A program made the position numbers and the translations under genes. The notes under the pieces were generated by a model. The model saw only the letters and a program-made list of their open reading frames with translations, was not told the DNA's origin and searched no databases. This document shows, one piece after another, positions 1-64,000 of a stretch of 64,000 nucleotides of DNA (its first letter is position 1; the number at the start of each line of letters is the position of its first letter). This stretch comes from an uncultured bacterium (GTDB lineage: Bacteria > Zixibacteria > MSB-5A5 > GN15 > FEB-12), in NCBI GenBank assembly GCA_963821635.1, contig CAWGEP010000004.1, positions 318,654-382,653 on the forward strand. The letters are read 5' to 3'.

Positions 1-233
1 GCATGCTCGGAGGCGGAAATAAGGACATCGAGTTTGCCCTCAAGTCCCGGGCATTCACACCGGCCGACACCAACGTGGTCGATTCCGCAAATATGCATGA
101 CGAAGTGTTTGGCCCGAATTACTCCGAAGGAACCGGCTTGATCACCGCTTACGCCGAATATCTCGGTGACGATCTGATGATCGGATACGACGCCGTCCCT
201 CAGGCCATGATTGATGATCCGTGGGCGGAATGA
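1..233 (+). CDS. 3' end of a gene of unknown function (truncated by window start)
   Basis: Open frame from the window edge to TGA at 231-233, followed by a terminator. Confidence 0.6.
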   Translation, partial: MLGGGNKDIEFALKSRAFTPADTNVVDSANMHDEVFGPNYSEGTGLITAYAEYLGDDLMIGYDAVPQAMIDDPWAE

Positions 234-267
234 AATGTTCTGAGATAGATTTTTGGGATGAAACAAG

Positions 268-294
268 ACCCCCGGCCATGTGGCCGGGGGTTTT
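268..294 (+). terminator. Rho-independent terminator
   Basis: ACCCCCGGCCA-TG-TGGCCGGGGGT inverted repeat followed by a T tract. Confidence 0.8.
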
Positions 295-303
295 AGACTG
301 ATG

Positions 304-485
304 TCATGACAGGTCCTCAGTCGACGCTCCGGGTGCATGTTGTTTGACTAAATTGATCCGGCCTGTACAATCTGTCTTTGTTTACGTAACCCTCTCCGCT
401 GACAGTGACATATCTCCCGTTGGGGGCCCACAAACCTCCACCGAAATTCGCCCTTGGAGTCCTTGTAAACTACAAATCTGTACAT
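304..485 (-). CDS. DUF1508/YegP-family small protein (about 2 frameshifts; absent from ORF track)
   Basis: RBS AAAGGAGGTGA, then MYRFVVYKDSKGEFRWRFV.PNGRYVTVSGEGYVNK..DCTGRINLVKQHAPGASTEDLS when read across frames, matching the DUF1508 pattern. Confidence 0.75.
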
Positions 486-538
486 TTGTCCTCACCTCCT
501 TTCGCGTACACGAGTAATTCTATTCCAAATTGGCAAAC

Positions 539-569
539 AAAAAAGGCTCCTACCGTTTCCGGTTGGAGC
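539..569 (-). terminator. Rho-independent terminator after the HEPN-like gene
   Basis: Minus strand GCTCCAACCG-GAAA-CGGTAGGAGC followed by CTTTTTT. Confidence 0.7.
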
Positions 570-630
570 TCAGTGATGTCGATCTTTGGAAACGGGTAAG
601 ACTCCCGTCGTCGCATGAAACTTTGACAGT

Positions 631-1387
631 TCAGCTAAATGCTATCGGGACTAAATCCTCAATAAAGCTCCTCACTCGATGCGGTCCCGGGCGATACTTT
701 CCCGGATGCCCACACTTGTTTCGCAACTTCAAGCAGTCCTCAAGCACCTCTCTTTGATATCTTGTCGACTACCCCAAGGTCCTGAGCCGCCAGCAATTGA
801 ATAGACTCCTTTACATAGGCAAAGTCATCGATGGATCTAACAATGCGCGCCTTTGGGTCATGCTTGAGAACTGCGGCATAAATCGCCGTGTTACCATATG
901 AAATCATCCGGTGCTTAAGATCTGGCGAACAGCCCCGACCCACAAAAACACTACACTGGCGCGGATGGCTCCCGCCGAGAGACAGTCGACCGCCTCCTCC
1001 ACATATCGTTTAGCCTCGGCGTCTCGGGAGCAGAAGCTACGACAGATTGTAACGTGGATACGCCTACTAGGGGTAACTTTGGCACCAATACTAGAAATGT
1101 CGACTAGGCGAGACACGTGCTTCTCGCCCGATGCAGTTATTGACCATTTGTAAGCGTTACCTGTGCCAGGTGAACTTGAGACGAGAGGCCCGAGTCTTGC
1201 AACCGTATCCGAAAGATTGGCAGTAGCAGCACCTTTAACGCGAGCTTGCGCCTCGACTTTTTTCGGAGATTTGAAAAATCTTGAGATCGACTTCGCCATC
1301 AACGTGTTTGGAATAACATAGCGCCGCGACGACCTTTTCGCCGAGGGACAATTTCGCAAGCGGTTGTAGAAACTCCCCGAGTGTCAT
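631..1387 (-). CDS. Winged-helix plus HEPN-like domain protein (multiple frameshifts)
   Basis: Joined frames: MTLGEFLQPLAKL...WSITASGEKHV (wHTH wing)...YVEEAVDCLSAGAIRASVVFLWVGAV...EVLEDCLKLRNKCGHPGKY...*; contains an R-x4-H motif. Confidence 0.6.
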
Positions 1388-1393
1388 TGCGCC

Positions 1394-1896
1394 TCACCAG
1401 TCTCCAGTGGCTTTTTCCCCTTCTGAATTTGGTATTTTCTTCTTGATGTACAGTTCTCCGGCAGTTGTGAGCTTGTACCCTTTTCCGAAATGTACAAACA
1501 ACTTCTTGCCTTCGTTCTTTGCCACTCTCAAGGTCATATCGGACCGCTGCGGGATAGTCAGCCCCACCTTATCCGCCAGATCATTGACCATTGTCTTCGT
1601 AACGACGACAGGTCCGTTTTGCGCGTAATACCAAGCGACTATCGCTTCCAGTGCGTGGGCGGGTACTTTTGTGTCAAGTGGCTCGAAGAAAGTTGTCTCC
1701 ATATCGGATGTATCGCGAGTGGGATCCCTACGTTCCGATGTTTTCGTTGTGCCGTTTTCGTTGCTGGCGCTTCTCCCCCGTCGTCTCCAACCAATAGATC
1801 AAATGCTTTAGCCCGTAGTGCAGGATCAAGCCTGCTCACGAATTGGTTAATATCGAGGATTCTCTTCTTCAATTCGGATTGACCGTCTTTGCCCAT
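1394..1896 (-). CDS. Hypothetical protein with C-terminal winged-helix (frameshifted)
   Basis: RBS GGAGGG plus ATG at 1896 (MGKDGQSELKKRILDINQF...); continues in ORF 1394..1702 ending GKGYKLTTAGELYIK. Confidence 0.55.
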
Positions 1897-1920
1897 TTGT
1901 CCCTCCAAAAAAGTACTTGA

Positions 1921-1943
1921 GCCCCGACCGAAACGATCGGGGC
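1921..1943 (-). terminator. Hairpin after groEL (probable terminator, U tract offset)
   Basis: Minus strand GCCCCGATCG-TTT-CGGTCGGGGC; T6 tract lies 8 nt downstream. Confidence 0.5.
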
Positions 1944-1982
1944 CAAAGCGCTGTTCAATGAATTGCTGTTCAGTCATCTCTT

Positions 1983-3620
<1,638 letters not shown>

Positions 3621-3671
3621 CTATTCTCCTCAATTGTTGTCGTGTAAAGAAACTGTCAGTAGGCGGAAGCC

Positions 3672-3965
3672 TTAGCTCTTCTGGATGATCGCGAAAATGT
3701 CCGATTCGCGCATGATGAGGAACTCCTCACCGTTGACCGCAACCTCGGTGCCCGAGTATTTGCCGTACAATACGCGATCCCCTTTTTTGACTTCGAGAGA
3801 AATTTTCTTGCCGTCATCGGTGGTCCGGCCGGGACCGACTTCAATGATCTCCCCTTCCATGGGTTTTTCTTTGGCAGTGTCGGGGATGATGATGCCACCC
3901 TTTTTGACTTCCTGCTCCTGCAGTGCTTTGATCACGACTCGATCAGCAAGCGGTTTGATGTTCAT
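3672..3965 (-). CDS. groES: Co-chaperonin GroES
   Basis: [12 protein letters not shown]...[13 protein letters not shown]. Confidence 0.99.
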
Positions 3966-4056
3966 TTGAAAACCTCCTAAGTTGAAAATTGATTTAGTCC
4001 GATTTTCACCGCGTCACGTCCTGCGAGTTCTTCCTCCGGCCTTCCGCGAGCGGCGC

Positions 4057-4083
4057 TTAGCACTCATTACTACGGAGTGCTAA
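4057..4083. promoter_or_regulatory. CIRCE element (HrcA operator)
   Basis: Perfect TTAGCACTC-N9-GAGTGCTAA upstream of groES. Confidence 0.97.
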
Positions 4084-4089
4084 CAAACT

Positions 4090-4119
4090 ATGGTACCACT
4101 TAAACGCGGAATCTGTCAA
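4090..4119 (-). promoter_or_regulatory. Sigma70-type promoter of groESL
   Basis: TTGACA-N18-TACCAT with a TG extension, just upstream of CIRCE. Confidence 0.6.
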
Positions 4120-4404
4120 GGGGTTTCAGGATAGACTGGCCAAGTCTGTGATTTTTTTCATTTTCGGGGACCTTCCGGAGACCCGATAGTATCAGTTAAC
4201 TCATTGAAATCTAATAAATTGACTGACACTCCGGCGCATTTCAAGTCAAAACTGTTGTCCCATATGGTGATCGCCGGATATTGGCGGAGCCGGTAGTCCA
4301 TCAAATGGAATCCCGTGCAAAATCCGCGAAATAGCTTGACAAAACTCGAAACAAGCATAGATATATGTACGTATGCCGATATATACAATGATAGGAAAGT
4401 CCAT

Positions 4405-4680
4405 ATGAGCATAGGTAAGCTATTCCAAGCCCTCTCGGACCAGACGAGGCGGGAGATTCTCCAGCTTCTAAAGGAGAAGGACCTGACCCCCTCGGAGATG
4501 CTGGAGAAGTTGAAGGTTACGCAGCCGACCCTCTCGCATCACCTGGATATTCTCAAACGGGCTGATTTGGTACATGCCGAGCGGGAAGGGCAGTTCATTC
4601 GGTACGGATTGAACATGAGTGTTTTCCAGCGAGCCATGGAGTATATCGTTCAATTTACGAATAAGGAGAAGGAATCATGA
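4405..4680 (+). CDS. ArsR-family repressor, SdpR-like
   Basis: FQALSDQTRREIL...QPTLSHHLDILKRADLV; overlaps the start of the SdpI-like gene; TTGACA at 4336. Confidence 0.9.
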   Translation: MSIGKLFQALSDQTRREILQLLKEKDLTPSEMLEKLKVTQPTLSHHLDILKRADLVHAEREGQFIRYGLNMSVFQRAMEYIVQFTNKEKES

Positions 4681-5349
4681 AATGGAGCATACGCCGCGAG
4701 GTAATTCCGATTGCCGTCCTGCTGCTTTTCGGAGCTCTTACTCTGTATCTGTTTCCCGGGCTGCCGGACCAAATCCCATCGCACTTTGACCTTAAAGGGA
4801 ATGTCGATCGGTACGAGTCCAGGGGTGCCTTTGTCTGGACATTTTTGGGGATAATGCTCGGGCTGTACGCGATTCTAACGCTGCGTCCCGTTTATCGACC
4901 CGTTCTGGCGGCGGATCAAAGAGCGGTACAACATCTTCCTGATTCTTCGGGACTGTATGATGGTCTGTATGCTGGCCTTTTACACCGTGCTGATCTTGTC
5001 GGCCAAGACCGGGCATCTCAGCCAGACCGGGATGGGGGTGGCGTTTGGGCTGGTGTTCGTGCTGTTCGGTAATTACATGCCGAAACTCCCGAGGAATTTC
5101 TTCTTCGGCATACGTTCCCCCTGGACGCTGGCGTCGGAGGAAGTCTGGAAGCGGACTCACGCCGTTGGCGGCTGGCTCTGGGTCATGGCGGGACTCATAG
5201 TCATCACCATGTCGATTGGCGGAATAGATTTCGGCCTGACGATGCTCGTGGTGATGATCCCACTGGTCCTTTTCACGGGCCTAGTTTACCCGTTCTATCT
5301 CTATAAGAAGCTACAGAAGGAGCACAAACTGACAACGCCGGAGTTGTAG
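4677..5349 (+). CDS. SdpI-family membrane immunity protein (DUF1648 plus SdpI); frameshift near 4884
   Basis: LPDQIPSHFD..G.VD and GNYMPKLPRNFFFGIRSPWTLASEEVWKRTH motifs in two consecutive frames. Confidence 0.88.
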
Positions 5350-5352
5350 GGC

Positions 5353-5844
5353 TCATCCGAAACTCCGCTCTTTCCCCATCGCCCGGCGGATCATGACAAT
5401 CTGACCAGCGTGATAGAAGTCGTGCGCACACAGAAATAGAACCGTGTGAAGCGGCGAGTCAGTCCAGTTGGGCATTATTAGCCGTTCGGTCTCCAGATAT
5501 ACATCATCCGCGGCATCAATGAGCGATACCACTTTCCCCTGGCCGGTATAGAGAGACGTGCGAAGATCAGCCATTTTAGGAAGAATATCCCCCGGCTTGG
5601 GGGCCGGCGCGCCCCGACGGAAAATCTCAGCCCAGGATTCGGGGGTGTCAAAATCACCTCCCAGAGTTTTGGCCTGAAGCTTGGCGGTGAACAACAGATG
5701 GCCGGTGAGCCACTTGATGTGATTGGGGTTTCGCTCGAAGGTCCGCAGCGACTCCTCTTCAGAAACATCGTCCAGCAACCGGCGAATCGCCCCCTGGACG
5801 GTCGTTACGTGCGGTTTCAGAACTTCTCGTTTGCTCAGGCTCAT
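5353..5844 (-). CDS. DinB-family protein
   Basis: NHIKWLTGHL and HDFYHAGQI metal-ligand motifs. Confidence 0.85.
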   Translation of the reverse strand: MSLSKREVLKPHVTTVQGAIRRLLDDVSEEESLRTFERNPNHIKWLTGHLLFTAKLQAKTLGGDFDTPESWAEIFRRGAPAPKPGDILPKMADLRTSLYTGQGKVVSLIDAADDVYLETERLIMPNWTDSPLHTVLFLCAHDFYHAGQIVMIRRAMGKERSFG

Positions 5845-5878
5845 AGTCAAAGTCTCCCGATAAAGGCCGTTCTGAGGG

Positions 5879-6643
5879 CTAGTTCATCTCCCCGATCAAT
5901 CTGATTCCCTCAAGGGTGAGGGTCGGCTCAATCAATTTGATATGTTTCGAGTATTTTTCTATCCCGCTCGCCAAACCGCCGGTGGCGACCACACGGGCAT
6001 TGGGGAATTTGGCTTCCTCGATGATCTTCTCGACGAGATAATCCACCTGCCCGACCGTACCGTAAAACAGGCCGGATTTCAGCGCTCCGGCGGTAGATTT
6101 GCCGATGACGCTGTCCGGGGGCTCGATCCGGACTTCGAATAACCGCGCCGCTTTGCGGGCGAGTTCGGTCATCGAAGTTTCCGGTCCCGGGATCAAGACC
6201 CCTCCGAGATAATTGCCGGAAGCATCGACAACATCGAAATTAGTGGTAGTGCCAAAATCGACAACGATAATCGGCCCGCCAAATTTCTGAAATCCGGCCA
6301 CGCCATTGGCAATACGGTCGGCCCCAAGCTGATCCGGCTGGTCGATCATGATTTTGATCGGCAGTTTGACGTGCGAAGAGATAAAGAGCGGGATGCAGCC
6401 GAAATATTTCTTGGCGGTGCGTTCAAAGACGGGGGTCAAGGACGGAACCACCGAAGCAATCACTACCTTCTCGATCTCTTCGTTGGCGATTTTCATTCGT
6501 TCCAACAGCCCGGTCACGAAAAAGCCGGCCTCATCGGAAGTCATGGTGCGATTCGACGAAACGCGGAAATGGTCTTTAAGCGTCTGAGCTTTGAACACGC
6601 CGACGACCGTGTTGGTATTTCCGATATCGATGGCCAGGAGCAT
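5879..6643 (-). CDS. coaX: Type III pantothenate kinase
   Basis: LAIDIGNTN, LGADR, VDFGTTT, TGG motifs. Confidence 0.96.
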   Translation of the reverse strand: MLLAIDIGNTNTVVGVFKAQTLKDHFRVSSNRTMTSDEAGFFVTGLLERMKIANEEIEKVVIASVVPSLTPVFERTAKKYFGCIPLFISSHVKLPIKIMIDQPDQLGADRIANGVAGFQKFGGPIIVVDFGTTTNFDVVDASGNYLGGVLIPGPETSMTELARKAARLFEVRIEPPDSVIGKSTAGALKSGLFYGTVGQVDYLVEKIIEEAKFPNARVVATGGLASGIEKYSKHIKLIEPTLTLEGIRLIGEMN

Positions 6644-6812
6644 GACGTCAATATACCGGCCGAGCGACCCAACGGCAAGTTGTTACAACTCTACGATTAC
6701 GCCCGGAAGGTTGTCCCCGCCTAGTTTATCCCTGACAGAGGAGTTACCGGCTGGTATATTGCGAGCAACGGCGCACTTTTTGGAGCAAGGGTCGCGTGGC
6801 CGAGAACCGTCT

Positions 6813-7229
6813 ATGGAAATTACGATCATACCAGATTTCATTCTGAACAGAGTCACATCATCGGCGGCGCGGCAACTACAGCTGGATCGCGTGGGGAGCG
6901 GCCTGCTGGTCCTGCTCGCACCTTTTTTCCTTATGGCTTTCCCTCTCCCCCATTTCTGCCTGATCCAAGAACTGTTCGGAGTCCCGTGTCCGGGTTGTGG
7001 CATCACCCAGGGGGTGATGATTTGTTTGACTCAAGGGCCTGGGGCAGGATGGGTCGCCAGTCCCGGAGCTGTGATGGTGGTTCTGGCCATGTCGATTCAA
7101 ATCGTGTCCGGGTTAGCGGCGACAATTCGCGCACAATCGAGCTTCGCGGCCGGCGTGGTGATGCGCTGGACGAGCCGGTTGGCCCTATCCGGAATCATAG
7201 TGGCGTGGATTATTCGACTCAGTCAGTAA
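6813..7229 (+). CDS. DUF2752 membrane protein
   Basis: C...FGVPCPGCGITQG motif plus three hydrophobic segments. Confidence 0.8.
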   Translation: MEITIIPDFILNRVTSSAARQLQLDRVGSGLLVLLAPFFLMAFPLPHFCLIQELFGVPCPGCGITQGVMICLTQGPGAGWVASPGAVMVVLAMSIQIVSGLAATIRAQSSFAAGVVMRWTSRLALSGIIVAWIIRLSQ

Positions 7230-7247
7230 AGCTTTAAGGAGGTTCGA

Positions 7248-7418
7248 GTGTCATCCATCATTTCGTGTCCGAAATGCAACCAACTGGCCGTCCGAGGAGG
7301 TTTTAAGCCCTGGCAGATTATTGTGGCGATCTGTTTTTTCCCGATCGGGCTCCTGGCATTCCTGGCTGATCGGGAGCCGACCCGGTGTCCGAGCTGCGGC
7401 TTCATCTGGCAGTGCTAA
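7248..7418 (+). CDS. 56-aa CxxC-hydrophobic hairpin-CxxC protein (BRI3/LITAF-like); absent from ORF track
   Basis: RBS TAAGGAGG, GTG start: MSSIISCPKCNQLAVRGGFKPWQIIVAICFFPIGLLAFLADREPTRCPSCGFIWQC. Confidence 0.8.
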   Translation: MSSIISCPKCNQLAVRGGFKPWQIIVAICFFPIGLLAFLADREPTRCPSCGFIWQC

Positions 7419-7430
7419 GATTTTGCGAAA

Positions 7431-7465
7431 GCGCGGATGGGGCGATTGGCGCTCCCAATCCGCGC
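7431..7465. terminator. Hairpin between convergent genes
   Basis: GCGCGGAT...ATCCGCGC stem. Confidence 0.5.
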
Positions 7466-7486
7466 AGTTGACGCGAGAATAAATGA

Positions 7487-7837
7487 TCAGGGTTTGGGGT
7501 CGAACAGCCCGAGCGCGTTTCCTTCCGGATCGGCAAACCAGGCGAATTTTCCCATGTTCGGTATAGGGGTCATCGGCACGATCGTTTTGCCGCCGAGGGA
7601 AGTGATTTTGTCAAGAGCCCTCGGGATGTCATCTACTTGGATATACAGCGTCACATAGTTGTGCGGTTCGTGGCCGAGCGTGTTGATATGACCATTGATG
7701 CCTTCCTTGATGCCGGTGTCTATCATCGCTGCCGGGCCATAGGCCTGCATTTTCCAATCGAACGCTTTCTGGTAAAATTCCTGGGCTTTTTGGTTGTCGC
7801 GGCAGCCGATTTCAAAGTGGATTACAGGGTGAGCCAT
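7487..7837 (-). CDS. VOC/glyoxalase-family protein
   Basis: HPVIHFEI...FYQKAFDW...FAWFADPEGN. Confidence 0.9.
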   Translation of the reverse strand: MAHPVIHFEIGCRDNQKAQEFYQKAFDWKMQAYGPAAMIDTGIKEGINGHINTLGHEPHNYVTLYIQVDDIPRALDKITSLGGKTIVPMTPIPNMGKFAWFADPEGNALGLFDPKP

Positions 7838-7892
7838 GGTGCAGATCCTCTGAGTTATAAGTATTCGGTTTAGTTTCGGGAATATGAAAGTA

Positions 7893-8831
7893 TTACGCCG
7901 TTCGATTCAGTTTTGTTCCCAGAACTCTGAGCACCTTGATCACTTCTTCGCGGTGAACGTGGTGAACCATATGCCCGGTCCCGGGAAGAATTATGAGCTG
8001 GGCGTTAGGGAGATCGAGGGCCAGCCGCCGGGCAGTCCTGTCCGGAAGCGTGATCAGATCCGAGTCTCCGGCCACAATGACTGCCGGATTCTGGATTCCC
8101 TTGTATAGGCCGGTGATGGCGTCAAGACTCGACTTGAAATGAACGACTTCATCAGCTACGGTCCGAAATTGTTCCGGTCGGGCCGAATACTGTCGCAGCG
8201 TATCGGCATATGCTCTCGAGGGTGGATTGGGGCGATAGGATCGCCCTACTATACCCCTTCCCAGTGCCAGGGCTATCGGGACAAACATCGGCCGTGCCAG
8301 AAGCGGCCCCAGCCAGGGCATAACCTTTGTTCCGGGCGCCAGGTTCGGCATGCCGTCGGGGTACGCGCCGGGGGCGAGCAAGACTAGAGCGGCGACATCG
8401 TCGGGGTAGTCAACGGCGTATTGCAAGGCGACAGCGCCGCCATAGGAATGGCCGACTATGATCGGCTTGCCACCGACGAGCCGGCTCACCGCCAGATGAA
8501 TCAGTCTCGCGGTCATTGCCAAAGTCACCGGTTCGTCGAGAGGACGACCGCTGTACCCGTGACCGGGGCGGTCAACAGCAATGGCATGAAACTCGTCCGC
8601 GACCGAATCGAAAATGGTCTGGGTGAAGTCCTGTAAGATCCCGTCGCTGCCGTGAATCATCACCACAGGAACACCGGTACCGCGCTCGACATAGTGAAGC
8701 CTGACAGACTCGACCTCGATGAACTTCCCGACCGGCGGAAAGTTGCGATACGACCTGGCCAGCTGCCACTTCCCTATGACCGTGAGCAACCCCGCCAGCC
8801 CGAGGATGACAAGTAGAACGACCAATTGCAA
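7893..8831 (-). CDS. Alpha/beta hydrolase with N-terminal membrane anchor
   Basis: IHG, DRPGHGYS, GHSYG nucleophile elbow, GHM. Confidence 0.92.
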   Translation of the reverse strand: MQLVVLLVILGLAGLLTVIGKWQLARSYRNFPPVGKFIEVESVRLHYVERGTGVPVVMIHGSDGILQDFTQTIFDSVADEFHAIAVDRPGHGYSGRPLDEPVTLAMTARLIHLAVSRLVGGKPIIVGHSYGGAVALQYAVDYPDDVAALVLLAPGAYPDGMPNLAPGTKVMPWLGPLLARPMFVPIALALGRGIVGRSYRPNPPSRAYADTLRQYSARPEQFRTVADEVVHFKSSLDAITGLYKGIQNPAVIVAGDSDLITLPDRTARRLALDLPNAQLIILPGTGHMVHHVHREEVIKVLRVLGTKLNRTA

Positions 8832-9054
8832 TCACGTGATCTCTCCCATCAGGATCCAAGGCAGACCGTCAATCCCAAAGCAGTCCTATCAGCGGCCTAG
8901 GACAGAGTCTCGGCCGAAGGAAAAAAGTACGGCCAGCCAATCCAAACATAGCAGGTGGGGATTCCCCGGAAAGCCTCGATCGGACATCGGGGCGGACGAT
9001 CGATTCGGCATATTTGGAAGTTGAGGCTCCCGGCGCGCCTGCATATATTTGGAC

Positions 9055-9750
9055 ATGCCCGAACATCATCCCACCTATTCGCTCGGCCCGGATTTTGACG
9101 CCAAATTAGAGTCGTTCACTGAGGCATTTCTGTCGGCCGGGTGGGAGGTGTTTGGTTCCGAATTCGCGAATCTTGAGTCGTTCATAAAGGCCGCGAAGGA
9201 GGACGCCTCAGATCGGGACGACCAGAAGCTCAGGCGAACCGATAAGTCGTTGTATCTCCTGGAGGCGGTCGCCTGCAAAATCTACGACAAGCTGAATACC
9301 GCCAAATTCAACCGGACGACCGAGACGCTGATCGTGCTCCCGGATTGTCTGACGCTGCACAATCCGTACTGTGAGAAATCGGATTCCCGGCATGGCGACG
9401 AGTGCGAAGGGTGCACGCCGGAATGTCCGGCACACCGGGTGAGTAGTCTGGCGAAGAAGTACGGGGCCAAAGTACTGTTCTCCAAACGGAAACTTGAAGA
9501 GCAGCTTGAATATCACAAGGGGAAGTCCAAAAACCTGGGAGTGATCGGAATCGGCTGCATTTTAATGCTTGCCCACGGAATGCGGACAGCGCTTGATCTG
9601 GAGATTCCGGTCAGGGGAATTCCCCTTGACTACTGCGGGTGCGACCATTGGACTGATGAGCAGCAGGCGACATCATTTCCGCTTGATCGCCTGGAGCAAA
9701 TGCTGAAGGAAAAACATGCTGTATCAGATACGCCGACTCACGATCAATGA
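9055..9750 (+). CDS. DUF116-family protein
   Basis: LPDCL...C...CEGC...C, GVIGIGC, VRGIPL...C pattern. Confidence 0.75.
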   Translation: MPEHHPTYSLGPDFDAKLESFTEAFLSAGWEVFGSEFANLESFIKAAKEDASDRDDQKLRRTDKSLYLLEAVACKIYDKLNTAKFNRTTETLIVLPDCLTLHNPYCEKSDSRHGDECEGCTPECPAHRVSSLAKKYGAKVLFSKRKLEEQLEYHKGKSKNLGVIGIGCILMLAHGMRTALDLEIPVRGIPLDYCGCDHWTDEQQATSFPLDRLEQMLKEKHAVSDTPTHDQ

Positions 9751-10150
9751 TTTCGATGAGATGATTCGGGTTTGGTCTGACGCCGGGCTGCCGTACAAGC
9801 CCAAGGGTCGGGAGAGCCGCACCAGCATCGCCCGGGAACTGGCGGCCGCCGGGGTATCCTTCTGGGGGCTATTTGACGGGGAACAGATGATCGGCCTGGC
9901 CATTGCCAATTGGGACGGCCGGCGGGGCTGGGTGAACCGCCTGGCGATCGATCCGGAATACCGCGGTCAACGATTGGCAGGAGAATTGATTCGCGAATGC
10001 GAGAGATTTTTGGAATCCCAGGGAGCCACGGTCATAGCAGCGCTCATTGAGGAACTGAATCTTCCCTCGATGTCCGCGTTCGAGCACGAAGGGTACCGGT
10101 GTCTTCCGGAGATAAAGTATTTTGCCAAGAGGCAGTCCCAGGACAGCTAG
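9716..10150 (+). CDS. GNAT acetyltransferase
   Basis: DGRRGWVNRLAIDPEYRGQRLA. Confidence 0.9.
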   Translation: MLYQIRRLTINDFDEMIRVWSDAGLPYKPKGRESRTSIARELAAAGVSFWGLFDGEQMIGLAIANWDGRRGWVNRLAIDPEYRGQRLAGELIRECERFLESQGATVIAALIEELNLPSMSAFEHEGYRCLPEIKYFAKRQSQDS

Positions 10151-10196
10151 CGGGTCACGCCCCCTGGCGAAGAAATTGCAGGGAGAGAGATAAGCG

Positions 10197-11721
10197 ATGA
10201 ACTATCCATTTTGGGACGTAGGAATCGGGTACGGAGTAATCATGGCCGTGGTGGCTGTGCTGCACGTCTTTGTGTCGCATTTCGCCATCGGTGGCGGCCT
10301 GTATCTGGTAGTGACCGAACGGGCCGCGCGGAAAGCCGGCGATCAGGTGCGGCTTGAATATCTGCAGAAGTTGAGCCGGTTCTTTGTGCTGGTGACGCTT
10401 CCTTTCGGCGCCGTGTCCGGAGTAGGCATTTGGTTTGTGATCGGCGTGCTGAACCCGGCGGCCACCGAAGTGCTCATACACAATTTTGTCTGGGGCTGGG
10501 CCACCGAGTGGACATTCTTTGTAGTCGAGATCGCGGCCGCCCTGCTCTATTTCTACGGCTGGAAGAAAATGTCGCCGCGCGACCACATGGCGATCGGCTG
10601 GATCTACTTCATTTTCGCCTGGCTTTCCCTGGTCGTGATCAACGGGATTTTGGCCTTTATGCTGACCCCGGGGACCTGGCTGCAGACCGGAAATTTCTGG
10701 GATGGGTTCTTCAATGCCACCTACTGGCCGACGCTGTTCTTCAGAACCGGCGTCTGTGTCATGCTGGCGGGATTATACGCAATGATTATCGCGTCTCGCG
10801 AGAAAGAGAATCTCCGGGCCGGGATCGTCCGATACAACGCCACCTGGATTATTGCCGGACTGGCGCTGATGGTGCCGACCTTCTACTGGTACTGGAAGTC
10901 GATCCCAGCGGACATAATCGCCAAAGCCCTTGAGATTATGACCACGCCGATGCACGCCATGTACAGTTCATTCTGGGTAGCCGGCATTATCGCGGCGCTG
11001 GTGCTTCTGTTCGGCCTCCTGTTGCCGAAACAATACCACACCGTCGTGGCCCTGGCGGTTATGGCGCTTGGGCTTTTGTGGTTCGGAGAGTTCGAGTGGT
11101 TCAGGGAATCGATTCGCAAACCATATATCATCTCGGGCTTCATGTACGGCAACGGCGTGGAAGTAGCCAAGCTTCCGAATTATCAATCAGCGGGCCTGTT
11201 GCCCGAGATCAAATACCGGACGAGCGATGAAGGGAGTCGATCTTTTCAATCGCGCCTGCCGGAGTTGCCATACGATCAACGGGTACAAGCCGCTCAAGCC
11301 GCAGTTTGACGGCACCGATGAGCGGTTTATCGCGTCCATCATACAGAGCGCTTCATTGCTGAAAGGGAATATGCCGCCGTTCGCCGGGACTTCCCATGAG
11401 GCCGGGTTGATTGCGGCCCATATCTACGCGCAGACCGATCACCGCCCCACCGGCGTGATTTACGGTTTGAGCGGGGTCGAGCTCGGCAAAAAAGTCTATG
11501 ACATTCGCTGCGCCTGCTGCCACCTGCAGGGATCATCCGGCGACAAGCTGAAATCGCTGGCCGGGAAAACGGCGCAGGATTACAGCGATCTGCTGGACCA
11601 GGCGGAATCACTGGGAGACGGAATGCCGGCGTTTACGGCCGACAGCACCGACCGGGCCGCGCTTATCCAGTATCTCACTTCGCTTCAAACAGGAGGAAAC
11701 AATGCAAGCTCCGGGTTATAA
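10197..11721 (+). CDS. Cytochrome bd subunit I-like membrane protein with C-terminal c-type cytochrome domains; frameshift near 11232
   Basis: HVFVSHFAIGGG, GAVSGVGIWF, WATEWTFF, EWFRESIRKPY; then CRSCH and CACCH heme motifs. Confidence 0.8.
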
Positions 11722-12728
11722 TTTCCTCTCGGCCCCGCTGTGGTTGATCACGGCGCTGCACCTCTTGACGCTGACGCTACATTTTCTGGCGATGAATTTT
11801 CTGGTCGGGGGAATTATTGCGGTGCTCTGGGGAAGATTTCAAAATCGCTGGCAGGACCAGACGGTCCAGACGTTTCTCAAGCTGTTCCCGAGCGCCATGG
11901 CGGCGACCGTCACGCTTGGGGTCGCGCCTCTGCTTTTCCTCCAACTGGTATATCACCGCCAGGTCTACTCAGCGGCCATTGTCAGCGCCTGGTTCTGGCT
12001 CATGATCATTGTCTCAGTGATCATCGTATATTATCTGCTCTACGCGGCATCGTTTAAGAATCCGGCCGGGAGCGGAAAAACTCCAATCATGCTGACCCTG
12101 GCGCTGGCCGGTTTGCTTTACGTTTCGCTGGTATACAGCTCGGTGTTCTCGATGGCCGAGAAGCCGGCGCTGATGGCGCAGCTTTACGGACAGAGCCAGT
12201 CCGGAAATATCTGGAATCCGGAACTGGGGGATTGGGTGCTCCGCTGGATGCACATGATTTTTGGAGCTATTACCGTTGGGGGGATTCTTTGTGGGCCTGC
12301 TGGGACGGAACAATCCGCAGGCGTTCAAGGTCGGCAAGACGTTTTTTGTCGGCGGAATGGTGCTGGCCTCGCTGGCCGGAATTGGTTACTTGCTCTCACT
12401 GGCGGATTATCTCAAGGTCTTCATGCACACGTTTGGGATTTGGTCGCTCACGCTTGGTGTCCTGCTGGCGCTCGGGTCGCTGCATATGTTTTTCTCCAGG
12501 AAATTCGGGCTCACGGGGATTATGGTTTTCCTGACGGTCTTCGCCATGGTGACCACGCGGCATTACGTCCGGATAGTCAAGCTGGAAGGGGCGTTTGAGC
12601 CCGCGAGCCTGCCGGTTCAGCCGCAATGGGGACCATTCCTGATGTTCCTGATCTGTTTCCTGGTGGCCATTGGGATCATGGTGTACATGCTGCGGATGTT
12701 CTTCCGGTCGCAGAAAGTGCCGGTGTAG
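11702..12728 (+). CDS. Multi-pass membrane partner subunit; frameshift in G tract near 12280
   Basis: LHFLAMN, TLGVAPLLFLQLVY, RWMH; overlaps the end of the upstream gene. Confidence 0.7.
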
Positions 12729-12740
12729 CACACAAAAGAA

Positions 12741-12762
12741 CCGCCGGGCAGTTGCCCGGCGG
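12741..12762. terminator. Bidirectional terminator hairpin
   Basis: CCGCCGGGCA-GT-TGCCCGGCGG between convergent genes. Confidence 0.65.
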
Positions 12763-12788
12763 CCGTTATTTAAGAGAGGATCCTGGAC

Positions 12789-13349
12789 TTACTTAAGAAT
12801 CTGCTCGAACATCGGCTTGAAATCGGAATATTCGCGGGCGCCGATAAACCGGCCGATTTCCTTCCCGGTTTTGTCAAGAAAGATGGTGGTCGGAATTCCG
12901 TTGACAACGTTGTAGTCATCCAAAATCTGATCGTTGGCCATAAGCATCACCCACCCCATGCCGGCCTGATTGGCGAACATTTGGACTTTCAGCGGCGTAT
13001 CTTTTACCGCAAACCCGATGATCTCAACCCCTTTGGGCTCGTACTCATTGTAGAGTTTGATTAGATCCGGGAGCTCGCGGCGGCAGGGTGGGCACCAGGT
13101 TCCCCAGAAATTCAAGACCACCGGCTTCTTGCCGAGCCATTCGTCTGACTTGTGGGCAGTCCCCTTGGTATCAGCAGCGGTGAAGGCAATGCCCGGGCCG
13201 GTCGGGGTAGTTGCGGCCGCCTGAGTGGCCGTCTGCTGGGTTGCGGGGGCAGGTGATTTGGAGGCGACGTCTTCCTTGCTGCCACTGCATGAAATTACGC
13301 AGTAGAGGGCGAAGGCGGCGGCGAAAACGAGGGTCAATTTTGCTTTCAT
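12789..13349 (-). CDS. TlpA/ResA-family thiol-disulfide oxidoreductase (probable lipoprotein)
   Basis: NFWGTWCPPC, GIPTT; signal peptide ending ISC. Confidence 0.92.
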   Translation of the reverse strand: MKAKLTLVFAAAFALYCVISCSGSKEDVASKSPAPATQQTATQAAATTPTGPGIAFTAADTKGTAHKSDEWLGKKPVVLNFWGTWCPPCRRELPDLIKLYNEYEPKGVEIIGFAVKDTPLKVQMFANQAGMGWVMLMANDQILDDYNVVNGIPTTIFLDKTGKEIGRFIGAREYSDFKPMFEQILK

Positions 13350-13435
13350 AATTCCTTAAACCAGCTTGGACTCAAGTTCGTTCAGCCCGAAGCATAGCAA
13401 TCCGCGCCGGAGCAAACAAGCTATGAACTTGGTCG

Positions 13436-14071
13436 TCACTTCCCTTGCGGAGCCGGTGTCGGCTGGCCGGGCTGAGCCTTCTGCGGAGCCGTGTTTTGCT
13501 TCGTCCGCGTAGTATCATAGCGATATTCCGCCACAACCGGCAGAATAGTCATGAGTTGATCTTTGGTCATATATCCCGGAACCGGACCCACTTTTTCCTT
13601 CTTGGTGTTGACGAACCAGAATGTCGGATATCCGGAGACATTAAATTCGGAATTGGCCAGATCCTTCTGCGTGATCTTGAAGCCGTCGATATCCAACAGG
13701 CTGTCCTGATCGGCCCAGACTTTGACCGGCACAAAATTCTTATTGATATAGTGAATGACAGTGGTATCCGAGAAGGCTTCCCGATCCATTTTCTTGCACC
13801 AGCCGCACCAGGTAGTGGTGAAATCGACCATCAAGTGTTTGTCTGTCCCCTTCTGCAACTGAACCCCTTTGTCAAAGGAGACCCAGTGGATCACGTCCGC
13901 AGAGGCGTCGCCGGATGTCGGCTGAGAAGCTTTGGCGGCCGCGGTAGTGTCAGCCACTTTGACGGCGGTCATATTGGCTTTCGGTTTTGGGCTTACTTCG
14001 GCCAGCGCCAGAGCGGCGAGAAGTCCGACCACAAGTAGGAGTACAACGGAGAGGATTTTGGGGGGTCTCAT
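13436..14071 (-). CDS. Secreted thioredoxin-fold protein (DUF255/SoxW-like)
   Basis: DFTTTWCGWCKKM, GYPT; signal peptide. Confidence 0.85.
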   Translation of the reverse strand: MRPPKILSVVLLLVVGLLAALALAEVSPKPKANMTAVKVADTTAAAKASQPTSGDASADVIHWVSFDKGVQLQKGTDKHLMVDFTTTWCGWCKKMDREAFSDTTVIHYINKNFVPVKVWADQDSLLDIDGFKITQKDLANSEFNVSGYPTFWFVNTKKEKVGPVPGYMTKDQLMTILPVVAEYRYDTTRTKQNTAPQKAQPGQPTPAPQGK

Positions 14072-14142
14072 GGATTTACCTTATCGTTCGCTCGATCTCT
14101 TTTCAACTTATATCGGCCTGCGGGCACGCCTGCCTGACCGGA

Positions 14143-17100
14143 TTACGTCTGCAGCGGTCTCAAATAGGCCGCCGAATCTCCCAGCAGTTCCTTAAGAGTG
14201 TCCAGGAGCCGGAAATCAACGGTGACTGAATATTTTCTCGACCGAATATACACTTCGGAGCCATTCTCTCTGGCAGCCAACAGGACCGGGGCACTCCCGC
14301 GAAATTGATCGAGGACAGACAAGGCCTTATCGATCAGGGCTTCCGGGCAATCCTTATCAATTTTTATAACCAATTGGCAATTAAATCGTTCCGTGAGCTT
14401 TTCCAACGGCAAAATCTCGGAAACGATGATTTTGGGGGATTCTTCCTCCCGCGTGGAGACCCGTCCGGTCACCAGGAGCATTCGGTCTATCTCAATGAAC
14501 TCCTTGTTCTTATCGTAGCAATCCGAGAAGCAGATCAGCTCGGCCGTGCCGGAAAACTCCTCGACCGTAACGAAGGCCATCAGATTCCCCTTCTTGTCCG
14601 GCATTTTCTTGATGGCTGCAACGATCCCACCGACCGTCACCTCCCGTGAGTCGGCCACTCCTTTCAGAGCCGAGAGGGAATGAGTCGTGAAACTGGCCAG
14701 TTCATCACGGAACTTGTCGAGGGGATGTCCGGAAATGTAGAAACCGACCATGGCTTTTTCCTGAGTTAGCCTTTGGTGACTCCCCCACTCCGGGATCGGC
14801 GGAAGAGCCGGCGCGACCCGGCTGATGGCCACGCCCGACCCGGCGAACAGATCATGGCTGCTGGATTGCTCGGCGACCCGGTGGGCGTAATCGAGATATG
14901 CCTCGACGACCTCATGCTTCTGGGCGCGGCTTCCTTCGACTGAATCGCAGGCTCCGGCCGCGACCAGAGACTCCAGGGTTCTTCGATTGATATATTTGAG
15001 CGGGACCCTGGTAACCAAGTCGGCCAGCGTGGCGAAACGTTCGCCCGACTTGCGCGCATCCGAGATGGCATGAGCCGCCTCTTCACCGACATTCTTGACT
15101 GCCTGCAATCCGAACCGGATCTTTCCGTTCACCACGGAAAAGTCGCTTCGAGATTCATTGACGTCGGGCGGTTCAACTGTGACCCCGAGGCGGCGCGCTT
15201 CCTCCAAAAGAGTATAGATTCGGTCGGTGTCGGTAATTTCCGAAGTCATCATGGCGGCCATGAATTCCCTCGGATAGTAGCACTTTAGCCAGGCGGTCTG
15301 GTAGGCGATAAACGCGTAGCACGTGGCATGCGCCTTATTGAAACCGTACCGGGCAAATGTCTCGATCTGATCAAAAACTTCGGCGGCCGACTTGGGATCG
15401 ACTCCCCGTTTTTCGGCGCCGTCAAGGAATTCCTGCTTCTGCCCGGCCATCAGGGCGGCGTCCTTTTTGCCCATCGCCTTTCGAAGCAGATCTGCCTGCC
15501 CGAGCGTATATCCGGCCAATTGATTGGCGATCTGGAGCACCTGTTCCTGGAAGACGATGACGCCGTAGGTTTCGCCGAGAATCTTCTCGAGTTTCGGATT
15601 GAGATAACTTGTCTGAAGCGTCCCTTTCTTCCGCTCGATATAAATATCGATCATGTTGAGTTCCTGCCCCTTGCGGACTTCAACGCGGGCATCGAGCGGA
15701 CCGGGACGATACAGGGCATTCATGACGGAGAGATCGGTGAAGGCCTCCGGATGCAGTTTTTTCAGATACTCGCGCATCCCCGGAGATTCAAACTGGAAGA
15801 TTCCGGCCGTCTCGCCCCGGGCGAAGATCTCGAAGACTTTGGGATCATCCAGCGGGAGGGCATCGATGTCGATTCTGACCTCGGGATTGTTTTCGCCAAT
15901 CATGCGAAGAGCGTCGTCAATCACGGTCAGCGTGCGCAAGCCGAGAAAATCCATCTTCAACAGACCGATCTCCTCGACCATCTTCATATCATACTGAGTG
16001 GTTACTTCGTCTCGGGACCCCTTGAACAGCGGAACGTAGTTGGTCAGAGCCGACGGGGCAATCACGACTCCGGCGGCATGGGTCGAAGCATGGCGCGCCA
16101 AGCCCTCAAGCGTTTTCGAATAATTGATGAGTCGGGCAACCCGCTGGTCTTTCTTGACCAAATCGGCCAGTTCCGAGGACTGGGCCAGGGCATCCTCAAG
16201 TGTAATATCGAGCTTGGCCGGAATCAGTTTGGCGATCCGGTCAACCTCGGAATAGGGAAATCCAAGCACCCGGCCGACATCACGCACCACTCCGCGCGCC
16301 GCCATGGTGCCAAAAGTGATGATCTGAGTGACGTTGTCGGAGCCGTATTTTTCAATGACGTATTTGATGATTTTGTCGCGGCCGCGATCGGCGAAATCGA
16401 TATCGATATCAGGCATCGAGACCCGTTCCGGATTGAGAAACCGCTCGAAGAGAAGCTCGAATTTGATCGGGTCGATATTCGTGATTTTGAGCGCATACGA
16501 GACCAACGATCCGGCGGCGGAGCCTCTCCCCGGCCCCACGGGAATCCCCTGAGAGCGGGCGTAATCACAAAAATCTTTGACAATCAGGAAATATCCGGCG
16601 TACCCCATTTGCTTGATGACGCCGAGCTCGTATTCGAGCCGTTCAGTGATCTGTTTAGTGATCTTGGTGTAACGCTCGGTAAGGCCCCGGTCGGACAGGT
16701 GGCGAAGAAAACTGTCCGGATCGACAAACTCGCGCGGGATCGGAAAGACCGGGAGTTTGAGCTGACCCAGCTCGAGTTTGAGATCGCAGGCCTCGGCGAT
16801 CCGAAGCGAGTTCTCCATGGCTTCTTTGTAATCCCCGAACACCTGCTCCATTTCCTGGGGAGACTTAAAGTAGATCTGGTCGGAATTGTACCGCATCCGG
16901 TCGGCATCTTCGACTTTCCGGTCGGTCTGGATACAGAGCAAGGCATCGTGAGCCTCCCAATCCTCGCGTCGCAGGTAGTGGCAGTCGTTGGTGGCGACCA
17001 GAGGGATGCCGGTTTCTTTGGAGATCGCGACGATTTTGGGAATGATCTGCTGTTCCTTCTCGAGACCATGATTCTGAATCTCCAGAAAGAAATTACCCGG

Positions 17101-17613
17101 CCCGAAAATCTCCTGAAACTCCCGCGCGGTAGCGACAGCGGCATCGGTTTCACCACGCTGAAGGTGCCAGTTGACTTCGCCGGCCAGACAGGCCGAAGTG
17201 GCGATCAGTCCTTCGGAGTGTAATCGAAGCAATTCCCGGTCTATGCGGGGGCGGTGGTAGAATCCTTCGAGAAATCCGGCGGTGGAAAGTTTCATCAGAT
17301 TCCGGTAGCCGGTGAGGTTCTTGGCCAGGAGAATCATGTGGAACCCGCCGTTGGGGTAGAGATTGGAGGGTTTCTTGTCGAACCGACTCCCTCCCGCCAC
17401 ATAGGCTTCCGTCCCGATGATCGGCTTGATCCCTTCTTTGGTGGCTTTCTTATAGAATTCAATGGCGCCGAAAAGATTCCCGTGATCGGTAATTGCCAGC
17501 GCCGGCATTTTGAACTCTTTGGCAAGCTTGATGACCGAGTCGAGACGGCAGGCGCCATCGAGCAGCGAGTACTGACTGTGCGTATGTAAATGAACGAAAT
17601 TGGCGTATTTCAT
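14143..17613 (-). CDS. dnaE: DNA polymerase III alpha subunit
   Basis: HLHTHSQYSLLDG PHP domain, GRGSAAGS, MPDIDID, FNKAH; 1156 aa. Confidence 0.99.
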   Translation of the reverse strand: MKYANFVHLHTHSQYSLLDGACRLDSVIKLAKEFKMPALAITDHGNLFGAIEFYKKATKEGIKPIIGTEAYVAGGSRFDKKPSNLYPNGGFHMILLAKNLTGYRNLMKLSTAGFLEGFYHRPRIDRELLRLHSEGLIATSACLAGEVNWHLQRGETDAAVATAREFQEIFGPGNFFLEIQNHGLEKEQQIIPKIVAISKETGIPLVATNDCHYLRREDWEAHDALLCIQTDRKVEDADRMRYNSDQIYFKSPQEMEQVFGDYKEAMENSLRIAEACDLKLELGQLKLPVFPIPREFVDPDSFLRHLSDRGLTERYTKITKQITERLEYELGVIKQMGYAGYFLIVKDFCDYARSQGIPVGPGRGSAAGSLVSYALKITNIDPIKFELLFERFLNPERVSMPDIDIDFADRGRDKIIKYVIEKYGSDNVTQIITFGTMAARGVVRDVGRVLGFPYSEVDRIAKLIPAKLDITLEDALAQSSELADLVKKDQRVARLINYSKTLEGLARHASTHAAGVVIAPSALTNYVPLFKGSRDEVTTQYDMKMVEEIGLLKMDFLGLRTLTVIDDALRMIGENNPEVRIDIDALPLDDPKVFEIFARGETAGIFQFESPGMREYLKKLHPEAFTDLSVMNALYRPGPLDARVEVRKGQELNMIDIYIERKKGTLQTSYLNPKLEKILGETYGVIVFQEQVLQIANQLAGYTLGQADLLRKAMGKKDAALMAGQKQEFLDGAEKRGVDPKSAAEVFDQIETFARYGFNKAHATCYAFIAYQTAWLKCYYPREFMAAMMTSEITDTDRIYTLLEEARRLGVTVEPPDVNESRSDFSVVNGKIRFGLQAVKNVGEEAAHAISDARKSGERFATLADLVTRVPLKYINRRTLESLVAAGACDSVEGSRAQKHEVVEAYLDYAHRVAEQSSSHDLFAGSGVAISRVAPALPPIPEWGSHQRLTQEKAMVGFYISGHPLDKFRDELASFTTHSLSALKGVADSREVTVGGIVAAIKKMPDKKGNLMAFVTVEEFSGTAELICFSDCYDKNKEFIEIDRMLLVTGRVSTREEESPKIIVSEILPLEKLTERFNCQLVIKIDKDCPEALIDKALSVLDQFRGSAPVLLAARENGSEVYIRSRKYSVTVDFRLLDTLKELLGDSAAYLRPLQT

Positions 17614-17769
17614 CTGTCTGGCAATCCTAACCTTCTGTCATAGTAATTACGCCCCGAAGGGGAGTTGGGTCAATATCATTCTGGGACATGACGAAAATGC
17701 GTCTCAATTCTGTGCGCATAAGTGCGTGATTTCAAATTGACGCTGTGGACAATTACGGGGATGTGAGGT

Positions 17770-18273
17770 TCAACGCTGCTCGTCGGCCTTGATAATGTTC
17801 ATCTCCAGGATAATTTCATCCCGGATCGGAATGCCGTAGAACCCTTCTAAGGGGATACTTGGCTTGATCTTGCGGGATTCCTCGATCGCCTGCGGGTAGA
17901 TCGCCGCAAGCTGAAAACCGCGCCGCTGGTAGAATCGAAGGGCATCGACATTATCATTGGTCGTCACAAGCCAAAGCCGGTGGCAGCCGTGCGCTTTGGC
18001 CAATTTCCGAAGGCTGGTGACCAGAGCCGTGCCGATTCCGAGGTGAGGAGTGAAGGCATTCAGAGTGACCATCTCGCAATCGTTGCCGACAACTTCGTAG
18101 GTCACCAGTCCGACCCGGTTCCCTTGTTCGTCGGCGGCATAGAATCCCTGCAGATCTTTCGGGAAATGCTTGAGTCCGCGCGAGACGACGAAGTCGGCCC
18201 CCCATTCTTTCTTGAACTGGTCGGCGACCCAGGGGATATCTGCTTTTGTCACGGTGTGCACTGATACGACCAT
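17770..18273 (-). CDS. GNAT acetyltransferase
   Basis: GIGTAL, LVTTNDNVDALRFYQRRGF. Confidence 0.9.
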   Translation of the reverse strand: MVVSVHTVTKADIPWVADQFKKEWGADFVVSRGLKHFPKDLQGFYAADEQGNRVGLVTYEVVGNDCEMVTLNAFTPHLGIGTALVTSLRKLAKAHGCHRLWLVTTNDNVDALRFYQRRGFQLAAIYPQAIEESRKIKPSIPLEGFYGIPIRDEIILEMNIIKADEQR

Positions 18274-18325
18274 GGCAACCTCACTCTTGCAACGGACAAC
18301 GGGATTTGTCGCGGCTGCCGGAAAC

Positions 18326-18964
18326 TCAAATGGAGCCGGTCAGACCGTCGTGAATGAACTTCCCCCCCAGATACAACAGGAACAGAGCGCAGGCAAGGAT
18401 TAAACCTCGGAAGGCGACTCCCACGATGAGCTTTCGTCCGGTCCAGAGGAGAATCGAGACCGCGGTGTACCAGACGAAGTCGGAAAGGATGTGGCCAAAA
18501 TAGAAAACCACCGGGCCGATCCACCCGAACGCTGACGATTTAACAACAAACGCTAAACCGGTCGTGGCCCACCAGACGAACCAGAACGGATTGGACAGGG
18601 TCGCGGTGATTCCCTCGCCGGCAAGTTTATGGTGCGGTTTCTTGGAGGTCTGGACCGAATCGTATTTGACCCGGTTGCGGATGATATCGTACGCCATCAT
18701 TCCCCCCATGAGAATCAAAGCGGCTCCCCCTACGACTCCGATAATCTGGCGGATCAATTGATTCTCGGCGAGGGCGGCGACTCCAAACGCCAGGAGCAGG
18801 ACGACGCCGATTTCAGCGATGGCGTGTCCGATCGACAGCACCGGCCCGGTGTACCAGCCGTGGCGCGGGGTGTTGGCAATATCGACCGCCAGCAGGGGGC
18901 CCGGCATCATGGCGCCGGAGAACCCGACCACGAAGGAGTTGAGGAAAAGGGCGAGTAAGGGCAT
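18326..18964 (-). CDS. LysE-family transporter
   Basis: GFSGAMMPGP, LSNPFWFVWW. Confidence 0.88.
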   Translation of the reverse strand: MPLLALFLNSFVVGFSGAMMPGPLLAVDIANTPRHGWYTGPVLSIGHAIAEIGVVLLLAFGVAALAENQLIRQIIGVVGGAALILMGGMMAYDIIRNRVKYDSVQTSKKPHHKLAGEGITATLSNPFWFVWWATTGLAFVVKSSAFGWIGPVVFYFGHILSDFVWYTAVSILLWTGRKLIVGVAFRGLILACALFLLYLGGKFIHDGLTGSI

Positions 18965-19044
18965 CGTGAGATAACATACAACGTGGACTGGAATGTTCCA
19001 AGGGGAATGGGGGGAGCCAGGGCCTCGTTCGGACCGCTCAACCG

Positions 19045-19331
19045 TGCTTCTCGTCTTCCGCTCGAAGCGACGAAACTATACTCCCTTCAAATTCTGGGGT
19101 CGGACGGGCCAGGAGGCGTCGGTTCGAGCGCTAGTCGAGAACCAAGGGGAGTCGGACGGCCTAACAACATCAGCCTGCTTCTCGTCTCCGCTCGAAGCGA
19201 CGAAACGACACTTCCTCGAGTTCCTACGATCTGGCGGGGCGGGGGCGTCGGTTCGAGCGCTAGTCGAGAACCAAGGGGAGTCGGACGGTCTAACAACATC
19301 AGCCTGCTTCTCGTCTCCGCTCGAAGCGACG
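19045..19331. repeat. Array of CGTC-tagged REP-like palindromes (two 88-bp direct repeats, each an inverted pair, plus one half-unit)
   Basis: 19115-19202 and 19244-19331 are identical except for 1 nt; arms CGTCGGTTCGAGCGCTAGTCGAGAACCA and TGCTTCTCGTCTCCGCTCGAAGCGACG. Confidence 0.85.
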
Positions 19332-19399
19332 GAACTGCCTCACGCAAATGTGACTCAAGCGATCTTGCCAAACAATTCGGTGCTTGGTAGCTTCCGGCT

Positions 19400-19723
19400 A
19401 TGAAGCACCCTACCGTGTACATTTTGAAATGCTCGGACGGGCTGTATTACACGGGGTCGACTACGAATCTGATCCAACGAATTGAGCAGCATGCATCCGG
19501 AGTTGCTTCCTCGTTCACGTCGCGTCGCCTGCCGGTGAAGCTGGTGTTCTGGATGGAGTTCCCGTCCATAACTGAAGCTTCGCGGGCGGAGAAACAGATC
19601 AAAGATTGGTCCAAAGCCAAGAAGGCGGCGCTGATTCGAGGTGACGTTGAAGAACTTAGAACTCTCTCAGCTTGCCGAAATGAGACGAGTTCGAAATTGT
19701 CTTTGCACTGGCATCTCGGTTGA
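19400..19723 (+). CDS. Small stand-alone GIY-YIG nuclease (YhbQ-like)
   Basis: VYILKCSDGLYYTGST...RIEQH...FTSRRLPVKLV...EKQIKDWSKAKK. Confidence 0.92.
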   Translation: MKHPTVYILKCSDGLYYTGSTTNLIQRIEQHASGVASSFTSRRLPVKLVFWMEFPSITEASRAEKQIKDWSKAKKAALIRGDVEELRTLSACRNETSSKLSLHWHLG

Positions 19724-19764
19724 ATCGTCTATAGATTAGAGCAAGGATTGATGGGGAGATAAAC

Positions 19765-20802
19765 GTGTCCAGATTCTGTCTTTCACTGTTTTTTTTGATT
19801 TGCACTTCTGTGCTTGTTCCGAACTCGCGGGCCGAGGCCTCGGACAGAAAATCAGATGATTCTATCGACTGGAACGATATCGACGAATACACGACCTCCG
19901 AATGGGGGCCGGTTTCCGATGGTTTGAGCATTCGGGTCGTAACTCCAAATGAACTTTCGTACGGGATGCCTATTACCATGTTGCTCGAGCGGAGAATTGA
20001 CTCGTCAATGCTCCCGCCGGGGATAACGCGCTGGACCGGATCGCCGGAGAAGGTCAAATATCAGTTGGACATCTTCGACAGTCCGGAATGCCCTGGGGAG
20101 TGCACGCAGCGATATGTGTATGGGAGTTCGGTCCGAAAGCTCGACAGACAACATGATATCGATTTCACGAAATTGCGGAATCAGCCTATTGTTCTCCAAT
20201 TCAAACCTGACAAAACCAGTCGATTCAGGAAGTCAAAAGCGGGTTTTCTCGAAGAACTTGATCTTCCCTCTTATCCCTTGGTATCGGGGAATCACAAGTA
20301 TCGACTAAAGATGATTGTGAGCGATTCAAAGGATGGTTCCTGGAACGGGGTTGCGGAGACACTCTTCGGCGTACGAGTGGCACGCAAACTAGTTGTCCGG
20401 AAGAAGTTGACCGTCATCGTTCCGCATGGGTTAGAACTGCGTTCTCCTTGCAGGTTCGGTTTTACCCTCGTACAACTCGATACCGTTGTAGTCTTCCCCA
20501 AATTGGCGACAGGTGGAGGGGTTCGAACAGAGCGTTTTTGCATGACTTACCTGGGGCCATTTGTTAGTAGTAGCGCGACTCAGTTGATACGCGATACAAC
20601 GTCTTGGCAGATAAGATCCATTTGCCATGCAAAGATTCTGGATGGAGCCCTCGTAGGCGCTATTTCGATACAGATCCTCGATATGGACGGAGTGCCCCCT
20701 CAATACTTGCTTCTATCAGGCGGAGAGACTCTTTGGGAGAGGCATTATAAACTCGCTCTAGCTCCCGAGCAAATCCAAGCACTAGACAGTTGCCAGCACT
20801 GA
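19765..20802 (+). CDS. Hypothetical secreted protein
   Basis: 345-aa ORF with a signal-peptide-like N-terminus; AT-richer than its neighbours. Confidence 0.6.
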   Translation: MSRFCLSLFFLICTSVLVPNSRAEASDRKSDDSIDWNDIDEYTTSEWGPVSDGLSIRVVTPNELSYGMPITMLLERRIDSSMLPPGITRWTGSPEKVKYQLDIFDSPECPGECTQRYVYGSSVRKLDRQHDIDFTKLRNQPIVLQFKPDKTSRFRKSKAGFLEELDLPSYPLVSGNHKYRLKMIVSDSKDGSWNGVAETLFGVRVARKLVVRKKLTVIVPHGLELRSPCRFGFTLVQLDTVVVFPKLATGGGVRTERFCMTYLGPFVSSSATQLIRDTTSWQIRSICHAKILDGALVGAISIQILDMDGVPPQYLLLSGGETLWERHYKLALAPEQIQALDSCQH

Positions 20803-20861
20803 TCGCAAAGAAACGGGCAGGAGTACTCCTGCCCGCAAGCTTGTTAGCGACAGCTTATCCC

Positions 20862-21648
20862 TCAGTGCCCCGTGAAACTTGGCTTCCGCTTCTCCAAAAA
20901 CGCTTCCATTCCTTCGTTCTTGTCGCCGGTGCCGCAGATCGAGCCGAAATTGGCTTTCTCCAGATCGCACCCGGCGGTGAGAATGACATCCAGGCCGCGA
21001 TTGATGCATTCCTTGGCCATCTGAATCGCCAGCGGACCTTTGGTGCAAATCAGTTCCGCCATTTCAATCGCCTTCGGCCATAAGCTGATCGGGAGGGTAG
21101 ACTTCTTCAACCAAGCCGATCCGGTGCGCCTCCGCCGCGTTGATCATTTCGCCGGTCAGAATCATCTGCATCGCCTTGCCGCGCCCGACAAATCTCGGCA
21201 GCCGCTGTGTGCCGCCATAGCCGGGAATAATCCCAAGGTTGACTTCGGGCTGGCCAAGCTTGGCTTTCTCCGAGGCCAGACGGATATCACAGGCCATAGC
21301 CAGTTCGCACCCGCCGCCGAGCGCAAAGCCGTTTATTGCGGCAATCACCGGTTTGGGGAAATTCTGAATCGATTTCATGAGATATAGCCCCTTGGCGGAG
21401 AAATCGGACCCGGAGCGAACATCGAGATCCGCCAATTCCGGAATATCGGCCCCGGCCACAAAGGCTTTCTCCCCGGCACCGGTGATGATCACGCATTTTA
21501 CGGTGTCATCGGTCCAGTGGAAGCTGAAGAGCTGCTGAAGTTCCGCCACGGTCTCGCGGTTTAGCGCGTTGAGCGCCCGTTCGCGATTGATCTTGATGAT
21601 CAGGATCGCGCCCTTTTTTTCGACCAGTAGATTCTTGTACTCGGCCAT
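20862..21648 (-). CDS. crt: Enoyl-CoA hydratase/crotonase; frameshift near 21075
   Basis: AFVAGADI, ALGGGCELAMACD, GQPEVNLGIIPG; C-terminal EGMEAFLEKRKP in the next frame. Confidence 0.9.
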
Positions 21649-21697
21649 GATACTTTGTCCTTTTGCTATGAAAAATCGATAATCTCGCGTTCGGAAA

Positions 21698-22551
21698 CTA
21701 TTTGGCGCTGTAATCGTAGAAACCGCGGCCGGTTTTCTTGCCGAGATACCCGGCATTCACCATTCGCCGCAAAAGCGGCGGCGCGGCGTAGTGGGGATCT
21801 TTGAATTCTTCGAACATAATATCCCCGATAAACAGAATCGTATCCAACCCGATGAAATCGGTCAAGGCCAGCGGCCCCATCGGGTGCCCGCAGCCGAGCT
21901 GCATGCCGGTATCGATATCTTCTCTCGAGGCAAGTCCGCGCTCAAGCTGGCGAATGGCATCAAGCAAATACGGGACGAGCAGGACATTGACAACAAACCC
22001 CGGCTTGTCGTGCGCGGTTATACAGTTTTTGCCGAGCGATTCTGCAAAAGTGAAAGCTGTCTTGTAGGTTGCATCTGAAGTATCAATGGTTCGGACTACT
22101 TCGCACAATTTCATAATCGGGACCGGGTTGAAGAAATGCAAGCCAAGGAATCGGTCGCGCCGCCGGGTGGCGGTGGCCATATCGCCGATGGACAGCGACG
22201 AAGTATTCGAAGCAAAGATCGCTTCTGGCTTGCAGATCGAGTCAAGTTCCTTGAAGACCGCTTTCTTGGCGGACGGGTTTTCGACTACGGCTTCGCAGAT
22301 GATATCGCAGTCAGCCAGGTCGAGAAGGTCGTTGGCATGTTTGATATTGCCGAGCACTTTTTCTTTGTCGGCGGGGCTGGCCTTCTGTTTTTCGATCGCC
22401 TTGTCGAGCGATTTTCCGATATATCCCATCCCCTTTTTAAAGTGTCATCGGAGACATCCGCGCCGATCACCGTATATCCGGCCGCAGCCGAAACTTGTGC
22501 GATCCCGCTTCCCATTTGCCCGAACCCAACGATTCCGACTTTCTTGATCAT
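21698..22551 (-). CDS. hbd: 3-hydroxybutyryl-CoA dehydrogenase; frameshift near 22435
   Basis: GFGQMGSGIA, SNTSS, GLHFFNPVP, HPMGPL.L.D.IGLD. Confidence 0.92.
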
Positions 22552-22577
22552 AGTGCCGTCCCTGTAATCTCCAATTC

Positions 22578-23054
22578 TTACTTTACCAGTTTCACCATTC
22601 GCAAACCCACCGTGTGGGTCGTGGTCCCCAGCAATTCAAACCCGGCTTTCAAATAACATCCCAGCGCTTCTTCGTTCTCGCCATACAGGTTGATGACCAC
22701 TTTGACCGTCCCGCGTTTTTCTGAGGCCCGCTGGTACAATAGTTCGATCATTTTGGTGCCAAATCCGCGCGAGCGTTTGATCGGATCAACAATCAAATGC
22801 GAAATTTCGATCGCCCGCTCGTTGGGGCGGGACCACAACTCGCCATAGGCGACCGGTTTGCGATCCGCAAGGAGCATAAACGAGGTCACGTCTTCGCGCT
22901 GCCAGCCCTCGACAATATCCTCCGCCGGCGGGAATTCCTTCCCCCGGCAGACATTGAAAAGTGTTTCTTCGGAATCGATCCAGGAGCGAACGACTTGCGC
23001 ATATTCATCGGCATATGGAATAATGTCAGCCTTGATGGAGATCGGCCCGGTCAT
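22578..23054 (-). CDS. GNAT acetyltransferase
   Basis: LIVDPIKRSRGFG, N..AL.CY.KAGF. Confidence 0.85.
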   Translation of the reverse strand: MTGPISIKADIIPYADEYAQVVRSWIDSEETLFNVCRGKEFPPAEDIVEGWQREDVTSFMLLADRKPVAYGELWSRPNERAIEISHLIVDPIKRSRGFGTKMIELLYQRASEKRGTVKVVINLYGENEEALGCYLKAGFELLGTTTHTVGLRMVKLVK

Positions 23055-23183
23055 AACCTTCCCTTCGTTTCAACCGGCGCAATATAGCGGGCAGCCGGTT
23101 TCGCGGCAACCGGATTTGGCGGACACGGAGTGCAAGAGCGAACCTGAAGGCAGTAGGTCAATTTGCCAGTGGTCTGCCGGCAT

Positions 23184-23250
23184 TGTGGGCGGCAGAGGTC
23201 CCCACCTGCCCCTCCCCGGCTCGGGCACACGAGGAGGTGTGCCGCGCACA
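23184..23250. repeat. GTG-tagged REP pair (REPIN-like)
   Basis: TGTGGGCGGCAGAGGTCCCCACCTGCCC and inverted GGGCACACGAGGAGGTGTGCCGCGCACA. Confidence 0.75.
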
Positions 23251-23360
23251 GATCTCAGACTGACCTATCACCGACCCTGAACCGCACGTTGACTTTGGCG
23301 TTATCAGTTGGTATATACGCCCAAGTTCCGGGACAATTGAACCAGGAGAAATGGACCGAA

Positions 23361-24563
23361 ATGATTGACTTTTCCCTCTCAGAGAATCACCTGGCGGTGC
23401 GCGATATGGCGCGCGATGTGGCCTCCAAAGTGATCATCCCGACCATCCAAAAATATGACCGCGAACAGAAGCTGAACCCCGATTTGCTCCCGGCCATGCA
23501 GGCAGCAAATCTGCTCGGATTTTGCATTCCGGAACAGTACGGTGGGCTCGGCATGGATTACATTTCGCTCGGGCTGGCGTCCGAAGAACTCGAATATGGG
23601 GATACCTCGGCGCGGGTGATTTTGTCGGTTCATATCGGTCTATTTTCTCTGCCGGTGCTGGTATGGGCCAATGAAGAGCAGAAGAAGAAATATCTCGTTC
23701 CGGCCGCTAAGGGTGAGAAAATTGCGACGTTCGGATTGACGGAACCTGCTGCCGGCTCGGATGTGGTCGGGATTCAAACCACCGCTGTCAAGAAAGGGAA
23801 TCAGTATATTCTCAACGGCGAGAAGATGTGGATTTCGCTGGCCGACATCGCCGATTATTTCTGGATTTTTGCCTGGACCGATCTGGAGAAAAAGAAGAAT
23901 CGGGATCACAGCGGCCTTTCGGCCTTTATCGTTGAACGTACCTGGCCTGGATTGACCACCGGCACGATTCACGGCAAACTCGGCGTGCGCGCGGGAAATA
24001 CCGGCTTTATCTCGATGCAGGATGTTCCGGTGCCGGCCGAGAATCTGGTCTACAAAGAAGGGGAAGGGTTCAAGATTGCCATGTTTTGTCTCGATCAGGG
24101 GCGGTACACGGTAGCCGCGGGATCATGCGGCTTGATTCGGGCCTGCCGGGATGCCAGCATCAGCTATTCCCATCAGCGGAAGACCTTTACCCACGAGATC
24201 GCTGAGCACCAATTGGTCAAGCAGATGATCGCCAATATGGAAGCCTCGTATGAGTACTGCACCCATCTCTGGATGAAGGCCGGGTGGCTGAAGAACCAGG
24301 GAGTCCGCTCGACGAGAGCGACGTCGTTGGCGAAATGGATTGCCTGCCGCGAGGCGGAAGCAAGCGCGGCCAATGCCGTGCAAGTTTATGGAGCGTACGG
24401 TTTTTCGGACGAGTATCCGGTCGAGCGGTTTTATCGCAATTCCAAGGGGGCCTCGATTTACGAAGGAACCCGCGAGATTCACACCTTGATGCAGGCGGAC
24501 TATGTGCTTGGGGTCCGGCGAGACCATGAATTGGAGCGGGATTTGCCGGCGGTGGGGCAGTAG
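23361..24563 (+). CDS. Acyl-CoA dehydrogenase
   Basis: FGLTEPAAGSD, LNGEKMWIS, GAYGFSDEYPVERFYR, IYEGT. Confidence 0.95.
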   Translation: MIDFSLSENHLAVRDMARDVASKVIIPTIQKYDREQKLNPDLLPAMQAANLLGFCIPEQYGGLGMDYISLGLASEELEYGDTSARVILSVHIGLFSLPVLVWANEEQKKKYLVPAAKGEKIATFGLTEPAAGSDVVGIQTTAVKKGNQYILNGEKMWISLADIADYFWIFAWTDLEKKKNRDHSGLSAFIVERTWPGLTTGTIHGKLGVRAGNTGFISMQDVPVPAENLVYKEGEGFKIAMFCLDQGRYTVAAGSCGLIRACRDASISYSHQRKTFTHEIAEHQLVKQMIANMEASYEYCTHLWMKAGWLKNQGVRSTRATSLAKWIACREAEASAANAVQVYGAYGFSDEYPVERFYRNSKGASIYEGTREIHTLMQADYVLGVRRDHELERDLPAVGQ

Positions 24564-24603
24564 TTGATTGTTCCAGATTCGGGGTATTTCTCTGACCCTT
24601 TTC

Positions 24604-24674
24604 CGTCGCACTGAGCGGAGACGAAGTGCGACGAGTGCCGGTTTCGTCGGGTTTCGACTCCGCTCAACCCGACG
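24604..24674. repeat. CGTC-tagged REP pair related to the 19.0-19.3 kb array
   Basis: CGTCGCACTGAGCGGAGACGAAGTGCGACG and inverted CGTCGGGTTTCGACTCCGCTCAACCCGACG. Confidence 0.75.
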
Positions 24675-24728
24675 ATCTGAATTCGCTGCCACAATACTGG
24701 CCACCCTGTCAGGTGGCCTTTTCAGTTC

Positions 24729-24971
24729 GTGGGCGGCAGACGTCCTCGTCTGCCCCTCTACCAACTAACATCGGGCACACGGGGACGTGTGCCGCGCACA
24801 TTTTGGGCTGGCGTTCCCTCCTTGGATCGAGCTTAGCGCGAGTTCCCAGCCGGTCGGAATTCAGCGCCCGTTGGGTGTGCTACAGGAATTTCCACGGAAA
24901 ACAAGAAAGGCCACCCTCTGGGGTGGCCCTTTGTAAGAACTTTCGGGCAGACGAGGACGTCTGCCGCGCAC
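24729..24971. repeat. Cluster of three GTG-tagged REPs
   Basis: Copies at 24729-24755, 24773-24800 and 24945-24971 of GTG(G/C)GCGGCA(G/C)ACGTCC(T/C)CGT(C/G)TGCCC or its complement. Confidence 0.8.
24906..24932. terminator. Bidirectional terminator-like hairpin
   Basis: AAAGGCCACCC-TCTG-GGGTGGCCCTTT downstream of glmS. Confidence 0.6.
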
Positions 24972-24978
24972 TGCCAGT

Positions 24979-26805
24979 TTATTCCACCGTCACCGACTTG
25001 GCCAGGTTTCTCGGCTGGTCGACCGGGCAGCCGCGCATCACTGCCACATGATACGCCAGCAACTGTAGCGGAATCACCGACAACAGCGGTGTCAGCAAGT
25101 GGTGCGTCTGCGGGACATATAGTACATGATCGACCTTATCGGCGATCTCGGTGTCCCCTTCGGTAGCAATCGCGATCACGCGTCCTTTGCGGGCCCGGAC
25201 TTCGGCGATATTGGACATGACTTTGTCGTAGACCGGATCTTTCAGAGCGATCACCACAACCGGCATGTTTTCGTCGATCAAGGCGATCGGGCCATGTTTC
25301 ATCTCGGCGGCCGGATATCCTTCGGCATGGATGTAAGAAATCTCTTTGAGTTTCAGCGCGCCTTCAAGGGCGACGGGGAAATTGATTCCGCGTCCGAGAT
25401 ACAGGAAATTGTTGGTCTTATAGTGCAAAGCGGCGATCCGCTTGACCTTGTCTTCGTTCTGCAGAATCCAGTCCACCTGGTCCGGAATTTTGTTGATCCA
25501 TTCAATCATCCCGCGGCCGTGCTGGGCCGAGACATTTCTCATCCGGCCGAGCAGCGTGCCGATCAGGGCGAGCACCATCACCTGCGACGTGAACGCTTTG
25601 GTTGACGCTACGCCGATTTCCGGGCCGGCGTGAATGTACACGCCGCCATCGGAGTCACGGGCGATAGTTGATCCGACGACGTTTACGATTCCAAGTACGG
25701 TCGCGCCGCGCTGTTTGGCTTCTTTCATGGCAGCCAGCGTATCAGCGGTCTCGCCGGACTGAGAGATGGCCAGCAGGATGGTTCCTTCTTCCATGATCGG
25801 CGAACGATACCGGAATTCCGAGGCATACTCGACCTCGACCGGGATTCGGGCGAATTCCTCGATGATATATTCTCCGATAAGAGCGGAGTGCCAGGAAGTT
25901 CCGCAGGCGGTAATAATCACGCGTTTGATGCGGCGGAGTTCATCGAGCTGAAGGTTGAGGCCATTGAGGCGGCTGGTCCCCTCTTCGTAGTTCAGGCGGC
26001 CGCGAATGGCGTTCCGAAGGCAGCTGGCCTGCTCGTGGATCTCTTTCAGCATGAAATGATCGTACCCTTCCTTTTCGATCATCTCGAGCGTCCAGCTGAT
26101 TTCTTCGATCGTCGGCGTTATTTTGACATTGGTAATGGTCGTGATTTGATAATCTTCCGGCGTGATCGTGGCGATTTCGCCGTCCTGCAAGTATACCACG
26201 CGGTTGGTGTGTTCCAGCATGGCGGAAACGTCGGAAGCGACAAAGTTTTCGCCATCGCCGTGGCCGATCACCAGGGGCGAGCCCTTGCGAGCGGCGACGA
26301 TCACATCGGGATGGAGCGTGGAAACCACGGCGATGCCGTAGGTCCCTTCGACCTGAGTGAGGGCGTTGCGCACGGCCTCGGTGAAATCTCCCTGGTAGTT
26401 GATCCGAATGAGATGTACCAGAATCTCGGTGTCAGTCTCGGTACGGACAACAACACCCTTGCGGATCAAATACTCTTTTAACGAGCGGTAGTTTTCGATG
26501 ATGCCGTTATGGACCAGGGCAAACTCGCCGAAATTGTCGGTGTGCGGGTGGGCGTTCAGTTCACTCGGCTCGCCGTGAGTAGCCCAGCGGGTGTGGGCGA
26601 TACCGTGCGTACTGTTGTATTCCTGGCCGCCGATCAATTCTTCAAGCTGCTTGATCTTGCCGACCGATTTGGAAATCACGAAATGGTTGCCGTCAAGCAA
26701 GGCAATGCCGGCTGAGTCGTAACCGCGATACTCGAGCCGCTTGAGCCCCGACATGAGAATCGGCAGCGCTTTCTTCTGTCCCACGTATCCTACAATGCCG
26801 CACAT
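24979..26805 (-). CDS. glmS: Glutamine-fructose-6-phosphate aminotransferase
   Basis: MCGIVG, HTRWATHG, C-terminal PRNLAKSVTVE. Confidence 0.99.
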   Translation of the reverse strand: MCGIVGYVGQKKALPILMSGLKRLEYRGYDSAGIALLDGNHFVISKSVGKIKQLEELIGGQEYNSTHGIAHTRWATHGEPSELNAHPHTDNFGEFALVHNGIIENYRSLKEYLIRKGVVVRTETDTEILVHLIRINYQGDFTEAVRNALTQVEGTYGIAVVSTLHPDVIVAARKGSPLVIGHGDGENFVASDVSAMLEHTNRVVYLQDGEIATITPEDYQITTITNVKITPTIEEISWTLEMIEKEGYDHFMLKEIHEQASCLRNAIRGRLNYEEGTSRLNGLNLQLDELRRIKRVIITACGTSWHSALIGEYIIEEFARIPVEVEYASEFRYRSPIMEEGTILLAISQSGETADTLAAMKEAKQRGATVLGIVNVVGSTIARDSDGGVYIHAGPEIGVASTKAFTSQVMVLALIGTLLGRMRNVSAQHGRGMIEWINKIPDQVDWILQNEDKVKRIAALHYKTNNFLYLGRGINFPVALEGALKLKEISYIHAEGYPAAEMKHGPIALIDENMPVVVIALKDPVYDKVMSNIAEVRARKGRVIAIATEGDTEIADKVDHVLYVPQTHHLLTPLLSVIPLQLLAYHVAVMRGCPVDQPRNLAKSVTVE

Positions 26806-26819
26806 ATCTTACATTCCTT

Positions 26820-28178
26820 CTATTTGAAGAAATCGATGACCTTACGAAGTAATTCGTTCGTGTGATCGCGATCGGAAGTCTCCACGATCAGCCGGTAGAT
26901 CGGCTCGGTATTTGAGCTTCTGATCTGAACCCATCCCTTATCAAAGTCGAAGCGGAGGCCGTCGCGACGGTCAATGGTCGCGGGACCGAACAGGGAGTGC
27001 GCCTCGGTCTCGAATCGAGTAAGACGCTCCTTAAAATCTTCGGGAAGAGACGCTTTGGTCTTTATAATATAGTATTTCGGGAAAGTTCCAACAAGCCCTT
27101 TCACACTCAGCTTCTCTTCGGCCAGACAACTCAGCACCAGGGCTGCGGCGACGAGCGAGTCGCGTCCGGCATGACAGGCTGGATAAATAACGCCCCCGTT
27201 TCCTTCGCCGCCGATCACCGCTTTCTTCTCCCGCATCATTTGAACGACATTCGATTCCCCCACTTTCGAATAGTAGACCGGCGAGCCCATCTCCTTGGCC
27301 ACGGCCGCAGTAGTTGATGATGTCGACAAGTTGATGACGGTTACCCCTTTGGTCTTCTTAAGTACTTGTTTAACGGCTATGGTCAGCGTCAGTTCCTCGT
27401 TGATGGGAGTGCCGGTTTCATCAACAACCACCAGCCGGTCGGCATCCGGGTCACACGCCAGTCCGATGTCCGCCTTGTGCTTACGAACTTCACGCCCAAG
27501 CTGGGTCAGGTGCTCAGGGATCGGCTCCGGCTTATGGACGAAATCCCCGTCCCCTTTGCAGTTGATACGGATGACTTTGGCTCCAAGTTGCTCAAGCAAC
27601 ATGGGGAGAGCGAGCGAACCGGCGCCATTGATGGCATCGACCACAATTTTGAATTTGCGCTTCTTTATGGCTGGGCGATTTATCGTCTTCATCGCCAGTG
27701 TCATTTTGACATGCTGCTCGATCCACTTGGCTTGATAACTGACTTGGCCCACTTTGTCCCACGTGACATAAGAGAATGCGCCGGAATTGAAAATGGCATC
27801 GAGTTCCTTGTATTGCTCCGGCGTAATAAACTCGCCGGTGGAGCTGAAGAATTTCAGGGCGTTCCACTCGGACGGATTGTGTGATGCGGTGACGCAAATT
27901 CCGCCGGCCGCTTTCAGCTTCTTGACTGCAATCTCGACCGTCGGGGTCGGCACAATGCCGATATCGATAACATCGATTCCGACCGACATCAGCCCGGAAA
28001 CAACAGCCCGCGAGACCATCTCGCCAGAGGTTCGGCTGTCCCGCCCTATGACCAGTTTCCCCTTCTTCAGGAAGGTCCCAAAAGCGGCGCCATAGGCGGA
28101 GATCATCACCGGATCGAGCCCGTTGCCGACAACGCCGCGTATGCCGGAAGTCGATTTAACCAGCTGTTTTGTATCCAT
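26820..28178 (-). CDS. glmM: Phosphoglucosamine mutase (alpha-D-phosphohexomutase family)
   Basis: TASHNP, DPDADR, GGEGNGG, RSSNTEP; directly upstream of glmS. Confidence 0.85.
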   Translation of the reverse strand: MDTKQLVKSTSGIRGVVGNGLDPVMISAYGAAFGTFLKKGKLVIGRDSRTSGEMVSRAVVSGLMSVGIDVIDIGIVPTPTVEIAVKKLKAAGGICVTASHNPSEWNALKFFSSTGEFITPEQYKELDAIFNSGAFSYVTWDKVGQVSYQAKWIEQHVKMTLAMKTINRPAIKKRKFKIVVDAINGAGSLALPMLLEQLGAKVIRINCKGDGDFVHKPEPIPEHLTQLGREVRKHKADIGLACDPDADRLVVVDETGTPINEELTLTIAVKQVLKKTKGVTVINLSTSSTTAAVAKEMGSPVYYSKVGESNVVQMMREKKAVIGGEGNGGVIYPACHAGRDSLVAAALVLSCLAEEKLSVKGLVGTFPKYYIIKTKASLPEDFKERLTRFETEAHSLFGPATIDRRDGLRFDFDKGWVQIRSSNTEPIYRLIVETSDRDHTNELLRKVIDFFK

Positions 28179-28280
28179 AGTCGTTTCTATCTTTATCGTA
28201 CGAATTAGCGATTTGAGCACATTTTCGGGGCGCTTATCTGGACTCTTTTCGACTCCCGGACGGTTCCGGCTAAGTCATTG

Positions 28281-29069
28281 TTACTGAGCGTGAAGCACCC
28301 GTTTCATCACTCCGTGCAGTTTTCCATTGGTGGCGAGCAAATCCGGCGCAAAAATCGAATATGTGGAGCCATCTACTCGACTAAGCCGTCCCCCCGCTTC
28401 GGCTACAATCAAGGTAGCGGCGGCGGTGTCCCAGGGGTGAAGTTTCAATTCCCAGAATCCATCGATTCTTCCAGCCGCCAGCCAGCACAGATCGATCGCC
28501 GCCGAGCCGGGACGCCGGACCCCCTGCGCCTTTTTGGCCATTCTGGCAAAATACCCGAGGTTGTTTTTGCGCGCGGTCCCGATGTCGTAGGCAAACCCGG
28601 TTGCCAAAAGGGCCCGGTCCAACCGAGACTCGCTCGAAACTCTGATTCGCGTCTTGTTCAACCAGGCGCCCGAGCCTCGCAGCGACCAGAACAGTTCCTT
28701 GCGCTCCGGATCGTAGACGGCACCGGCGACTATCTGGCCCTGATATTCTACTCCGATCGAGACGCAATAGACCGGAAAGCCATGGGCAAAATTGACCGTT
28801 CCGTCCAGCGGATCGACAATCCAGACAAATTCTGATTTCCCCCGCGAATCGGAGCCTTCTTCCCCCAACACCGCGTGTCCCGGAAATCTCCGGGAAATCT
28901 CATGGCTGATTAGTTCCTCCGAGGCCAGATCGATTTGCGTGACCGGATTGATTCTCCCCTTGTATTGGATGGTCATACGGCGATTGAAGCCGCTTTGGAC
29001 AAGCCTGCCGGCTTTGACCGCGAGGGCTTTGGCGAACTCTGTTATTTGGGACAGTTCCCGGACTGTCAT
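28281..29069 (-). CDS. suhB: Inositol monophosphatase
   Basis: WIVDPLDGTVNF, GSAAIDLC, PWDTAA. Confidence 0.93.
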   Translation of the reverse strand: MTVRELSQITEFAKALAVKAGRLVQSGFNRRMTIQYKGRINPVTQIDLASEELISHEISRRFPGHAVLGEEGSDSRGKSEFVWIVDPLDGTVNFAHGFPVYCVSIGVEYQGQIVAGAVYDPERKELFWSLRGSGAWLNKTRIRVSSESRLDRALLATGFAYDIGTARKNNLGYFARMAKKAQGVRRPGSAAIDLCWLAAGRIDGFWELKLHPWDTAAATLIVAEAGGRLSRVDGSTYSIFAPDLLATNGKLHGVMKRVLHAQ

Positions 29070-29073
29070 CTCT

Positions 29074-30885
29074 TTACCCGGCTATTTTGGCATCACTAAG
29101 ATCGCCGACCGCCTGCTTCTTGTACTGCATCTGGTACAGCTTGTGGTAGATTCCCTGCTTCTTCATCAGTTCGTCGTGACGCCCGATTTCCCGAACCTGG
29201 CCATGATGCAGTACTACAATCTGATCCGCCTTCTCGATGGTCGACAGGCGGTGCGCGATAATAATCGATGTCCGCCCTTTCAACAGCTCGTCAAGAGCCG
29301 ACTGAATCAGTTTCTCGGTCTCAGTATCAACCGAACTGGTCGCTTCATCAAGTATCAAAATGTCGGGATCAAAGGCGAGAGCGCGGGCAAATGACAGAAG
29401 CTGCTTCTGGCCGGTCGATAGCGTCGTCCCACGCTCGCGAATTTCGCTGTGAATGCCTCCCGGCAAATCCTTGAGAAACCGCCCGAACCCGACCCGGGTC
29501 AAGGCTTCGAGCACCCGTTCATCGGAAATCGAAGTATCTCGAAGCCGGACATTGCTGGCCAAATCGCCGCTGAACAGGTAAACATCTTGAAGCACCAAGC
29601 CGAGATGTTTGCGCAAATCGGTGACCGGAATATCGGTCAAGGGAATTCCATCAAGTTTGATCGCCCCCTTCTGGTAATCATAGAAGCGGTACAGAAGGGA
29701 GATGATCGAGGTCTTGCCGGCTCCCGTGGCGCCGACCAGCGCGACTTTTCCGCCCGGTTTGACCGAGAATGAGACATCTTTCAAGACCCAGTCTTCCTTA
29801 TCATAGGCGAACCAGATATTCTCAACATCGATCTTACCGGCGAAATTAGGTCGCGCCGCCGGTTTTTCGGTATCGAGAATTTTCGGTTCGGTGTCGAGCA
29901 GATTGAAAATCCGTTCGGAGGAAGCCATCGAAGACTGAAGCACGTTGTATTTTTCCGCGAGGTCGGCGATCGGGCGATAGAATCTCTGGACCAGCTGGAT
30001 AAACGCCACGAGTTCGCCGAAAGTCAGCGCTCCCTGCAAAATCGCCAGGTGGCCGTTGTACAGCAGAAGCGCCAGAGAAAATGAGCCGATCACTTCAACG
30101 GTCGGGAAAAAGACCGCATAGTAGAGGACGGAACGGAAGTGGTGCCCCTGAAGATCGGCGTTGATTCGGTCAAACTTTTGATAAGTCTGGTCTTCATGCG
30201 TAAAGAGCTGGACAATCTTCATCCCGGTGACATGCTCCTGCATGAAGGCATTCAGACGAGCCAGGGTCCTGCGGACATTGCGATAGACATTCCGGACTTT
30301 GTAGCGGAAGACGAACGTAGCTCCCACCAGGAGCGGCAGCGCCGTAAACGTGATCAGCGCAAGTCGCCAGTTATAATACAGCAGCGCGCCGACGATGAAG
30401 GTGAGCATGAAAATGTCGCCGATAATCGTCACCACGCCCGACGAAAACATTTCGTTCAGGACATTGACATCGTTGGTAACGCGGGTCAAAAGCCGGCCGA
30501 CCGGATTCCGGTCGTAGAACTGTGGGTGAAGCCGCTGGAGATGACGGAAGATCTGCATCCTGATATCGAATTGCACCCGCTGGCCAAGCCACATGGTGAT
30601 GTAGGTTTCACCGTAGCTGGCGGCGAACATGATAACCATAACGCCGAGATATAGGAGCGCCATCCAGCCGAATCCGCCCATCAGCCCCTTGGAGATGTAG
30701 TTGTCGATGGCGTGCTGGGTAACAAATGCCAGGCCGATCTGGGCGAGGGAACCAACTAACAGAAACAGAACCGCCGCGGTCACCGGCCAGCGGTACGGCC
30801 TGATATACTTCAGCAGCCGCTTCATCAAGCGGGCGTCGTACGCCTTCCCCAGCGCTTCTTCCTCGAAAAACCCTTCTTGTGCCAT
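29074..30885 (-). CDS. ABC exporter subunit (TMD plus NBD, MdlB-like)
   Basis: GATGAGKT, LSTGQKQ, LDEATS. Confidence 0.93.
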   Translation of the reverse strand: MAQEGFFEEEALGKAYDARLMKRLLKYIRPYRWPVTAAVLFLLVGSLAQIGLAFVTQHAIDNYISKGLMGGFGWMALLYLGVMVIMFAASYGETYITMWLGQRVQFDIRMQIFRHLQRLHPQFYDRNPVGRLLTRVTNDVNVLNEMFSSGVVTIIGDIFMLTFIVGALLYYNWRLALITFTALPLLVGATFVFRYKVRNVYRNVRRTLARLNAFMQEHVTGMKIVQLFTHEDQTYQKFDRINADLQGHHFRSVLYYAVFFPTVEVIGSFSLALLLYNGHLAILQGALTFGELVAFIQLVQRFYRPIADLAEKYNVLQSSMASSERIFNLLDTEPKILDTEKPAARPNFAGKIDVENIWFAYDKEDWVLKDVSFSVKPGGKVALVGATGAGKTSIISLLYRFYDYQKGAIKLDGIPLTDIPVTDLRKHLGLVLQDVYLFSGDLASNVRLRDTSISDERVLEALTRVGFGRFLKDLPGGIHSEIRERGTTLSTGQKQLLSFARALAFDPDILILDEATSSVDTETEKLIQSALDELLKGRTSIIIAHRLSTIEKADQIVVLHHGQVREIGRHDELMKKQGIYHKLYQMQYKKQAVGDLSDAKIAG

Positions 30886-32655
30886 CAGAGCTGCTCGATT
30901 TCCATTGCCAGAAGTTGCGCCCGGTACAGTTCCGCGTAGTTGCCGTCGAGACGAAGCAGCGCTTCGTGATTTCCCTGCTCGACAATCTGCCCGTTTTCAA
31001 GATAAATGATCAGATCGGCCTCTTTCACCGAGGAGATTCGATGTGATATGATGAATGTCGTCCGTTCCGCCACGGCCTCTTTCATGCGCTCGTTGATCTC
31101 GTCCTCGGTCTCGGTGTCGACCGCCGAAGTGGCGTCATCGAGAACGACAATCGCCGGATCGATCAGGAGCGAGCGGGCGATCGCGGTGCGCTGTTTTTGT
31201 CCCCCGGACAGAGTGATGCCGCGCTCGCCGACCACGGTCTCATAATGCATCGGGAATTGAGAGACATCCTTGGACAGAGCCGCGACTTCCGCGGCCGCTT
31301 CAACTTCAACCAGGGTCGCGTCTTCGCGTCCAAACCGAATGTTGTTGGCGAGCGAGTCGGAGAACAGGAACGGCTCCTGGGTGGCAAACCCGATCTGGCT
31401 TCGCAGCGTTCCGAGCTCCCAGTCGTTGATATCGACATCATCGATGAAGATCTCGCCCCGGTTGATCGGATACATGCGCGGCAGGAGCGAGACCAGCGTG
31501 GTCTTGCCCGAGCCCACCGAGCCGACAATGCCGATCGTCTGGCCGGGCTCAACGGTCAGCGTGATGCCGTTAAGGATACTCCGCCCATTATAGCCGAAGG
31601 TGAGTTTGCGGAATTCAACTTTCCCTTTCATCCGGGCTTTGTGCAGACCATCCCGCTCATTGCGCACTTTGGGCTGAGTGTGAAGTATTCGATTAATTCT
31701 ATCCAGAGAGGCAGTCCCTTGTTGGTAGAGCGAGATCACATATCCGCCGGCCATGAGGGGCCAAAACAGCATCGTCAAGTATCCAAAGAAGGCGACCATC
31801 GTCCCGAGTGGTATATTTCCTTTGAGCACATCCAGCCCGCCAAAATAGAGCACGGCCAGATTCAGGAGCGAGGCCACAAAAATCAAGAGCGGAAACATGG
31901 CGCCATATAATCTCGCCAGATCAAGGTTGAGCCGGACATATTCATTGGAAATATGGGCGAAATTTCTGATTTCCTGCGACTCCTGGCGGTACGCTTTGAC
32001 CACCCGAATTCCGGCCAGGTTTTCCTGAGCCACGGCCGTTAGAGTCGAGAAATGCTCCTGAACTTTCGTGTATTTCTTGTGCACCAGATTGCCGAGACGA
32101 TTGACCAGCAGCGGCACTACGATCATGGGAGCGACAGCATAGAGCGTCAATTTGGGGGACATGAAGATCATGAAACTGAGGGCGACGACGATCGTCACGA
32201 TCGTATTGGCGATCTGCATGATCCCCGGGCCGATCATAGTCCGCACTGATTCCAAGATCATTCGTGGCGCGTGCCATGATATCGCCGGTACGGGTCTGAT
32301 CGTAGAAAGAGGGAGACAATTTCATCAGGTGGCCGAACAGCGCTCCCCGCAGGTCATATTCCAGCTTCCGGGACATCCAGATGATGGTCCGCCGCATGAA
32401 GAAGCGGAACACGCCGGCGGCAATGGACAGCCCCAAAATCAATAGTACCAGATTGAGAATTTCAGACGAAGGGGCCTTCTGGGCGATCTTGTCGAAGATG
32501 ATTTTAAGCAGGTACGGGTTGATCAGCAGCAGGGAGTTGGCCAGAACGACCGCGAGTCCGCCCCAAATGAGGTATCGGCGGTATCCCTTGAGGAATCCCG
32601 CGATGATGGTCCAGCGACCGTAAGTTGAAGTGGCGGTTGGTGTACCGTTATCCAT
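30885..32655 (-). CDS. ABC exporter subunit (MdlA-like, degenerate site); frameshift near 32252
   Basis: RTGDIMARATND.., GSVGSGKT, LSGGQKQR, LDDATS. Confidence 0.9.
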
Positions 32656-32707
32656 CAAATGACTTATGCCTGTGAAGTCCTTAGAAGAAGTATAACGTCA
32701 CGAGGGG

Positions 32708-34942
32708 TCAATAGTTCAGCAGATTCGCAAACAAGTGAATCGCTTCGATATTCAAATTGCTGATCATGTCAACCAGGGGGAGGCCGCAGTAGACAATCTC
32801 TCCCGTCCCTATCCTTGTGACTGACAACACGGTCGCGCCGGTAGGTGTGACATAGACATTCTCGGCCGGCGATACCACCGCCGAGGCAACTTTGCGGGAC
32901 GGCGCCAGCCCGGCGAAGAGCATATCGTCAGAAATGGCATATGGTTTCATCAGCAGGTTGCCGGCAGTTCCGCGATTCAAAAGGTCTTCCGGGCGGAGCG
33001 TCTCGGTCCCCGGACTGCAGGTAACCGGCAGCACTCCCTCCGGCCACTGCGACGGCTGGCCGAACAGCACCACCCGTCCCCCCCCTCTCACGAAATCCTC
33101 AAACCGCCCCTTCAGGTCCCTCAGACCAGGATAGGCGCGGAAAGCCCCGGCGCCAATCACAATCACATTGAAAGCGTCCAGATCGGAGGTGGTCAGGGCT
33201 CGTTCAGTTAAAGGCTGGAAGCCGGCATCGGTCATCCGCAGGATATCTTCGAGCGCGCCGGAGCTGTCGGGGAGGAATCCAATTTTGATAGTGTCGTCGA
33301 CGTGGCATGCCGCGATACGGATTATCCCGGTGTCGGAGGCCACCGTGCGGCCATTTACCGACAGCGAGATTTTGGCCTTCTGAATTCCCAGTTCGAACAG
33401 GTTGGATACGGTAAAGGGAATCCGGATCGACTCAAGGGACCTCCCTTTTTCGAGGCTTTTTTCGGTCTGATACGCACCCGCGAACATGCCGCGCGGCGTT
33501 TCAATTTTGATAACTACTTTCCCATAGAAATAAGTCGGCTTGGAGACAATTGCTCGCCAGCTCATGGAGGAAACCACCCGGTCAACCACCAGTTGGGCAA
33601 CCGGTGGGATGAATTTGAAATTCGGGGCGAATGTGACCGACAGGTCGGGGGACTGCCAGATCGGGACCGATGAATAGAGCGTGAACGGCATCTTGCCGTA
33701 CACGATATCGGCGGCAAACAGGAGCGACTCCGGCTTCTGGGCCTCCAGATGTTCCCGATCCACCGGCACGAGATACTCGCGAATGATCGACTGATGCGGC
33801 AGTACTTTCTTGACCGCGTTGTCCAGCATGACAGTCGTGGTATCCCAGTATGGTTTGAAGCGGACGGCGTCCAGTTCAACTTCGGCAGGACCATCGGCTC
33901 CGATCGACGCTCTGAACTTCACTTTAGGTCCCTCGGGAGAGTCACGCACGATGATCTCGCCATTCCAGTTTAGCCCGATCTCGTGGGTCACGGCGACCTG
34001 AAGCCGAGTGTTCAGATCGGCGAGATACGGCAGAAAGCGCGCGAGTTGGGAGAGACGAGGTTCGACCCGGCACTGCTCACTCAGAGTGGCGAGTTCCTTG
34101 TAACCGGTGAGCATGTAATCGGCCCGCTTTTTTCCAAACGAATTTTTGGCCAGGCTCAAGAATGACTCGTAATTGCGCGCTCTTTTGAGCAGCGCTTCTT
34201 TGAGCGGACCTTCGGGCAAGCTCGAATCGATAATGTGCGACAGGCGAATCATCGGGAGCCCGGAAACAAAGTCGACCTGCGGTTTCGAGCCGATCAGCCC
34301 GTTCCAGATCAAGTCGTAGCGCATCAGCAGTTCAGGGAGCTGTTTGGGGAGACTGTACCAAGAGAACAGTCTGGGGATCTCCTGTTCCATCCGCTCACGG
34401 TATTTCTGCGTTTGTTCGCGGGCGTTGAGATAGACCGCTCCGGGAGAGACTTTCTTTCCGACCAGACTGTCGTTCAACTCATAGACTTTGGCAAGTCCGT
34501 ATCCGGGTGCATCGTTGGTCAGAATCTTGGCCAGACCATAGACTGGATTCCCTTTGGTCAGAGCGCCGATTATCAGAATGTCGGATGGCCGGCCTTCGGT
34601 AAGATCATTGGCCACCGAATCAAACGGTTTCGCCCCGGTATCGGGAAGAGTGTACGTGCGAAGATTCAAGCCGACATCGGGTATCTGAATCAGGCTGTGC
34701 TCGTACACGGGGCCGCTGTTGAGAGTGACGAGGTCGATCCGCATGCCGTAGACATCGTTGAGATAATAGAGCGTAGGCCAGTCGATTGACTCGGGGTTGT
34801 CAAAAAGATAGAGGGCTCGAAGGTCACAGCTTGCGAATTGCAGCAGATCAGTGGCGTGCAAAGATACTCCTCCAAACAGGCAAAACGCCAGCAGGAGGAT
34901 CAGAAGGAGCCTCTGCGCAAGTGTTCTTTGGCCGGATTTCAT
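32708..34942 (-). CDS. Large secreted hypothetical protein with C-terminal class I glutamine amidotransferase-like domain
   Basis: Signal peptide; DLDAFNVIVIG..A....L....GRFEDFVRGGG; ends AIHLFANLL. Confidence 0.7.
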   Translation of the reverse strand: MKSGQRTLAQRLLLILLLAFCLFGGVSLHATDLLQFASCDLRALYLFDNPESIDWPTLYYLNDVYGMRIDLVTLNSGPVYEHSLIQIPDVGLNLRTYTLPDTGAKPFDSVANDLTEGRPSDILIIGALTKGNPVYGLAKILTNDAPGYGLAKVYELNDSLVGKKVSPGAVYLNAREQTQKYRERMEQEIPRLFSWYSLPKQLPELLMRYDLIWNGLIGSKPQVDFVSGLPMIRLSHIIDSSLPEGPLKEALLKRARNYESFLSLAKNSFGKKRADYMLTGYKELATLSEQCRVEPRLSQLARFLPYLADLNTRLQVAVTHEIGLNWNGEIIVRDSPEGPKVKFRASIGADGPAEVELDAVRFKPYWDTTTVMLDNAVKKVLPHQSIIREYLVPVDREHLEAQKPESLLFAADIVYGKMPFTLYSSVPIWQSPDLSVTFAPNFKFIPPVAQLVVDRVVSSMSWRAIVSKPTYFYGKVVIKIETPRGMFAGAYQTEKSLEKGRSLESIRIPFTVSNLFELGIQKAKISLSVNGRTVASDTGIIRIAACHVDDTIKIGFLPDSSGALEDILRMTDAGFQPLTERALTTSDLDAFNVIVIGAGAFRAYPGLRDLKGRFEDFVRGGGRVVLFGQPSQWPEGVLPVTCSPGTETLRPEDLLNRGTAGNLLMKPYAISDDMLFAGLAPSRKVASAVVSPAENVYVTPTGATVLSVTRIGTGEIVYCGLPLVDMISNLNIEAIHLFANLLNY

Positions 34943-35003
34943 GTCGGGAATATAGGAAGACGGTAAAACAGATGTCAAAATTGAACTGGGACCCTTAACG
35001 GAC

Positions 35004-35372
35004 CTATCGGCCGAGGATTTCTTCGTTTTCGAGCCGCCAGGCCGGGTCAACGAGGCACAGGAAAATGAGATCATCGGGGCCGACATTCTCAATCCACTGG
35101 ACCGAGTTCGGGGGAATATCGATGGCGTCCCCCGATACTACATTCTCGGATTCGTCTCCAATATGCATCGTGCCGATTCCCTGAAGGATGTAATAGACTT
35201 CATCCGTCTTCAGGCGATGCGGAACTGATTTCCCGCCGATTGGCAGGACGGCGTGAGCCAAAGAGTATCTGCCGGAGAACGCATAACCGCGATCCGGATG
35301 AAATAATTCCCGGAGTTTGGTGCCGTCCCCGGCGATGATCTCCGCGCATTCACTAAGCTTTCTGATACGCAT
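35004..35372 (-). CDS. Cupin-domain protein
   Basis: YSLAHA...PHRLKTDEVYYILQG.G. Confidence 0.88.
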   Translation of the reverse strand: MRIRKLSECAEIIAGDGTKLRELFHPDRGYAFSGRYSLAHAVLPIGGKSVPHRLKTDEVYYILQGIGTMHIGDESENVVSGDAIDIPPNSVQWIENVGPDDLIFLCLVDPAWRLENEEILGR

Positions 35373-35393
35373 CTCTGACTATCCCCTGCCCAC

Positions 35394-35417
35394 AAAAAAG
35401 CCCCGCCGGGCGGGGCC
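35394..35417 (-). terminator. Terminator after etfB
   Basis: Minus strand GGCCCCGCC-C-GGCGGGGC followed by TTTTTT. Confidence 0.7.
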
Positions 35418-35427
35418 TATTTTGACA

Positions 35428-36213
35428 TCAGATAATCTGATTCTCTCTGAGTTTCTTGAACAAATTGTCCGCGATCTCTTCGGGGGTGCCGCCGGCGATG
35501 AGTTCCCCTTTGGTCCGAGGGGGCGGAGAAGAAACTTTGACGGTCTTGGTCCCGGACTTGGCGCCGACGCCGTCGCCGTTTAGTCCAAGGTCCGCCGCCG
35601 ACCATTTGATAATCGTCTTCTTCTTGGCGCCCATCTTTCCCTTCAACGACGGGAGTCTCGGCTCATTGATTTCCTTCACCACCGAGAATACGGCCGGCAA
35701 TTGCACTTCGACAACATCATAACCTTCTTCCGTCGAACGGAACACCGTCACTTTGTCGGGGGCGACGGTCTCAAATTTCTTTACGAACAACGCCTGGGGC
35801 AAATCAAGATTAGCCGCAACCGCCGCCGGGACCTGGGCTGAATCAGAGTCAATCGCCTGTTTTCCGGCCAGAACGATATCAAAAGTGCCAAGTTTCTTGA
35901 GTCCGGCCGCGAGAATCTTGGCGATCGCTTGAGGATCAGAGCCGGTGAACAGGTCATCGCATAGAAGATAGGCGTCATCGACACCGAGCGCGAGGCAGTC
36001 CCGGAGGGCCGACTCGGCGCGATCGGAGCCAACCGTCATCACCAGGCAGGTGCCGCCATGTTTCTCTTTGATGCGAAGCCCCTCTTCGACTGCGTATTCA
36101 TCAAACGGATTGACGATTCCGGGGCCGGTCGGCAGCACGACCTGGTTGGCGGCTTCATCAACTTTGATGAGTGCGATTTCCGGAACCTGTTTTATGAGGA
36201 CGACAATATTCAT
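35428..36213 (-). CDS. etfB: Electron transfer flavoprotein beta subunit
   Basis: KQVP, NPFDEYAVEEG, GKQAIDSD, NEPRLPSLKG. Confidence 0.95.
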   Translation of the reverse strand: MNIVVLIKQVPEIALIKVDEAANQVVLPTGPGIVNPFDEYAVEEGLRIKEKHGGTCLVMTVGSDRAESALRDCLALGVDDAYLLCDDLFTGSDPQAIAKILAAGLKKLGTFDIVLAGKQAIDSDSAQVPAAVAANLDLPQALFVKKFETVAPDKVTVFRSTEEGYDVVEVQLPAVFSVVKEINEPRLPSLKGKMGAKKKTIIKWSAADLGLNGDGVGAKSGTKTVKVSSPPPRTKGELIAGGTPEEIADNLFKKLRENQII

Positions 36214-36331
36214 GCCCAACTTCCTTCTTGGCCCTTGCCGGACTATAACTTAGACGGCGAATATGATCTGATTGGGCGGAAATGTCAAGGGGGGATGAAT
36301 CGCGGAATGGCAGAAGAATTGGAGCTGAGAG

Positions 36332-37093
36332 CTACTTCCCGCCTGAGGCCGTGCTCTCCAGCACTTCCAGCGCTTTGCTCGCGGCGCGCTGCTCCGCTTC
36401 CTTCTTGGATGACCCCACTCCCTCAGCCACTTTGTTGCCGCTGATGGTTACGACCACATGGAAAGTTTTGTCATGATCCGGGCCATCTTCCAGAACGACA
36501 TCGTAGCGCGGCACCCCTTCCCCTTTGGACTGCATCAGTTCCAGCAAATCCCCCTTGTAATTTCTCTGGGATGAATCCGCGACTATCCGGTCTCTCTGGG
36601 TATAGATAAGGCGCAAGACAACATCCCGCGCGGCCTCAATGCCGCCATCGAGATAAACCGCTCCGATGACGGCCTCAAACGAATCCGAGATGATCGAGGC
36701 TCGTTCTCTTCCTCCGGCCCGGTCTTCATCGATTGATAACCTGATTTGCAAATTCAGTCCAAGGTCCTTGCCGATCGAAGCCAAGGTCGTCTCGTTGACC
36801 AGCATCGCCTTTGTCTTGGTGAGATCCCCTTCGCTTTCGCCCGGGTTATCAGCGAAGAGTTGGTGGGAAATCACCAACCCGAGGACCGAATCACCGAGGA
36901 ATTCGAGCCGTTCGTTGGAAGGGAGATCGTGGTTGGCGAATCGGGCGTAGGAGCGGTGCGTCAGGGCCAGGAGCAGCCCTAGTGGGTCGCGGAAATGGTA
37001 CCCTAAGATTTGCTGGGCGCGTTCGAGGCGCTCACGTTCGGATGATTCGACGCTGCGGGTAAAGACATTTCTGAGAGTGTTCCAAAGACTCAT
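36332..37093 (-). CDS. rnc: Ribonuclease III
   Basis: NERLEFLGD signature plus dsRBD. Confidence 0.97.
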   Translation of the reverse strand: MSLWNTLRNVFTRSVESSERERLERAQQILGYHFRDPLGLLLALTHRSYARFANHDLPSNERLEFLGDSVLGLVISHQLFADNPGESEGDLTKTKAMLVNETTLASIGKDLGLNLQIRLSIDEDRAGGRERASIISDSFEAVIGAVYLDGGIEAARDVVLRLIYTQRDRIVADSSQRNYKGDLLELMQSKGEGVPRYDVVLEDGPDHDKTFHVVVTISGNKVAEGVGSSKKEAEQRAASKALEVLESTASGGK

Positions 37094-38340
37094 CGACTCG
37101 GGCCGTTTAATTTGCCGACGGCTACCGTGACGTTGTGGCCGCCGAAACCGAAGGAATTCGACAAGGCGTAGTTGACCTCCCACTTCCGCTTTTGATTCGG
37201 AACGTAATCAAGATCACACTCCGGATCGGGATCGGTCAGATTAATGGTCGGATGGATCATTCCGGTCTCGATCGACTTGACCACCGCCACCAGCTCGGCG
37301 GCGCCGGCCGAGCCGAGCAAGTGTCCAGTCATCGATTTGGTGGAATTACACGGTATCTTGTACGCCTGTTCTCCCATGACCGCTTTGATCGCCTTGGTTT
37401 CGGCGACGTCACCAAGCCCGGTGGCGGTACCGTGAGTATTTATGTAGCTGATATCCTTAGGCGCAAGCCCGGCGTCGGCCATGGCAACCACCATCGCTCG
37501 GCGGGCGCCGATTCCTTCCGGGTGCGGCGCGGTGATATGGTAAGCGTCAGCGGTCATTCCGCCGCCTAGAATTTCGGCGTAGATTTTCGCTCCGCGCTTG
37601 ACAGCATGGTCATAGGATTCGAGGATAAGAATGGCGGAGCCTTCCCCCATGACGAATCCGTCGCGTCCTTTATCGAACGGGCGGGACGCTTTTTCCGGCT
37701 CATCGTTTCTAAGTGACATGGCCCGGGCCTGACAAAAACCGGCCATCGAGGTTTCGGTAATGGTCGCCTCGGCGCCACCCGTGAGCATCACGTCGGCTTC
37801 GCCACGCTGAATGATCCGAAACGAGTCCAGAATGGCATGGGCGGAACTGGCACAGGCCGAGACGGTCGCGTAATTCGGTCCGCGAAAGCCGAACCGGATT
37901 GAAACCAGCCCGGCGCACATGTCGATAATCATCATCGGGATGAAGAACGGCGACACCCTCCCCGGCCCGGAATTGACCAGAGTGGAGTGCTGCTGCTCGA
38001 ACGTGGAAATCCCTCCAATGCCGGAGCCGATTACCACCCCGCAGCGATCGAGGTCGATCCCCTGCAGGTCGAGGCCGGAATCCTTGACCGCCATCTCGCT
38101 GGCGACCAGGGCATACTGCTCCGCCAAATCCATGCGGCGAAGCTCTTTCTTCTCGATATAGGGGGAAGCGTCAAAGTTCTTGACTTCCCCCGCAATCTTG
38201 GTCGGATAATCATCGATCTTAAACCGGGTCACGGTCGCGACGCCGGACTTCCCGGCGAGGAGCGCGCTCCAATACTCCTCAACGGAGTTCCCCACGGGAG
38301 TGACCACTCCCATGCCGGTGACCACAGTTCTGACCTTCAT
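37090..38340 (-). CDS. fabF: Beta-ketoacyl-ACP synthase II
   Basis: SACASS, HGTAT, SNSFGFGGHN. Confidence 0.98.
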   Translation of the reverse strand: MKVRTVVTGMGVVTPVGNSVEEYWSALLAGKSGVATVTRFKIDDYPTKIAGEVKNFDASPYIEKKELRRMDLAEQYALVASEMAVKDSGLDLQGIDLDRCGVVIGSGIGGISTFEQQHSTLVNSGPGRVSPFFIPMMIIDMCAGLVSIRFGFRGPNYATVSACASSAHAILDSFRIIQRGEADVMLTGGAEATITETSMAGFCQARAMSLRNDEPEKASRPFDKGRDGFVMGEGSAILILESYDHAVKRGAKIYAEILGGGMTADAYHITAPHPEGIGARRAMVVAMADAGLAPKDISYINTHGTATGLGDVAETKAIKAVMGEQAYKIPCNSTKSMTGHLLGSAGAAELVAVVKSIETGMIHPTINLTDPDPECDLDYVPNQKRKWEVNYALSNSFGFGGHNVTVAVGKLNGPSR

Positions 38341-38381
38341 GCTGCTTTCCCTGCCGACCTAAACGATATTCGGGTGTGAGG

Positions 38382-38627
38382 TCAGTTGACCGCTTTTTTG
38401 GAATTCGACTTGATATACTCGATGGCGTCCCCGACGGAGGTGATCTTCTCGGCATCCTCGTCCGGGATTTCCAGCGAGAATTCCTCTTCGAGGGCCATCA
38501 CCAGCTCGACCGTGTCGAGCGAATCGGCCCCGAGATCTTCGACAAATTTCGCCTTCTCGGTGACCTGGGAAGGCTCCACACCAAGCTGATCGACAATAAT
38601 CTGCTTTACTTTTTCTTCTACTGACAT
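38382..38627 (-). CDS. acpP: Acyl carrier protein
   Basis: [12 protein letters not shown]. Confidence 0.99.
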
Positions 38628-38664
38628 GAAAAATCTCCTCTTCTATCTTCTCTCTTTGCTTTCT

Positions 38665-39396
38665 TCACACAGTCAAACCGCCGTCAATCGCCAGCACCTG
38701 GCCGGTGATGTAGGAGGCGTCATCGGACGCCAGAAACAACACGGCCGAGGCCACATCGGCGGGCGTGCCGGGCCGATTAATCAGCACCCGGCCCAGGATA
38801 GCCTGGCGCGCCGCCTCCGGCATCTTGGCCGTCATTTCAGTCTCGATGAACCCGGGAGCCACCGCGTTGACGGTGATACCACGCGTGCAGAGTTCTTTCG
38901 CGGCGGATTTGGTTAATCCAATCAGCCCCGCTTTGGAAGCCGAGTAGTTGGCCTGTCCGACGTTTCCACTCAGTCCGATCACAGAGCTAATATTAACAAT
39001 GCGGCCGTACCGTTGCTTCATCATGATCCGGGCGGCCGCTTTGGTGACAAGAAACGCCCCTTTCAAATTGATGTCAAGCACCATGTCCCAGTCCTTCTCA
39101 TCCATTCGGATCATGAGCGTGTCCCGGGTGATTCCGGCATTATTGACCAAAATGTCGACACGGCCGAATTTTTCGACAGCTTTGTCAAACAGCGACTCGA
39201 CATCGCCGCTGTTCGTCACATCGGCTTTGAATCCCACCGCGCCGTTGCCGAGCGAAGATACCACTGTATCGATGGCTCCCTGATCGAGATCGCAGATCAC
39301 GATATTGGCGTGCCGGGCCGCGAAAGCTTCGGCAATAACCCGCCCAATGCCGCGCGCCGAACCGGTGATAATCGCCGTCTTATTTGCAAAATCCAT
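38665..39396 (-). CDS. fabG: 3-oxoacyl-ACP reductase
   Basis: TGSARGIG, NNAGITRD, YSASK. Confidence 0.97.
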   Translation of the reverse strand: MDFANKTAIITGSARGIGRVIAEAFAARHANIVICDLDQGAIDTVVSSLGNGAVGFKADVTNSGDVESLFDKAVEKFGRVDILVNNAGITRDTLMIRMDEKDWDMVLDINLKGAFLVTKAAARIMMKQRYGRIVNISSVIGLSGNVGQANYSASKAGLIGLTKSAAKELCTRGITVNAVAPGFIETEMTAKMPEAARQAILGRVLINRPGTPADVASAVLFLASDDASYITGQVLAIDGGLTV

Positions 39397-39409
39397 TTGA
39401 TTTATCGCC

Positions 39410-40342
39410 TTAGACTGAGACCGAAGCAAACGCCCGGACATCTTCGAGAGTATCCAGGTTGCTCATTTGCTCGAGATTCATTTCACGCTTGGCCATGCCT
39501 GTAAGCACTTTTCCGGGGCCAATTTCGAGAACCCGGGTCACGCCGGACTCCTTGAGATAGGCCATAGTCTGAGCCCATTTGACCGGCGAAATAACCTGCT
39601 CGGCCAACAGCCGCCGGATCTCTTCGGTAGTTGCGAAGGGACGGGCACTCACGTTGGCCACCACCGGCTTGCGCGGAGCAGAGAGTGTGACCGACCGCAG
39701 GAAATCCTTCAGTCCTTCCTGGGCCGGCTGCATCAACGGCGAATGAAAAGCGCCGCCGACTTCAAGCAGGATCGCCCGCTTGGCCCCGGCAGCTTTGGCC
39801 AGATCACATGCTTTGCTGACTCCGGCGACCGAGCCGGAGATAACCGTCTGTGAATTCGAATTGTAATTGGCCGGAACGACCACTCCTGATGCGGATGCTT
39901 CCTGGCACACGCGCTCCAACTGATCGTCGTTCAGTCCCATGATTGCCGCCATCGTCCCCGGATTAAGCTGGCAGGCCGACTCCATTAGTGTGGCCCGGCG
40001 AACGACTGCGGAGATAGCATCTTCAAACGAAATGGCTCCCGCGACCGCCAGCGCGCCGTACTCACCGAGCGAGTGACCGGCCGCATATTCAAACGGGGGA
40101 AGATCGCTGCCGAGAATCTGAAGCACTGCCAGGGAGTGAAGGAGAATCGCCGGCTGGGTGTAAATCGTTTTCTTGAGTTCGTCCGCCGGACCATTGAAGG
40201 AGAGCTGGGCGATATCTACGCGCAACAGGTCAGAGGCCAATTCATACAGCTCGCGGACCTCCGCCGAATCGTCGTAGAGATCCTTCCCCATCCCGACATA
40301 CTGGGACGCCTGTCCCGGAAAGAACAATACTGTTTTACCCAT
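39410..40342 (-). CDS. fabD: Malonyl-CoA-ACP transacylase
   Basis: FPGQ, GHSLGE, AFHS. Confidence 0.97.
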   Translation of the reverse strand: MGKTVLFFPGQASQYVGMGKDLYDDSAEVRELYELASDLLRVDIAQLSFNGPADELKKTIYTQPAILLHSLAVLQILGSDLPPFEYAAGHSLGEYGALAVAGAISFEDAISAVVRRATLMESACQLNPGTMAAIMGLNDDQLERVCQEASASGVVVPANYNSNSQTVISGSVAGVSKACDLAKAAGAKRAILLEVGGAFHSPLMQPAQEGLKDFLRSVTLSAPRKPVVANVSARPFATTEEIRRLLAEQVISPVKWAQTMAYLKESGVTRVLEIGPGKVLTGMAKREMNLEQMSNLDTLEDVRAFASVSV

Positions 40343-40346
40343 CACA

Positions 40347-41333
40347 TCACCATTTCACCAGGGCTGAAGACCAGAACAGTCCGCCGCCGAAAGCCACCAT
40401 CAGGACATAGTCTCCCGGCTTAATCCGGCCTTCGCGGTTGGCCTCGTCAAGTGCGAGCGGCACCGAGGCAGCGGATGTATTTCCATATTTATCAATATTC
40501 AGGAAGACCTTGTCCATACTCAGGCCCAGCCGCTTGATCAGGGACTCAATAATGCGAAGATTCGCCTGGTGCGGAACCACCAGCGAGATCTGGCTCGGTT
40601 CGATCCCGGCATCCTCGATCACTCTGAGCGCGGCGCGGCCCATCTCCTTCACGGCCACTTTGAACAGGTCTGATCCGTTCATGAACACCTTGTTGGAGCC
40701 GTCATATTCGTACTCGGAATTCAGCGGATACTTGGAACCGCCCCGTCGAATCCAGAGCATCTCCCGCATCCGGCCATCCGATTTCATAAAGGTCGAGACC
40801 AGCCCGTGGCCATCGGTGGAGGGCTCAACTATCACCGCCCCGGCCCCGTCTCCGAACAACACGTAAGTTCCCCGATCCCGTTTGTTGACGATCGAAGTCA
40901 AGTGCTCTGAGCCGATGACCAGGATCTTCTTATAGATGCCTGATTCAATGAATCCGCGGGCAACCGCCAGACTCCCCAGGAACCCTCCGCAGGCGGCGGC
41001 GATATCGAAGGCCGCCGCATTCACCAGACCGATCTTTTCCTGGACAACACAGGCGTTGGACGGAAGCAGGTAGTCGCCTGTGATCGTGCCGTCAATCACC
41101 AATTCGATGTCTTCCGGACCGCATCCGGCCATCTCCATCGCCTTGAGGCTCGCGGCGACGGCCATATCCGAATTGTTTTCGGTCACACAGAGCCGCCGCT
41201 CTTTGATGCCGGTGCGCGATGTAATCCATTCGTCGGAGGTATCTAAAATCTTTTCAAAGTCAGCGTTCGTCATCCGCGTCGGAGGCGTATACGACCCCGT
41301 TCCGGTTATCCTCGCGCTTATCTTTTGACCCAT
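40347..41333 (-). CDS. fabH: Beta-ketoacyl-ACP synthase III
   Basis: AACGGF, PHQANLRI, GNTSAAS. Confidence 0.97.
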   Translation of the reverse strand: MGQKISARITGTGSYTPPTRMTNADFEKILDTSDEWITSRTGIKERRLCVTENNSDMAVAASLKAMEMAGCGPEDIELVIDGTITGDYLLPSNACVVQEKIGLVNAAAFDIAAACGGFLGSLAVARGFIESGIYKKILVIGSEHLTSIVNKRDRGTYVLFGDGAGAVIVEPSTDGHGLVSTFMKSDGRMREMLWIRRGGSKYPLNSEYEYDGSNKVFMNGSDLFKVAVKEMGRAALRVIEDAGIEPSQISLVVPHQANLRIIESLIKRLGLSMDKVFLNIDKYGNTSAASVPLALDEANREGRIKPGDYVLMVAFGGGLFWSSALVKW

Positions 41334-42360
41334 TGTGTCGTCCAAAATGATTGGTTATAAGCTCGTCGTGAATCCGTTCCCGAACTTTCTTGACATGCAT
41401 GTCATGAGCGACCTTGATGGCATTGGTAATCGCCAGGGCGTTCGACGATCCATGGCAGATGATCACTACGCCGTTGACGCCCAGAAGCGGCGCTCCGCCA
41501 GCTTCCGCGTAATCAAGGGAACGTTTAATCCGTTTCAGGAATGGAAGCATCAAAAAAACGCCAAAGCGAGAGAAAATATTCGTGTCCACCTGGCGCTTGA
41601 TCCATCGGCCCAACATCGGCTGCACCGACTCGGCAAACTTTAGCAGGATGTTGCCGGTAAATCCATCTGTGACAGCGACGTCGGCCGCGCCCGATAAAAT
41701 GTCCCGCCCCTCGATATTCCCCACAAAGTTAATCTTAGAAGTTTTCAATAATTCCTGCGCCGCAAAGATCAGCTCATTCCCTTTGCTGCGTTCCTCGCCG
41801 ATTGAAAGAAGCCCCACCCGAGGCTTTTCATAGTTCAGGAGGATCTCGGTATAGACGGAACCCATCACGGCAAATTGAGAAAGATGATTGGGCTTGCAGG
41901 CGGCGTTGGCTCCGACATCCAACACGATCGTTGGCCGTCCCGTGCTGGTAGGGAAACTTGCGGCCAGGGCCGGGCGGCTGACCCCTTCGATGCGACCCAG
42001 TGTAAGGAGCGAAGTCGCCATAACCGCCCCGGTATTGCCGGGCGACACAAAGGCGTGAGCTGATCCGTCTTTGACCAGCCTGAGTCCCACCGACACCGAG
42101 CTGTCCCGCATTTTCACCCCGTCGGTCGCGGCGAGGTCCATAGAGACTTCCGATTCGGCATGCTGGACCGAAATATTCGACGGAACTACTTTAGCCGCGC
42201 CGAGCGTCTTTTCGATCTTCTCTTTACGGCCGACAAAGATGACGTGAAGTCCCTGGCCAAAGCGCACCGCGGCAGCCAGGCCGCCTTCAATGATAGCCTG
42301 CGGTCCGCCGTCTGCTCCCATGACATCGAGAGCGACGACACATGTTCCGTTTTGAGTCAT
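41260..42360 (-). CDS. plsX: Phosphate acyltransferase
   Basis: ALDVMGAD, GNTGA, DGFTGN, GGAPLLG. Confidence 0.97.
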   Translation of the reverse strand: MTQNGTCVVALDVMGADGGPQAIIEGGLAAAVRFGQGLHVIFVGRKEKIEKTLGAAKVVPSNISVQHAESEVSMDLAATDGVKMRDSSVSVGLRLVKDGSAHAFVSPGNTGAVMATSLLTLGRIEGVSRPALAASFPTSTGRPTIVLDVGANAACKPNHLSQFAVMGSVYTEILLNYEKPRVGLLSIGEERSKGNELIFAAQELLKTSKINFVGNIEGRDILSGAADVAVTDGFTGNILLKFAESVQPMLGRWIKRQVDTNIFSRFGVFLMLPFLKRIKRSLDYAEAGGAPLLGVNGVVIICHGSSNALAITNAIKVAHDMHVKKVRERIHDELITNHFGRHNGSKDKREDNRNGVVYASDADDER

Positions 42361-42413
42361 CTTAGATACAGCTGTCCCTTGCGCTTACTGTCAGAGCAGG
42401 TCAACGAAAGTGG

Positions 42414-42596
42414 TTACACTTCTTTTACGGCAACGACCTGCTGCCCGTCATAAAATCCGCAATGCGGGCAAATGTGGTGCGGGAGGCGAGACTGATGGCA
42501 GTGACCGCACTCGATGACGTTCGGAACCGCAATTTTCCAGCCGGTGCGGCGTTTCCGCCCGCGCGTTCGAGAGTGTCTTCGCTTTGGAAGTGGCAT
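42414..42596 (-). CDS. rpmF: 50S ribosomal protein L32
   Basis: MPLPKRRHS...CGHC...CPHCGFY. Confidence 0.97.
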   Translation of the reverse strand: MPLPKRRHSRTRGRKRRTGWKIAVPNVIECGHCHQSRLPHHICPHCGFYDGQQVVAVKEV

Positions 42597-42624
42597 GACC
42601 TATATTCCTTCTCTTACTAAATGA

Positions 42625-43143
42625 TCAGTTCTGCAACAGCCCCTTGAGGTCGTCCCAGCGGCCATCAGAGGTAGTACGAACACATTGACAGGTCCGTTCG
42701 TTTAAATTAATCCCGCAGACCGGGCAGAGTCCCTTGCACTCCTCGCGGCAGAGCGGCTTCAAGTCAACCGCCAGCACCAGCGCCTGTCGCACCATCTCGG
42801 TGACATCGGCCAAGGTGCCGTTGCCATGGGTATAGACGTAATCTTCACTATCCAGCGTCCCTAGCTCGGACGGTTTGGGGAGCACGTCTGACCGGATAAT
42901 GAAGTCCGTCGACTCGCTCAATTCAGTCTCAAACAATCCGGCACAGCGCGAACACATCATTTGGACCGAAGCTCCAGCCTTCCCCTGGCAGAAGTATTCG
43001 TCCCCGGACTTCTGGAGACTCAGTCTAAACGTCACCCGATCCACCCGGGTCACTGTATCTGCAAACGGGCCGATCTCCCCCGGTCTCGCCTCGAGTTCGA
43101 CCGTAACCGGGAAGTCTTCAAACTCCCGTAAGTCAATTACCAT
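42625..43143 (-). CDS. yceD: DUF177/YceD-family protein
   Basis: CSRC, LCREECKGLCPVCG; upstream of rpmF. Confidence 0.92.
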   Translation of the reverse strand: MVIDLREFEDFPVTVELEARPGEIGPFADTVTRVDRVTFRLSLQKSGDEYFCQGKAGASVQMMCSRCAGLFETELSESTDFIIRSDVLPKPSELGTLDSEDYVYTHGNGTLADVTEMVRQALVLAVDLKPLCREECKGLCPVCGINLNERTCQCVRTTSDGRWDDLKGLLQN

Positions 43144-43361
43144 AAACCGTTAAACTAACCTTCCGGCGCATGAAAGTCAAGCCGAATCGGACCATCAAAG
43201 ATCATACCCTTCAATGACTTATATGCAAAAACCGGATTTCCGCCGGTTTCTTTCCCTCCACGGTATCGCGGATGCACTCTGAAGTAATGTACTGTGCGTT
43301 CGAGCCGGTTGATGGCGCCTACATATCGACCGGTTGGGGCCGCTCCGGCCGACTTTCACAA

Positions 43362-43772
43362 TTAGTGCGTGTCGTTGTAAATCTTGATCCGATTGGCGGC
43401 CCGCTCCATGGCCGCACGAACGGAGGGCAGATCGATACTGGTCTCTCCATGCCCCGCCGAGACTATCCGTTGCTTGCACAGTTCGAACGCACGCTGGGCT
43501 CGCTGAATATCAATTTCCGAAGCTGCTTCGACGGCGTCAGCCAGAAGGGTGGCAACGTTGTGTGATACCTCCAGGAAACCGTCGGAGACCGCCAGGACAT
43601 GCATTTCGTCCTGGGCATCCCGGAATTCGATCTTCCCCGGCTTCAGCGCCGTGATCAGGGGGGCATGATGCGAGAGAATCCCCAGATATCCCTCCGTGCC
43701 GGGTGCGGTAAGTGACTTCACCTCCGCGTCGTAAAACACCTTCTCCGGTGTGACTATCGATAGTCGAAACAT
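43362..43772 (-). CDS. atpC: ATP synthase epsilon subunit
   Basis: IVTPE, GILSHHAP; operon position. Confidence 0.96.
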   Translation of the reverse strand: MFRLSIVTPEKVFYDAEVKSLTAPGTEGYLGILSHHAPLITALKPGKIEFRDAQDEMHVLAVSDGFLEVSHNVATLLADAVEAASEIDIQRAQRAFELCKQRIVSAGHGETSIDLPSVRAAMERAANRIKIYNDTH

Positions 43773-43775
43773 GGG

Positions 43776-45182
<1,407 letters not shown>

Positions 45183-45227
45183 TCACTAACTCCACTCTAT
45201 CGAATTTCATCTCTCATCTGGATTCCG

Positions 45228-46091
45228 TCACCCTTTCAAGGCATCCGCGCCGGCGACCACTTCGAGCAATTCCTTGGTGATCTGCGCCTGGCGCGCCTTG
45301 TTGTAATCAAGGGTGAGGGTATTGATCATATCGCCGGCATTGGTGGTTGCGGCCCCCATGGCAATCATCCGGCTCCCATGCTCGCTGGCAAACGATTCCA
45401 CGAGAGCCGTGACCATTTTGGTCGTGGCATATCCGGGCATCAGCGCCGCATAAATTTGCTCCGGGTTTGGCTCGAAAATATATTCGGTGTTCCCCTTCTC
45501 CCCTTTGACCGCCGGGGGCTCCACCGGCAGATATCTCTCGGTCACGAGCTGATATTTGACGGTCGAAAGGAAACGGGTGTAAATCATTTCGATCTGGTCG
45601 GTCTGACCGGAAACGAACCGGTCGGTCAACAAGTGGGTAATTTCCCGGGTCCGGTCATAATTGGGAACGCCTCCCCAATCGCCAAAGTAGCCGATGATCG
45701 GCCACTTCCGGCGTTTGTAGTAGTCGTGGGCGCGTTTGCCGATGACCAGCAATTCGACGGGTACCTCGGTATGCTTACTTAACCACTGGTCGGCTCTTCG
45801 GATCACGTTGGAATTGAAGGAGCCGCACAGCCCGCGATCCGAAGCAATCACCACCAGCGTCAGCTTCTTGACCGGGCGGGTCTCGAAATACGGGTGGGTA
45901 ATCTCGCCCGCCGCGGCCGCCGCCAGATGACTCAGCATCTGATCCATCTTCTGGGCATATGGCTTGGCCTGTTCGACCCTCTGCTGGGCACGGCGAAGTT
46001 TCGCCGCCGCCACCATCTCCATGGCCTTGGTGATGCGCCGGGTCGAGATGACCGACTTGATCCGCTTTTTGACCGCCCGCAATGTCGCCAC
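45228..46091 (-). CDS. atpG: ATP synthase gamma subunit
   Basis: ITKAMEMVAAAK, DRGLCG, RQAQITKEL. Confidence 0.98.
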   Translation of the reverse strand: MATLRAVKKRIKSVISTRRITKAMEMVAAAKLRRAQQRVEQAKPYAQKMDQMLSHLAAAAAGEITHPYFETRPVKKLTLVVIASDRGLCGSFNSNVIRRADQWLSKHTEVPVELLVIGKRAHDYYKRRKWPIIGYFGDWGGVPNYDRTREITHLLTDRFVSGQTDQIEMIYTRFLSTVKYQLVTERYLPVEPPAVKGEKGNTEYIFEPNPEQIYAALMPGYATTKMVTALVESFASEHGSRMIAMGAATTNAGDMINTLTLDYNKARQAQITKELLEVVAGADALKG

Positions 46092-46100
46092 TTGAGAATC

Positions 46101-47609
46101 CTATGCCTTAAACTGGGCCTTGAATTTGGTGACCGCGTCTTTCAATTTCGCTTCAGTCGTATCGGAGATGATCTTCTCCTTGGCCAGGGTCGGCTCGATC
46201 TCAGGATAGTTCTTTTCGCAGAAGGCAAAGAACTCCTTCTCGAATTTTCCGATCGCCGAGGTCGGGATATCATCCAGCATCCCGCGCGTTCCGACCCAGA
46301 TGATCATGACCTGTTTCGAAGCGGGCATTGGGACATACTGAAGCTGTTTGAGCAGCTCAACCATTCGCTCGCCGCGGCTCAGTTGCTTGCGCGTAGCCTC
46401 GTCAAGATCGGAGCCGAACTGAGTGAAGGCCACGAGTTCACGGTACTGCGCCAGATCAAGCTTGAGCGATCCGGCCACTTGCTTCATCATTTTGGTCTGG
46501 GCATTGCCGCCGACTCGGGAGACCGAGATACCGACGTTAATTGCCGGGCGGATGCCGGAATAAAACAATTCCGCTTCCAGGAATATCTGCCCATCCGTGA
46601 TCGAAATCACGTTGGTCGGAATGTAAGCCGAGACGTCGCCGGCCTGCGTCTCGATAATCGGCAGCGCCGTCAGCGACCCGCCGCTGAGTTCGTCGGAAAG
46701 TTTAGCGGCCCGTTCCAGCAAACGGGAGTGGCAGTAGAAAATGTCGCCGGGATATGCTTCACGACCCGGCGGGCGGCGAAGCAAAAGAGAGAGCTGACGG
46801 TAGGCGGCTGCCTGCTTGGAGAGATCATCATAGACACACAGCACATGCCGGCCGTTATACATAAACTCTTCCCCCATCGCGCAACCGGCGTACGGGGCAA
46901 TGTATTGCAGAGGGGCCGGATCGGTCGCAGTCGCGCTGACGACAATAGTGTAATCCATGGCGCCATGTTCGCGCAGCGTCTGCACCACCTGGGCCACAGT
47001 CGATTGCTTTTGACCGACAGCCACATAAATGCAGATGACATTCTGGCCCTTTTGATTGATGATGGTGTCGAGCGCCACCGCCGTCTTACCGGTCTGGCGA
47101 TCGCCGATAATCAATTCGCGCTGGCCGCGTCCGATTGGAATCATTGAGTCGATGGCTTTTAACCCGGTCTGAAGCGGTTCCTTCACCGGCTGGCGTTGCA
47201 CCACATTGGGCGCCTGGCCCTCGATCACCCTGAACTTGTCGGTCACGATGGGTCCTTTGCCGTCGATCGGCTGGCCGAGCGGATTGACGACACGCCCAAT
47301 CAGCGCGTCTCCGACCGGTACGGAAGCCACTCGTCCGGTGCGGCGCACCTGGTCCCCTTCTTTGATCTGGGTATCCGATCCGAAAATCGCCGCGCCGACA
47401 TTGTCGGCTTCGAGGTTCAACACCAGTCCGAGCACATCGCCGGGAAACAGAATCAGTTCCGACATCTGGACATCTTCGAGCCCCCAGATGCGGGCGATGC
47501 CATCGCCGACCTGGAGCACGGTTCCGACCGACTCCATTTCGAGCTTGGTTTCGTACCGCTCGATTTCTTTTTTAATGACCGATGAGACTTCTTCTGGATT
47601 GAGACCCAT
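46101..47609 (-). CDS. atpA: ATP synthase alpha subunit
   Basis: [18 protein letters not shown]. Confidence 0.99.
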
Positions 47610-47725
47610 CATCAAACTCCTATCAGCAAATCACACATTTCAAACTCATTTTCCGTTGTCGAAACTGCAGGAGTTTCGACCTACTCACATTTTTGCCGCG
47701 TTCGCGTTGGCGATAAGCTCCTCGC

Positions 47726-47771
47726 CGTCATTGCGAGGAGTCCCGCCGGAGGCGGGGCGACGTGGCAATCT
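47726..47771 (+). repeat. CGTC-tagged palindromic element in the atpH-atpA spacer
   Basis: CGTCATTGCGAG-GAGTCCCGCCGGAGGCGGGG-CGACGTGGCAATCT. Confidence 0.65.
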
Positions 47772-47814
47772 GTCACGGGCGATTGTAAGCCACTCTCCGC
47801 GCTTATCGAGTGAC

Positions 47815-48363
47815 TCAAGCCACCTTCAACTTTCCCAGCTTTTCCTCAATTTGATTCAGACCATGCCGCACTGACCCATCGATAATCTGGTCATGCAGGA
47901 TGGTAATCATGCCGCCGAGTATCTCCGGCTTCACTTGCACTTCGAGCTCAATCTTCAGGCCGGTCTTTCGGGCGAGCTTCTCGCTCAGAGCCTGCAGCTC
48001 CGAAGCGGTGAGCTTGACCGCCGTTATCACGGTGACTTTGCCGATCCCCTTTTCCGCCTTGACCAGGCGGTCCAATTCATCGACTATGACCGGCAGATAG
48101 TTGATTCTCCGCTTGTGGATCAAGACCAGCAGGAATTCCATAAAGGGACGCTCGAGCCGCGATTCGAACACCGTTCGCACTAGCGACAGCTTCTTGTCGT
48201 CCGGCACTTGCGGCGCAGCGAGGAAGTTCAACAGGGTCTTGTCGATGACCAGAAGCTGCTTGAGCGCCTCAAACTGCTGATCCGCCTGGTCCACCAGTTT
48301 CTTCTGGCGAACGGACATAAAGAGCGCGTTGGCGTATTTCTGAGCAACTTCCTGCGCCAGCAT
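47815..48363 (-). CDS. atpH: ATP synthase delta subunit
   Basis: VAQKYANALF, ILGG...IIDGSV. Confidence 0.96.
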   Translation of the reverse strand: MLAQEVAQKYANALFMSVRQKKLVDQADQQFEALKQLLVIDKTLLNFLAAPQVPDDKKLSLVRTVFESRLERPFMEFLLVLIHKRRINYLPVIVDELDRLVKAEKGIGKVTVITAVKLTASELQALSEKLARKTGLKIELEVQVKPEILGGMITILHDQIIDGSVRHGLNQIEEKLGKLKVA

Positions 48364-48368
48364 ATCGG

Positions 48369-48854
48369 CTAAGCCTTCTCAACTTCCGCGATGTAGCGAT
48401 TGATCAGATCGCGATGTTTGGCGTCGCCAAGCTCTTCTTTGATCAGCTTCTCGGCGGCGGTCATGGTGATGGCCACCATTTGGTCGCGGAGTTCCACCTT
48501 AGCCTTGGCGACCTCACGCTCCAGTTCAGCTTTGGCCTTGACGTGAAGTTCTTTCACTTCATCCTGAGCGTGCGCCTTGATGTCGGCCGCGACTTTTTTG
48601 CCTTCTTCCACCGCCTCGACCAACTTGGCCCGGCGCTCGGCGTCAATCTCGCGAAGTTTCGCCTCATACAGCGCCTGTTGCTCGGCGACTTTCACCTTCT
48701 CGTCTTCGATCTTCTGAAATTCGTCGACAATCCGGTTCCGCCGGTCTTCCAGCAGCTGCAAAAGCGGCTTCCACGCGTACCGCTTCAGGATCCACAGCGT
48801 AATGAGGAACCCGACCGCGTGGGTAAGCATTAATTGCCATTCAAAGCCCATCAT
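48369..48854 (-). CDS. atpF: ATP synthase b subunit
   Basis: N-terminal TM, AWKPL..LLEDR, coiled coil. Confidence 0.95.
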   Translation of the reverse strand: MMGFEWQLMLTHAVGFLITLWILKRYAWKPLLQLLEDRRNRIVDEFQKIEDEKVKVAEQQALYEAKLREIDAERRAKLVEAVEEGKKVAADIKAHAQDEVKELHVKAKAELEREVAKAKVELRDQMVAITMTAAEKLIKEELGDAKHRDLINRYIAEVEKA

Positions 48855-48924
48855 CTCTCCTACTCGCGAACGAATCTCCGGGCGGCCCGGTGATCAATTC
48901 CTGATCTCCGAACCCGGAAACTCA

Positions 48925-49161
48925 TTATGAAGCGATTTTGCCCTGAAGCAGGATGAATACGACGAAAGCGTAAATCGTCAGAGCTTCGATAAGTCCGGCA
49001 CCGATAATCATAGCCGTCTGAATCTTGCCGGCTGCTTCCGGCTGACGACCGATTGCTTCCATGGCCGAGCCTACCGCACGGCCAAGTCCAAGGCCGGATC
49101 CGACTGCCGCCAGACCAACTCCCATCGGGAGTGCCCATGCCAACATCGAGTGATAATCCAT
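48925..49161 (-). CDS. atpE: ATP synthase c subunit
   Basis: GLGLG, RQPE, IEALTIY. Confidence 0.97.
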
Positions 49162-49183
49162 TTGTTACCTCCAAATTCCTCTA

Positions 49184-50167
49184 TCAATGATTGTTCTGTC
49201 TTTTCGAGTCCTTGGGCAGACCCAGATGGGAGTCTCCCTTTTTCTTACCCTCTTGGTACAAGTCGAGGGCGACGCCCGTGGTACTAATTCCGGTAATATC
49301 CATAAGACCTAAAGTGTTTGAGACTACTTGCATGTGTTCAACCTTGTCCGTGTCATGCTCCTCATGGGGCAACATGAGGAAGATGTAGATGGTCGACAGG
49401 AGCGAGAACACCAGCGCCTGAATGGTGGAGAGCAAGAGCCCCAGGAGAATGAACGGGATTTGTAATGGCAGGCCAATCGGGGAGTGAAAGAATGAGAGGG
49501 CCATGACGCCAAGACTTACGAATGCGCCGATCAACAAATCCTCTCCCGTAATATTGCCAAAAAGTCGGGCGGCAAGGCTCACCGGCTTCGCCAATTCTCC
49601 AAAGATGTGAATAATGAGAAAAAGCGGTGACAGGAGCCAACTGGCCAGATCCTGAGGCGCGCCGAGATAATGATGCACGTACTTCTTGATACCGAGTTTC
49701 GTTAATCCGGTGTATTGAGCATATATGAATACGATCAGGGCCAACGAGGCCGTGATGTTCCGGTCGGTGGACGGCGCAAAGCCGCCCGGAATCAGCCCCA
49801 TGAGATTCATGAAGAGAATGTAGAAGAACAGGGTGCCAAGCAGCGGCAGGTATTTCTTCGTATTCTCTCCCATAATGTTGTAGAGAAAATCGTACGCCCC
49901 TTCGACAGCCATTTCCACAACATTTTGAAGCGGGCCGGGAATATTCCGCCGTCTCGCATAGACGATCAGGACGATGACACACAAAATAATCGAGACCAAA
50001 ATGGCATAGATGATACTGACCCAGGCATTCAGCGGACCTTCGTTGTGCGTCAGCATCCCAACGACATTCGGAAGTTCCCCGCCTCCCTCCTCGCCTCCGG
50101 CAGCAGCCATCAGCAAACGGCCGACTGGCGGCATTGCTACAGCTAACATGTACAGGAATCCGACCAT
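49184..50167 (-). CDS. atpB: ATP synthase a subunit (with C-terminal extension)
   Basis: SLAARLFGN, IQALVFSLL. Confidence 0.96.
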   Translation of the reverse strand: MVGFLYMLAVAMPPVGRLLMAAAGGEEGGGELPNVVGMLTHNEGPLNAWVSIIYAILVSIILCVIVLIVYARRRNIPGPLQNVVEMAVEGAYDFLYNIMGENTKKYLPLLGTLFFYILFMNLMGLIPGGFAPSTDRNITASLALIVFIYAQYTGLTKLGIKKYVHHYLGAPQDLASWLLSPLFLIIHIFGELAKPVSLAARLFGNITGEDLLIGAFVSLGVMALSFFHSPIGLPLQIPFILLGLLLSTIQALVFSLLSTIYIFLMLPHEEHDTDKVEHMQVVSNTLGLMDITGISTTGVALDLYQEGKKKGDSHLGLPKDSKRQNNH

Positions 50168-50574
50168 CAGACGGCTGCTCCGGAAATCGGATTTGAGTGC
50201 TGATGATTTGCGTCCAGCCCGAGAAGCAGTCTTCCCAGTATCTTGAGCACGATTACGACGAACGTTCCCCCGAATCCAATCAACAAGAGATATGGATTGA
50301 ACTGAGGCACTTTGAGCATGGCATATCCCGCGGCATAGAGAATCGGAAACTTAAGCAGGGACCAACCGATCGTTTTGAAAAGATCTGCTCCTTCGGGTCG
50401 AAAGGCCGATTGTACTAGAGCAGTTATAAACATCAAATTGAGCATTCCCCAGATTCCGCCTGAGAGAACCGCCATGGCGGGATAGAGGCCCAGATAATAG
50501 AGGCCGAACGGGAAGAAGATGAGCAGGAGCAATGCGAATGTGCGGATGGTTCTGCCAATGAATTCCAAGCCCAT
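50167..50574 (-). CDS. atpI: ATP synthase protein I
   Basis: Four-TM protein directly upstream of atpB. Confidence 0.8.
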   Translation of the reverse strand: MGLEFIGRTIRTFALLLLIFFPFGLYYLGLYPAMAVLSGGIWGMLNLMFITALVQSAFRPEGADLFKTIGWSLLKFPILYAAGYAMLKVPQFNPYLLLIGFGGTFVVIVLKILGRLLLGLDANHQHSNPISGAAV

Positions 50575-50575
50575 A

Positions 50576-50845
50576 CTATCGGTCGTCTTTGTCGTTTTCC
50601 AGTTCTTCTGATCTCTTCACCAACCGGTATATCTCTCGCCCTGCGGCCACAAACCCCAGGATCAGGCCCGTAAACATCAAGTAGGGAGAGGTTCCTAATT
50701 TCCCATCCGCCCATCTACCGACAAACAGCCCAATCAACGGCGCCGCGATCAGGATCCCCGGGACCGCCCCCAAAAGGGCCATCTGGGCATATGATCGGTC
50801 CTGTTTCGCACCCTTCTTTTTCGGGTCGCTTGTGAAAGAAGGCAT
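50576..50845 (-). CDS. AtpZ/AtpI-family small membrane protein
   Basis: G.WAD.KLGTSP...G.ILG..A pattern; first gene of the atp operon. Confidence 0.85.
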   Translation of the reverse strand: MPSFTSDPKKKGAKQDRSYAQMALLGAVPGILIAAPLIGLFVGRWADGKLGTSPYLMFTGLILGFVAAGREIYRLVKRSEELENDKDDR

Positions 50846-51064
50846 TATGTCCCGTTTGGCGACATTTTTGTCAGGCCAATATACTGGCGCATAATCGAAT
50901 GTCAACCCGATTTTCCGCAATTGCCGCTCCGTTAACCATTTCTGACGCAGTCAGATAGTGGACTGCTACTTTTGTGTTCAGTCCGGCCAACTGGTTACCG
51001 ATACATTCCATGCTCGCCTAATCGGACTAAAATCCGTATAATCAGCATTGCTCGGGACGGAATT

Positions 51065-51727
51065 ATGAGAAATGTATTTGTCTGTCTGGCCCTGCTGTGC
51101 GGCCTCGGAATGGCGGCGTACGCCACCTCGAAAACCAGATCCAATCGGCCCCCCAGGCCGAAGAGCACCGATGATCAGGTTGATGCCGACACGCGTCTGT
51201 GCCGGGATGCCTCCAAAGCTCTGGTGGCCGGATTCGCCCATGAACTTAAGACCGATCTAATTGCCGCCATGAAAAAGGGCGGGACCGCCAACGCAGTCAC
51301 CGTGTGCGGCGATCGCGCTCCTCAAATTGCCTCTGATCACTCCGAGGGGGGCTGGACTATCCGGAGGGTAAGTGATCGGAACCGCAATCCCAATAATGCC
51401 CCGGACAGCCTGGAGTTGGCGATGCTCTCGGCCTTCAGCAGCGCTAAAGGAAAGAACCGCGCGCTCTACAAAGATGTATGGACGCAGAAAGACAGCGTCA
51501 AGACCTACCACTTCTTCGAGCCGATCGTCACCCAGGACTTCTGTCTCCGCTGTCACGGCAGCAAGGAATCGTTGGATGCCGCAGTCGCCACGGCGATTTC
51601 CGCCCGGTATCCCGATGATCAGGCCACCGGCTACAGCGAGGGAGACGTTCGCGGCATGTTTGTCGTGGAGAGCAAATGGCCCGAGGGGCGGGCGCAGGCG
51701 CTTGAGCTGACCGGTCGAAGCCGGTAA
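51065..51727 (+). CDS. DUF3365/Tll0287-like secreted heme c protein
   Basis: AV.VC, RRVSDRNRNPNNAPD, CLRCHG, YPDDQATGY..GDVRG. Confidence 0.88.
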   Translation: MRNVFVCLALLCGLGMAAYATSKTRSNRPPRPKSTDDQVDADTRLCRDASKALVAGFAHELKTDLIAAMKKGGTANAVTVCGDRAPQIASDHSEGGWTIRRVSDRNRNPNNAPDSLELAMLSAFSSAKGKNRALYKDVWTQKDSVKTYHFFEPIVTQDFCLRCHGSKESLDAAVATAISARYPDDQATGYSEGDVRGMFVVESKWPEGRAQALELTGRSR

Positions 51728-51731
51728 CCCA

Positions 51732-51986
51732 TTACCTGTACTTGAGCTTGAGCAGCAATATCAGTGACGCAATCACGAGCGTCACGGCGTTGGCCAAAAT
51801 CACCGGCAGCGATCCAATCAACAGCCCGTAAATCAGCCACAGCAGAATTCCGCTGCAGATCACGACATACATCGCCAGGGAAATGTCTTTGGTCGAGCGG
51901 GATTTCCAGACTTTGAAGAACTGCGGGAAGAAGGCGGCCGTAGTCAATGTTCCCGCCGCCAGTCCAAGCCAGGTAATTGCATCCAT
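51732..51986 (-). CDS. SemiSWEET/PQ-loop transporter
   Basis: LTTAAFFPQ, STKDISL, WLIYG, AN. Confidence 0.93.
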   Translation of the reverse strand: MDAITWLGLAAGTLTTAAFFPQFFKVWKSRSTKDISLAMYVVICSGILLWLIYGLLIGSLPVILANAVTLVIASLILLLKLKYR

Positions 51987-51989
51987 CGG

Positions 51990-53003
51990 CTAGAACCTGT
52001 ATCCGGCGCTGACGCGATAGGTGTCGTCGAGATCAGAATTGTGCAGATAGGCGAAATCCAGAGTGATCTTCTTGATATTCACACCCCCGCCGGTGGTGAA
52101 GTTCCCGATGTCAAACCCAATCCGCCCAAAGACCATATCACGATACCCCAGCTCCCACCCATAATGGGTGTCCATCGACAAAGCTCCGACCCAGTATTGG
52201 GCGGCTGTCTTGAGCCCTTCGAATTTTATCTCGCTGCTGGCCGAAAACCGTCCGGTGAAATCCTTGTAGCTGTGGAAGACCGAGAAGCCAGGCTTCACGG
52301 TCGGATAGATCGATTCGCTGTGGCTTCCCTCATTGAAGGTCTTGCCGGAGTATCTGATGAATCCGGTCGTGATGTCGTTCACCATCAGCCCGATATCCAG
52401 AAACGAGTACGGGTGACAGAGCGCCCCGGCATCCATGGTCAAGCCCATACCTGATTCAGTTCCCAAGTCGCGATATATCACTTTGGCCGTCAGGCCGAAG
52501 TCGATCTTGTTCTTGATTCTCCCGGCTACCGAGCCGGCTACCAGGACATCGGCGTGCGAGACTTCGCTGACCACATACGGCCGGTCGAACTGATTCAACT
52601 GCGTGATCTGAATTCCTCCGCCTCCAAGGTAGTAGACGTAGAATCCAAAGGCCCGGATAACACTGTTTTCTTTCGGCCGGGCATCGACATAGGAGACAAA
52701 GTCGTGATTCAAGAGCGATCCGAACGTCTCCGCGTGCATCGCGGTAACATACCGTCCGGCAAGCTGATCCATCCCGGCCGGATTCCAATAGGCGGTGGTG
52801 CCGTCGAATGGTCCGGCGAGGACTGCCCCGCCGAGCGCCAGACCGCGGGCTCCGGCTCCTAGCGAGAACGGGTCACCGGCATATTTGGCCGCCGAGGCTG
52901 TCGAGCTCATCAGAAGCAGAAACAAAAACGCCGCGGCCGATCTGTGATAGCCGATTCGGCGGCAGGCGGTTGGGAAGGTCGATCTGTTCAATAAGCGCAG
53001 CAC
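51990..53003 (-). CDS. PorV/PorQ-family outer-membrane beta-barrel protein (start uncertain)
   Basis: GAGARGLALGG...AYWNPAG; DFAY; C-terminal YRF. Confidence 0.8.
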   Translation of the reverse strand: MLRLLNRSTFPTACRRIGYHRSAAAFLFLLLMSSTASAAKYAGDPFSLGAGARGLALGGAVLAGPFDGTTAYWNPAGMDQLAGRYVTAMHAETFGSLLNHDFVSYVDARPKENSVIRAFGFYVYYLGGGGIQITQLNQFDRPYVVSEVSHADVLVAGSVAGRIKNKIDFGLTAKVIYRDLGTESGMGLTMDAGALCHPYSFLDIGLMVNDITTGFIRYSGKTFNEGSHSESIYPTVKPGFSVFHSYKDFTGRFSASSEIKFEGLKTAAQYWVGALSMDTHYGWELGYRDMVFGRIGFDIGNFTTGGGVNIKKITLDFAYLHNSDLDDTYRVSAGYRF

Positions 53004-53124
53004 GTCGAGAGCTAATGTAGCGTCCTTTTCACCCCTCGTCTATTGGAATCTTGCTCCGCCAAGTCACTCAAACGAGAAGCGGGACATTGCTGTCCCGCTT
53101 CCTGACTTAAAATGCGGAAAGAAT

Positions 53125-53745
53125 CTATTTGGAGTCGGCCGCTTTGTCGGTCGTGGTCTCCGAGGTCTGCTTCGCGTCTTTCGCCGCAGCACACTTGGCC
53201 GCGCATTCGGCTTTGGTCATCGAGGCGCAGGCCGCTTTGTCCATGCCGGCGCAGGATTTCATTTTGGAATCGGTGGTCGAAGTGGCCACAGCCGGAATCA
53301 CCTGGGCTTCGAAACCCTTGTTGGAAACGGCCGAAGTCAGGCTGGCTTCTTTGCACTTGCTCGGATCCATGCAGACCAGCGCGGTGCCGGTCTTATAATC
53401 CACGCTTACAACCTTCATCACACCGGGGACTTTTTCGAGGGAAGCGCGAACTTCGCTCTCGCAATGGCTGCAGGTCATTCCCTTAACGGACATGCTGACC
53501 ATGGAGCCTTTGGCAAACGGGCATTCTTTGCCGTCGGCCGCAGCAGCGGTGGTCATCGAATGAGCGGCGCAGCAGGCTTTGCCGTCAGTCGCGGTAGTAG
53601 AACTGGCCAGCTTGCCATCGGTATTGGCAGTGGTGGTCGAGGCACTGGTGGTGGTCTCTTTGTCACCGCCGCAGGCGAACGTCGGGGCAGCGATCAGGGC
53701 GAGGAGCGCCAGACACGCCAGGCTCAACATCATGAATTTTTTCAT
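53125..53745 (-). CDS. Secreted heavy-metal-associated (HMA) domain protein with Cys-rich flanks
   Basis: Signal peptide; VKGMTCSHC; extra Cys in the N- and C-terminal tails. Confidence 0.85.
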   Translation of the reverse strand: MKKFMMLSLACLALLALIAAPTFACGGDKETTTSASTTTANTDGKLASSTTATDGKACCAAHSMTTAAAADGKECPFAKGSMVSMSVKGMTCSHCESEVRASLEKVPGVMKVVSVDYKTGTALVCMDPSKCKEASLTSAVSNKGFEAQVIPAVATSTTDSKMKSCAGMDKAACASMTKAECAAKCAAAKDAKQTSETTTDKAADSK

Positions 53746-54067
53746 CCTAAGACTCCTTCCGAGGTGTGGATTGTAATTGGTAATATGCCTAAATATAGTC
53801 TTCTTTTGGTTCTTTGCAACTTCTTTGTGACGCCCCGCAGCGGGTCGCCGGACCCGGATTTCTTGGTACTATCGGGTTAAACACGCCACCCGAGACCCGG
53901 TTCCAGGGGGAGCGGGTTAATTTAGTGTATGGACATGATTTATCCATGTTCGTGTACCTCTATGTATCGGCATCACGAAAGGGGAAATAGAGGGTTTTGT
54001 TGATACAAAACTACCGGAGGCTAGGTTTGGGGGCCGCGACCGGTCATCTGCGTATCCAGCCGTTTCT

Positions 54068-54135
54068 TGTGCGCGGCACACGTCCCCGTGTGCCCGGCCC
54101 TCACATGGGGCAGACGAGGACGTCTGCCGCCCACA
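54068..54135. repeat. GTG-tagged REP pair
   Basis: TGTGCGCGGCACACGTCCCCGTGTGCCC and inverted GGGCAGACGAGGACGTCTGCCGCCCACA. Confidence 0.8.
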
Positions 54136-54141
54136 CATAGC

Positions 54142-56973
54142 TCACCGTATTATCACCAACTTCCCGATCTGCACTTTGCCATCAGCTCCCCTCCACCGCC
54201 CAGTAATACAGACCTGACACCACCGTCTGGATATTCCGGTTGATCATATTCCAGGTCTCGTGATGAGCATTCGGATCGGATGGATCTTTGTCATGAGGGA
54301 CTTCAGCAACCAGATCGCCATCAAGAGTCAGGATTCTAACCGTGCATTTCGCCGGGACATTGACGAAATGTATCAGTCTTACCCGGTCATCGCTGGCGTC
54401 GCTGGTTCGGCCTTCGAACCCGGTGTTCCGGTATTTTCCATCAGCTAGGTACGGGTTGGGGTAGACATATACGGGAGGGAGTGTCCCTGCCAATTGAGCC
54501 GAGTCAGCGAAAGCATATCCGGTCTGCATGCCGAGAGTCTTGGAATCTTCGAGGGGCGGCACCCCTTGAGTCGGGTCTCCCCAGTTGAAGGCAGTTACGT
54601 TGACATAGTACTGCATGGTCGGGAGTAAGATTCGGGATAGTGAACTCGTACTCGTAGTACTTCCAGAAGCCATCTGGGGTTAAGTACGTTGAGTCCAACG
54701 TCGCTCCGGGTGGGGGAAGCACAGCGTTGGGATAGATCTTCCTGATCTGCGTACGTCTGTCCAAAGACACTGGCATTAAAGTCATGCGGAACGAAAGTAG
54801 AACTGGGAATCCGGAAACTGAGCCAATCTCAAGTGGATAGCTTTGAGTGTATCTCAATGGATCAAAGAGCGAGTCATGACATGGATCAGTTCCATGACCG
54901 TACAGGCATTTCAGCCGTATCAAGCGTAAACGGCACATCCTTGATCACCCAGGCGCCGAACGAGCCAGATTTCGGATTCCAGATGTACTTGTCGTAATCC
55001 TGTCGATCATAACTCGCGACCAGTGACAAGCTGGATTCCCGGTCATCAAGTCCGTAATAAATTCTGTACCCTTCAAAATCCTGAAGATTAGTCAGGAGAT
55101 TCCGAGCCGTCTCACTGTTTCTTCCATTGAACCGCACACGGATTCCGTGATAAGCCTGCGAGAGCCAGAACTTGGGCTGAGGCGGTGGTCCGGGTGCCCG
55201 CCAATCCGGCACACCATCCCCAGTGTAGTAGGTGGTATCAGCGTTCGTCGGCACCCAGCGACCGTTGACGAATGTTGAGTCCAAAACACAGACTCTGAAT
55301 TTCCCTTTGAATCCGTCCCCGTCCGTGTCCACTCCGGGGTTATCAAAGGCCCACTCGGCTATCTTTGCATTGTGGGCAAGGCTCGAAAAATCGACATGAG
55401 CATACCAGCCATCGACATCACCACTCGCGAGACGGCTCGCCCCAAACACGTCCTGCTGAAATGTATCCCCGGCAATAAAAGCAAAGACCACCGTTTTCTC
55501 ATCACCGCGACGGAGCTCCAACGGTCCCGTGGACAAGAGCATAGACGGGGAGCCCCCGTATCCATGCGACCACAGATTGCCCCAGTAGGATGGTTCCTCC
55601 CAAGTAGGATCATTGGGCTCGATCTTCTGTATGCGCGGTTCATCCGGATCAAACTCTCCATTGGTCATGACCGAGTACTTGTCGGGGTCGCCGGGCGGAG
55701 TACCGGTTCCCCCCGTCCCGAAATCCCACCCTCGCTGACCGAGCGGTACTCGATGCCGCGGTCCGTAGTCCATTTCTGGTCGGAAAGTCCACCACGAGTG
55801 CCACCAGTTGAAGCTGGGATTCCACGCTTCTTTCGGAGCATCGAGAAGCTTAACCCCGATTATGCTTCGATCAGACTTGCTGGGTCCTGAATTCACCCAG
55901 ACCGGCGGGTTTTGAAAGATGTCTGGCTGCCCATCGATACTTGCCGCCCACGCAATATTCAGGGTGTCGACAAATCCGCATCCTTGCCATGACGGCCAGC
56001 TGCGCAAATAACCCCCTGTTCCGGAAGTCGCTATCAGATTATCCGAGGGCTGCATGTGCCCCACTTCTGGTTTAACGAAAAGGCCAACATAAACGGCGTG
56101 CAGATCCTGACGACCAATGTTGGCTATTTTATACTCGACTAAAATAAAGTTGTTGACCAAAGCGTTGGACCACTCTGATGATGTCTGAGTAATGCTCATT
56201 TCCAACGGTTGGTGCAGCCTGTGAGTGCGCCAGTCGGTCAACAGCCCCGGTAATCCCTGGAGAAAAGTATCTGTGTAAACCGCGCGAAAGTCTTGGTCGG
56301 ATCGGGCCTGAGCGGCGGTGAAGGGATCAAGGAGCGAGGCCCTATAGAAATTCCCGAAGGGCGCAACGTCAGGGTATAACTCAAAATTCATTCCATCGGG
56401 TCTCCTTTCGTCGAGACCAACTGACACCAGCGTGTCCCCCTGATCGGTGATCCCACCAACCCAAAGCCCGCCAGAGCGGATGCACTTGTCGCCGGTCCCC
56501 AACGGAAATTCGCCGGCATCGTATTGAGAGCCCCAGACCACCGAGCCTGAGTGACACCCGGAAGAATCGGCCGTGTATGGCGTGGGAGAGAAGTTTTGAA
56601 CGGGTGGGGCATATTGCCCAGAGAGGGAAAACTGTGAGACACCAATCATGCCTCCATTAGTCATGACCAGCGACAGCCTCCCTACATCGTGCGTAGCGGT
56701 ACAATAAGCAAGACCACGAGATACTGATGAGACTTGAATCGGCCGGATCGAATGATCTTCCGTTAATCGGGTGGAATCTCCTATAATCAAGCGCCGGCCA
56801 ATCAAGTTATCTGCGATTGTGATTGGCGAAAGACAAACCACCAACCACATCAACAAGACTGCTCGATTTGTTGTAGGACTCACCCGTCCCCTTCCAAGGA
56901 GATCTGCAATTTGCATTTCCTTCGCCATGCGGCCTGAATTCGCGTCGCTCACAGAGGTTCTCCCGCAGTTCAC
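54142..56973 (-). CDS. Large secreted protein with T9SS type-A-like C-terminal domain (about 3 frameshifts; start uncertain)
   Basis: Joined ORFs 54886..56973, 54504..54938 and 54182..54673; ends VYVYPNPY...SGLYYWAVE..DGKVQIGKLVIIR*; DTDGDG Ca-binding-like motif. Confidence 0.75.
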
Positions 56974-57203
56974 AGTCGCAGACTCAGTCGATCACACTCT
57001 GCACAGATCGCACGTTGAACGCCTATGTGTGCCGAGCGACGGCAGATACACATGCACTGATGTGCAGAAGGTACCGCTGGATCAGCTACCAACTGTGGCG
57101 CCTGTTCCGGCTTGATCGCTCCTAGGTTGTGGGGGGGCATGCGGCCCCCTTCCACATCCAATGGTCCCGCGCCAACCGCAAAGTGAGCGCGGTCCCTACC
57201 GAG

Positions 57204-57440
57204 TCAAGGCAGAGGGTTGCAGTAGTATGCGTTATTCCAGCATGCAGATGCCGTATTCCTACAAATACCGAGAACCCAATGCCCAATGTTGCCACCGGGC
57301 CCGCCGATTTCGGGTGGACAGCTAATGTGGCAGCACGGATCGTCGCCTGCAAGTGGCTGCTCAGCTGTCCCTAGCACTAATGCAAATGCAAGGGCAAAGC
57401 AGAAGCATGCCGTAGCGAGCATGGCCTTCTTCTTCGTCAT
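57204..57440 (-). CDS. 78-aa secreted Cys-rich peptide
   Basis: RBS AGGAGG; MTKKKAML...VLGTA signal, then CC-x3-C-x18-C-x6-C-x6-C. Confidence 0.8.
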   Translation of the reverse strand: MTKKKAMLATACFCFALAFALVLGTAEQPLAGDDPCCHISCPPEIGGPGGNIGHWVLGICRNTASACWNNAYYCNPLP

Positions 57441-57484
57441 GTTAATTCCTCCTACGAAATTGACGTTTAAGAGTTGAGAATTGA

Positions 57485-58087
57485 TCAATCGGCTGCAGCC
57501 GTTTCTTTCAGAAATCTATCGACATCGTCCGGCAGCAGCGCCGCCGGGATCACCCGCCGGACGGTGAGATCGTCGTCCACCACCAGATTGAATGGGAACG
57601 TGTTTACTTTGTACCGGGATAGCCAGACGGACCTGCGATCACAAAGAAATAGGTTCGACAGTCCGGAAATCCGACGCAGGTTCTCGAGTCTCTGGACATC
57701 TCCGCCCGACAGGAAGACGATACGATTTCGCACTGAGCTATCCGGGATAAGAGTTGTCAATCCGGTGACTTCCTCATCACAGACCATACAATCCGGGCTG
57801 ATGACCCCGATGATCGCGCCGCCCGAGCTGTGTACGAGCGAACTCAAGCGGTAAGTGCGGCCATCCAAATCATCAAATTCACTGTCCTCCAGGGTATCAC
57901 CAATATTGAGCGTATTCATTCCAGCCAGAATCTCATCGCGAAGCTCTACTCGATGCTGTTGCAGCGCCGCTTCTGTCTTCTTGTTGAGCGCGTCCGATAT
58001 GAGCTTGCCGCCAAACCAACCCAGGGCCAGCGCTCCGACTACGATGAAAATCCAAGGAAGAATTTTGAAGTGAAAGAGTCGATTCAT
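57485..58087 (-). CDS. Membrane-anchored thioredoxin-fold (redoxin) protein
   Basis: N-terminal TM; IGDTL....DLDG; SPDCMVC; NTFP cis-Pro loop. Confidence 0.8.
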   Translation of the reverse strand: MNRLFHFKILPWIFIVVGALALGWFGGKLISDALNKKTEAALQQHRVELRDEILAGMNTLNIGDTLEDSEFDDLDGRTYRLSSLVHSSGGAIIGVISPDCMVCDEEVTGLTTLIPDSSVRNRIVFLSGGDVQRLENLRRISGLSNLFLCDRRSVWLSRYKVNTFPFNLVVDDDLTVRRVIPAALLPDDVDRFLKETAAAD

Positions 58088-58404
58088 ATTCTCCGCCCGA
58101 GCTATTCGTTCCGGACCACAAACGATTTGTCTGTGCCCACCCCGACGCTAAGTCTACATTACATCGGATCCCCCCCCCTTGTCAAGTGAAATCTGGACTA
58201 TTTTGTCTTGATACGGCCACTCCTCCCCTGGCCCGCACGCTAAGGGGTGGAGCACCGGACCAATTTACTCCCACACCAAGGTGTGGGGCACCAGTAGCCA
58301 GTATCCATGAAACGAAATTGAAAATGCGGTAGCCATGCCCTGTTATTATATTAGGCCCACGCAATCCAAATTCGGTTCGCCGCGCACGCGAAGGGAGATC
58401 AAAA

Positions 58405-58833
58405 ATGTCCAAACGTCTGCTCTTAGGCTGGCTGGTGGTCTATATCGTCCAGAGCCTGTCCAGCTTCCTGATTCATCACGTCATCCTCGGAAGCACCTAT
58501 GCCGCCATGGGGCAACTCTGGCGCCCGGATATGCAAAGCAAACTCTGGATGCTGGCGATTGTCGGGGTCTGCAGCTCGTTTTTCTTTACGATCATTTTCG
58601 CCCGGTGGCGGCGCAAACCGGGAATGCTCGAAGGGGGGAAATTCGGATTTTATATCGGGTTCTGGATGAGTTTCGCGATGGCGATCAGCACCTATGCGAC
58701 CGCGCCGATTCCGTTTTCGCTAGCGGTGCAATGGTTTGTGTACGGGACGATTGCGTACGCGATCGCCGGAATGGTTTTGGGTACGATTCTCAAAGAGACC
58801 GAGCAGAAGCAAACGGTCGGGTACGGACTATGA
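58405..58833 (+). CDS. Four-TM membrane protein (DUF1761-like)
   Basis: RBS GGGAG; four hydrophobic helices; G.KFG..IG motif. Confidence 0.65.
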   Translation: MSKRLLLGWLVVYIVQSLSSFLIHHVILGSTYAAMGQLWRPDMQSKLWMLAIVGVCSSFFFTIIFARWRRKPGMLEGGKFGFYIGFWMSFAMAISTYATAPIPFSLAVQWFVYGTIAYAIAGMVLGTILKETEQKQTVGYGL

Positions 58834-58848
58834 GGTTTAGGACAGCGG

Positions 58849-59857
58849 TCAGGCGGTTTTCAGGCAGATCGGAAACGAAGCGTACAGATCATGGGTGTGA
58901 GCAAGGTCACACCCCGGCAGCCTCCCTGGCAGCGGGCGAAAAATTCGCAGGAATCGGCAGGTACCGTGGATGCGCGAGCGGGGGAATCTGGCCATGGCGG
59001 TCATGGCCGGGTCGTTCCAGAGATCGCTTAAGGATCGTTGCCTGATATTGCCGACCCGGAACTGGTCATCGAGCAGCGAAGTGCACGGGAAGACATCTCC
59101 CCTGGCGGCGATATACATGATCTGGACACCGGCCACGCAGGGATGAAAATAGTATTCCGACGGGAGCGGGCCGAAGCCGGGGCCGAACATCTCTACGGGA
59201 GAGTTGCGGGTGGAGGCGCCTTCGACAAACGCTTTCAGGCGGTCGCGGTGTTCCCGGAAGAGCAGGCGCTGCACAACATCTTTGCGCTTCCCTCTCCCCC
59301 ACGGCATAAAATTGCAATAGCGGATGTGGGTTACCCCTTCGCGCTTGGCGAGCTGGATGAAATTGGGGGCATCATCGAGATTTTCATGCCCGAGCAGCAT
59401 GGCGAGATCAAGCTGCAAGCCGAGTTTCTTGCAGACGCGGACAGCTTCGATGACCTTATGAAAGTCTTCTTCGGTGGCGTTGCGCATGGCTTTGTTGTGC
59501 TGGGGATCGGAGCCATCGAGACTGATCTGGACATAGGAGATTCCGGCCTCTTTGAGAGAATCGGCCGCGGTTTTCATCGAGCAACAGGCCGTTGGTGGTG
59601 ACGCCCTGGGTGAATTTGCCCCGGGCATGGCCATAGGAAACGATCTCTTCGAAGTCGTTTCGCATGAGGGGTTCGCCGCCGGTCCAGCCGATGGTTTTGG
59701 CGCCGAGTTCGACCAGGCTGTCGATCACGGAAAAGCATTCGGTGGTGGTGAGTTCATCGACCGCGCGGCGGGCGGCGGCGGTGTAACAATGCGGGCATTT
59801 CAGATTGCACTGGTGGGTGATCTCCCACCCGATCATCTCCGGCTTGTCAGAACGCAT
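58849..59857 (-). CDS. Radical SAM/SPASM protein (frameshift near 59570 and a compensating pair at about 58950 and 58900)
   Basis: WEITHQCNLKCPHC, TGGEP, QISLDG; SPASM CVAG...GDVFPC; alternate frame restores CRFCEFFARCQGGCRG. Confidence 0.88.
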
Positions 59858-60014
59858 AGAAGCCAACCTGTCTTTCTTCGGGGGCGCCAACGGCATTCAC
59901 AGCGGGCGCCCCATAAGCCGCCCCGGTCATTCGAACCGGAGCGTCGCGTCATTTCTCCCAGTCGGCGCTGCGCTCAATGAGAGGTCAGTGAGGCGCGGCG
60001 CCGTCCGCCGAGCA

Positions 60015-60107
60015 TCAGTTTGATCCTCTCGGCAGAATTTCAAACAGCTTGCGGTAGCAGGGGCAGGGAATCGCCTTCGGTGTCTGCGGTTTCTGTACCA
60101 GCTTCAT
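60015..60107 (-). CDS. Putative RiPP precursor peptide, 30 aa as read; absent from ORF track
   Basis: RBS AAAGGAGGTGA; ATGA overlap with the upstream rSAM stop; MKLVQKPQTPKAIPCPCYRKLFEILPRGSN. Confidence 0.7.
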   Translation of the reverse strand: MKLVQKPQTPKAIPCPCYRKLFEILPRGSN

Positions 60108-61432
60108 GTAGTCACCTCCTTTCGTGTGCCTGAATGGTGGCGGAGCCTGAGCATCTCTTCGAGATTATATTTCCATGAGCAGCAGGCTCCATGAGTAGAT
60201 TGCTTCAGATCAAGCCCCTGACGGGGGCAGCCTCCCAAACAAAGTGGAAGGATGTGGCACTCCCGACATGCGGACAACTGAAAGGGGTCCCAGGATAGAA
60301 AGCGATTGAGTTTCCGCTCCTGTGGCGGCGTGCGGGAATCCGAAAAGACCGAGCCGACCGCAAGGGAGCGGTCGAGCGAGATTTCTTCCCAGCACTTGTA
60401 CAGATCGCCGGTCGGGGAGATGACAAAGGCGTTCTCGGAATCAGCGCCACAATGTCCTCCCGGCGCCAGCATGGGGTACTCGACCGCGGCCAAACCGGAG
60501 TCGGCCAGAGGTCGATAGAATTTCGTTTGCATCGCAGCGAATGCTCTGGTCGAGAAGCAGCGGCCGCGAATATCGGGACAAGTATTGGAGTGGTGGTTGA
60601 CCGGGGCAAAATAGAGATTGAGGCGAGAAAGAAGGTCGCGGCGCTCTAGTTCGTCGACAAGCTCCGGAACGGTGGCGGCGCTGCCCGAATCGACGTTGAC
60701 GCGAACCGTGATCTGGAGAAGATCCGCGGTTTCCCGGAGGTTCGACAGGATGACCTCGAAGGTCCCCTGCCCGTTAGCGAGCCGACGACGGGTGTCGTGA
60801 ATTCGGGCCGGGCCATCGAGGGTGACCTGAATGTCAGTAATACCCAACTCCTGCAGTGTGATCGCCAGAGCACGAGTGAGGAGATAGCCGTTGGTAACGA
60901 GCGAAGTGGGGAGCAGATTCAGGCGGCGGCGTTGCGAGAGGTCCCGGAGTCCGAGTTGGAGGCGTCGGATAGTATCGACGCACAGGGTCGGCTCGCCGCC
61001 AAACCACGTGATCAGCAGGTTGCGGGCACGTTCGGCCCGGTGCGAAGCAAATTGCAAAACAGTGTCTTCGGTCTCCCTGGTCATAAACGACGGCTGACTA
61101 CTCTCAAAGCAATACTCGCAGCGGAAATTGCAGGACAAAGTGGGTGCGATCGTGAGAAACAGGGTCTCCCCGGCAAAGCGCTGGCGGCGATTCCTGACAA
61201 TTAGAGCGGCCAGTTCATCGGCCTCATTCGGGACGAGAAACTTGCCGTCACACAGGACCTCATGGAAGTTCCGTTCAGACTCGGTCCGGGGTGAGTCCGG
61301 GGCGCTGAGCAATCGCGCGACCGAGGGAAAGTTCTCCGCCTCAATTTCGGCCAGGGCCGCGGAAGCGGAATTGAACAAGAGATATTGATTATCATCTGTC
61401 GAGATAAGGATGTTGAAGCGAGAAGCCTTCAT
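60104..61432 (-). CDS. Radical SAM/SPASM peptide maturase with N-terminal RRE-like extension
   Basis: About 85-aa N-terminal domain (YLLFNS...LAEI); CNFRCEYC; WFGGEP; CGAD...GDLYKC...CRECHILPLCLGGC. Confidence 0.92.
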   Translation of the reverse strand: MKASRFNILISTDDNQYLLFNSASAALAEIEAENFPSVARLLSAPDSPRTESERNFHEVLCDGKFLVPNEADELAALIVRNRRQRFAGETLFLTIAPTLSCNFRCEYCFESSQPSFMTRETEDTVLQFASHRAERARNLLITWFGGEPTLCVDTIRRLQLGLRDLSQRRRLNLLPTSLVTNGYLLTRALAITLQELGITDIQVTLDGPARIHDTRRRLANGQGTFEVILSNLRETADLLQITVRVNVDSGSAATVPELVDELERRDLLSRLNLYFAPVNHHSNTCPDIRGRCFSTRAFAAMQTKFYRPLADSGLAAVEYPMLAPGGHCGADSENAFVISPTGDLYKCWEEISLDRSLAVGSVFSDSRTPPQERKLNRFLSWDPFQLSACRECHILPLCLGGCPRQGLDLKQSTHGACCSWKYNLEEMLRLRHHSGTRKEVTT

Positions 61433-61565
61433 ACCCGGACTTGCTTAACCATTCAGAAAGGGCTTGAGCCGGACACAATGACTGCGGCGGACCCGGGAAT
61501 CGGGCGCGTCAGAGCCTGTGGTCAGCATAATAGAGTGTCGGTTCCATGATGTCAAGAACAAAGGG

Positions 61566-61594
61566 AAGCGGGGCGAAGAAGTCTCGTCCCGCTT
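61566..61594 (-). terminator. Hairpin downstream of the vWA gene
   Basis: AAGCGGGGCGA...TCGTCCCGCTT imperfect inverted repeat. Confidence 0.45.
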
Positions 61595-61673
61595 GCAGTG
61601 AGATTAGAGGAAAAATGTCATGATTCCGGGATTCAGCCGGACAGGCCGGCCCGGCTTGGGCCGCGTGCGCGGT

Positions 61674-62765
61674 CTATTTCCGCTTTTTGCGGTTGGCTAC
61701 GAAATCCCACAGGACATAGCTGCCGAGATCATCGACCGAGGCAAAATAGGCGCGTCCGCGATTGAGTTCGGTCAGGCGCTCGACAAATTTCTGGAGATAG
61801 GGATCATCGGTGACCATGAAGGTAGTGATCGGGATTTTCTTTTTGCGGCAGATGACGGCCTCGTCAAGGGTGCGATTGACGATGCGGGGATCAAGCCCCA
61901 TCGGATTTTTGTACACCTGGCCGTTGGGACGGGTGATCATCGAGGGTTTGCCGTCGGTGACCATGAAGATCTGTTTGTTGGCGTGCTTTTTGCCGAGCAA
62001 AATTTGCCGGGCGACGCGCAGGCCGGCCTGGGTATTGGTGTGATATGGTCCGGCGCCGATGTACGGAAGATCTTTGACGGAGACTTCCCAAGCGTCATCG
62101 CCGAAGAGAACTATGGAGAGATCGTCCTTGGGATATTTGGTAAGGATCAGTTCGGTGAAGGCCATGGCCACCTGCTTGGCGGGGGTGATGCGGTCTTCAC
62201 CGTAGAGGACCATCGAGTGCGAGATGTCGATCATAAGCACGGTGGCGCAGGTGCTGGTCTTCTCCGACTCGAAAACCTCGAGATCGTTTTCCTGCATGTT
62301 CATGCCGAGGTCGCCGGAGCGGGCCACGGAGTTGAACAGGGAGGCGGTGAAGTCGATGTGCCCGGGGTTATCGCCGAACTTGAAAGAACGTTTTTCCGGA
62401 AGGGGTTCGTCGGAACTGCCCCCCTCGCGCGGAAGGCGGTGATCCCCTTTGCCGGAGGCGCGCATTTTCTCAAAGATCTGGTTGAAGGCTTCTTTGCGAA
62501 GGCCGCGTTCCCCTTTGGAGCTGAGTTTCAGTCCGTCCGGGGTTTGGCGCACCATATCGGATTTTTTGAGCAGGTCTTTGAGGTTCTCGAGATCGTACTT
62601 CTCGTCGAGGACCCCTTGCTCCTGCAAACGTTTCATCAAGGCCAGGGTCTCCTCAACATCGCCGTTCATGCGCATGAGGAGATAGTGGTAGATCGCCATA
62701 AGATCGGCGAGATCCTTGAGTTTGGCGAAGAGCTCGTCGTTCCATTCGGAATAGACGAATTTCAC
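61674..62765 (-). CDS. von Willebrand factor A domain protein
   Basis: MIDAS DISHSM, TNTQAGL, VTDG. Confidence 0.9.
   Translation of the reverse strand: MKFVYSEWNDELFAKLKDLADLMAIYHYLLMRMNGDVEETLALMKRLQEQGVLDEKYDLENLKDLLKKSDMVRQTPDGLKLSSKGERGLRKEAFNQIFEKMRASGKGDHRLPREGGSSDEPLPEKRSFKFGDNPGHIDFTASLFNSVARSGDLGMNMQENDLEVFESEKTSTCATVLMIDISHSMVLYGEDRITPAKQVAMAFTELILTKYPKDDLSIVLFGDDAWEVSVKDLPYIGAGPYHTNTQAGLRVARQILLGKKHANKQIFMVTDGKPSMITRPNGQVYKNPMGLDPRIVNRTLDEAVICRKKKIPITTFMVTDDPYLQKFVERLTELNRGRAYFASVDDLGSYVLWDFVANRKKRK

Positions 62766-64000: not shown

Follow-up and report, generated by a model that had tools for sequence, protein, structure and literature searches.

From a few bacteriocin operons of Gram-positive bacteria it is known that a small secreted peptide can have a disulfide enzyme of its own, and the locus described here raises the question of what a redoxin gene that directly precedes a gene for a secreted six-cysteine mini-protein does in a bacterium of the uncultured phylum Zixibacteria. 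The locus lies in a stretch of 64,000 nucleotides of DNA, which was analysed as a whole and is referred to as the window. A preliminary description had interpreted the two genes as an uncharacterised disulfide-peptide toxin or signal system with its own foldase. The gene anatomy it gave, i.e., a redoxin with a transmembrane anchor and the motifs CMVC and TFP, a spacer of 44 nt and an open reading frame for 78 residues with ribosome-binding site, Sec-type signal and six-cysteine framework, was found as described (Table 1). A third conserved partner, a large secreted protein designated BIG, had been overlooked. We consider the chances to be even that the window locus represents a three-gene envelope cassette conserved in Zixibacteria and present in three copies in its genome, in which the peptide acts together with the head of BIG.

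Table 1. Features of the cassette and its surroundings, given as positions in the window
Feature	Position	Strand	Remarks
rSAM/SPASM gene, 442 aa	61432..60104		TIGR04463 306.8 bits, TIGR04334 305 bits, both below cut-offs
Second rSAM/SPASM gene	59896..58849		
Membrane-protein gene	58405..58833	opposite to cassette	
Upstream (promoter) region in duplicated block	58088..58243	minus	identity to L074 lost upstream of 58243
Redoxin gene, 200 aa	57485..58087	minus	ORF 58087..57485, stop at 57487-57485
Spacer between redoxin and peptide, 44 nt	57441..57484	minus	read from sequence
Peptide ORF, 78 aa	57440..57204	minus	Sec-type signal and Cys-rich core
Signal-peptide part, ~residues 1-30	57351..57440	minus	MTKKK n-region, F/L-rich h-region
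Core (mature) part and stop codon, ~46 aa	57204..57350	minus	CC-x3-C-x18-C-x6-C-x6-C
Two GC-rich hairpins, no U-tract	57110..57203	minus	directly 3' of peptide stop
BIG, large secreted protein, broken	54182..56973	minus	frames 56973..54886 (695 aa), 54938..54504, 54673..54182
PorV-family gene	53003..51990		within window

Within the genome that contains the window three redoxin-peptide pairs are present, the window copy included. Across the phylum a scripted count revealed a CC peptide with signal peptide directly after the redoxin at 26 of the 30 best redoxin loci, rising to 27 redoxin-peptide loci once L047 is added; the peptide is absent at three of the 30, and one of these three redoxins has no CxxC motif. 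Seen from the side of the peptide, 54 of the 67 matches to the peptide profile at E <= 1e-8 are placed immediately downstream from a redoxin match, as read from the tables, 12 are found without redoxin and one is located at a contig edge. At some of the peptide loci without redoxin, four to five peptides stand in tandem. The pairing of redoxin and peptide is far above chance and it is not obligatory. Both checks proposed in the preliminary description, for repeated redoxin-peptide pairs and for a conserved leader joined to a variable core, gave a positive result, the latter within the genome as well as across the phylum.

The peptide gene is preceded by a strong ribosome-binding site, AGGAGG at 57453-57448, placed 7 nt 5' of the ATG (57440). 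In an alignment of 37 homologues the CC pair and the three C-terminal cysteines are invariant, and the CC-C-C-C-C framework occurs in 83 of 150 family members, for which the lowest entropy outside the cysteine columns falls in the hydrophobic region of the signal peptide. The precursor is probably cleaved a few residues N-terminal of the CC pair; 98 of the 150 members carry an A-x-A motif within 16 residues before it. Their net charge is negative in the median (-3, range -10 to +3), which makes the peptides anionic, and G-H and C-D motifs are present in 79/150 and 83/150 members, respectively. The AF2 model of the precursor shows a helix at residues 2-26 followed by a core modelled at moderate confidence as a small beta-sheet (pLDDT 64-81), and the six cysteines may pair as three disulfides. 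No type IX tail was seen on the peptide itself in the 37-homologue alignment.

The window peptide did not match any family model at E <= 0.01, NVEALA (Pfam PF14055) was matched by 0/37 family members at E <= 1, and the peptide profile yielded nothing below E 0.05 among the PDB sequences. No link to the eukaryotic knottin, defensin or conotoxin families emerged from this profile search or from Foldseek and VIA with the whole precursor model, which reached a best Z of 2.6; these searches are uninformative in this respect, the fold searches because the signal helix dominates the matches. The family is detectable by profile search and not by word-based search: with the peptide as query, a word-based search of 5.8 billion proteins returned only itself and one paralogue, while the profile matched at least 289 representatives of 50%-identity clusters in a search of 1.84 billion proteins at E <= 1e-3. 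The CC pair follows the signal peptide in all 149 representatives examined, and most of them have six or eight cysteines. Every family member looked up is named 'hypothetical protein', and the ESM Atlas likewise returned hypothetical proteins throughout for the peptide (top score 0.82). PADLOC gave no match for redoxin, peptide or BIG.

The redoxin contains an N-terminal hydrophobic stretch at about residues 9-27, which is also present in all 11 aligned homologues, suggesting a membrane-anchored protein with a catalytic domain that, judged from the orientation in the family, would lie outside the cytoplasm. The CMVC active site and the cis-Pro loop TFPFN can be read from the translation, and P98, C100, C103 and P165, which form the P-x-C-x-x-C and cis-Pro elements, are invariant among the 11 homologues. 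As a single sequence the redoxin stays below the cut-offs of Pfam AhpC-TSA (22.5 bits, cut-off 26) and NCBIfam ResA (16 bits, cut-off 170). With the family profile, the thioredoxin-family chains 2yp6 and 4hqz were matched among the solved structures at E 1e-14 and ResA structures at E of about 5e-9 to 7e-8 (4nmu at 5e-9); StoA, TlpA, Mpt53 and DsbF are also among the solved relatives. The redoxin is best explained as a TlpA/ResA-like extracytoplasmic CxxC thiol-disulfide oxidoreductase of predicted thioredoxin fold. Within this group, ResA, Etrx-like and StoA proteins are mainly reductants, which receive electrons from CcdA, and Mpt53 and DsbF have oxidase character. As the nearest solved relatives are of the ResA/Etrx type and thus mostly reductants, the role as a foldase, i.e., oxidase or isomerase, is one that we infer, and the redoxin may work in either the oxidising or the reducing direction. 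The genome encodes two CcdA/DsbD-type (DsbD_TM) proteins and one VKOR; a search for DsbB in the genome found none.

The redoxin shares the CxxC motif, the cis-Pro loop and, as predicted, the N-terminal membrane anchor and the thioredoxin fold with ResA, TlpA, CcmG and Etrx. These are housekeeping proteins of cytochrome c, Cu-centre or Msr pathways, which occur in one or a few copies per genome and have a fixed CxxC dipeptide. In contrast, the redoxin described here is a multi-copy protein, each copy of which is followed by a peptide gene, and its dipeptide is highly variable: up to five copies per genome were found in the phylum, and the CxxC dipeptide changes in nearly every homologue of the best phylum loci. 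A second redoxin with 99% identity is encoded elsewhere in the same genome, in the L074 cassette.

The relationship to ResA leads to an alternative that we judge to be unlikely, in which the redoxin acts as a reductant in ResA/TlpA style, keeping cysteines of the peptide or of BIG reduced for the binding of a metal or cofactor, and the peptide is not disulfide-locked but a periplasmic mini-protein for metal handling or for a redox relay. The closest solved relatives (ResA, Etrx-like, StoA, TlpA) and the two CcdA/DsbD_TM genes would fit, and the G-H and C-D motifs offer possible metal ligands besides the cysteines. However, roughly one half of the members lack the His and Asp residues, and the rest of the core is hypervariable, which would be unusual for a conserved metal site; the variable CxxC dipeptide is at odds with a single fixed redox job, and Mpt53 and DsbF with their oxidase character also belong to the solved relatives. 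A CopZ-like gene is located at 53125-53745; it was rejected as a hint to metal handling, as it is not a conserved neighbour and its cluster was found in the window alone.

The third gene of the cassette, BIG, encodes a protein of about 850 residues in the family. In the window the gene is spread over three frames, and its product aligns over 609 aa at 75% identity with the intact paralogue of the L074 cassette (909 aa), relative to which six single-base insertions are present (54917, 54830, 54797, 54753, 54626 and 54191). This suggests that this copy of the cassette may be decaying. BIG adjoins the redoxin at 15 of 21 loci and is absent at the other six; one locus has the peptide and then BIG but no redoxin, and at another, peptide and BIG come after the remnant of a redoxin. 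Seven linked BIGs, drawn from six genomes, group together as a clade (support 97/95), which is separate from the unlinked BIG copies of the genome. The BIG family as a whole was found in all 285 Zixibacteria genomes searched, often in dozens of copies, most of which have no peptide beside them.

Apart from a weak type IX C-terminal tail, BIG did not match any family in Pfam and NCBIfam; its profile matched none of the sequences of solved structures at E <= 1, and the ESM Atlas returned only hypothetical clusters of Zixibacteria. For the tail, E values of 1e-3 to 3e-3 were obtained against the PorZ tail and 14 bits (cut-off 27) against Por_Secre_tail, and 1 of 29 BIG members matches a type IX C-terminal sorting domain at 3.9e-6. 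Distant BIG paralogues in the same genome exceed the Por_Secre_tail cut-off with 27.9 and 31.2 bits. Moreover, the genome encodes the type IX components SprA (451 bits) and PorU (653 bits), both past their cut-offs, and a PorV-family gene is present in the window. BIG may thus be a protein of the type IX secretion type. BIG furthermore carries a DxDxDG loop of the Ca-binding type, and one of its regions may be Fn3-like.

A structure model covering residues 60-560, i.e., the front half of BIG, was obtained as a beta-supersandwich with a pTM of 0.80. For this head, VIA gave Z values of 19.1, 18.7, 18.1 and 17.5 against the N-terminal beta-sandwich domains of 8ic6, 9ju0, 7w2t and 1lf6, and Foldseek a best E of 3e-7. 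It resembles the N-termini of GH116, GH15, GH94 and GH65 enzymes, aldose epimerases and domains of some polysaccharide lyases, and in the model the head of BIG is a galactose-mutarotase-like beta-supersandwich. No six-bladed beta-propeller was among the matches listed for residues 60-560, and a comparison of 70-residue segments of BIG by hhalign revealed no pair of internal repeats at 40% probability.

The three genes do not diverge uniformly between the cassettes of one genome. Comparison of window positions 58243-57345 with the L074 cassette gave 87-100% identity per 100-nt bin and 98.2% over 882 nt, and the DNA identity breaks at about 57345, near the boundary between signal and core in the peptide gene. 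For this pair of cassettes (genome G000) the identity amounts to 99% for the redoxin, 100% for the signal peptide, 44% for the core (local alignment), 67% for the front and 93% for the rear of BIG. In the three pairs of genome G119 the corresponding values are 85-91% (redoxin), 65-93% (signal), 32-62% (core), 45-54% (BIG front) and 94-95% (BIG rear), and in genome G011, in which the gene arrangement is divergent and the redoxin diverges as well, they are 36%, 32%, 25%, 38-58% and 88-95%. Over the three genomes, paralogous cassettes thereby share 88-95% identity in the BIG rear, 25-62% in the peptide core and 38-67% in the BIG front. As a control, ten pairs of unlinked BIG paralogues from the genome of the window were analysed, most of which show about equal divergence of front and rear (e.g., 62/64, 76/75 and 48/50); the largest gap among them is 80/90. 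As far as can be judged from these sequences, the front half of BIG diversifies along with the peptide core, and this asymmetry is specific to the linked BIGs. Alternatively, the mosaic could be due to gene conversion that affected the redoxin and the rear half of BIG, with no physical interaction of peptide and BIG.

What the preliminary description had proposed holds in one part: an uncharacterised secreted Cys-rich peptide is encoded together with a membrane-anchored thiol-disulfide oxidoreductase of its own. The role as toxin or signal is putative; the peptides are anionic, and the conserved neighbourhood contains no immunity or exporter gene. One alternative is a stand-alone, bacteriocin-like antimicrobial or toxic peptide whose disulfides are made by the redoxin, with BIG as an unrelated neighbour or carrier, to which we assign a low probability. 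The arrangement of a dedicated redoxin beside a small exported Cys peptide that has a conserved leader and a hypervariable core would agree with it, and several copies per genome together with tandem peptide arrays are usual for antagonism loci. The sublancin operon reportedly encodes the thiol-disulfide oxidoreductases BdbA/BdbB. The pediocin PA-1 operon encodes the thiol-disulfide accessory protein PedC, which raises the potency of pediocin (PMC4919988). Both systems and the cassette place a small exported Cys peptide beside its own thioredoxin-fold accessory protein, which is presumed to set the right disulfides. However, the former use double-glycine leaders, ABC exporters and immunity genes for cationic or glycosylated antimicrobials of Firmicutes, whereas the cassette combines a Sec-type leader and anionic peptides with a large third partner of the type IX type and has no conserved exporter or immunity gene.

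The gene neighbourhoods of 21 loci with 8-kb flanks were clustered at an ORF cut-off of 90 aa. Neither an immunity gene nor an ABC exporter, a C39 peptidase or a leader of the double-glycine type was common to the 21 loci, and besides the redoxin, BIG and peptide clusters no gene cluster was shared by more than 4 of them; the peptide cluster appears only among the three copies of the own genome because of the 90-aa cut-off. Moreover, a bacteriocin would explain neither the adjacency of BIG nor the front-half asymmetry of the linked BIGs, and a Sec signal alone offers the peptide no way through the outer membrane.

For the three-gene cassette in which the peptide acts with the head of BIG, the following course can be envisaged. 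The precursor of the peptide would be exported by Sec, and the redoxin would oxidise or shuffle its cysteines to give the proper pairs while it is still held at the membrane by the signal peptide. Signal peptidase would then free the disulfide-locked mini-protein into the periplasm, where it may bind the variable head of its cognate BIG as subunit, cap, inhibitor or ligand. After binding of the peptide, BIG would be exported and displayed via the type IX system.

A more far-reaching version, which we regard as unlikely, sees peptide and BIG as a specificity pair: the disulfide-locked peptide would fit, as ligand or lock, the likewise hypervariable head of its cognate surface-displayed BIG, the two would diversify together by exchange of a cassette between conserved flanks, and the redoxin would be a folding enzyme guided by the leader. 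Polymorphic ligand-receptor loci of this type are the staphylococcal agrB-D-C, comQXP of Bacillus and the plant S-locus with SCR/SRK. The likeness consists in a contiguous hypervariable block, flanked by conserved sequences, that comprises a small secreted peptide and the adjoining ligand-binding half of a larger protein. In contrast to these systems, BIG has no kinase or signalling domain, and its binding of the peptide is putative. If such a pairing exists, it might serve the recognition of kin or partners or the tuning of adhesion or of glycan binding in this uncultured phylum.

A special case of the cassette reading, in which the role is defined, takes BIG as a secreted protein that binds or cleaves glycans, with the peptide as its periplasmic inhibitor or chaperone, a pro-domain in trans that silences the head until export. 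The fold of the head, which is shared with N-domains of GH enzymes, aldose epimerases and some polysaccharide lyases, the co-diversification of head and peptide core and the lack of a type IX tail on the peptide would be in agreement with such a function. We nevertheless think it quite improbable, as the matched domains are mostly non-catalytic N-domains, an (alpha/alpha)6 catalytic domain is not seen in the model of BIG, a look at the head identified no catalytic residues and the peptide is lacking beside most BIG paralogues.

Finally, it is extremely improbable that the two rSAM/SPASM genes 1.4-4 kb upstream convert the peptide into a radical-SAM-modified product of the ranthipeptide or sactipeptide type, although the 442-aa protein resembles maturases of Cys-rich peptides and the second gene lies nearby, since these genes are separated from the cassette by the membrane-protein gene on the opposite strand, are found beside it in the window only (0/20 other loci with 8-kb flanks) and the Sec-type signal would export the peptide from the compartment of a cytoplasmic rSAM enzyme. 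As neighbours in the window only, the rSAM genes were rejected as members of the cassette, be it of SCIFF, ranthipeptide or sactipeptide type.

The cassette is a conserved, undescribed gene set of Zixibacteria; no description of it was found in the searched literature, which includes few subscription journals. It comprises a large Cys-peptide family (at least 289 clusters) of a Gram-negative-type, uncultured phylum, and the peptides stand out by a defined cysteine framework, a Phe-rich signal peptide of unusual conservation and a third partner that diversifies with them. They form a natural library of short scaffolds with presumably three disulfides, each accompanied by a matching putative folding enzyme. 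Furthermore, the cassette provides a first functional handle on BIG, a family present in every Zixibacteria genome searched, and a testable case for the paired diversification of a mini-protein and a surface-protein domain, for which the size of the three genes suits heterologous tests.

Among the sequencing runs listed for the sequence there is no RNA run, and only two DNA runs contain 5-6% of the sampled words. No sigma-70-like site was called upstream of the redoxin on the minus strand. Between the peptide and the BIG gene, the hairpin region folds as RNA with -44.8 kcal/mol (z -2.64 compared to shuffled sequences), and these hairpins may act as an mRNA stabiliser or as an attenuator.

The three genes of the cassette, encoding a membrane-anchored CxxC redoxin, a six-cysteine mini-protein predicted to be exported (the peptide) and a large, putatively secreted type IX-type protein (BIG), follow each other on the minus strand of the window. 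The preliminary description of the first two, i.e., a redoxin with a CMVC motif and a hydrophobic N-terminus lying 44 nt upstream of a 78-aa ORF with AGGAGG, signal and six-cysteine framework, was found to be correct in every detail by the ORF list and the sequence, and counting on the translation gives the spacing CC-x3-C-x18-C-x6-C-x6-C. The hairpins following the peptide gene may constitute a processing or stability element setting the ratio of peptide to BIG expression. Compared to the intact 909-aa BIG of L074, the paralogous cassette of the same genome (75% identity across 609 aa), the window BIG carries six single-base insertions, none of them in homopolymers. The frame breaks in this BIG, in the redoxin and BIG of the third cassette copy of the genome and in the neighbouring radical SAM gene may reflect decay or assembly error.

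Features of the cassette and its surroundings in the window, with identity to the paralogous cassette L074
Feature	Position	Strand	Properties
Redoxin ORF, 200 aa	58087..57485	minus	N-terminal hydrophobic stretch, CMVC motif, TFPFN loop
Redoxin stop codon	57487-57485	minus	reverse-strand sequence
AGGAGG	57453-57448	minus	7 nt 5' of peptide ATG at 57440
Peptide ORF, 78 aa	57440..57204	minus	MTKKK start, then hydrophobic stretch, six-Cys core at end
Two GC-rich hairpins	57110-57205	minus	directly 3' of peptide stop codon; -44.8 kcal/mol, z -2.64; no U-tract
BIG	56973..54182	minus	three frames: 695, 144, 163 aa
Redoxin gene and spacer	58144-57445		96-100 bases per 100 identical to L074
Edge bins of conserved block	58243-58145 and 57444-57345		87 and 91 identical to L074
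Peptide core, spacer, BIG start	~57345 to 56700		no above-chance identity to L074
BIG front half			DNA 52-75% identical to L074
BIG rear half			DNA 75-92% identical to L074; protein identical across ~140 aa
Two radical SAM/SPASM genes	58849-61432	minus
First, 442 aa	61432..60104	minus	TIGR04463 306.8 bits, TIGR04334 305 bits, both below cut-offs; resembles Cys-rich-peptide maturases
Second	59896..59456 and 59634..58849	minus	split in two frames
30-aa ORF	60107..60015		C-P-C motif; overlaps end of 442-aa gene
Von Willebrand A-type protein, 363 aa	61674-63901 region	minus	MIDAS-like DxSxS by eye
ATPase, 379 aa	61674-63901 region	minus	weakly ChlD/MoxR-like; precedes von Willebrand A-type gene
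PorV/PorQ-family outer-membrane protein, 337 aa	51990-53745 region	minus	PorV2 102.5 bits, PorV_fam 83.9, both below cut-offs
206-aa protein	51990-53745 region	minus	CopZ-like heavy-metal-binding domain

The pairing of redoxin and peptide recurs within the genome and across the phylum. When the own genome (3.57 Mb, 7 contigs) was searched in six frames, the peptide as query returned two further copies (E 1e-21 and 9.5e-13), both directly downstream of a redoxin homologue. In one pair the redoxin is 99% identical to that of the window and the signal peptide is identical while the core has diverged, which bears out the expected conserved leader and variable core; in the other the redoxin gene extends over two frames. 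The single redoxin as query matched in 16 of 41 related genomes, and a profile of 11 redoxins in 100 of the 285 genomes of the phylum at E <= 1e-10. Among the 30 best redoxin loci, which take in the window itself and the loci used to build the profile, a script found a same-strand downstream ORF with signal peptide, CC motif and at least four cysteines in 26, and the peptide of L047 raises this to 27, so that the predicted succession of redoxin paralogues and Cys-rich ORFs was confirmed beyond the own genome. Conversely, a profile of 37 peptides matched in 77/285 genomes (E <= 0.01), and 54 of the 67 matches at E <= 1e-8 have a redoxin match within ~750 nt on their upstream side (tables compared by eye; here as in all counts the related genomes are non-independent samples), 12 have none there and 1 lies at a contig edge.

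The unpaired redoxin loci among the best 30 (L031, L038 and L044) all come from a single family within the order, and the L038 redoxin has no CxxC. Tandem arrays of CC-motif peptides with no adjoining redoxin are present at L105, L106 (G100:C1:853000-871000) and L107 in a genome of the same family, and fragments weakly matching the BIG profile lie ~1-4 kb upstream of the L107 array. All 12 orphan peptides but G004:C170 were examined, the 11 falling into eight regions. Besides the tandem arrays, which hold two to five peptides and come from a single genome, these regions include one locus that consists of peptide then BIG with the redoxin absent and one of a redoxin remnant, peptide and BIG.

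Within the redoxin alignment P-x-C-x-x-C and the cis-Pro are invariant, and the inner dipeptide of the CxxC differs in nearly every homologue. The best solved relatives of the profile are the thioredoxin-family structures 2yp6, 4hqz and 4hqs (E 1e-14 to 1e-8), followed by ResA (5e-9 and weaker) and then StoA, Mpt53, TlpA and DsbF. Reductants as well as oxidants are known from this group, and therefore the redoxin chemistry could run either way. The own genome encodes two CcdA/DsbD-type genes and one VKOR domain; DsbB was not found in it (92% completeness). The sole VKOR domain (C6:179941-180285) lies inside a 685-aa open frame, which suggests a fusion protein that could serve as general periplasmic disulfide oxidase. 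The transmembrane helix of the redoxin carries a conserved small-x3-small pair, i.e., a consensus Ala and an invariant Gly four residues on, and in the signal sequence of the peptide Phe alternates with small residues; together these features hint at a possible helix-helix contact in the membrane.

The peptide had no match among Pfam or NCBIfam families; NVEALA matched 0/37 members and DUF6520 weakly 3/37 at E <= 1. A word-based search of 5.8 billion proteins recovered nothing beyond the peptide and a single paralogue. Searching 1.84 billion representatives exhaustively with a profile gave 289 matches at E <= 1e-3, of which 22 reach E <= 1e-10, throughout ~70-110 aa long; every named member found carries the label 'hypothetical protein', and one comes from a Zixiibacteriota MAG. 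A CC follows the signal-like N-terminus in all 149 listed representatives (the window's own excluded). In 150 members the framework is CC-C-C-C-C in 83, with eight cysteines in 38 and seven in 18; A-x-A occurs at most 16 residues before the CC in 98, mostly 2-6 residues before, the length from CC to end is 35-62 residues (median 45), the median net charge is -3 (range -10 to +3), and G-H is present in 79 and C-D in 83. Outside the cysteine columns, variability is lowest in the signal-peptide h-region, which is rich in Phe and Leu. This strong conservation suggests that the signal peptide may have a role beyond export targeting. An AF2 model from 150 sequences places the signal helix at residues 2-26, next to a small three-stranded core (pLDDT 64-81).

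Clustering of all ORFs in the 8-kb flanks of 20 redoxin loci on long contigs together with the window revealed one recurrent cluster besides the redoxin, the 810-910-aa BIG. It adjoins the redoxin in 15 of 21 loci, where its gene either follows that of the peptide in the same orientation or runs divergently from the redoxin gene. Curated families gave weak type IX tail signals and nothing else, and the database relatives are all 'hypothetical'. Distant BIG paralogues of the own genome match Por_Secre_tail and FlgD_ig above cut-offs, two of them also fn3 (one above cut-off, one marginally below), and SprA and PorU are present. The BIG profile matches in 285/285 genomes of the phylum, each of which yields 7-76 first-look candidates that are often arranged in tandem. 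The own genome holds ~12 close copies: three in cassettes, four intact in tandem and five fragmented into 2-7 pieces. The 11 non-cassette copies checked have no CC peptide upstream. Breakage is uneven, with intact tandem copies beside fragmented ones (e.g., C6:760171-771439), a pattern that resembles pseudogenes or an assembly of locally low quality. A tree of 17 sequences places four of five unlinked own-genome copies in one clade (100/100) and the fifth at an unresolved basal fork; seven BIGs linked to a peptide, from six genomes, make up another clade (97/95), and three linked copies of the genome G119 stand apart.

The cassettes are mosaics of conserved and diverged parts. The break in identity to L074 at ~57345 coincides with the boundary of signal and core in the peptide. 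Protein identities between the own-genome cassettes are 99% for the redoxin, 100% for the signal, 44% for the core, 67% for the BIG front and 93% for the BIG rear; in three G119 pairs they are 85-91, 65-93, 32-62, 45-54 and 94-95%, and in G011, with divergent arrangement, 36, 32, 25, 38-58 and 88-95%. The parts diverging in every comparison are the peptide core and the BIG head. As a control, all 15 pairs among six intact own-genome BIG copies were compared, and among the 10 unlinked pairs most are about evenly diverged at front and rear (e.g., 62/64, 76/75, 71/75 and 48/50; largest gap 80/90). Uneven divergence of front and rear is therefore peculiar to BIGs linked to a peptide.

A model of the head (residues 60-560 of the window's own BIG, 16 sequences) is mostly beta with pTM 0.80 and mean pLDDT 72. 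Among 48,161 chains, VIA-align matched it to 8ic6_B (Z 19.1, 289 aligned, rmsd 4.9), 9ju0 (Z 18.7), the GH116 enzyme 7w2t (Z 18.1) and the bacterial glucoamylase 1lf6 (chain residues 34-275, Z 17.5), and later to GH94 and GH65 phosphorylases, aldose 1-epimerases, polysaccharide lyases and the YidC periplasmic domain; the best Foldseek match was GH116 (E 3e-7). The matches cover the beta-sandwich domains at the N-termini of these enzymes, and the modelled head is a galactose-mutarotase-like supersandwich, in which the catalytic (alpha/alpha)6 domain was not seen. This predicted fold suggests that BIG may bind or process glycans. The modelled head is not a propeller, and no internal repeats were found in BIG.

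Taken together, the data support a conserved, undescribed envelope cassette. Close adjacency in locus after locus, a common operon structure and the invariant peptide cysteines make it probable that the redoxin acts on the peptide, whose signal peptide would hold the precursor beside the membrane-anchored redoxin. Cooperation of the peptide with the BIG head, proposed from adjacency and the specific mosaic pattern, is a more tentative suggestion. Alternatively, and less probably, the redoxin might act as a reductant on a metal-binding peptide. With similarly low probability the peptide could be a stand-alone bacteriocin. Sublancin/Bdb is reportedly a bacteriocin system with a dedicated disulfide accessory protein. 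Operons of this kind, among them that of PedC (PMC4919988), come functionally closest among known systems, and the Zixibacteria cassette differs from both in leader type, in having no conserved exporter or immunity gene, in charge and in its third partner. A dedicated redoxin with an exported Cys peptide is of a known kind, and the co-diversifying type IX-type partner is unusual; no description of the cassette was found in the literature searched, with most subscription journals outside coverage. In a more specific and less probable form of joint action with BIG, the peptide might be an inhibitor of BIG in trans. Finally, a peptide serving as substrate of the two radical SAM genes upstream of the window cassette is unlikely, since these occur in none of the 20 other loci.

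The 30-aa C-P-C ORF might be the substrate of the 442-aa radical SAM protein, and it too is not conserved beside the cassette at those 20 loci. The PorV/PorQ-family and CopZ-like genes lie just downstream of the cassette, neither being a conserved neighbour, and a 397-aa opposite-strand ORF overlapping the von Willebrand A-type/ATPase region is probably spurious.

Follow-up and report, generated by a model that had tools for sequence, protein, structure and literature searches.

Three genes lie in a row on the reverse strand of the window, as we call the whole stretch of 64,000 nucleotides that was analysed: rSAM-1, a precursor peptide gene and rSAM-2. The first of them (60104..61432, delimited by its open reading frame) encodes a radical SAM/SPASM peptide maturase of 442 amino acids with an N-terminal RRE-like domain, and its TGA (60106-60104) shares an ATGA overlap with the ATG (60107-60105) of the 30-codon peptide gene (60015..60107, reverse strand). 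The Shine-Dalgarno site of the latter, AAAGGAGGTGA (60112..60122, reverse strand), is placed four bases before the ATG, inside the K-E-V C-terminus of rSAM-1, which is conserved in alignment A2; the core of the ribosome-binding site before the peptide start is GGAGGTGA, and the same sequence or close variants of it are found in relatives. Both the overlap and the near-perfect ribosome-binding site had been pointed out in an earlier, sequence-only reading of this DNA, and both are present. The peptide gene is separated from rSAM-2 by a spacer with G+C-rich hairpins (59897..60014, reverse strand), for which a fold of -54.6 kcal/mol was predicted (z -1.59). Hairpins of 9-11 bp likewise occur in the spacers of five relatives (z from -0.2 to -4.25), and in two of the six spacers none of 200 shuffled sequences folded as well as the real one, which is weak evidence. 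A consensus scan also located a promoter-like site, TTGACA-17-TATTAT (61527..61555, reverse strand), roughly 95 nt ahead of the start codon of rSAM-1, as a pattern match of 11 out of 12 positions with a putative function.

The assignment of rSAM-1 to the radical SAM/SPASM proteins, already proposed from the sequence alone, was borne out by matches above the cut-offs to the radical SAM superfamily (Pfam PF04055, 56.7 bits, cut-off 29.5) and to the SPASM domain (TIGR04085, 53.8 bits, cut-off 27). The CX3CX2C motif for the radical SAM cluster (C101, C105 and C108; 61109..61132, reverse strand) occupies columns that are invariant in the 27 sequences of alignment A2, as are seven SPASM cysteines (C328, C347, C389, C392, C398, C402 and C417); the TIGR04085 match places the auxiliary-cluster domain at residues 328-413 (60194..60451, reverse strand). 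Among NCBIfam models the top match was TIGR04463, with 306.8 bits against a cut-off of 525 (residues 6-430 versus 1-426 of 438), followed by the Clo7bot model TIGR04334, with 305 bits against a cut-off of 600 (2-432 versus 1-433 of 440), while the SCIFF maturase model TIGR03974 gave 81 bits (cut-off 425). A profile search of the PDB returned CteB as the top match (5WGG, E 4.3e-26), and a Foldseek search with the AlphaFold2 model found CteB as well (5WHY/5WGG, TM 0.64-0.69 over 458-477 columns, 17-18% identity). Orthologues of rSAM-1, which are 43-54% identical, align over the full length of the protein.

The AlphaFold2 model of rSAM-1 (mean pLDDT 86.7) agrees with the earlier claim of an N-terminal RRE-like domain. 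This predicted leader-binding domain spans approximately residues 1-88 (61169..61432, reverse strand), where pLDDT is 88-96, and it is made of strands at 7-11, 17-21 and 26-30, then helices at 32-43, 51-62 and 73-86. By prediction, rSAM-1 would thus have the RRE (PqqD-like) arrangement of three strands and then three helices, with the leader at strand 3; a Pfam search of the protein gave no PqqD match. When rSAM-1 and the peptide were modelled together, the complex scored 0.65, and the best of three controls 0.01; the mark used for such scores, which 58 of 80 solved complexes attain, as do 2 of 110 mismatched pairs, is a rough one, as own alignments were used. The runs shared at least 47% of the contacts, and the peptide had a pLDDT of at least 46 (47-54), its own fold being uncertain. 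In the model, peptide residues 1-8 contact residues 24-31 and 55-64 of rSAM-1, and residues 10-20 are set against barrel and SPASM residues. The good score of this complex may reflect a memory of solved leader-RRE complexes; SuiB-SuiA and ChlB-ChlA occur among the fold matches of rSAM-1.

The peptide of the window is organised as a short leader (residues 1-7), a core with P14-C15-P16-C17-Y18 and a hydrophobic L-F-x-I-L-P tail. Its two cysteines fit the earlier description of a Cys-containing peptide, a term that was well chosen, since Cys-rich would not apply. Members of the family are 27-31 amino acids long and share the leader pattern M-K-[FLI]-[IV]-[EQ]-x-P; in alignments A1 and A3, M1, C15 and Y18 are invariant and P14, C17, I24 and P26 are conserved in at least 90% of the sequences. 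Several genomes carry two to four divergent tandem copies of the peptide, each with its own Shine-Dalgarno site, and one of those in genome G186 has a single cysteine. Extra copies have L or K at the position of Tyr18, and therefore no acceptor residue can be named. The exact 30-residue peptide is present in a public protein collection, where it is unnamed; 16 short clusters among 1.84 billion representatives look alike, and those homologues that have a name are called only 'hypothetical protein'. A genome-wide motif scan of the source genome (G000) identified the window peptide as the sole copy of its type, and a scan for PC.CY-type motifs across 80 named loci gave one match, which was unrelated.

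The small ORF exceeds what is expected by chance, with purifying selection at the amino-acid level in its frame only. An 18-codon block was compared in 21 distinct DNA versions; differences at codon positions 1, 2 and 3 numbered 770, 476 and 1641; synonymous and non-synonymous codon differences were 1118 and 889 in the peptide frame, and 185 and 1767 or 150 and 1848 in the other frames, all of these counts being of pairs of relatives, which are not independent. The start codon and the Shine-Dalgarno site of the ORF were kept in the 30 loci that were fetched with a peptide profile. At E<=1e-3 this profile had matches in 34 of the 285 phylum genomes and none in the other 251, although it misses diverged peptides such as those of locus L016.

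A conserved small ORF next to homologous maturases, and a second rSAM gene syntenic in relatives, were expected from the sequence-only reading, and both expectations held. In 10 of 12 loci the peptide ORF was enclosed by rSAM-1 and rSAM-2, and in the other two it was upstream; a second rSAM gene was found just downstream of the rSAM-1 orthologue in all 14 relatives having one, and the 30 peptide-anchored loci contained rSAM-2 in every case and rSAM-1 in 29, the remaining locus stopping at a contig end. Maturases with 31-34% identity, from Atribacteria-like and other MAGs, were rejected as other systems because they are followed by a different gene of ~312 amino acids, and by neither the peptide nor rSAM-2. 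Since the peptide gene and those of both radical SAM enzymes stay together as a unit in uncultured relatives, the peptide is very likely the enzymes' substrate, in a peptide-modification pathway that is unstudied: the literature search found no paper on the cassette or its peptide family, which has no name, and further queries turned up nothing relevant among the matches listed.

It could be argued that the small ORF is not a substrate at all but has arisen by chance, or that it serves rSAM-2 translation as a leader with a coupling or regulatory role, with the true substrate encoded elsewhere. The ORF is indeed very short, it has just two cysteines and no curated peptide model recognises it, and the position between the enzymes is empty in three loci (L011, L012 and L138). 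However, the loci with nothing in the middle have a related peptide either upstream of rSAM-1 or beyond rSAM-2, tandem copies come each with a Shine-Dalgarno site, selection acts on amino acids in the peptide frame only, and in the complex model the peptide lies on the RRE and reaches into the barrel, the controls scoring 0.01 or less. We consider this explanation highly improbable.

The third gene, rSAM-2, was described in the sequence-only reading as a second, RRE-less rSAM/SPASM gene on the same strand. Its presence and the lack of an RRE stood, but as assembled it consists of two overlapping ORFs rather than one frame. The first piece, a 146-codon ORF (59456..59896, reverse strand), includes the motif CNLKCPHC and is homologous, between 59561 and 59875, to residues 4-108 of an intact orthologue; the second, a 261-codon ORF in another frame (58849..59634, reverse strand), includes the SPASM domain and is homologous between 58852 and 59574 to residues 104-344. 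With tblastn, the orthologue aligned to the first piece in frame +2 (64% identity) and to the second in frame +3 (60%), the two segments overlapping in a frame-change zone at 59561..59574 (reverse strand). Within the second piece, a stretch of 17 codons (51 nt) of the SPASM domain (58903..58953, reverse strand) is out of frame, with the same length as in orthologues and the frame regained afterwards. All 11 orthologues in alignment A4 have C-x2-C-x5-C-x3-C where the window protein reads differently, three SPASM cysteines being replaced; the neighbouring frame at 58903-58953 reads the canonical motif. Both pieces of the split gene exceed the Pfam gathering scores (PF04055 with 56.9 and 38.1 bits; PF13186 with 42.9, cut-off 21.5).

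The 11 aligned orthologues of rSAM-2 are intact, with CX3CX2C and the full set of SPASM cysteines. Their radical SAM core starts approximately 17 residues from the N-terminus and there is therefore no room for an RRE. The best solved relative in a PDB profile search was PqqE (6C8V, E 6.4e-25, residues 16-336 versus 32-351), and the intact orthologue at locus L002 missed the cut-offs of all the closest NCBIfam models, namely AhbD (172.5 bits, cut-off 500), MftC (152.1/265), AhbC (151/650), NirJ2 (150.6/500) and PqqE (123.5/381). The nearest families of rSAM-2 thus include enzymes that do not act on peptides (AhbC/AhbD, NirJ), an observation that counts against our preferred explanation of the locus.

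The broken frame raises the question of whether the cassette is decaying in this organism, with real mutations having turned rSAM-2 into a pseudogene, so that only rSAM-1, if anything, would act on the peptide. As assembled, with the gene split and three SPASM cysteines missing, rSAM-2 may be dead here: there are three frame disturbances within ~1 kb, next to an intact peptide gene and an intact rSAM-1 of 1.3 kb, and this is the sole broken copy among 30 loci. Yet two of five long essential genes in this seven-contig assembly are broken in the same manner, rpoC and secA being split by local frame changes that later return to frame, with rpoB, gyrA and ileS intact; therefore such breaks arise in this assembly where they cannot be real. 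Moreover, the SPASM stretch keeps its exact length and is canonical in the neighbouring frame, resembling paired indel errors, and elsewhere in rSAM-2 there are neither in-frame stops nor deletions. Because rpoC and secA are broken likewise, an assembly error is the more likely origin of the interruption, and decay seems to us a possible but doubtful alternative. Public reads (run X1, 6% of the sampled words) yielded two contigs of 151 nt over 59044-59365, a region outside both frame-break sites. Programmed frameshifting was rejected because rSAM-2 has a single frame in each of the 29 other loci.

Comparison with known systems places rSAM-1 close to thioether-forming maturases. CrpC of Methanococcus voltae, a member of TIGR04463, installs ranthionine thioethers in a protein of 28.8 kDa, in which a Cys motif of 17 residues (C-X-X-Q/D) is repeated ten times, according to an excerpt of the paper describing it (PMC13692751). 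rSAM-1 resembles CrpC and its family in having RRE, radical SAM and SPASM parts, a full-length HMM match and a seven-Cys SPASM domain, and, as far as that excerpt goes, in a substrate that is encoded beside the enzyme and has a recognition sequence at its N-terminus and cysteines placed ahead of putative acceptors (PMC13692751). Unlike in CrpC, the substrate here would be a peptide of 27-31 residues with one P-C-P-C-Y centre, the score is far under 525, and the same excerpt mentions no second rSAM in the Crp cluster (PMC13692751). The relation to Clo7bot suggested by the sequence-only reading held for the maturase in part, since TIGR04334 is its second-best full-length match and a short Cys-containing peptide is encoded beside it, but the score stays below the cut-off of 600, and the window peptide and that of one relative match no NCBIfam model at E<=10; a Pfam search of the window peptide gave no match at E<=0.01. 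No paper on Clo7bot was found in the literature search, hence no described chemistry is available for comparison. By sequence and fold the best solved relative of rSAM-1 is the thioether synthase CteB of the SCIFF (thermocellin) system, a SPASM enzyme with three clusters and an RRE at its N-terminus, and the fold match includes the N-terminal domain; however, identity is just 17-18% and the TIGR03974 cut-off is missed. SCIFF systems have a single rSAM and a peptide with six cysteines.

The pairing of two radical SAM enzymes is known from sactipeptides. In thuricin CD and ruminococcin C the two enzymes are sactisynthases paralogous to each other, and genes for export and processing belong to the clusters, unlike in the present unit, where the second enzyme is a different SPASM protein, which resembles PqqE and has no RRE, and where neither a transporter nor a protease is linked. 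RumMC1 and RumMC2 are reportedly encoded with the ruminococcin C precursor. For thuricin CD, TrnC and TrnD are encoded with the precursor (PMC12093266), and such systems are a precedent for a catalytic and a helper enzyme. In lacking an RRE, and in having the core near the N-terminus and a full SPASM domain, the orthologues of rSAM-2 are similar to PqqE, which works with PqqD, and to MftC, which works with MftB, but the cassette has no stand-alone RRE gene and the scores fall far under the cut-offs. A C-terminal Tyr or a Glu-X3-Tyr pair are the substrate motifs of MftC/PqqE-type systems, and the window peptide is unlike those substrates in having neither.

Taken together, the three genes in the order rSAM-1, precursor peptide, rSAM-2 are best explained, with a probability of approximately 0.75, as a self-contained RiPP cassette that makes peptide modifications, probably in a Zixibacteria genome, the phylum being assigned from the best named homologues. 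Judged by its sequence, the cassette is a real RiPP unit and would add a further variant to the radical SAM systems of the thioether type, the thioether function being an extrapolation because both NCBIfam equivalog cut-offs are widely missed. Translation of the peptide gene is coupled to that of rSAM-1 through the ATGA overlap. The first seven residues or so of the peptide could then act as a very short leader, joining the RRE domain of rSAM-1 as an additional strand in the model, and docking of this leader would bring the P-C-P-C-Y core into the barrel of the radical SAM/SPASM enzyme, where rSAM-1, like its nearest studied relatives CteB and CrpC, most likely links a Cys sulfur to a carbon of a nearby residue. 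We infer that its product is most likely a thioether of the sactionine or ranthionine type. As for rSAM-2, the constant companion of rSAM-1 and the peptide, with its full SPASM domain and its likeness to PqqE, MftC and AhbD, its most likely task is to modify the same peptide a second time by radical chemistry, for instance with a crosslink at the other Cys; having no RRE of its own, it would either borrow that of rSAM-1 or recognise the rSAM-1 product.

The absence of a protease and an exporter, noted in the sequence-only reading, extends to relatives: only the two rSAM genes recur in the 13 neighbourhoods compared, and the unit is taken to contain neither because nothing else is conserved nearby. 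This is unusual for a secreted RiPP and counts against the preferred explanation. It also lends something to an alternative in which the product stays inside the cell or at the membrane, as a peptide-derived cofactor or a redox or metal-binding micro-peptide in the manner of PQQ or mycofactocin, with rSAM-2 carrying out PqqE/MftC-type chemistry. In line with it are the likeness of rSAM-2 to PqqE among solved structures, the presence of MftC (152 bits) and PqqE (123.5 bits) near the top of its NCBIfam matches, the hydrophobic L-F-L-I-L-P-P tail, and the unusual conservation of the whole peptide, leader included, while rSAM-1 proteins are just 43-54% identical. Nevertheless, all the cofactor-family cut-offs are missed (265 for MftC, 381 for PqqE), the 13 neighbourhoods show no conserved gene for a stand-alone RRE, a peptidase or a dependent dehydrogenase beside the cassette, the divergent tandem copies in several genomes are typical of natural-product diversification, and the distribution in the phylum is patchy (34/285 genomes), all of which makes a cofactor unlikely. 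Equally speculative would be a heteromeric machine of both rSAM enzymes, in which the RRE of rSAM-1 serves the two active sites, rSAM-2 performs a non-thioether reaction and the product is retained in the cell or membrane as a cofactor, metal or redox micro-peptide; should this improbable scheme be true, it would mean a new product class made by such enzyme pairing. Redoxin-like genes were rejected as parts of the cassette, none being conserved across neighbourhoods: the window protein at 57485-58087 scored 22.5 bits for AhpC-TSA (below the cut-off of 26) and the one beside the cassette of locus L003 (633-1226) 40.3 bits for Redoxin, with no detectable similarity between the two (E 2.9).

Radical SAM RiPP enzymes are a main source of new peptide chemistry, and the RiPP cassette favoured here is a compact example, with a CteB/CrpC-like RRE-bearing enzyme and a PqqE-like RRE-less one around a substrate of 27-31 residues, whose leader would take up about seven. 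This small size should ease reconstitution, which would involve two enzymes and a peptide short enough for synthesis and could reveal how the second SPASM enzyme, which has no RRE, acts on a peptide that is already bound, whether two enzymes can share one RRE, and which role the product has in an uncultured phylum. In terms of annotation, curated models are lacking for the peptide family as well as for the orthogroups of both enzymes.

The same genome has two further cassettes, one with a Clo7bot-like RRE-bearing rSAM and an RRE-less SPASM rSAM, and another with a Clo7bot-like rSAM alone. The MK-h-h-x-KP leader highlighted in the sequence-only reading finds an echo in them, as both encode short Cys peptides starting with M-x-h-h-x-x-P, like the window peptide; the best NCBIfam match of the own-genome paralogue of rSAM-1 is TIGR04334, with 331 bits.

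The gene arrangement from which the sequence-only reading had proposed a RiPP cluster with two radical SAM enzymes was confirmed. On the minus strand of the window, rSAM-1 (60104-61432; 442 aa), which has a promoter-like TTGACA-17-TATTAT site upstream (61555-61527, minus strand; a consensus match only, 11/12), ends in a TGA stop that overlaps the ATG of a 30-codon ORF (60015-60107) in an ATGA. This ORF has its Shine-Dalgarno site, AAAGGAGGTGA (60122-60112, minus strand), four bases 5' of the start codon, and a second gene of the radical SAM/SPASM type, rSAM-2, starts 118 nt 3' of it on the same strand. Both the small ORF and the second enzyme were found to be conserved beside homologous maturases. 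An rSAM-1 orthologue (40-54% identity) was present in 14 of the 40 relatives searched, with a second rSAM gene directly 3' in all 14. In 10 of 12 loci the two enzymes are separated by an ORF of 27-34 aa that has its own Shine-Dalgarno site, and in six of these the ORF shows the same 4-nt overlap with rSAM-1; in the other two loci the peptide is encoded upstream of a duplicated rSAM-1.

The alignment of these peptides gave the consensus M-K-F-I-E-x-P-x5-K-P-C-P-C-Y-K-x-L-F-L-I-L-P-P, in which M1, C15 and Y18 are invariant. Six-frame searches of all 285 genomes of the phylum in the set with a profile built from 12 peptides yielded matches in 64 of them at E<=0.1, 34 at E<=1e-3 and 28 at E<=1e-9, across at least four families. 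Thirty loci were fetched in this way; tblastn identified rSAM-2 in all of them and rSAM-1 in 29, the exception being at a contig end. Codon differences between the peptide genes are mostly in the third position (770/476/1641 at positions 1/2/3), and the ratio of synonymous to non-synonymous changes was 1118/889 in the peptide frame and 185/1767 and 150/1848 in the other two, all these counts coming from pairs of relatives that are non-independent. Among 1.84 billion representative proteins, the profile recovered 17 clusters at E<=1e-3, 16 of which are 28-56 aa peptides of the same type. 'Hypothetical protein' was the sole name carried by the 10 clusters looked up, and the window's own peptide is present, nameless, in the public protein collection. 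These results identify the small ORF as a conserved gene.

In some genomes the peptide is present in two to four tandem copies. The extra copies replace Tyr18 by L or K; one copy has a single Cys and another an in-frame stop. Distant cassettes retain the leader with a changed core, such as two Y-x-I-I-C-S repeats (G022) or C-T-V-K-G-V-C (G038). What stays constant across this variation is the M-[KR]-h-h-x-x-P leader, which is short, one Cys or more and, in most cases, a hydrophobic tail (...I-L-P-P); conservation alone singles out no acceptor residue. Four tandem copies were observed between rSAM-1 and rSAM-2 in one relative (L115 1480-2188; G186:C23:36828-37515): one with a single Cys, one with an in-frame TAA and two with Leu replacing the otherwise invariant Tyr. 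L016, from a named Zixibacteria MAG with a maturase of 46% identity, has two peptides (4870-4956 and 5090-5170) that keep the leader M-R-F-I-[EQ]-K and have a different core, G-C-R-L-[FW]-Y-I-I...C. These were undetected by the profile, so that counts based on it underestimate the family.

The two best NCBIfam matches of rSAM-1, both full-length, were TIGR04463 (306.8 bits, cut-off 525) and the Clo7bot maturase model TIGR04334 (305 bits, cut-off 600), followed by CefB, FlmE/OhkG, geopeptide and PapB maturases, each below its own cut-off. The proposed kinship with Clo7bot systems is therefore retained in part: TIGR04334 is the second-best full-length match, but its score does not make rSAM-1 an equivalog member, and the enzyme is outside both the Clo7bot and the TIGR04463 equivalogs. 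The score with the SPASM domain model TIGR04085 was above the cut-off, and C101/C105/C108 and seven SPASM cysteines are invariant in an alignment of 27 sequences. Among enzymes of solved structure, the thioether synthase CteB is the best match, both by sequence profile (E 4.3e-26) and by fold (TM 0.64-0.69 over the full length). The best named homologues are from two Zixibacteria MAGs (46% identity).

Residues 7-86 of rSAM-1 form three strands followed by three helices in an AlphaFold2 model (mean pLDDT 86.7). This predicted order is that of an RRE, in line with the RRE-like N-terminus recognized earlier. When rSAM-1 and the peptide were modelled as a complex, the score was 0.65, versus 0.01 for the best of three controls; 58 of 80 solved complexes and 2 of 110 mismatched pairs attain the mark applied, counts that are approximate here, since the model was run with custom alignments. 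Contact agreement between runs was at least 47% and partner pLDDT at least 46. In the model, peptide residues 1-8 contact rSAM-1 residues 24-31, corresponding to the third strand, and 55-64, and peptide residues 10-20, including C15, C17 and Y18, are placed against barrel and SPASM residues. The solved leader-RRE complexes of the related enzymes SuiB-SuiA and ChlB-ChlA are among the fold matches of rSAM-1, and for that reason the result may reflect likeness to them rather than the rSAM-1/peptide pair itself.

In the window rSAM-2 is in two overlapping pieces in different frames of the minus strand, the first (59456-59896; 146 aa) passing the gathering score of Pfam Radical_SAM and the second (58849-59634; 261 aa) those of both Radical_SAM and SPASM. 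Its intact orthologues have 337-360 aa, with CX3CX2C from around residue 26, too near the N-terminus to accommodate an RRE, and then the full set of SPASM cysteines. PqqE is the best solved relative by sequence (E 6.4e-25), and no NCBIfam cut-off is reached (AhbD 172.5 vs 500, MftC 152.1 vs 265, PqqE 123.5 vs 381). The strict linkage of rSAM-2 to rSAM-1 and the peptide argues that it belongs to the same pathway.

The breaks in rSAM-2 could be real decay or an error in the assembly, which has 7 contigs and is 92% complete. With the closest orthologue, tblastn returned two segments in different frames, residues 4-108 and 104-344, so the frame change is within 59561-59574. A stretch of 17 codons in the C-x2-C-x5-C-x3-C motif (58903-58953) is also out of frame; it is as long as its counterpart in the orthologues, and the correct frame resumes after it. 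Comparable breaks are absent from every other locus of the 30. In the same assembly rpoB, gyrA and ileS are unbroken, and rpoC (G000:C7:281684-285638) and secA (G000:C1:70490-73087) are split into four and five matches, respectively, the middle segments being in other frames before the original one is restored. Since rpoC and secA are essential, such loss and regain of frame led us to favour assembly error over decay in rSAM-2, at odds of about three to one; the public reads recovered span neither of the two sites. It also means that read support is needed before frameshifted genes elsewhere in the genome are called pseudogenes.

The absence of protease and exporter genes from the cluster, already pointed out in the sequence-only reading, extends to relatives: in 13 neighbourhoods of 12-17 kb the two rSAM genes are the only recurrent ones, the next most widespread gene cluster being in three loci. 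No protease or transporter was found among the flanking genes of the window, which encode a VWA-domain protein (61674-62765), proteins of 379 aa (62762-63901, minus strand) and 695 aa (54886-56973, minus strand) with no Pfam match at E<=0.001, a 142-aa protein with no family match (58405-58833, plus strand), a weakly redoxin-like 200-aa protein (57485-58087, minus strand; AhpC/TSA 22.5 bits vs a cut-off of 26) and a 94-aa Cys-rich ORF (57204-57488, minus strand) with an N-terminal hydrophobic segment and a C-terminal half containing several cysteines. The cassette stands on its own as a three-gene unit, in varying contexts. The redoxin-like ORF overlaps the start of the 94-aa ORF by 4 nt; this pair (57204-58087, minus strand), which may consist of an oxidoreductase and a disulfide-rich small protein, is not retained next to the cassette in relatives.

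Taken as a whole, the comparative data support the RiPP interpretation, and the cassette is a real, conserved RiPP unit, probably a radical SAM peptide system of the thioether type, that differs from those described. The differences are in the peptide family, a very short leader, the RRE-less PqqE-like second enzyme and the lack of linked export or processing genes. In 2026 CrpC, a TIGR04463 member, was shown to introduce ranthionine crosslinks, with recognition of the leader by the RRE, in a large protein with Cys repeats, for which desulfurization with deuterium labelling was employed (PMC13692751). Sactipeptide systems with two rSAM enzymes are also known, TrnC and TrnD being described as acting in a complex in which one radical activity alone is essential (PMC12093266). 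No paper on the cassette was found in the literature searched for Clo7bot, TIGR04463, the peptide motifs and Zixibacteria RiPPs, supplementary data being outside the scope of the search; those of the CrpC study, with similar BGCs 'across all domains of life', and of a compendium of about 15,000 RiPP rSAM proteins (PMC10288494) may already contain the orthogroup.

Two paralogous cassettes were observed in the same genome. One, whose genes extend to G000:C1:469283, also has two rSAM enzymes, a Clo7bot-like maturase (331 bits) and an overlapping RRE-less SPASM rSAM best matching GDL-motif/nif11-type maturases, preceded by two near-identical three-Cys peptides of 32-35 aa (L013 1082-1180 and 1320-1427; G000:C1:464563-464908) starting with M-I-Y-L-I-E-P; at its end is a 600-aa ORF that resembles an ABC-type exporter, by eye only. 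The other (L014 805-1368; G000:C1:424602-425165), 3' of the rSAM gene at C1:425235-426653, has this one Clo7bot-like enzyme and three distinct Cys-rich peptides, 39-57 aa long, that start with M-[YTN]-W-[LI]-V-x-P, with two ORFs further 3' resembling an ABC ATPase and a permease, again by eye only.

The spacer 3' of the peptide gene (59897-60014, minus strand, in the window; L002 2916-2995, L005 3013-3100 and L110 1591-1680 in relatives) contains a G+C-rich hairpin of approximately 9-11 bp in each genome examined, with different sequences. Only two of six spacers fold better than all 200 shuffles; the hairpin could be an intra-operon attenuator setting the peptide:enzyme ratio.
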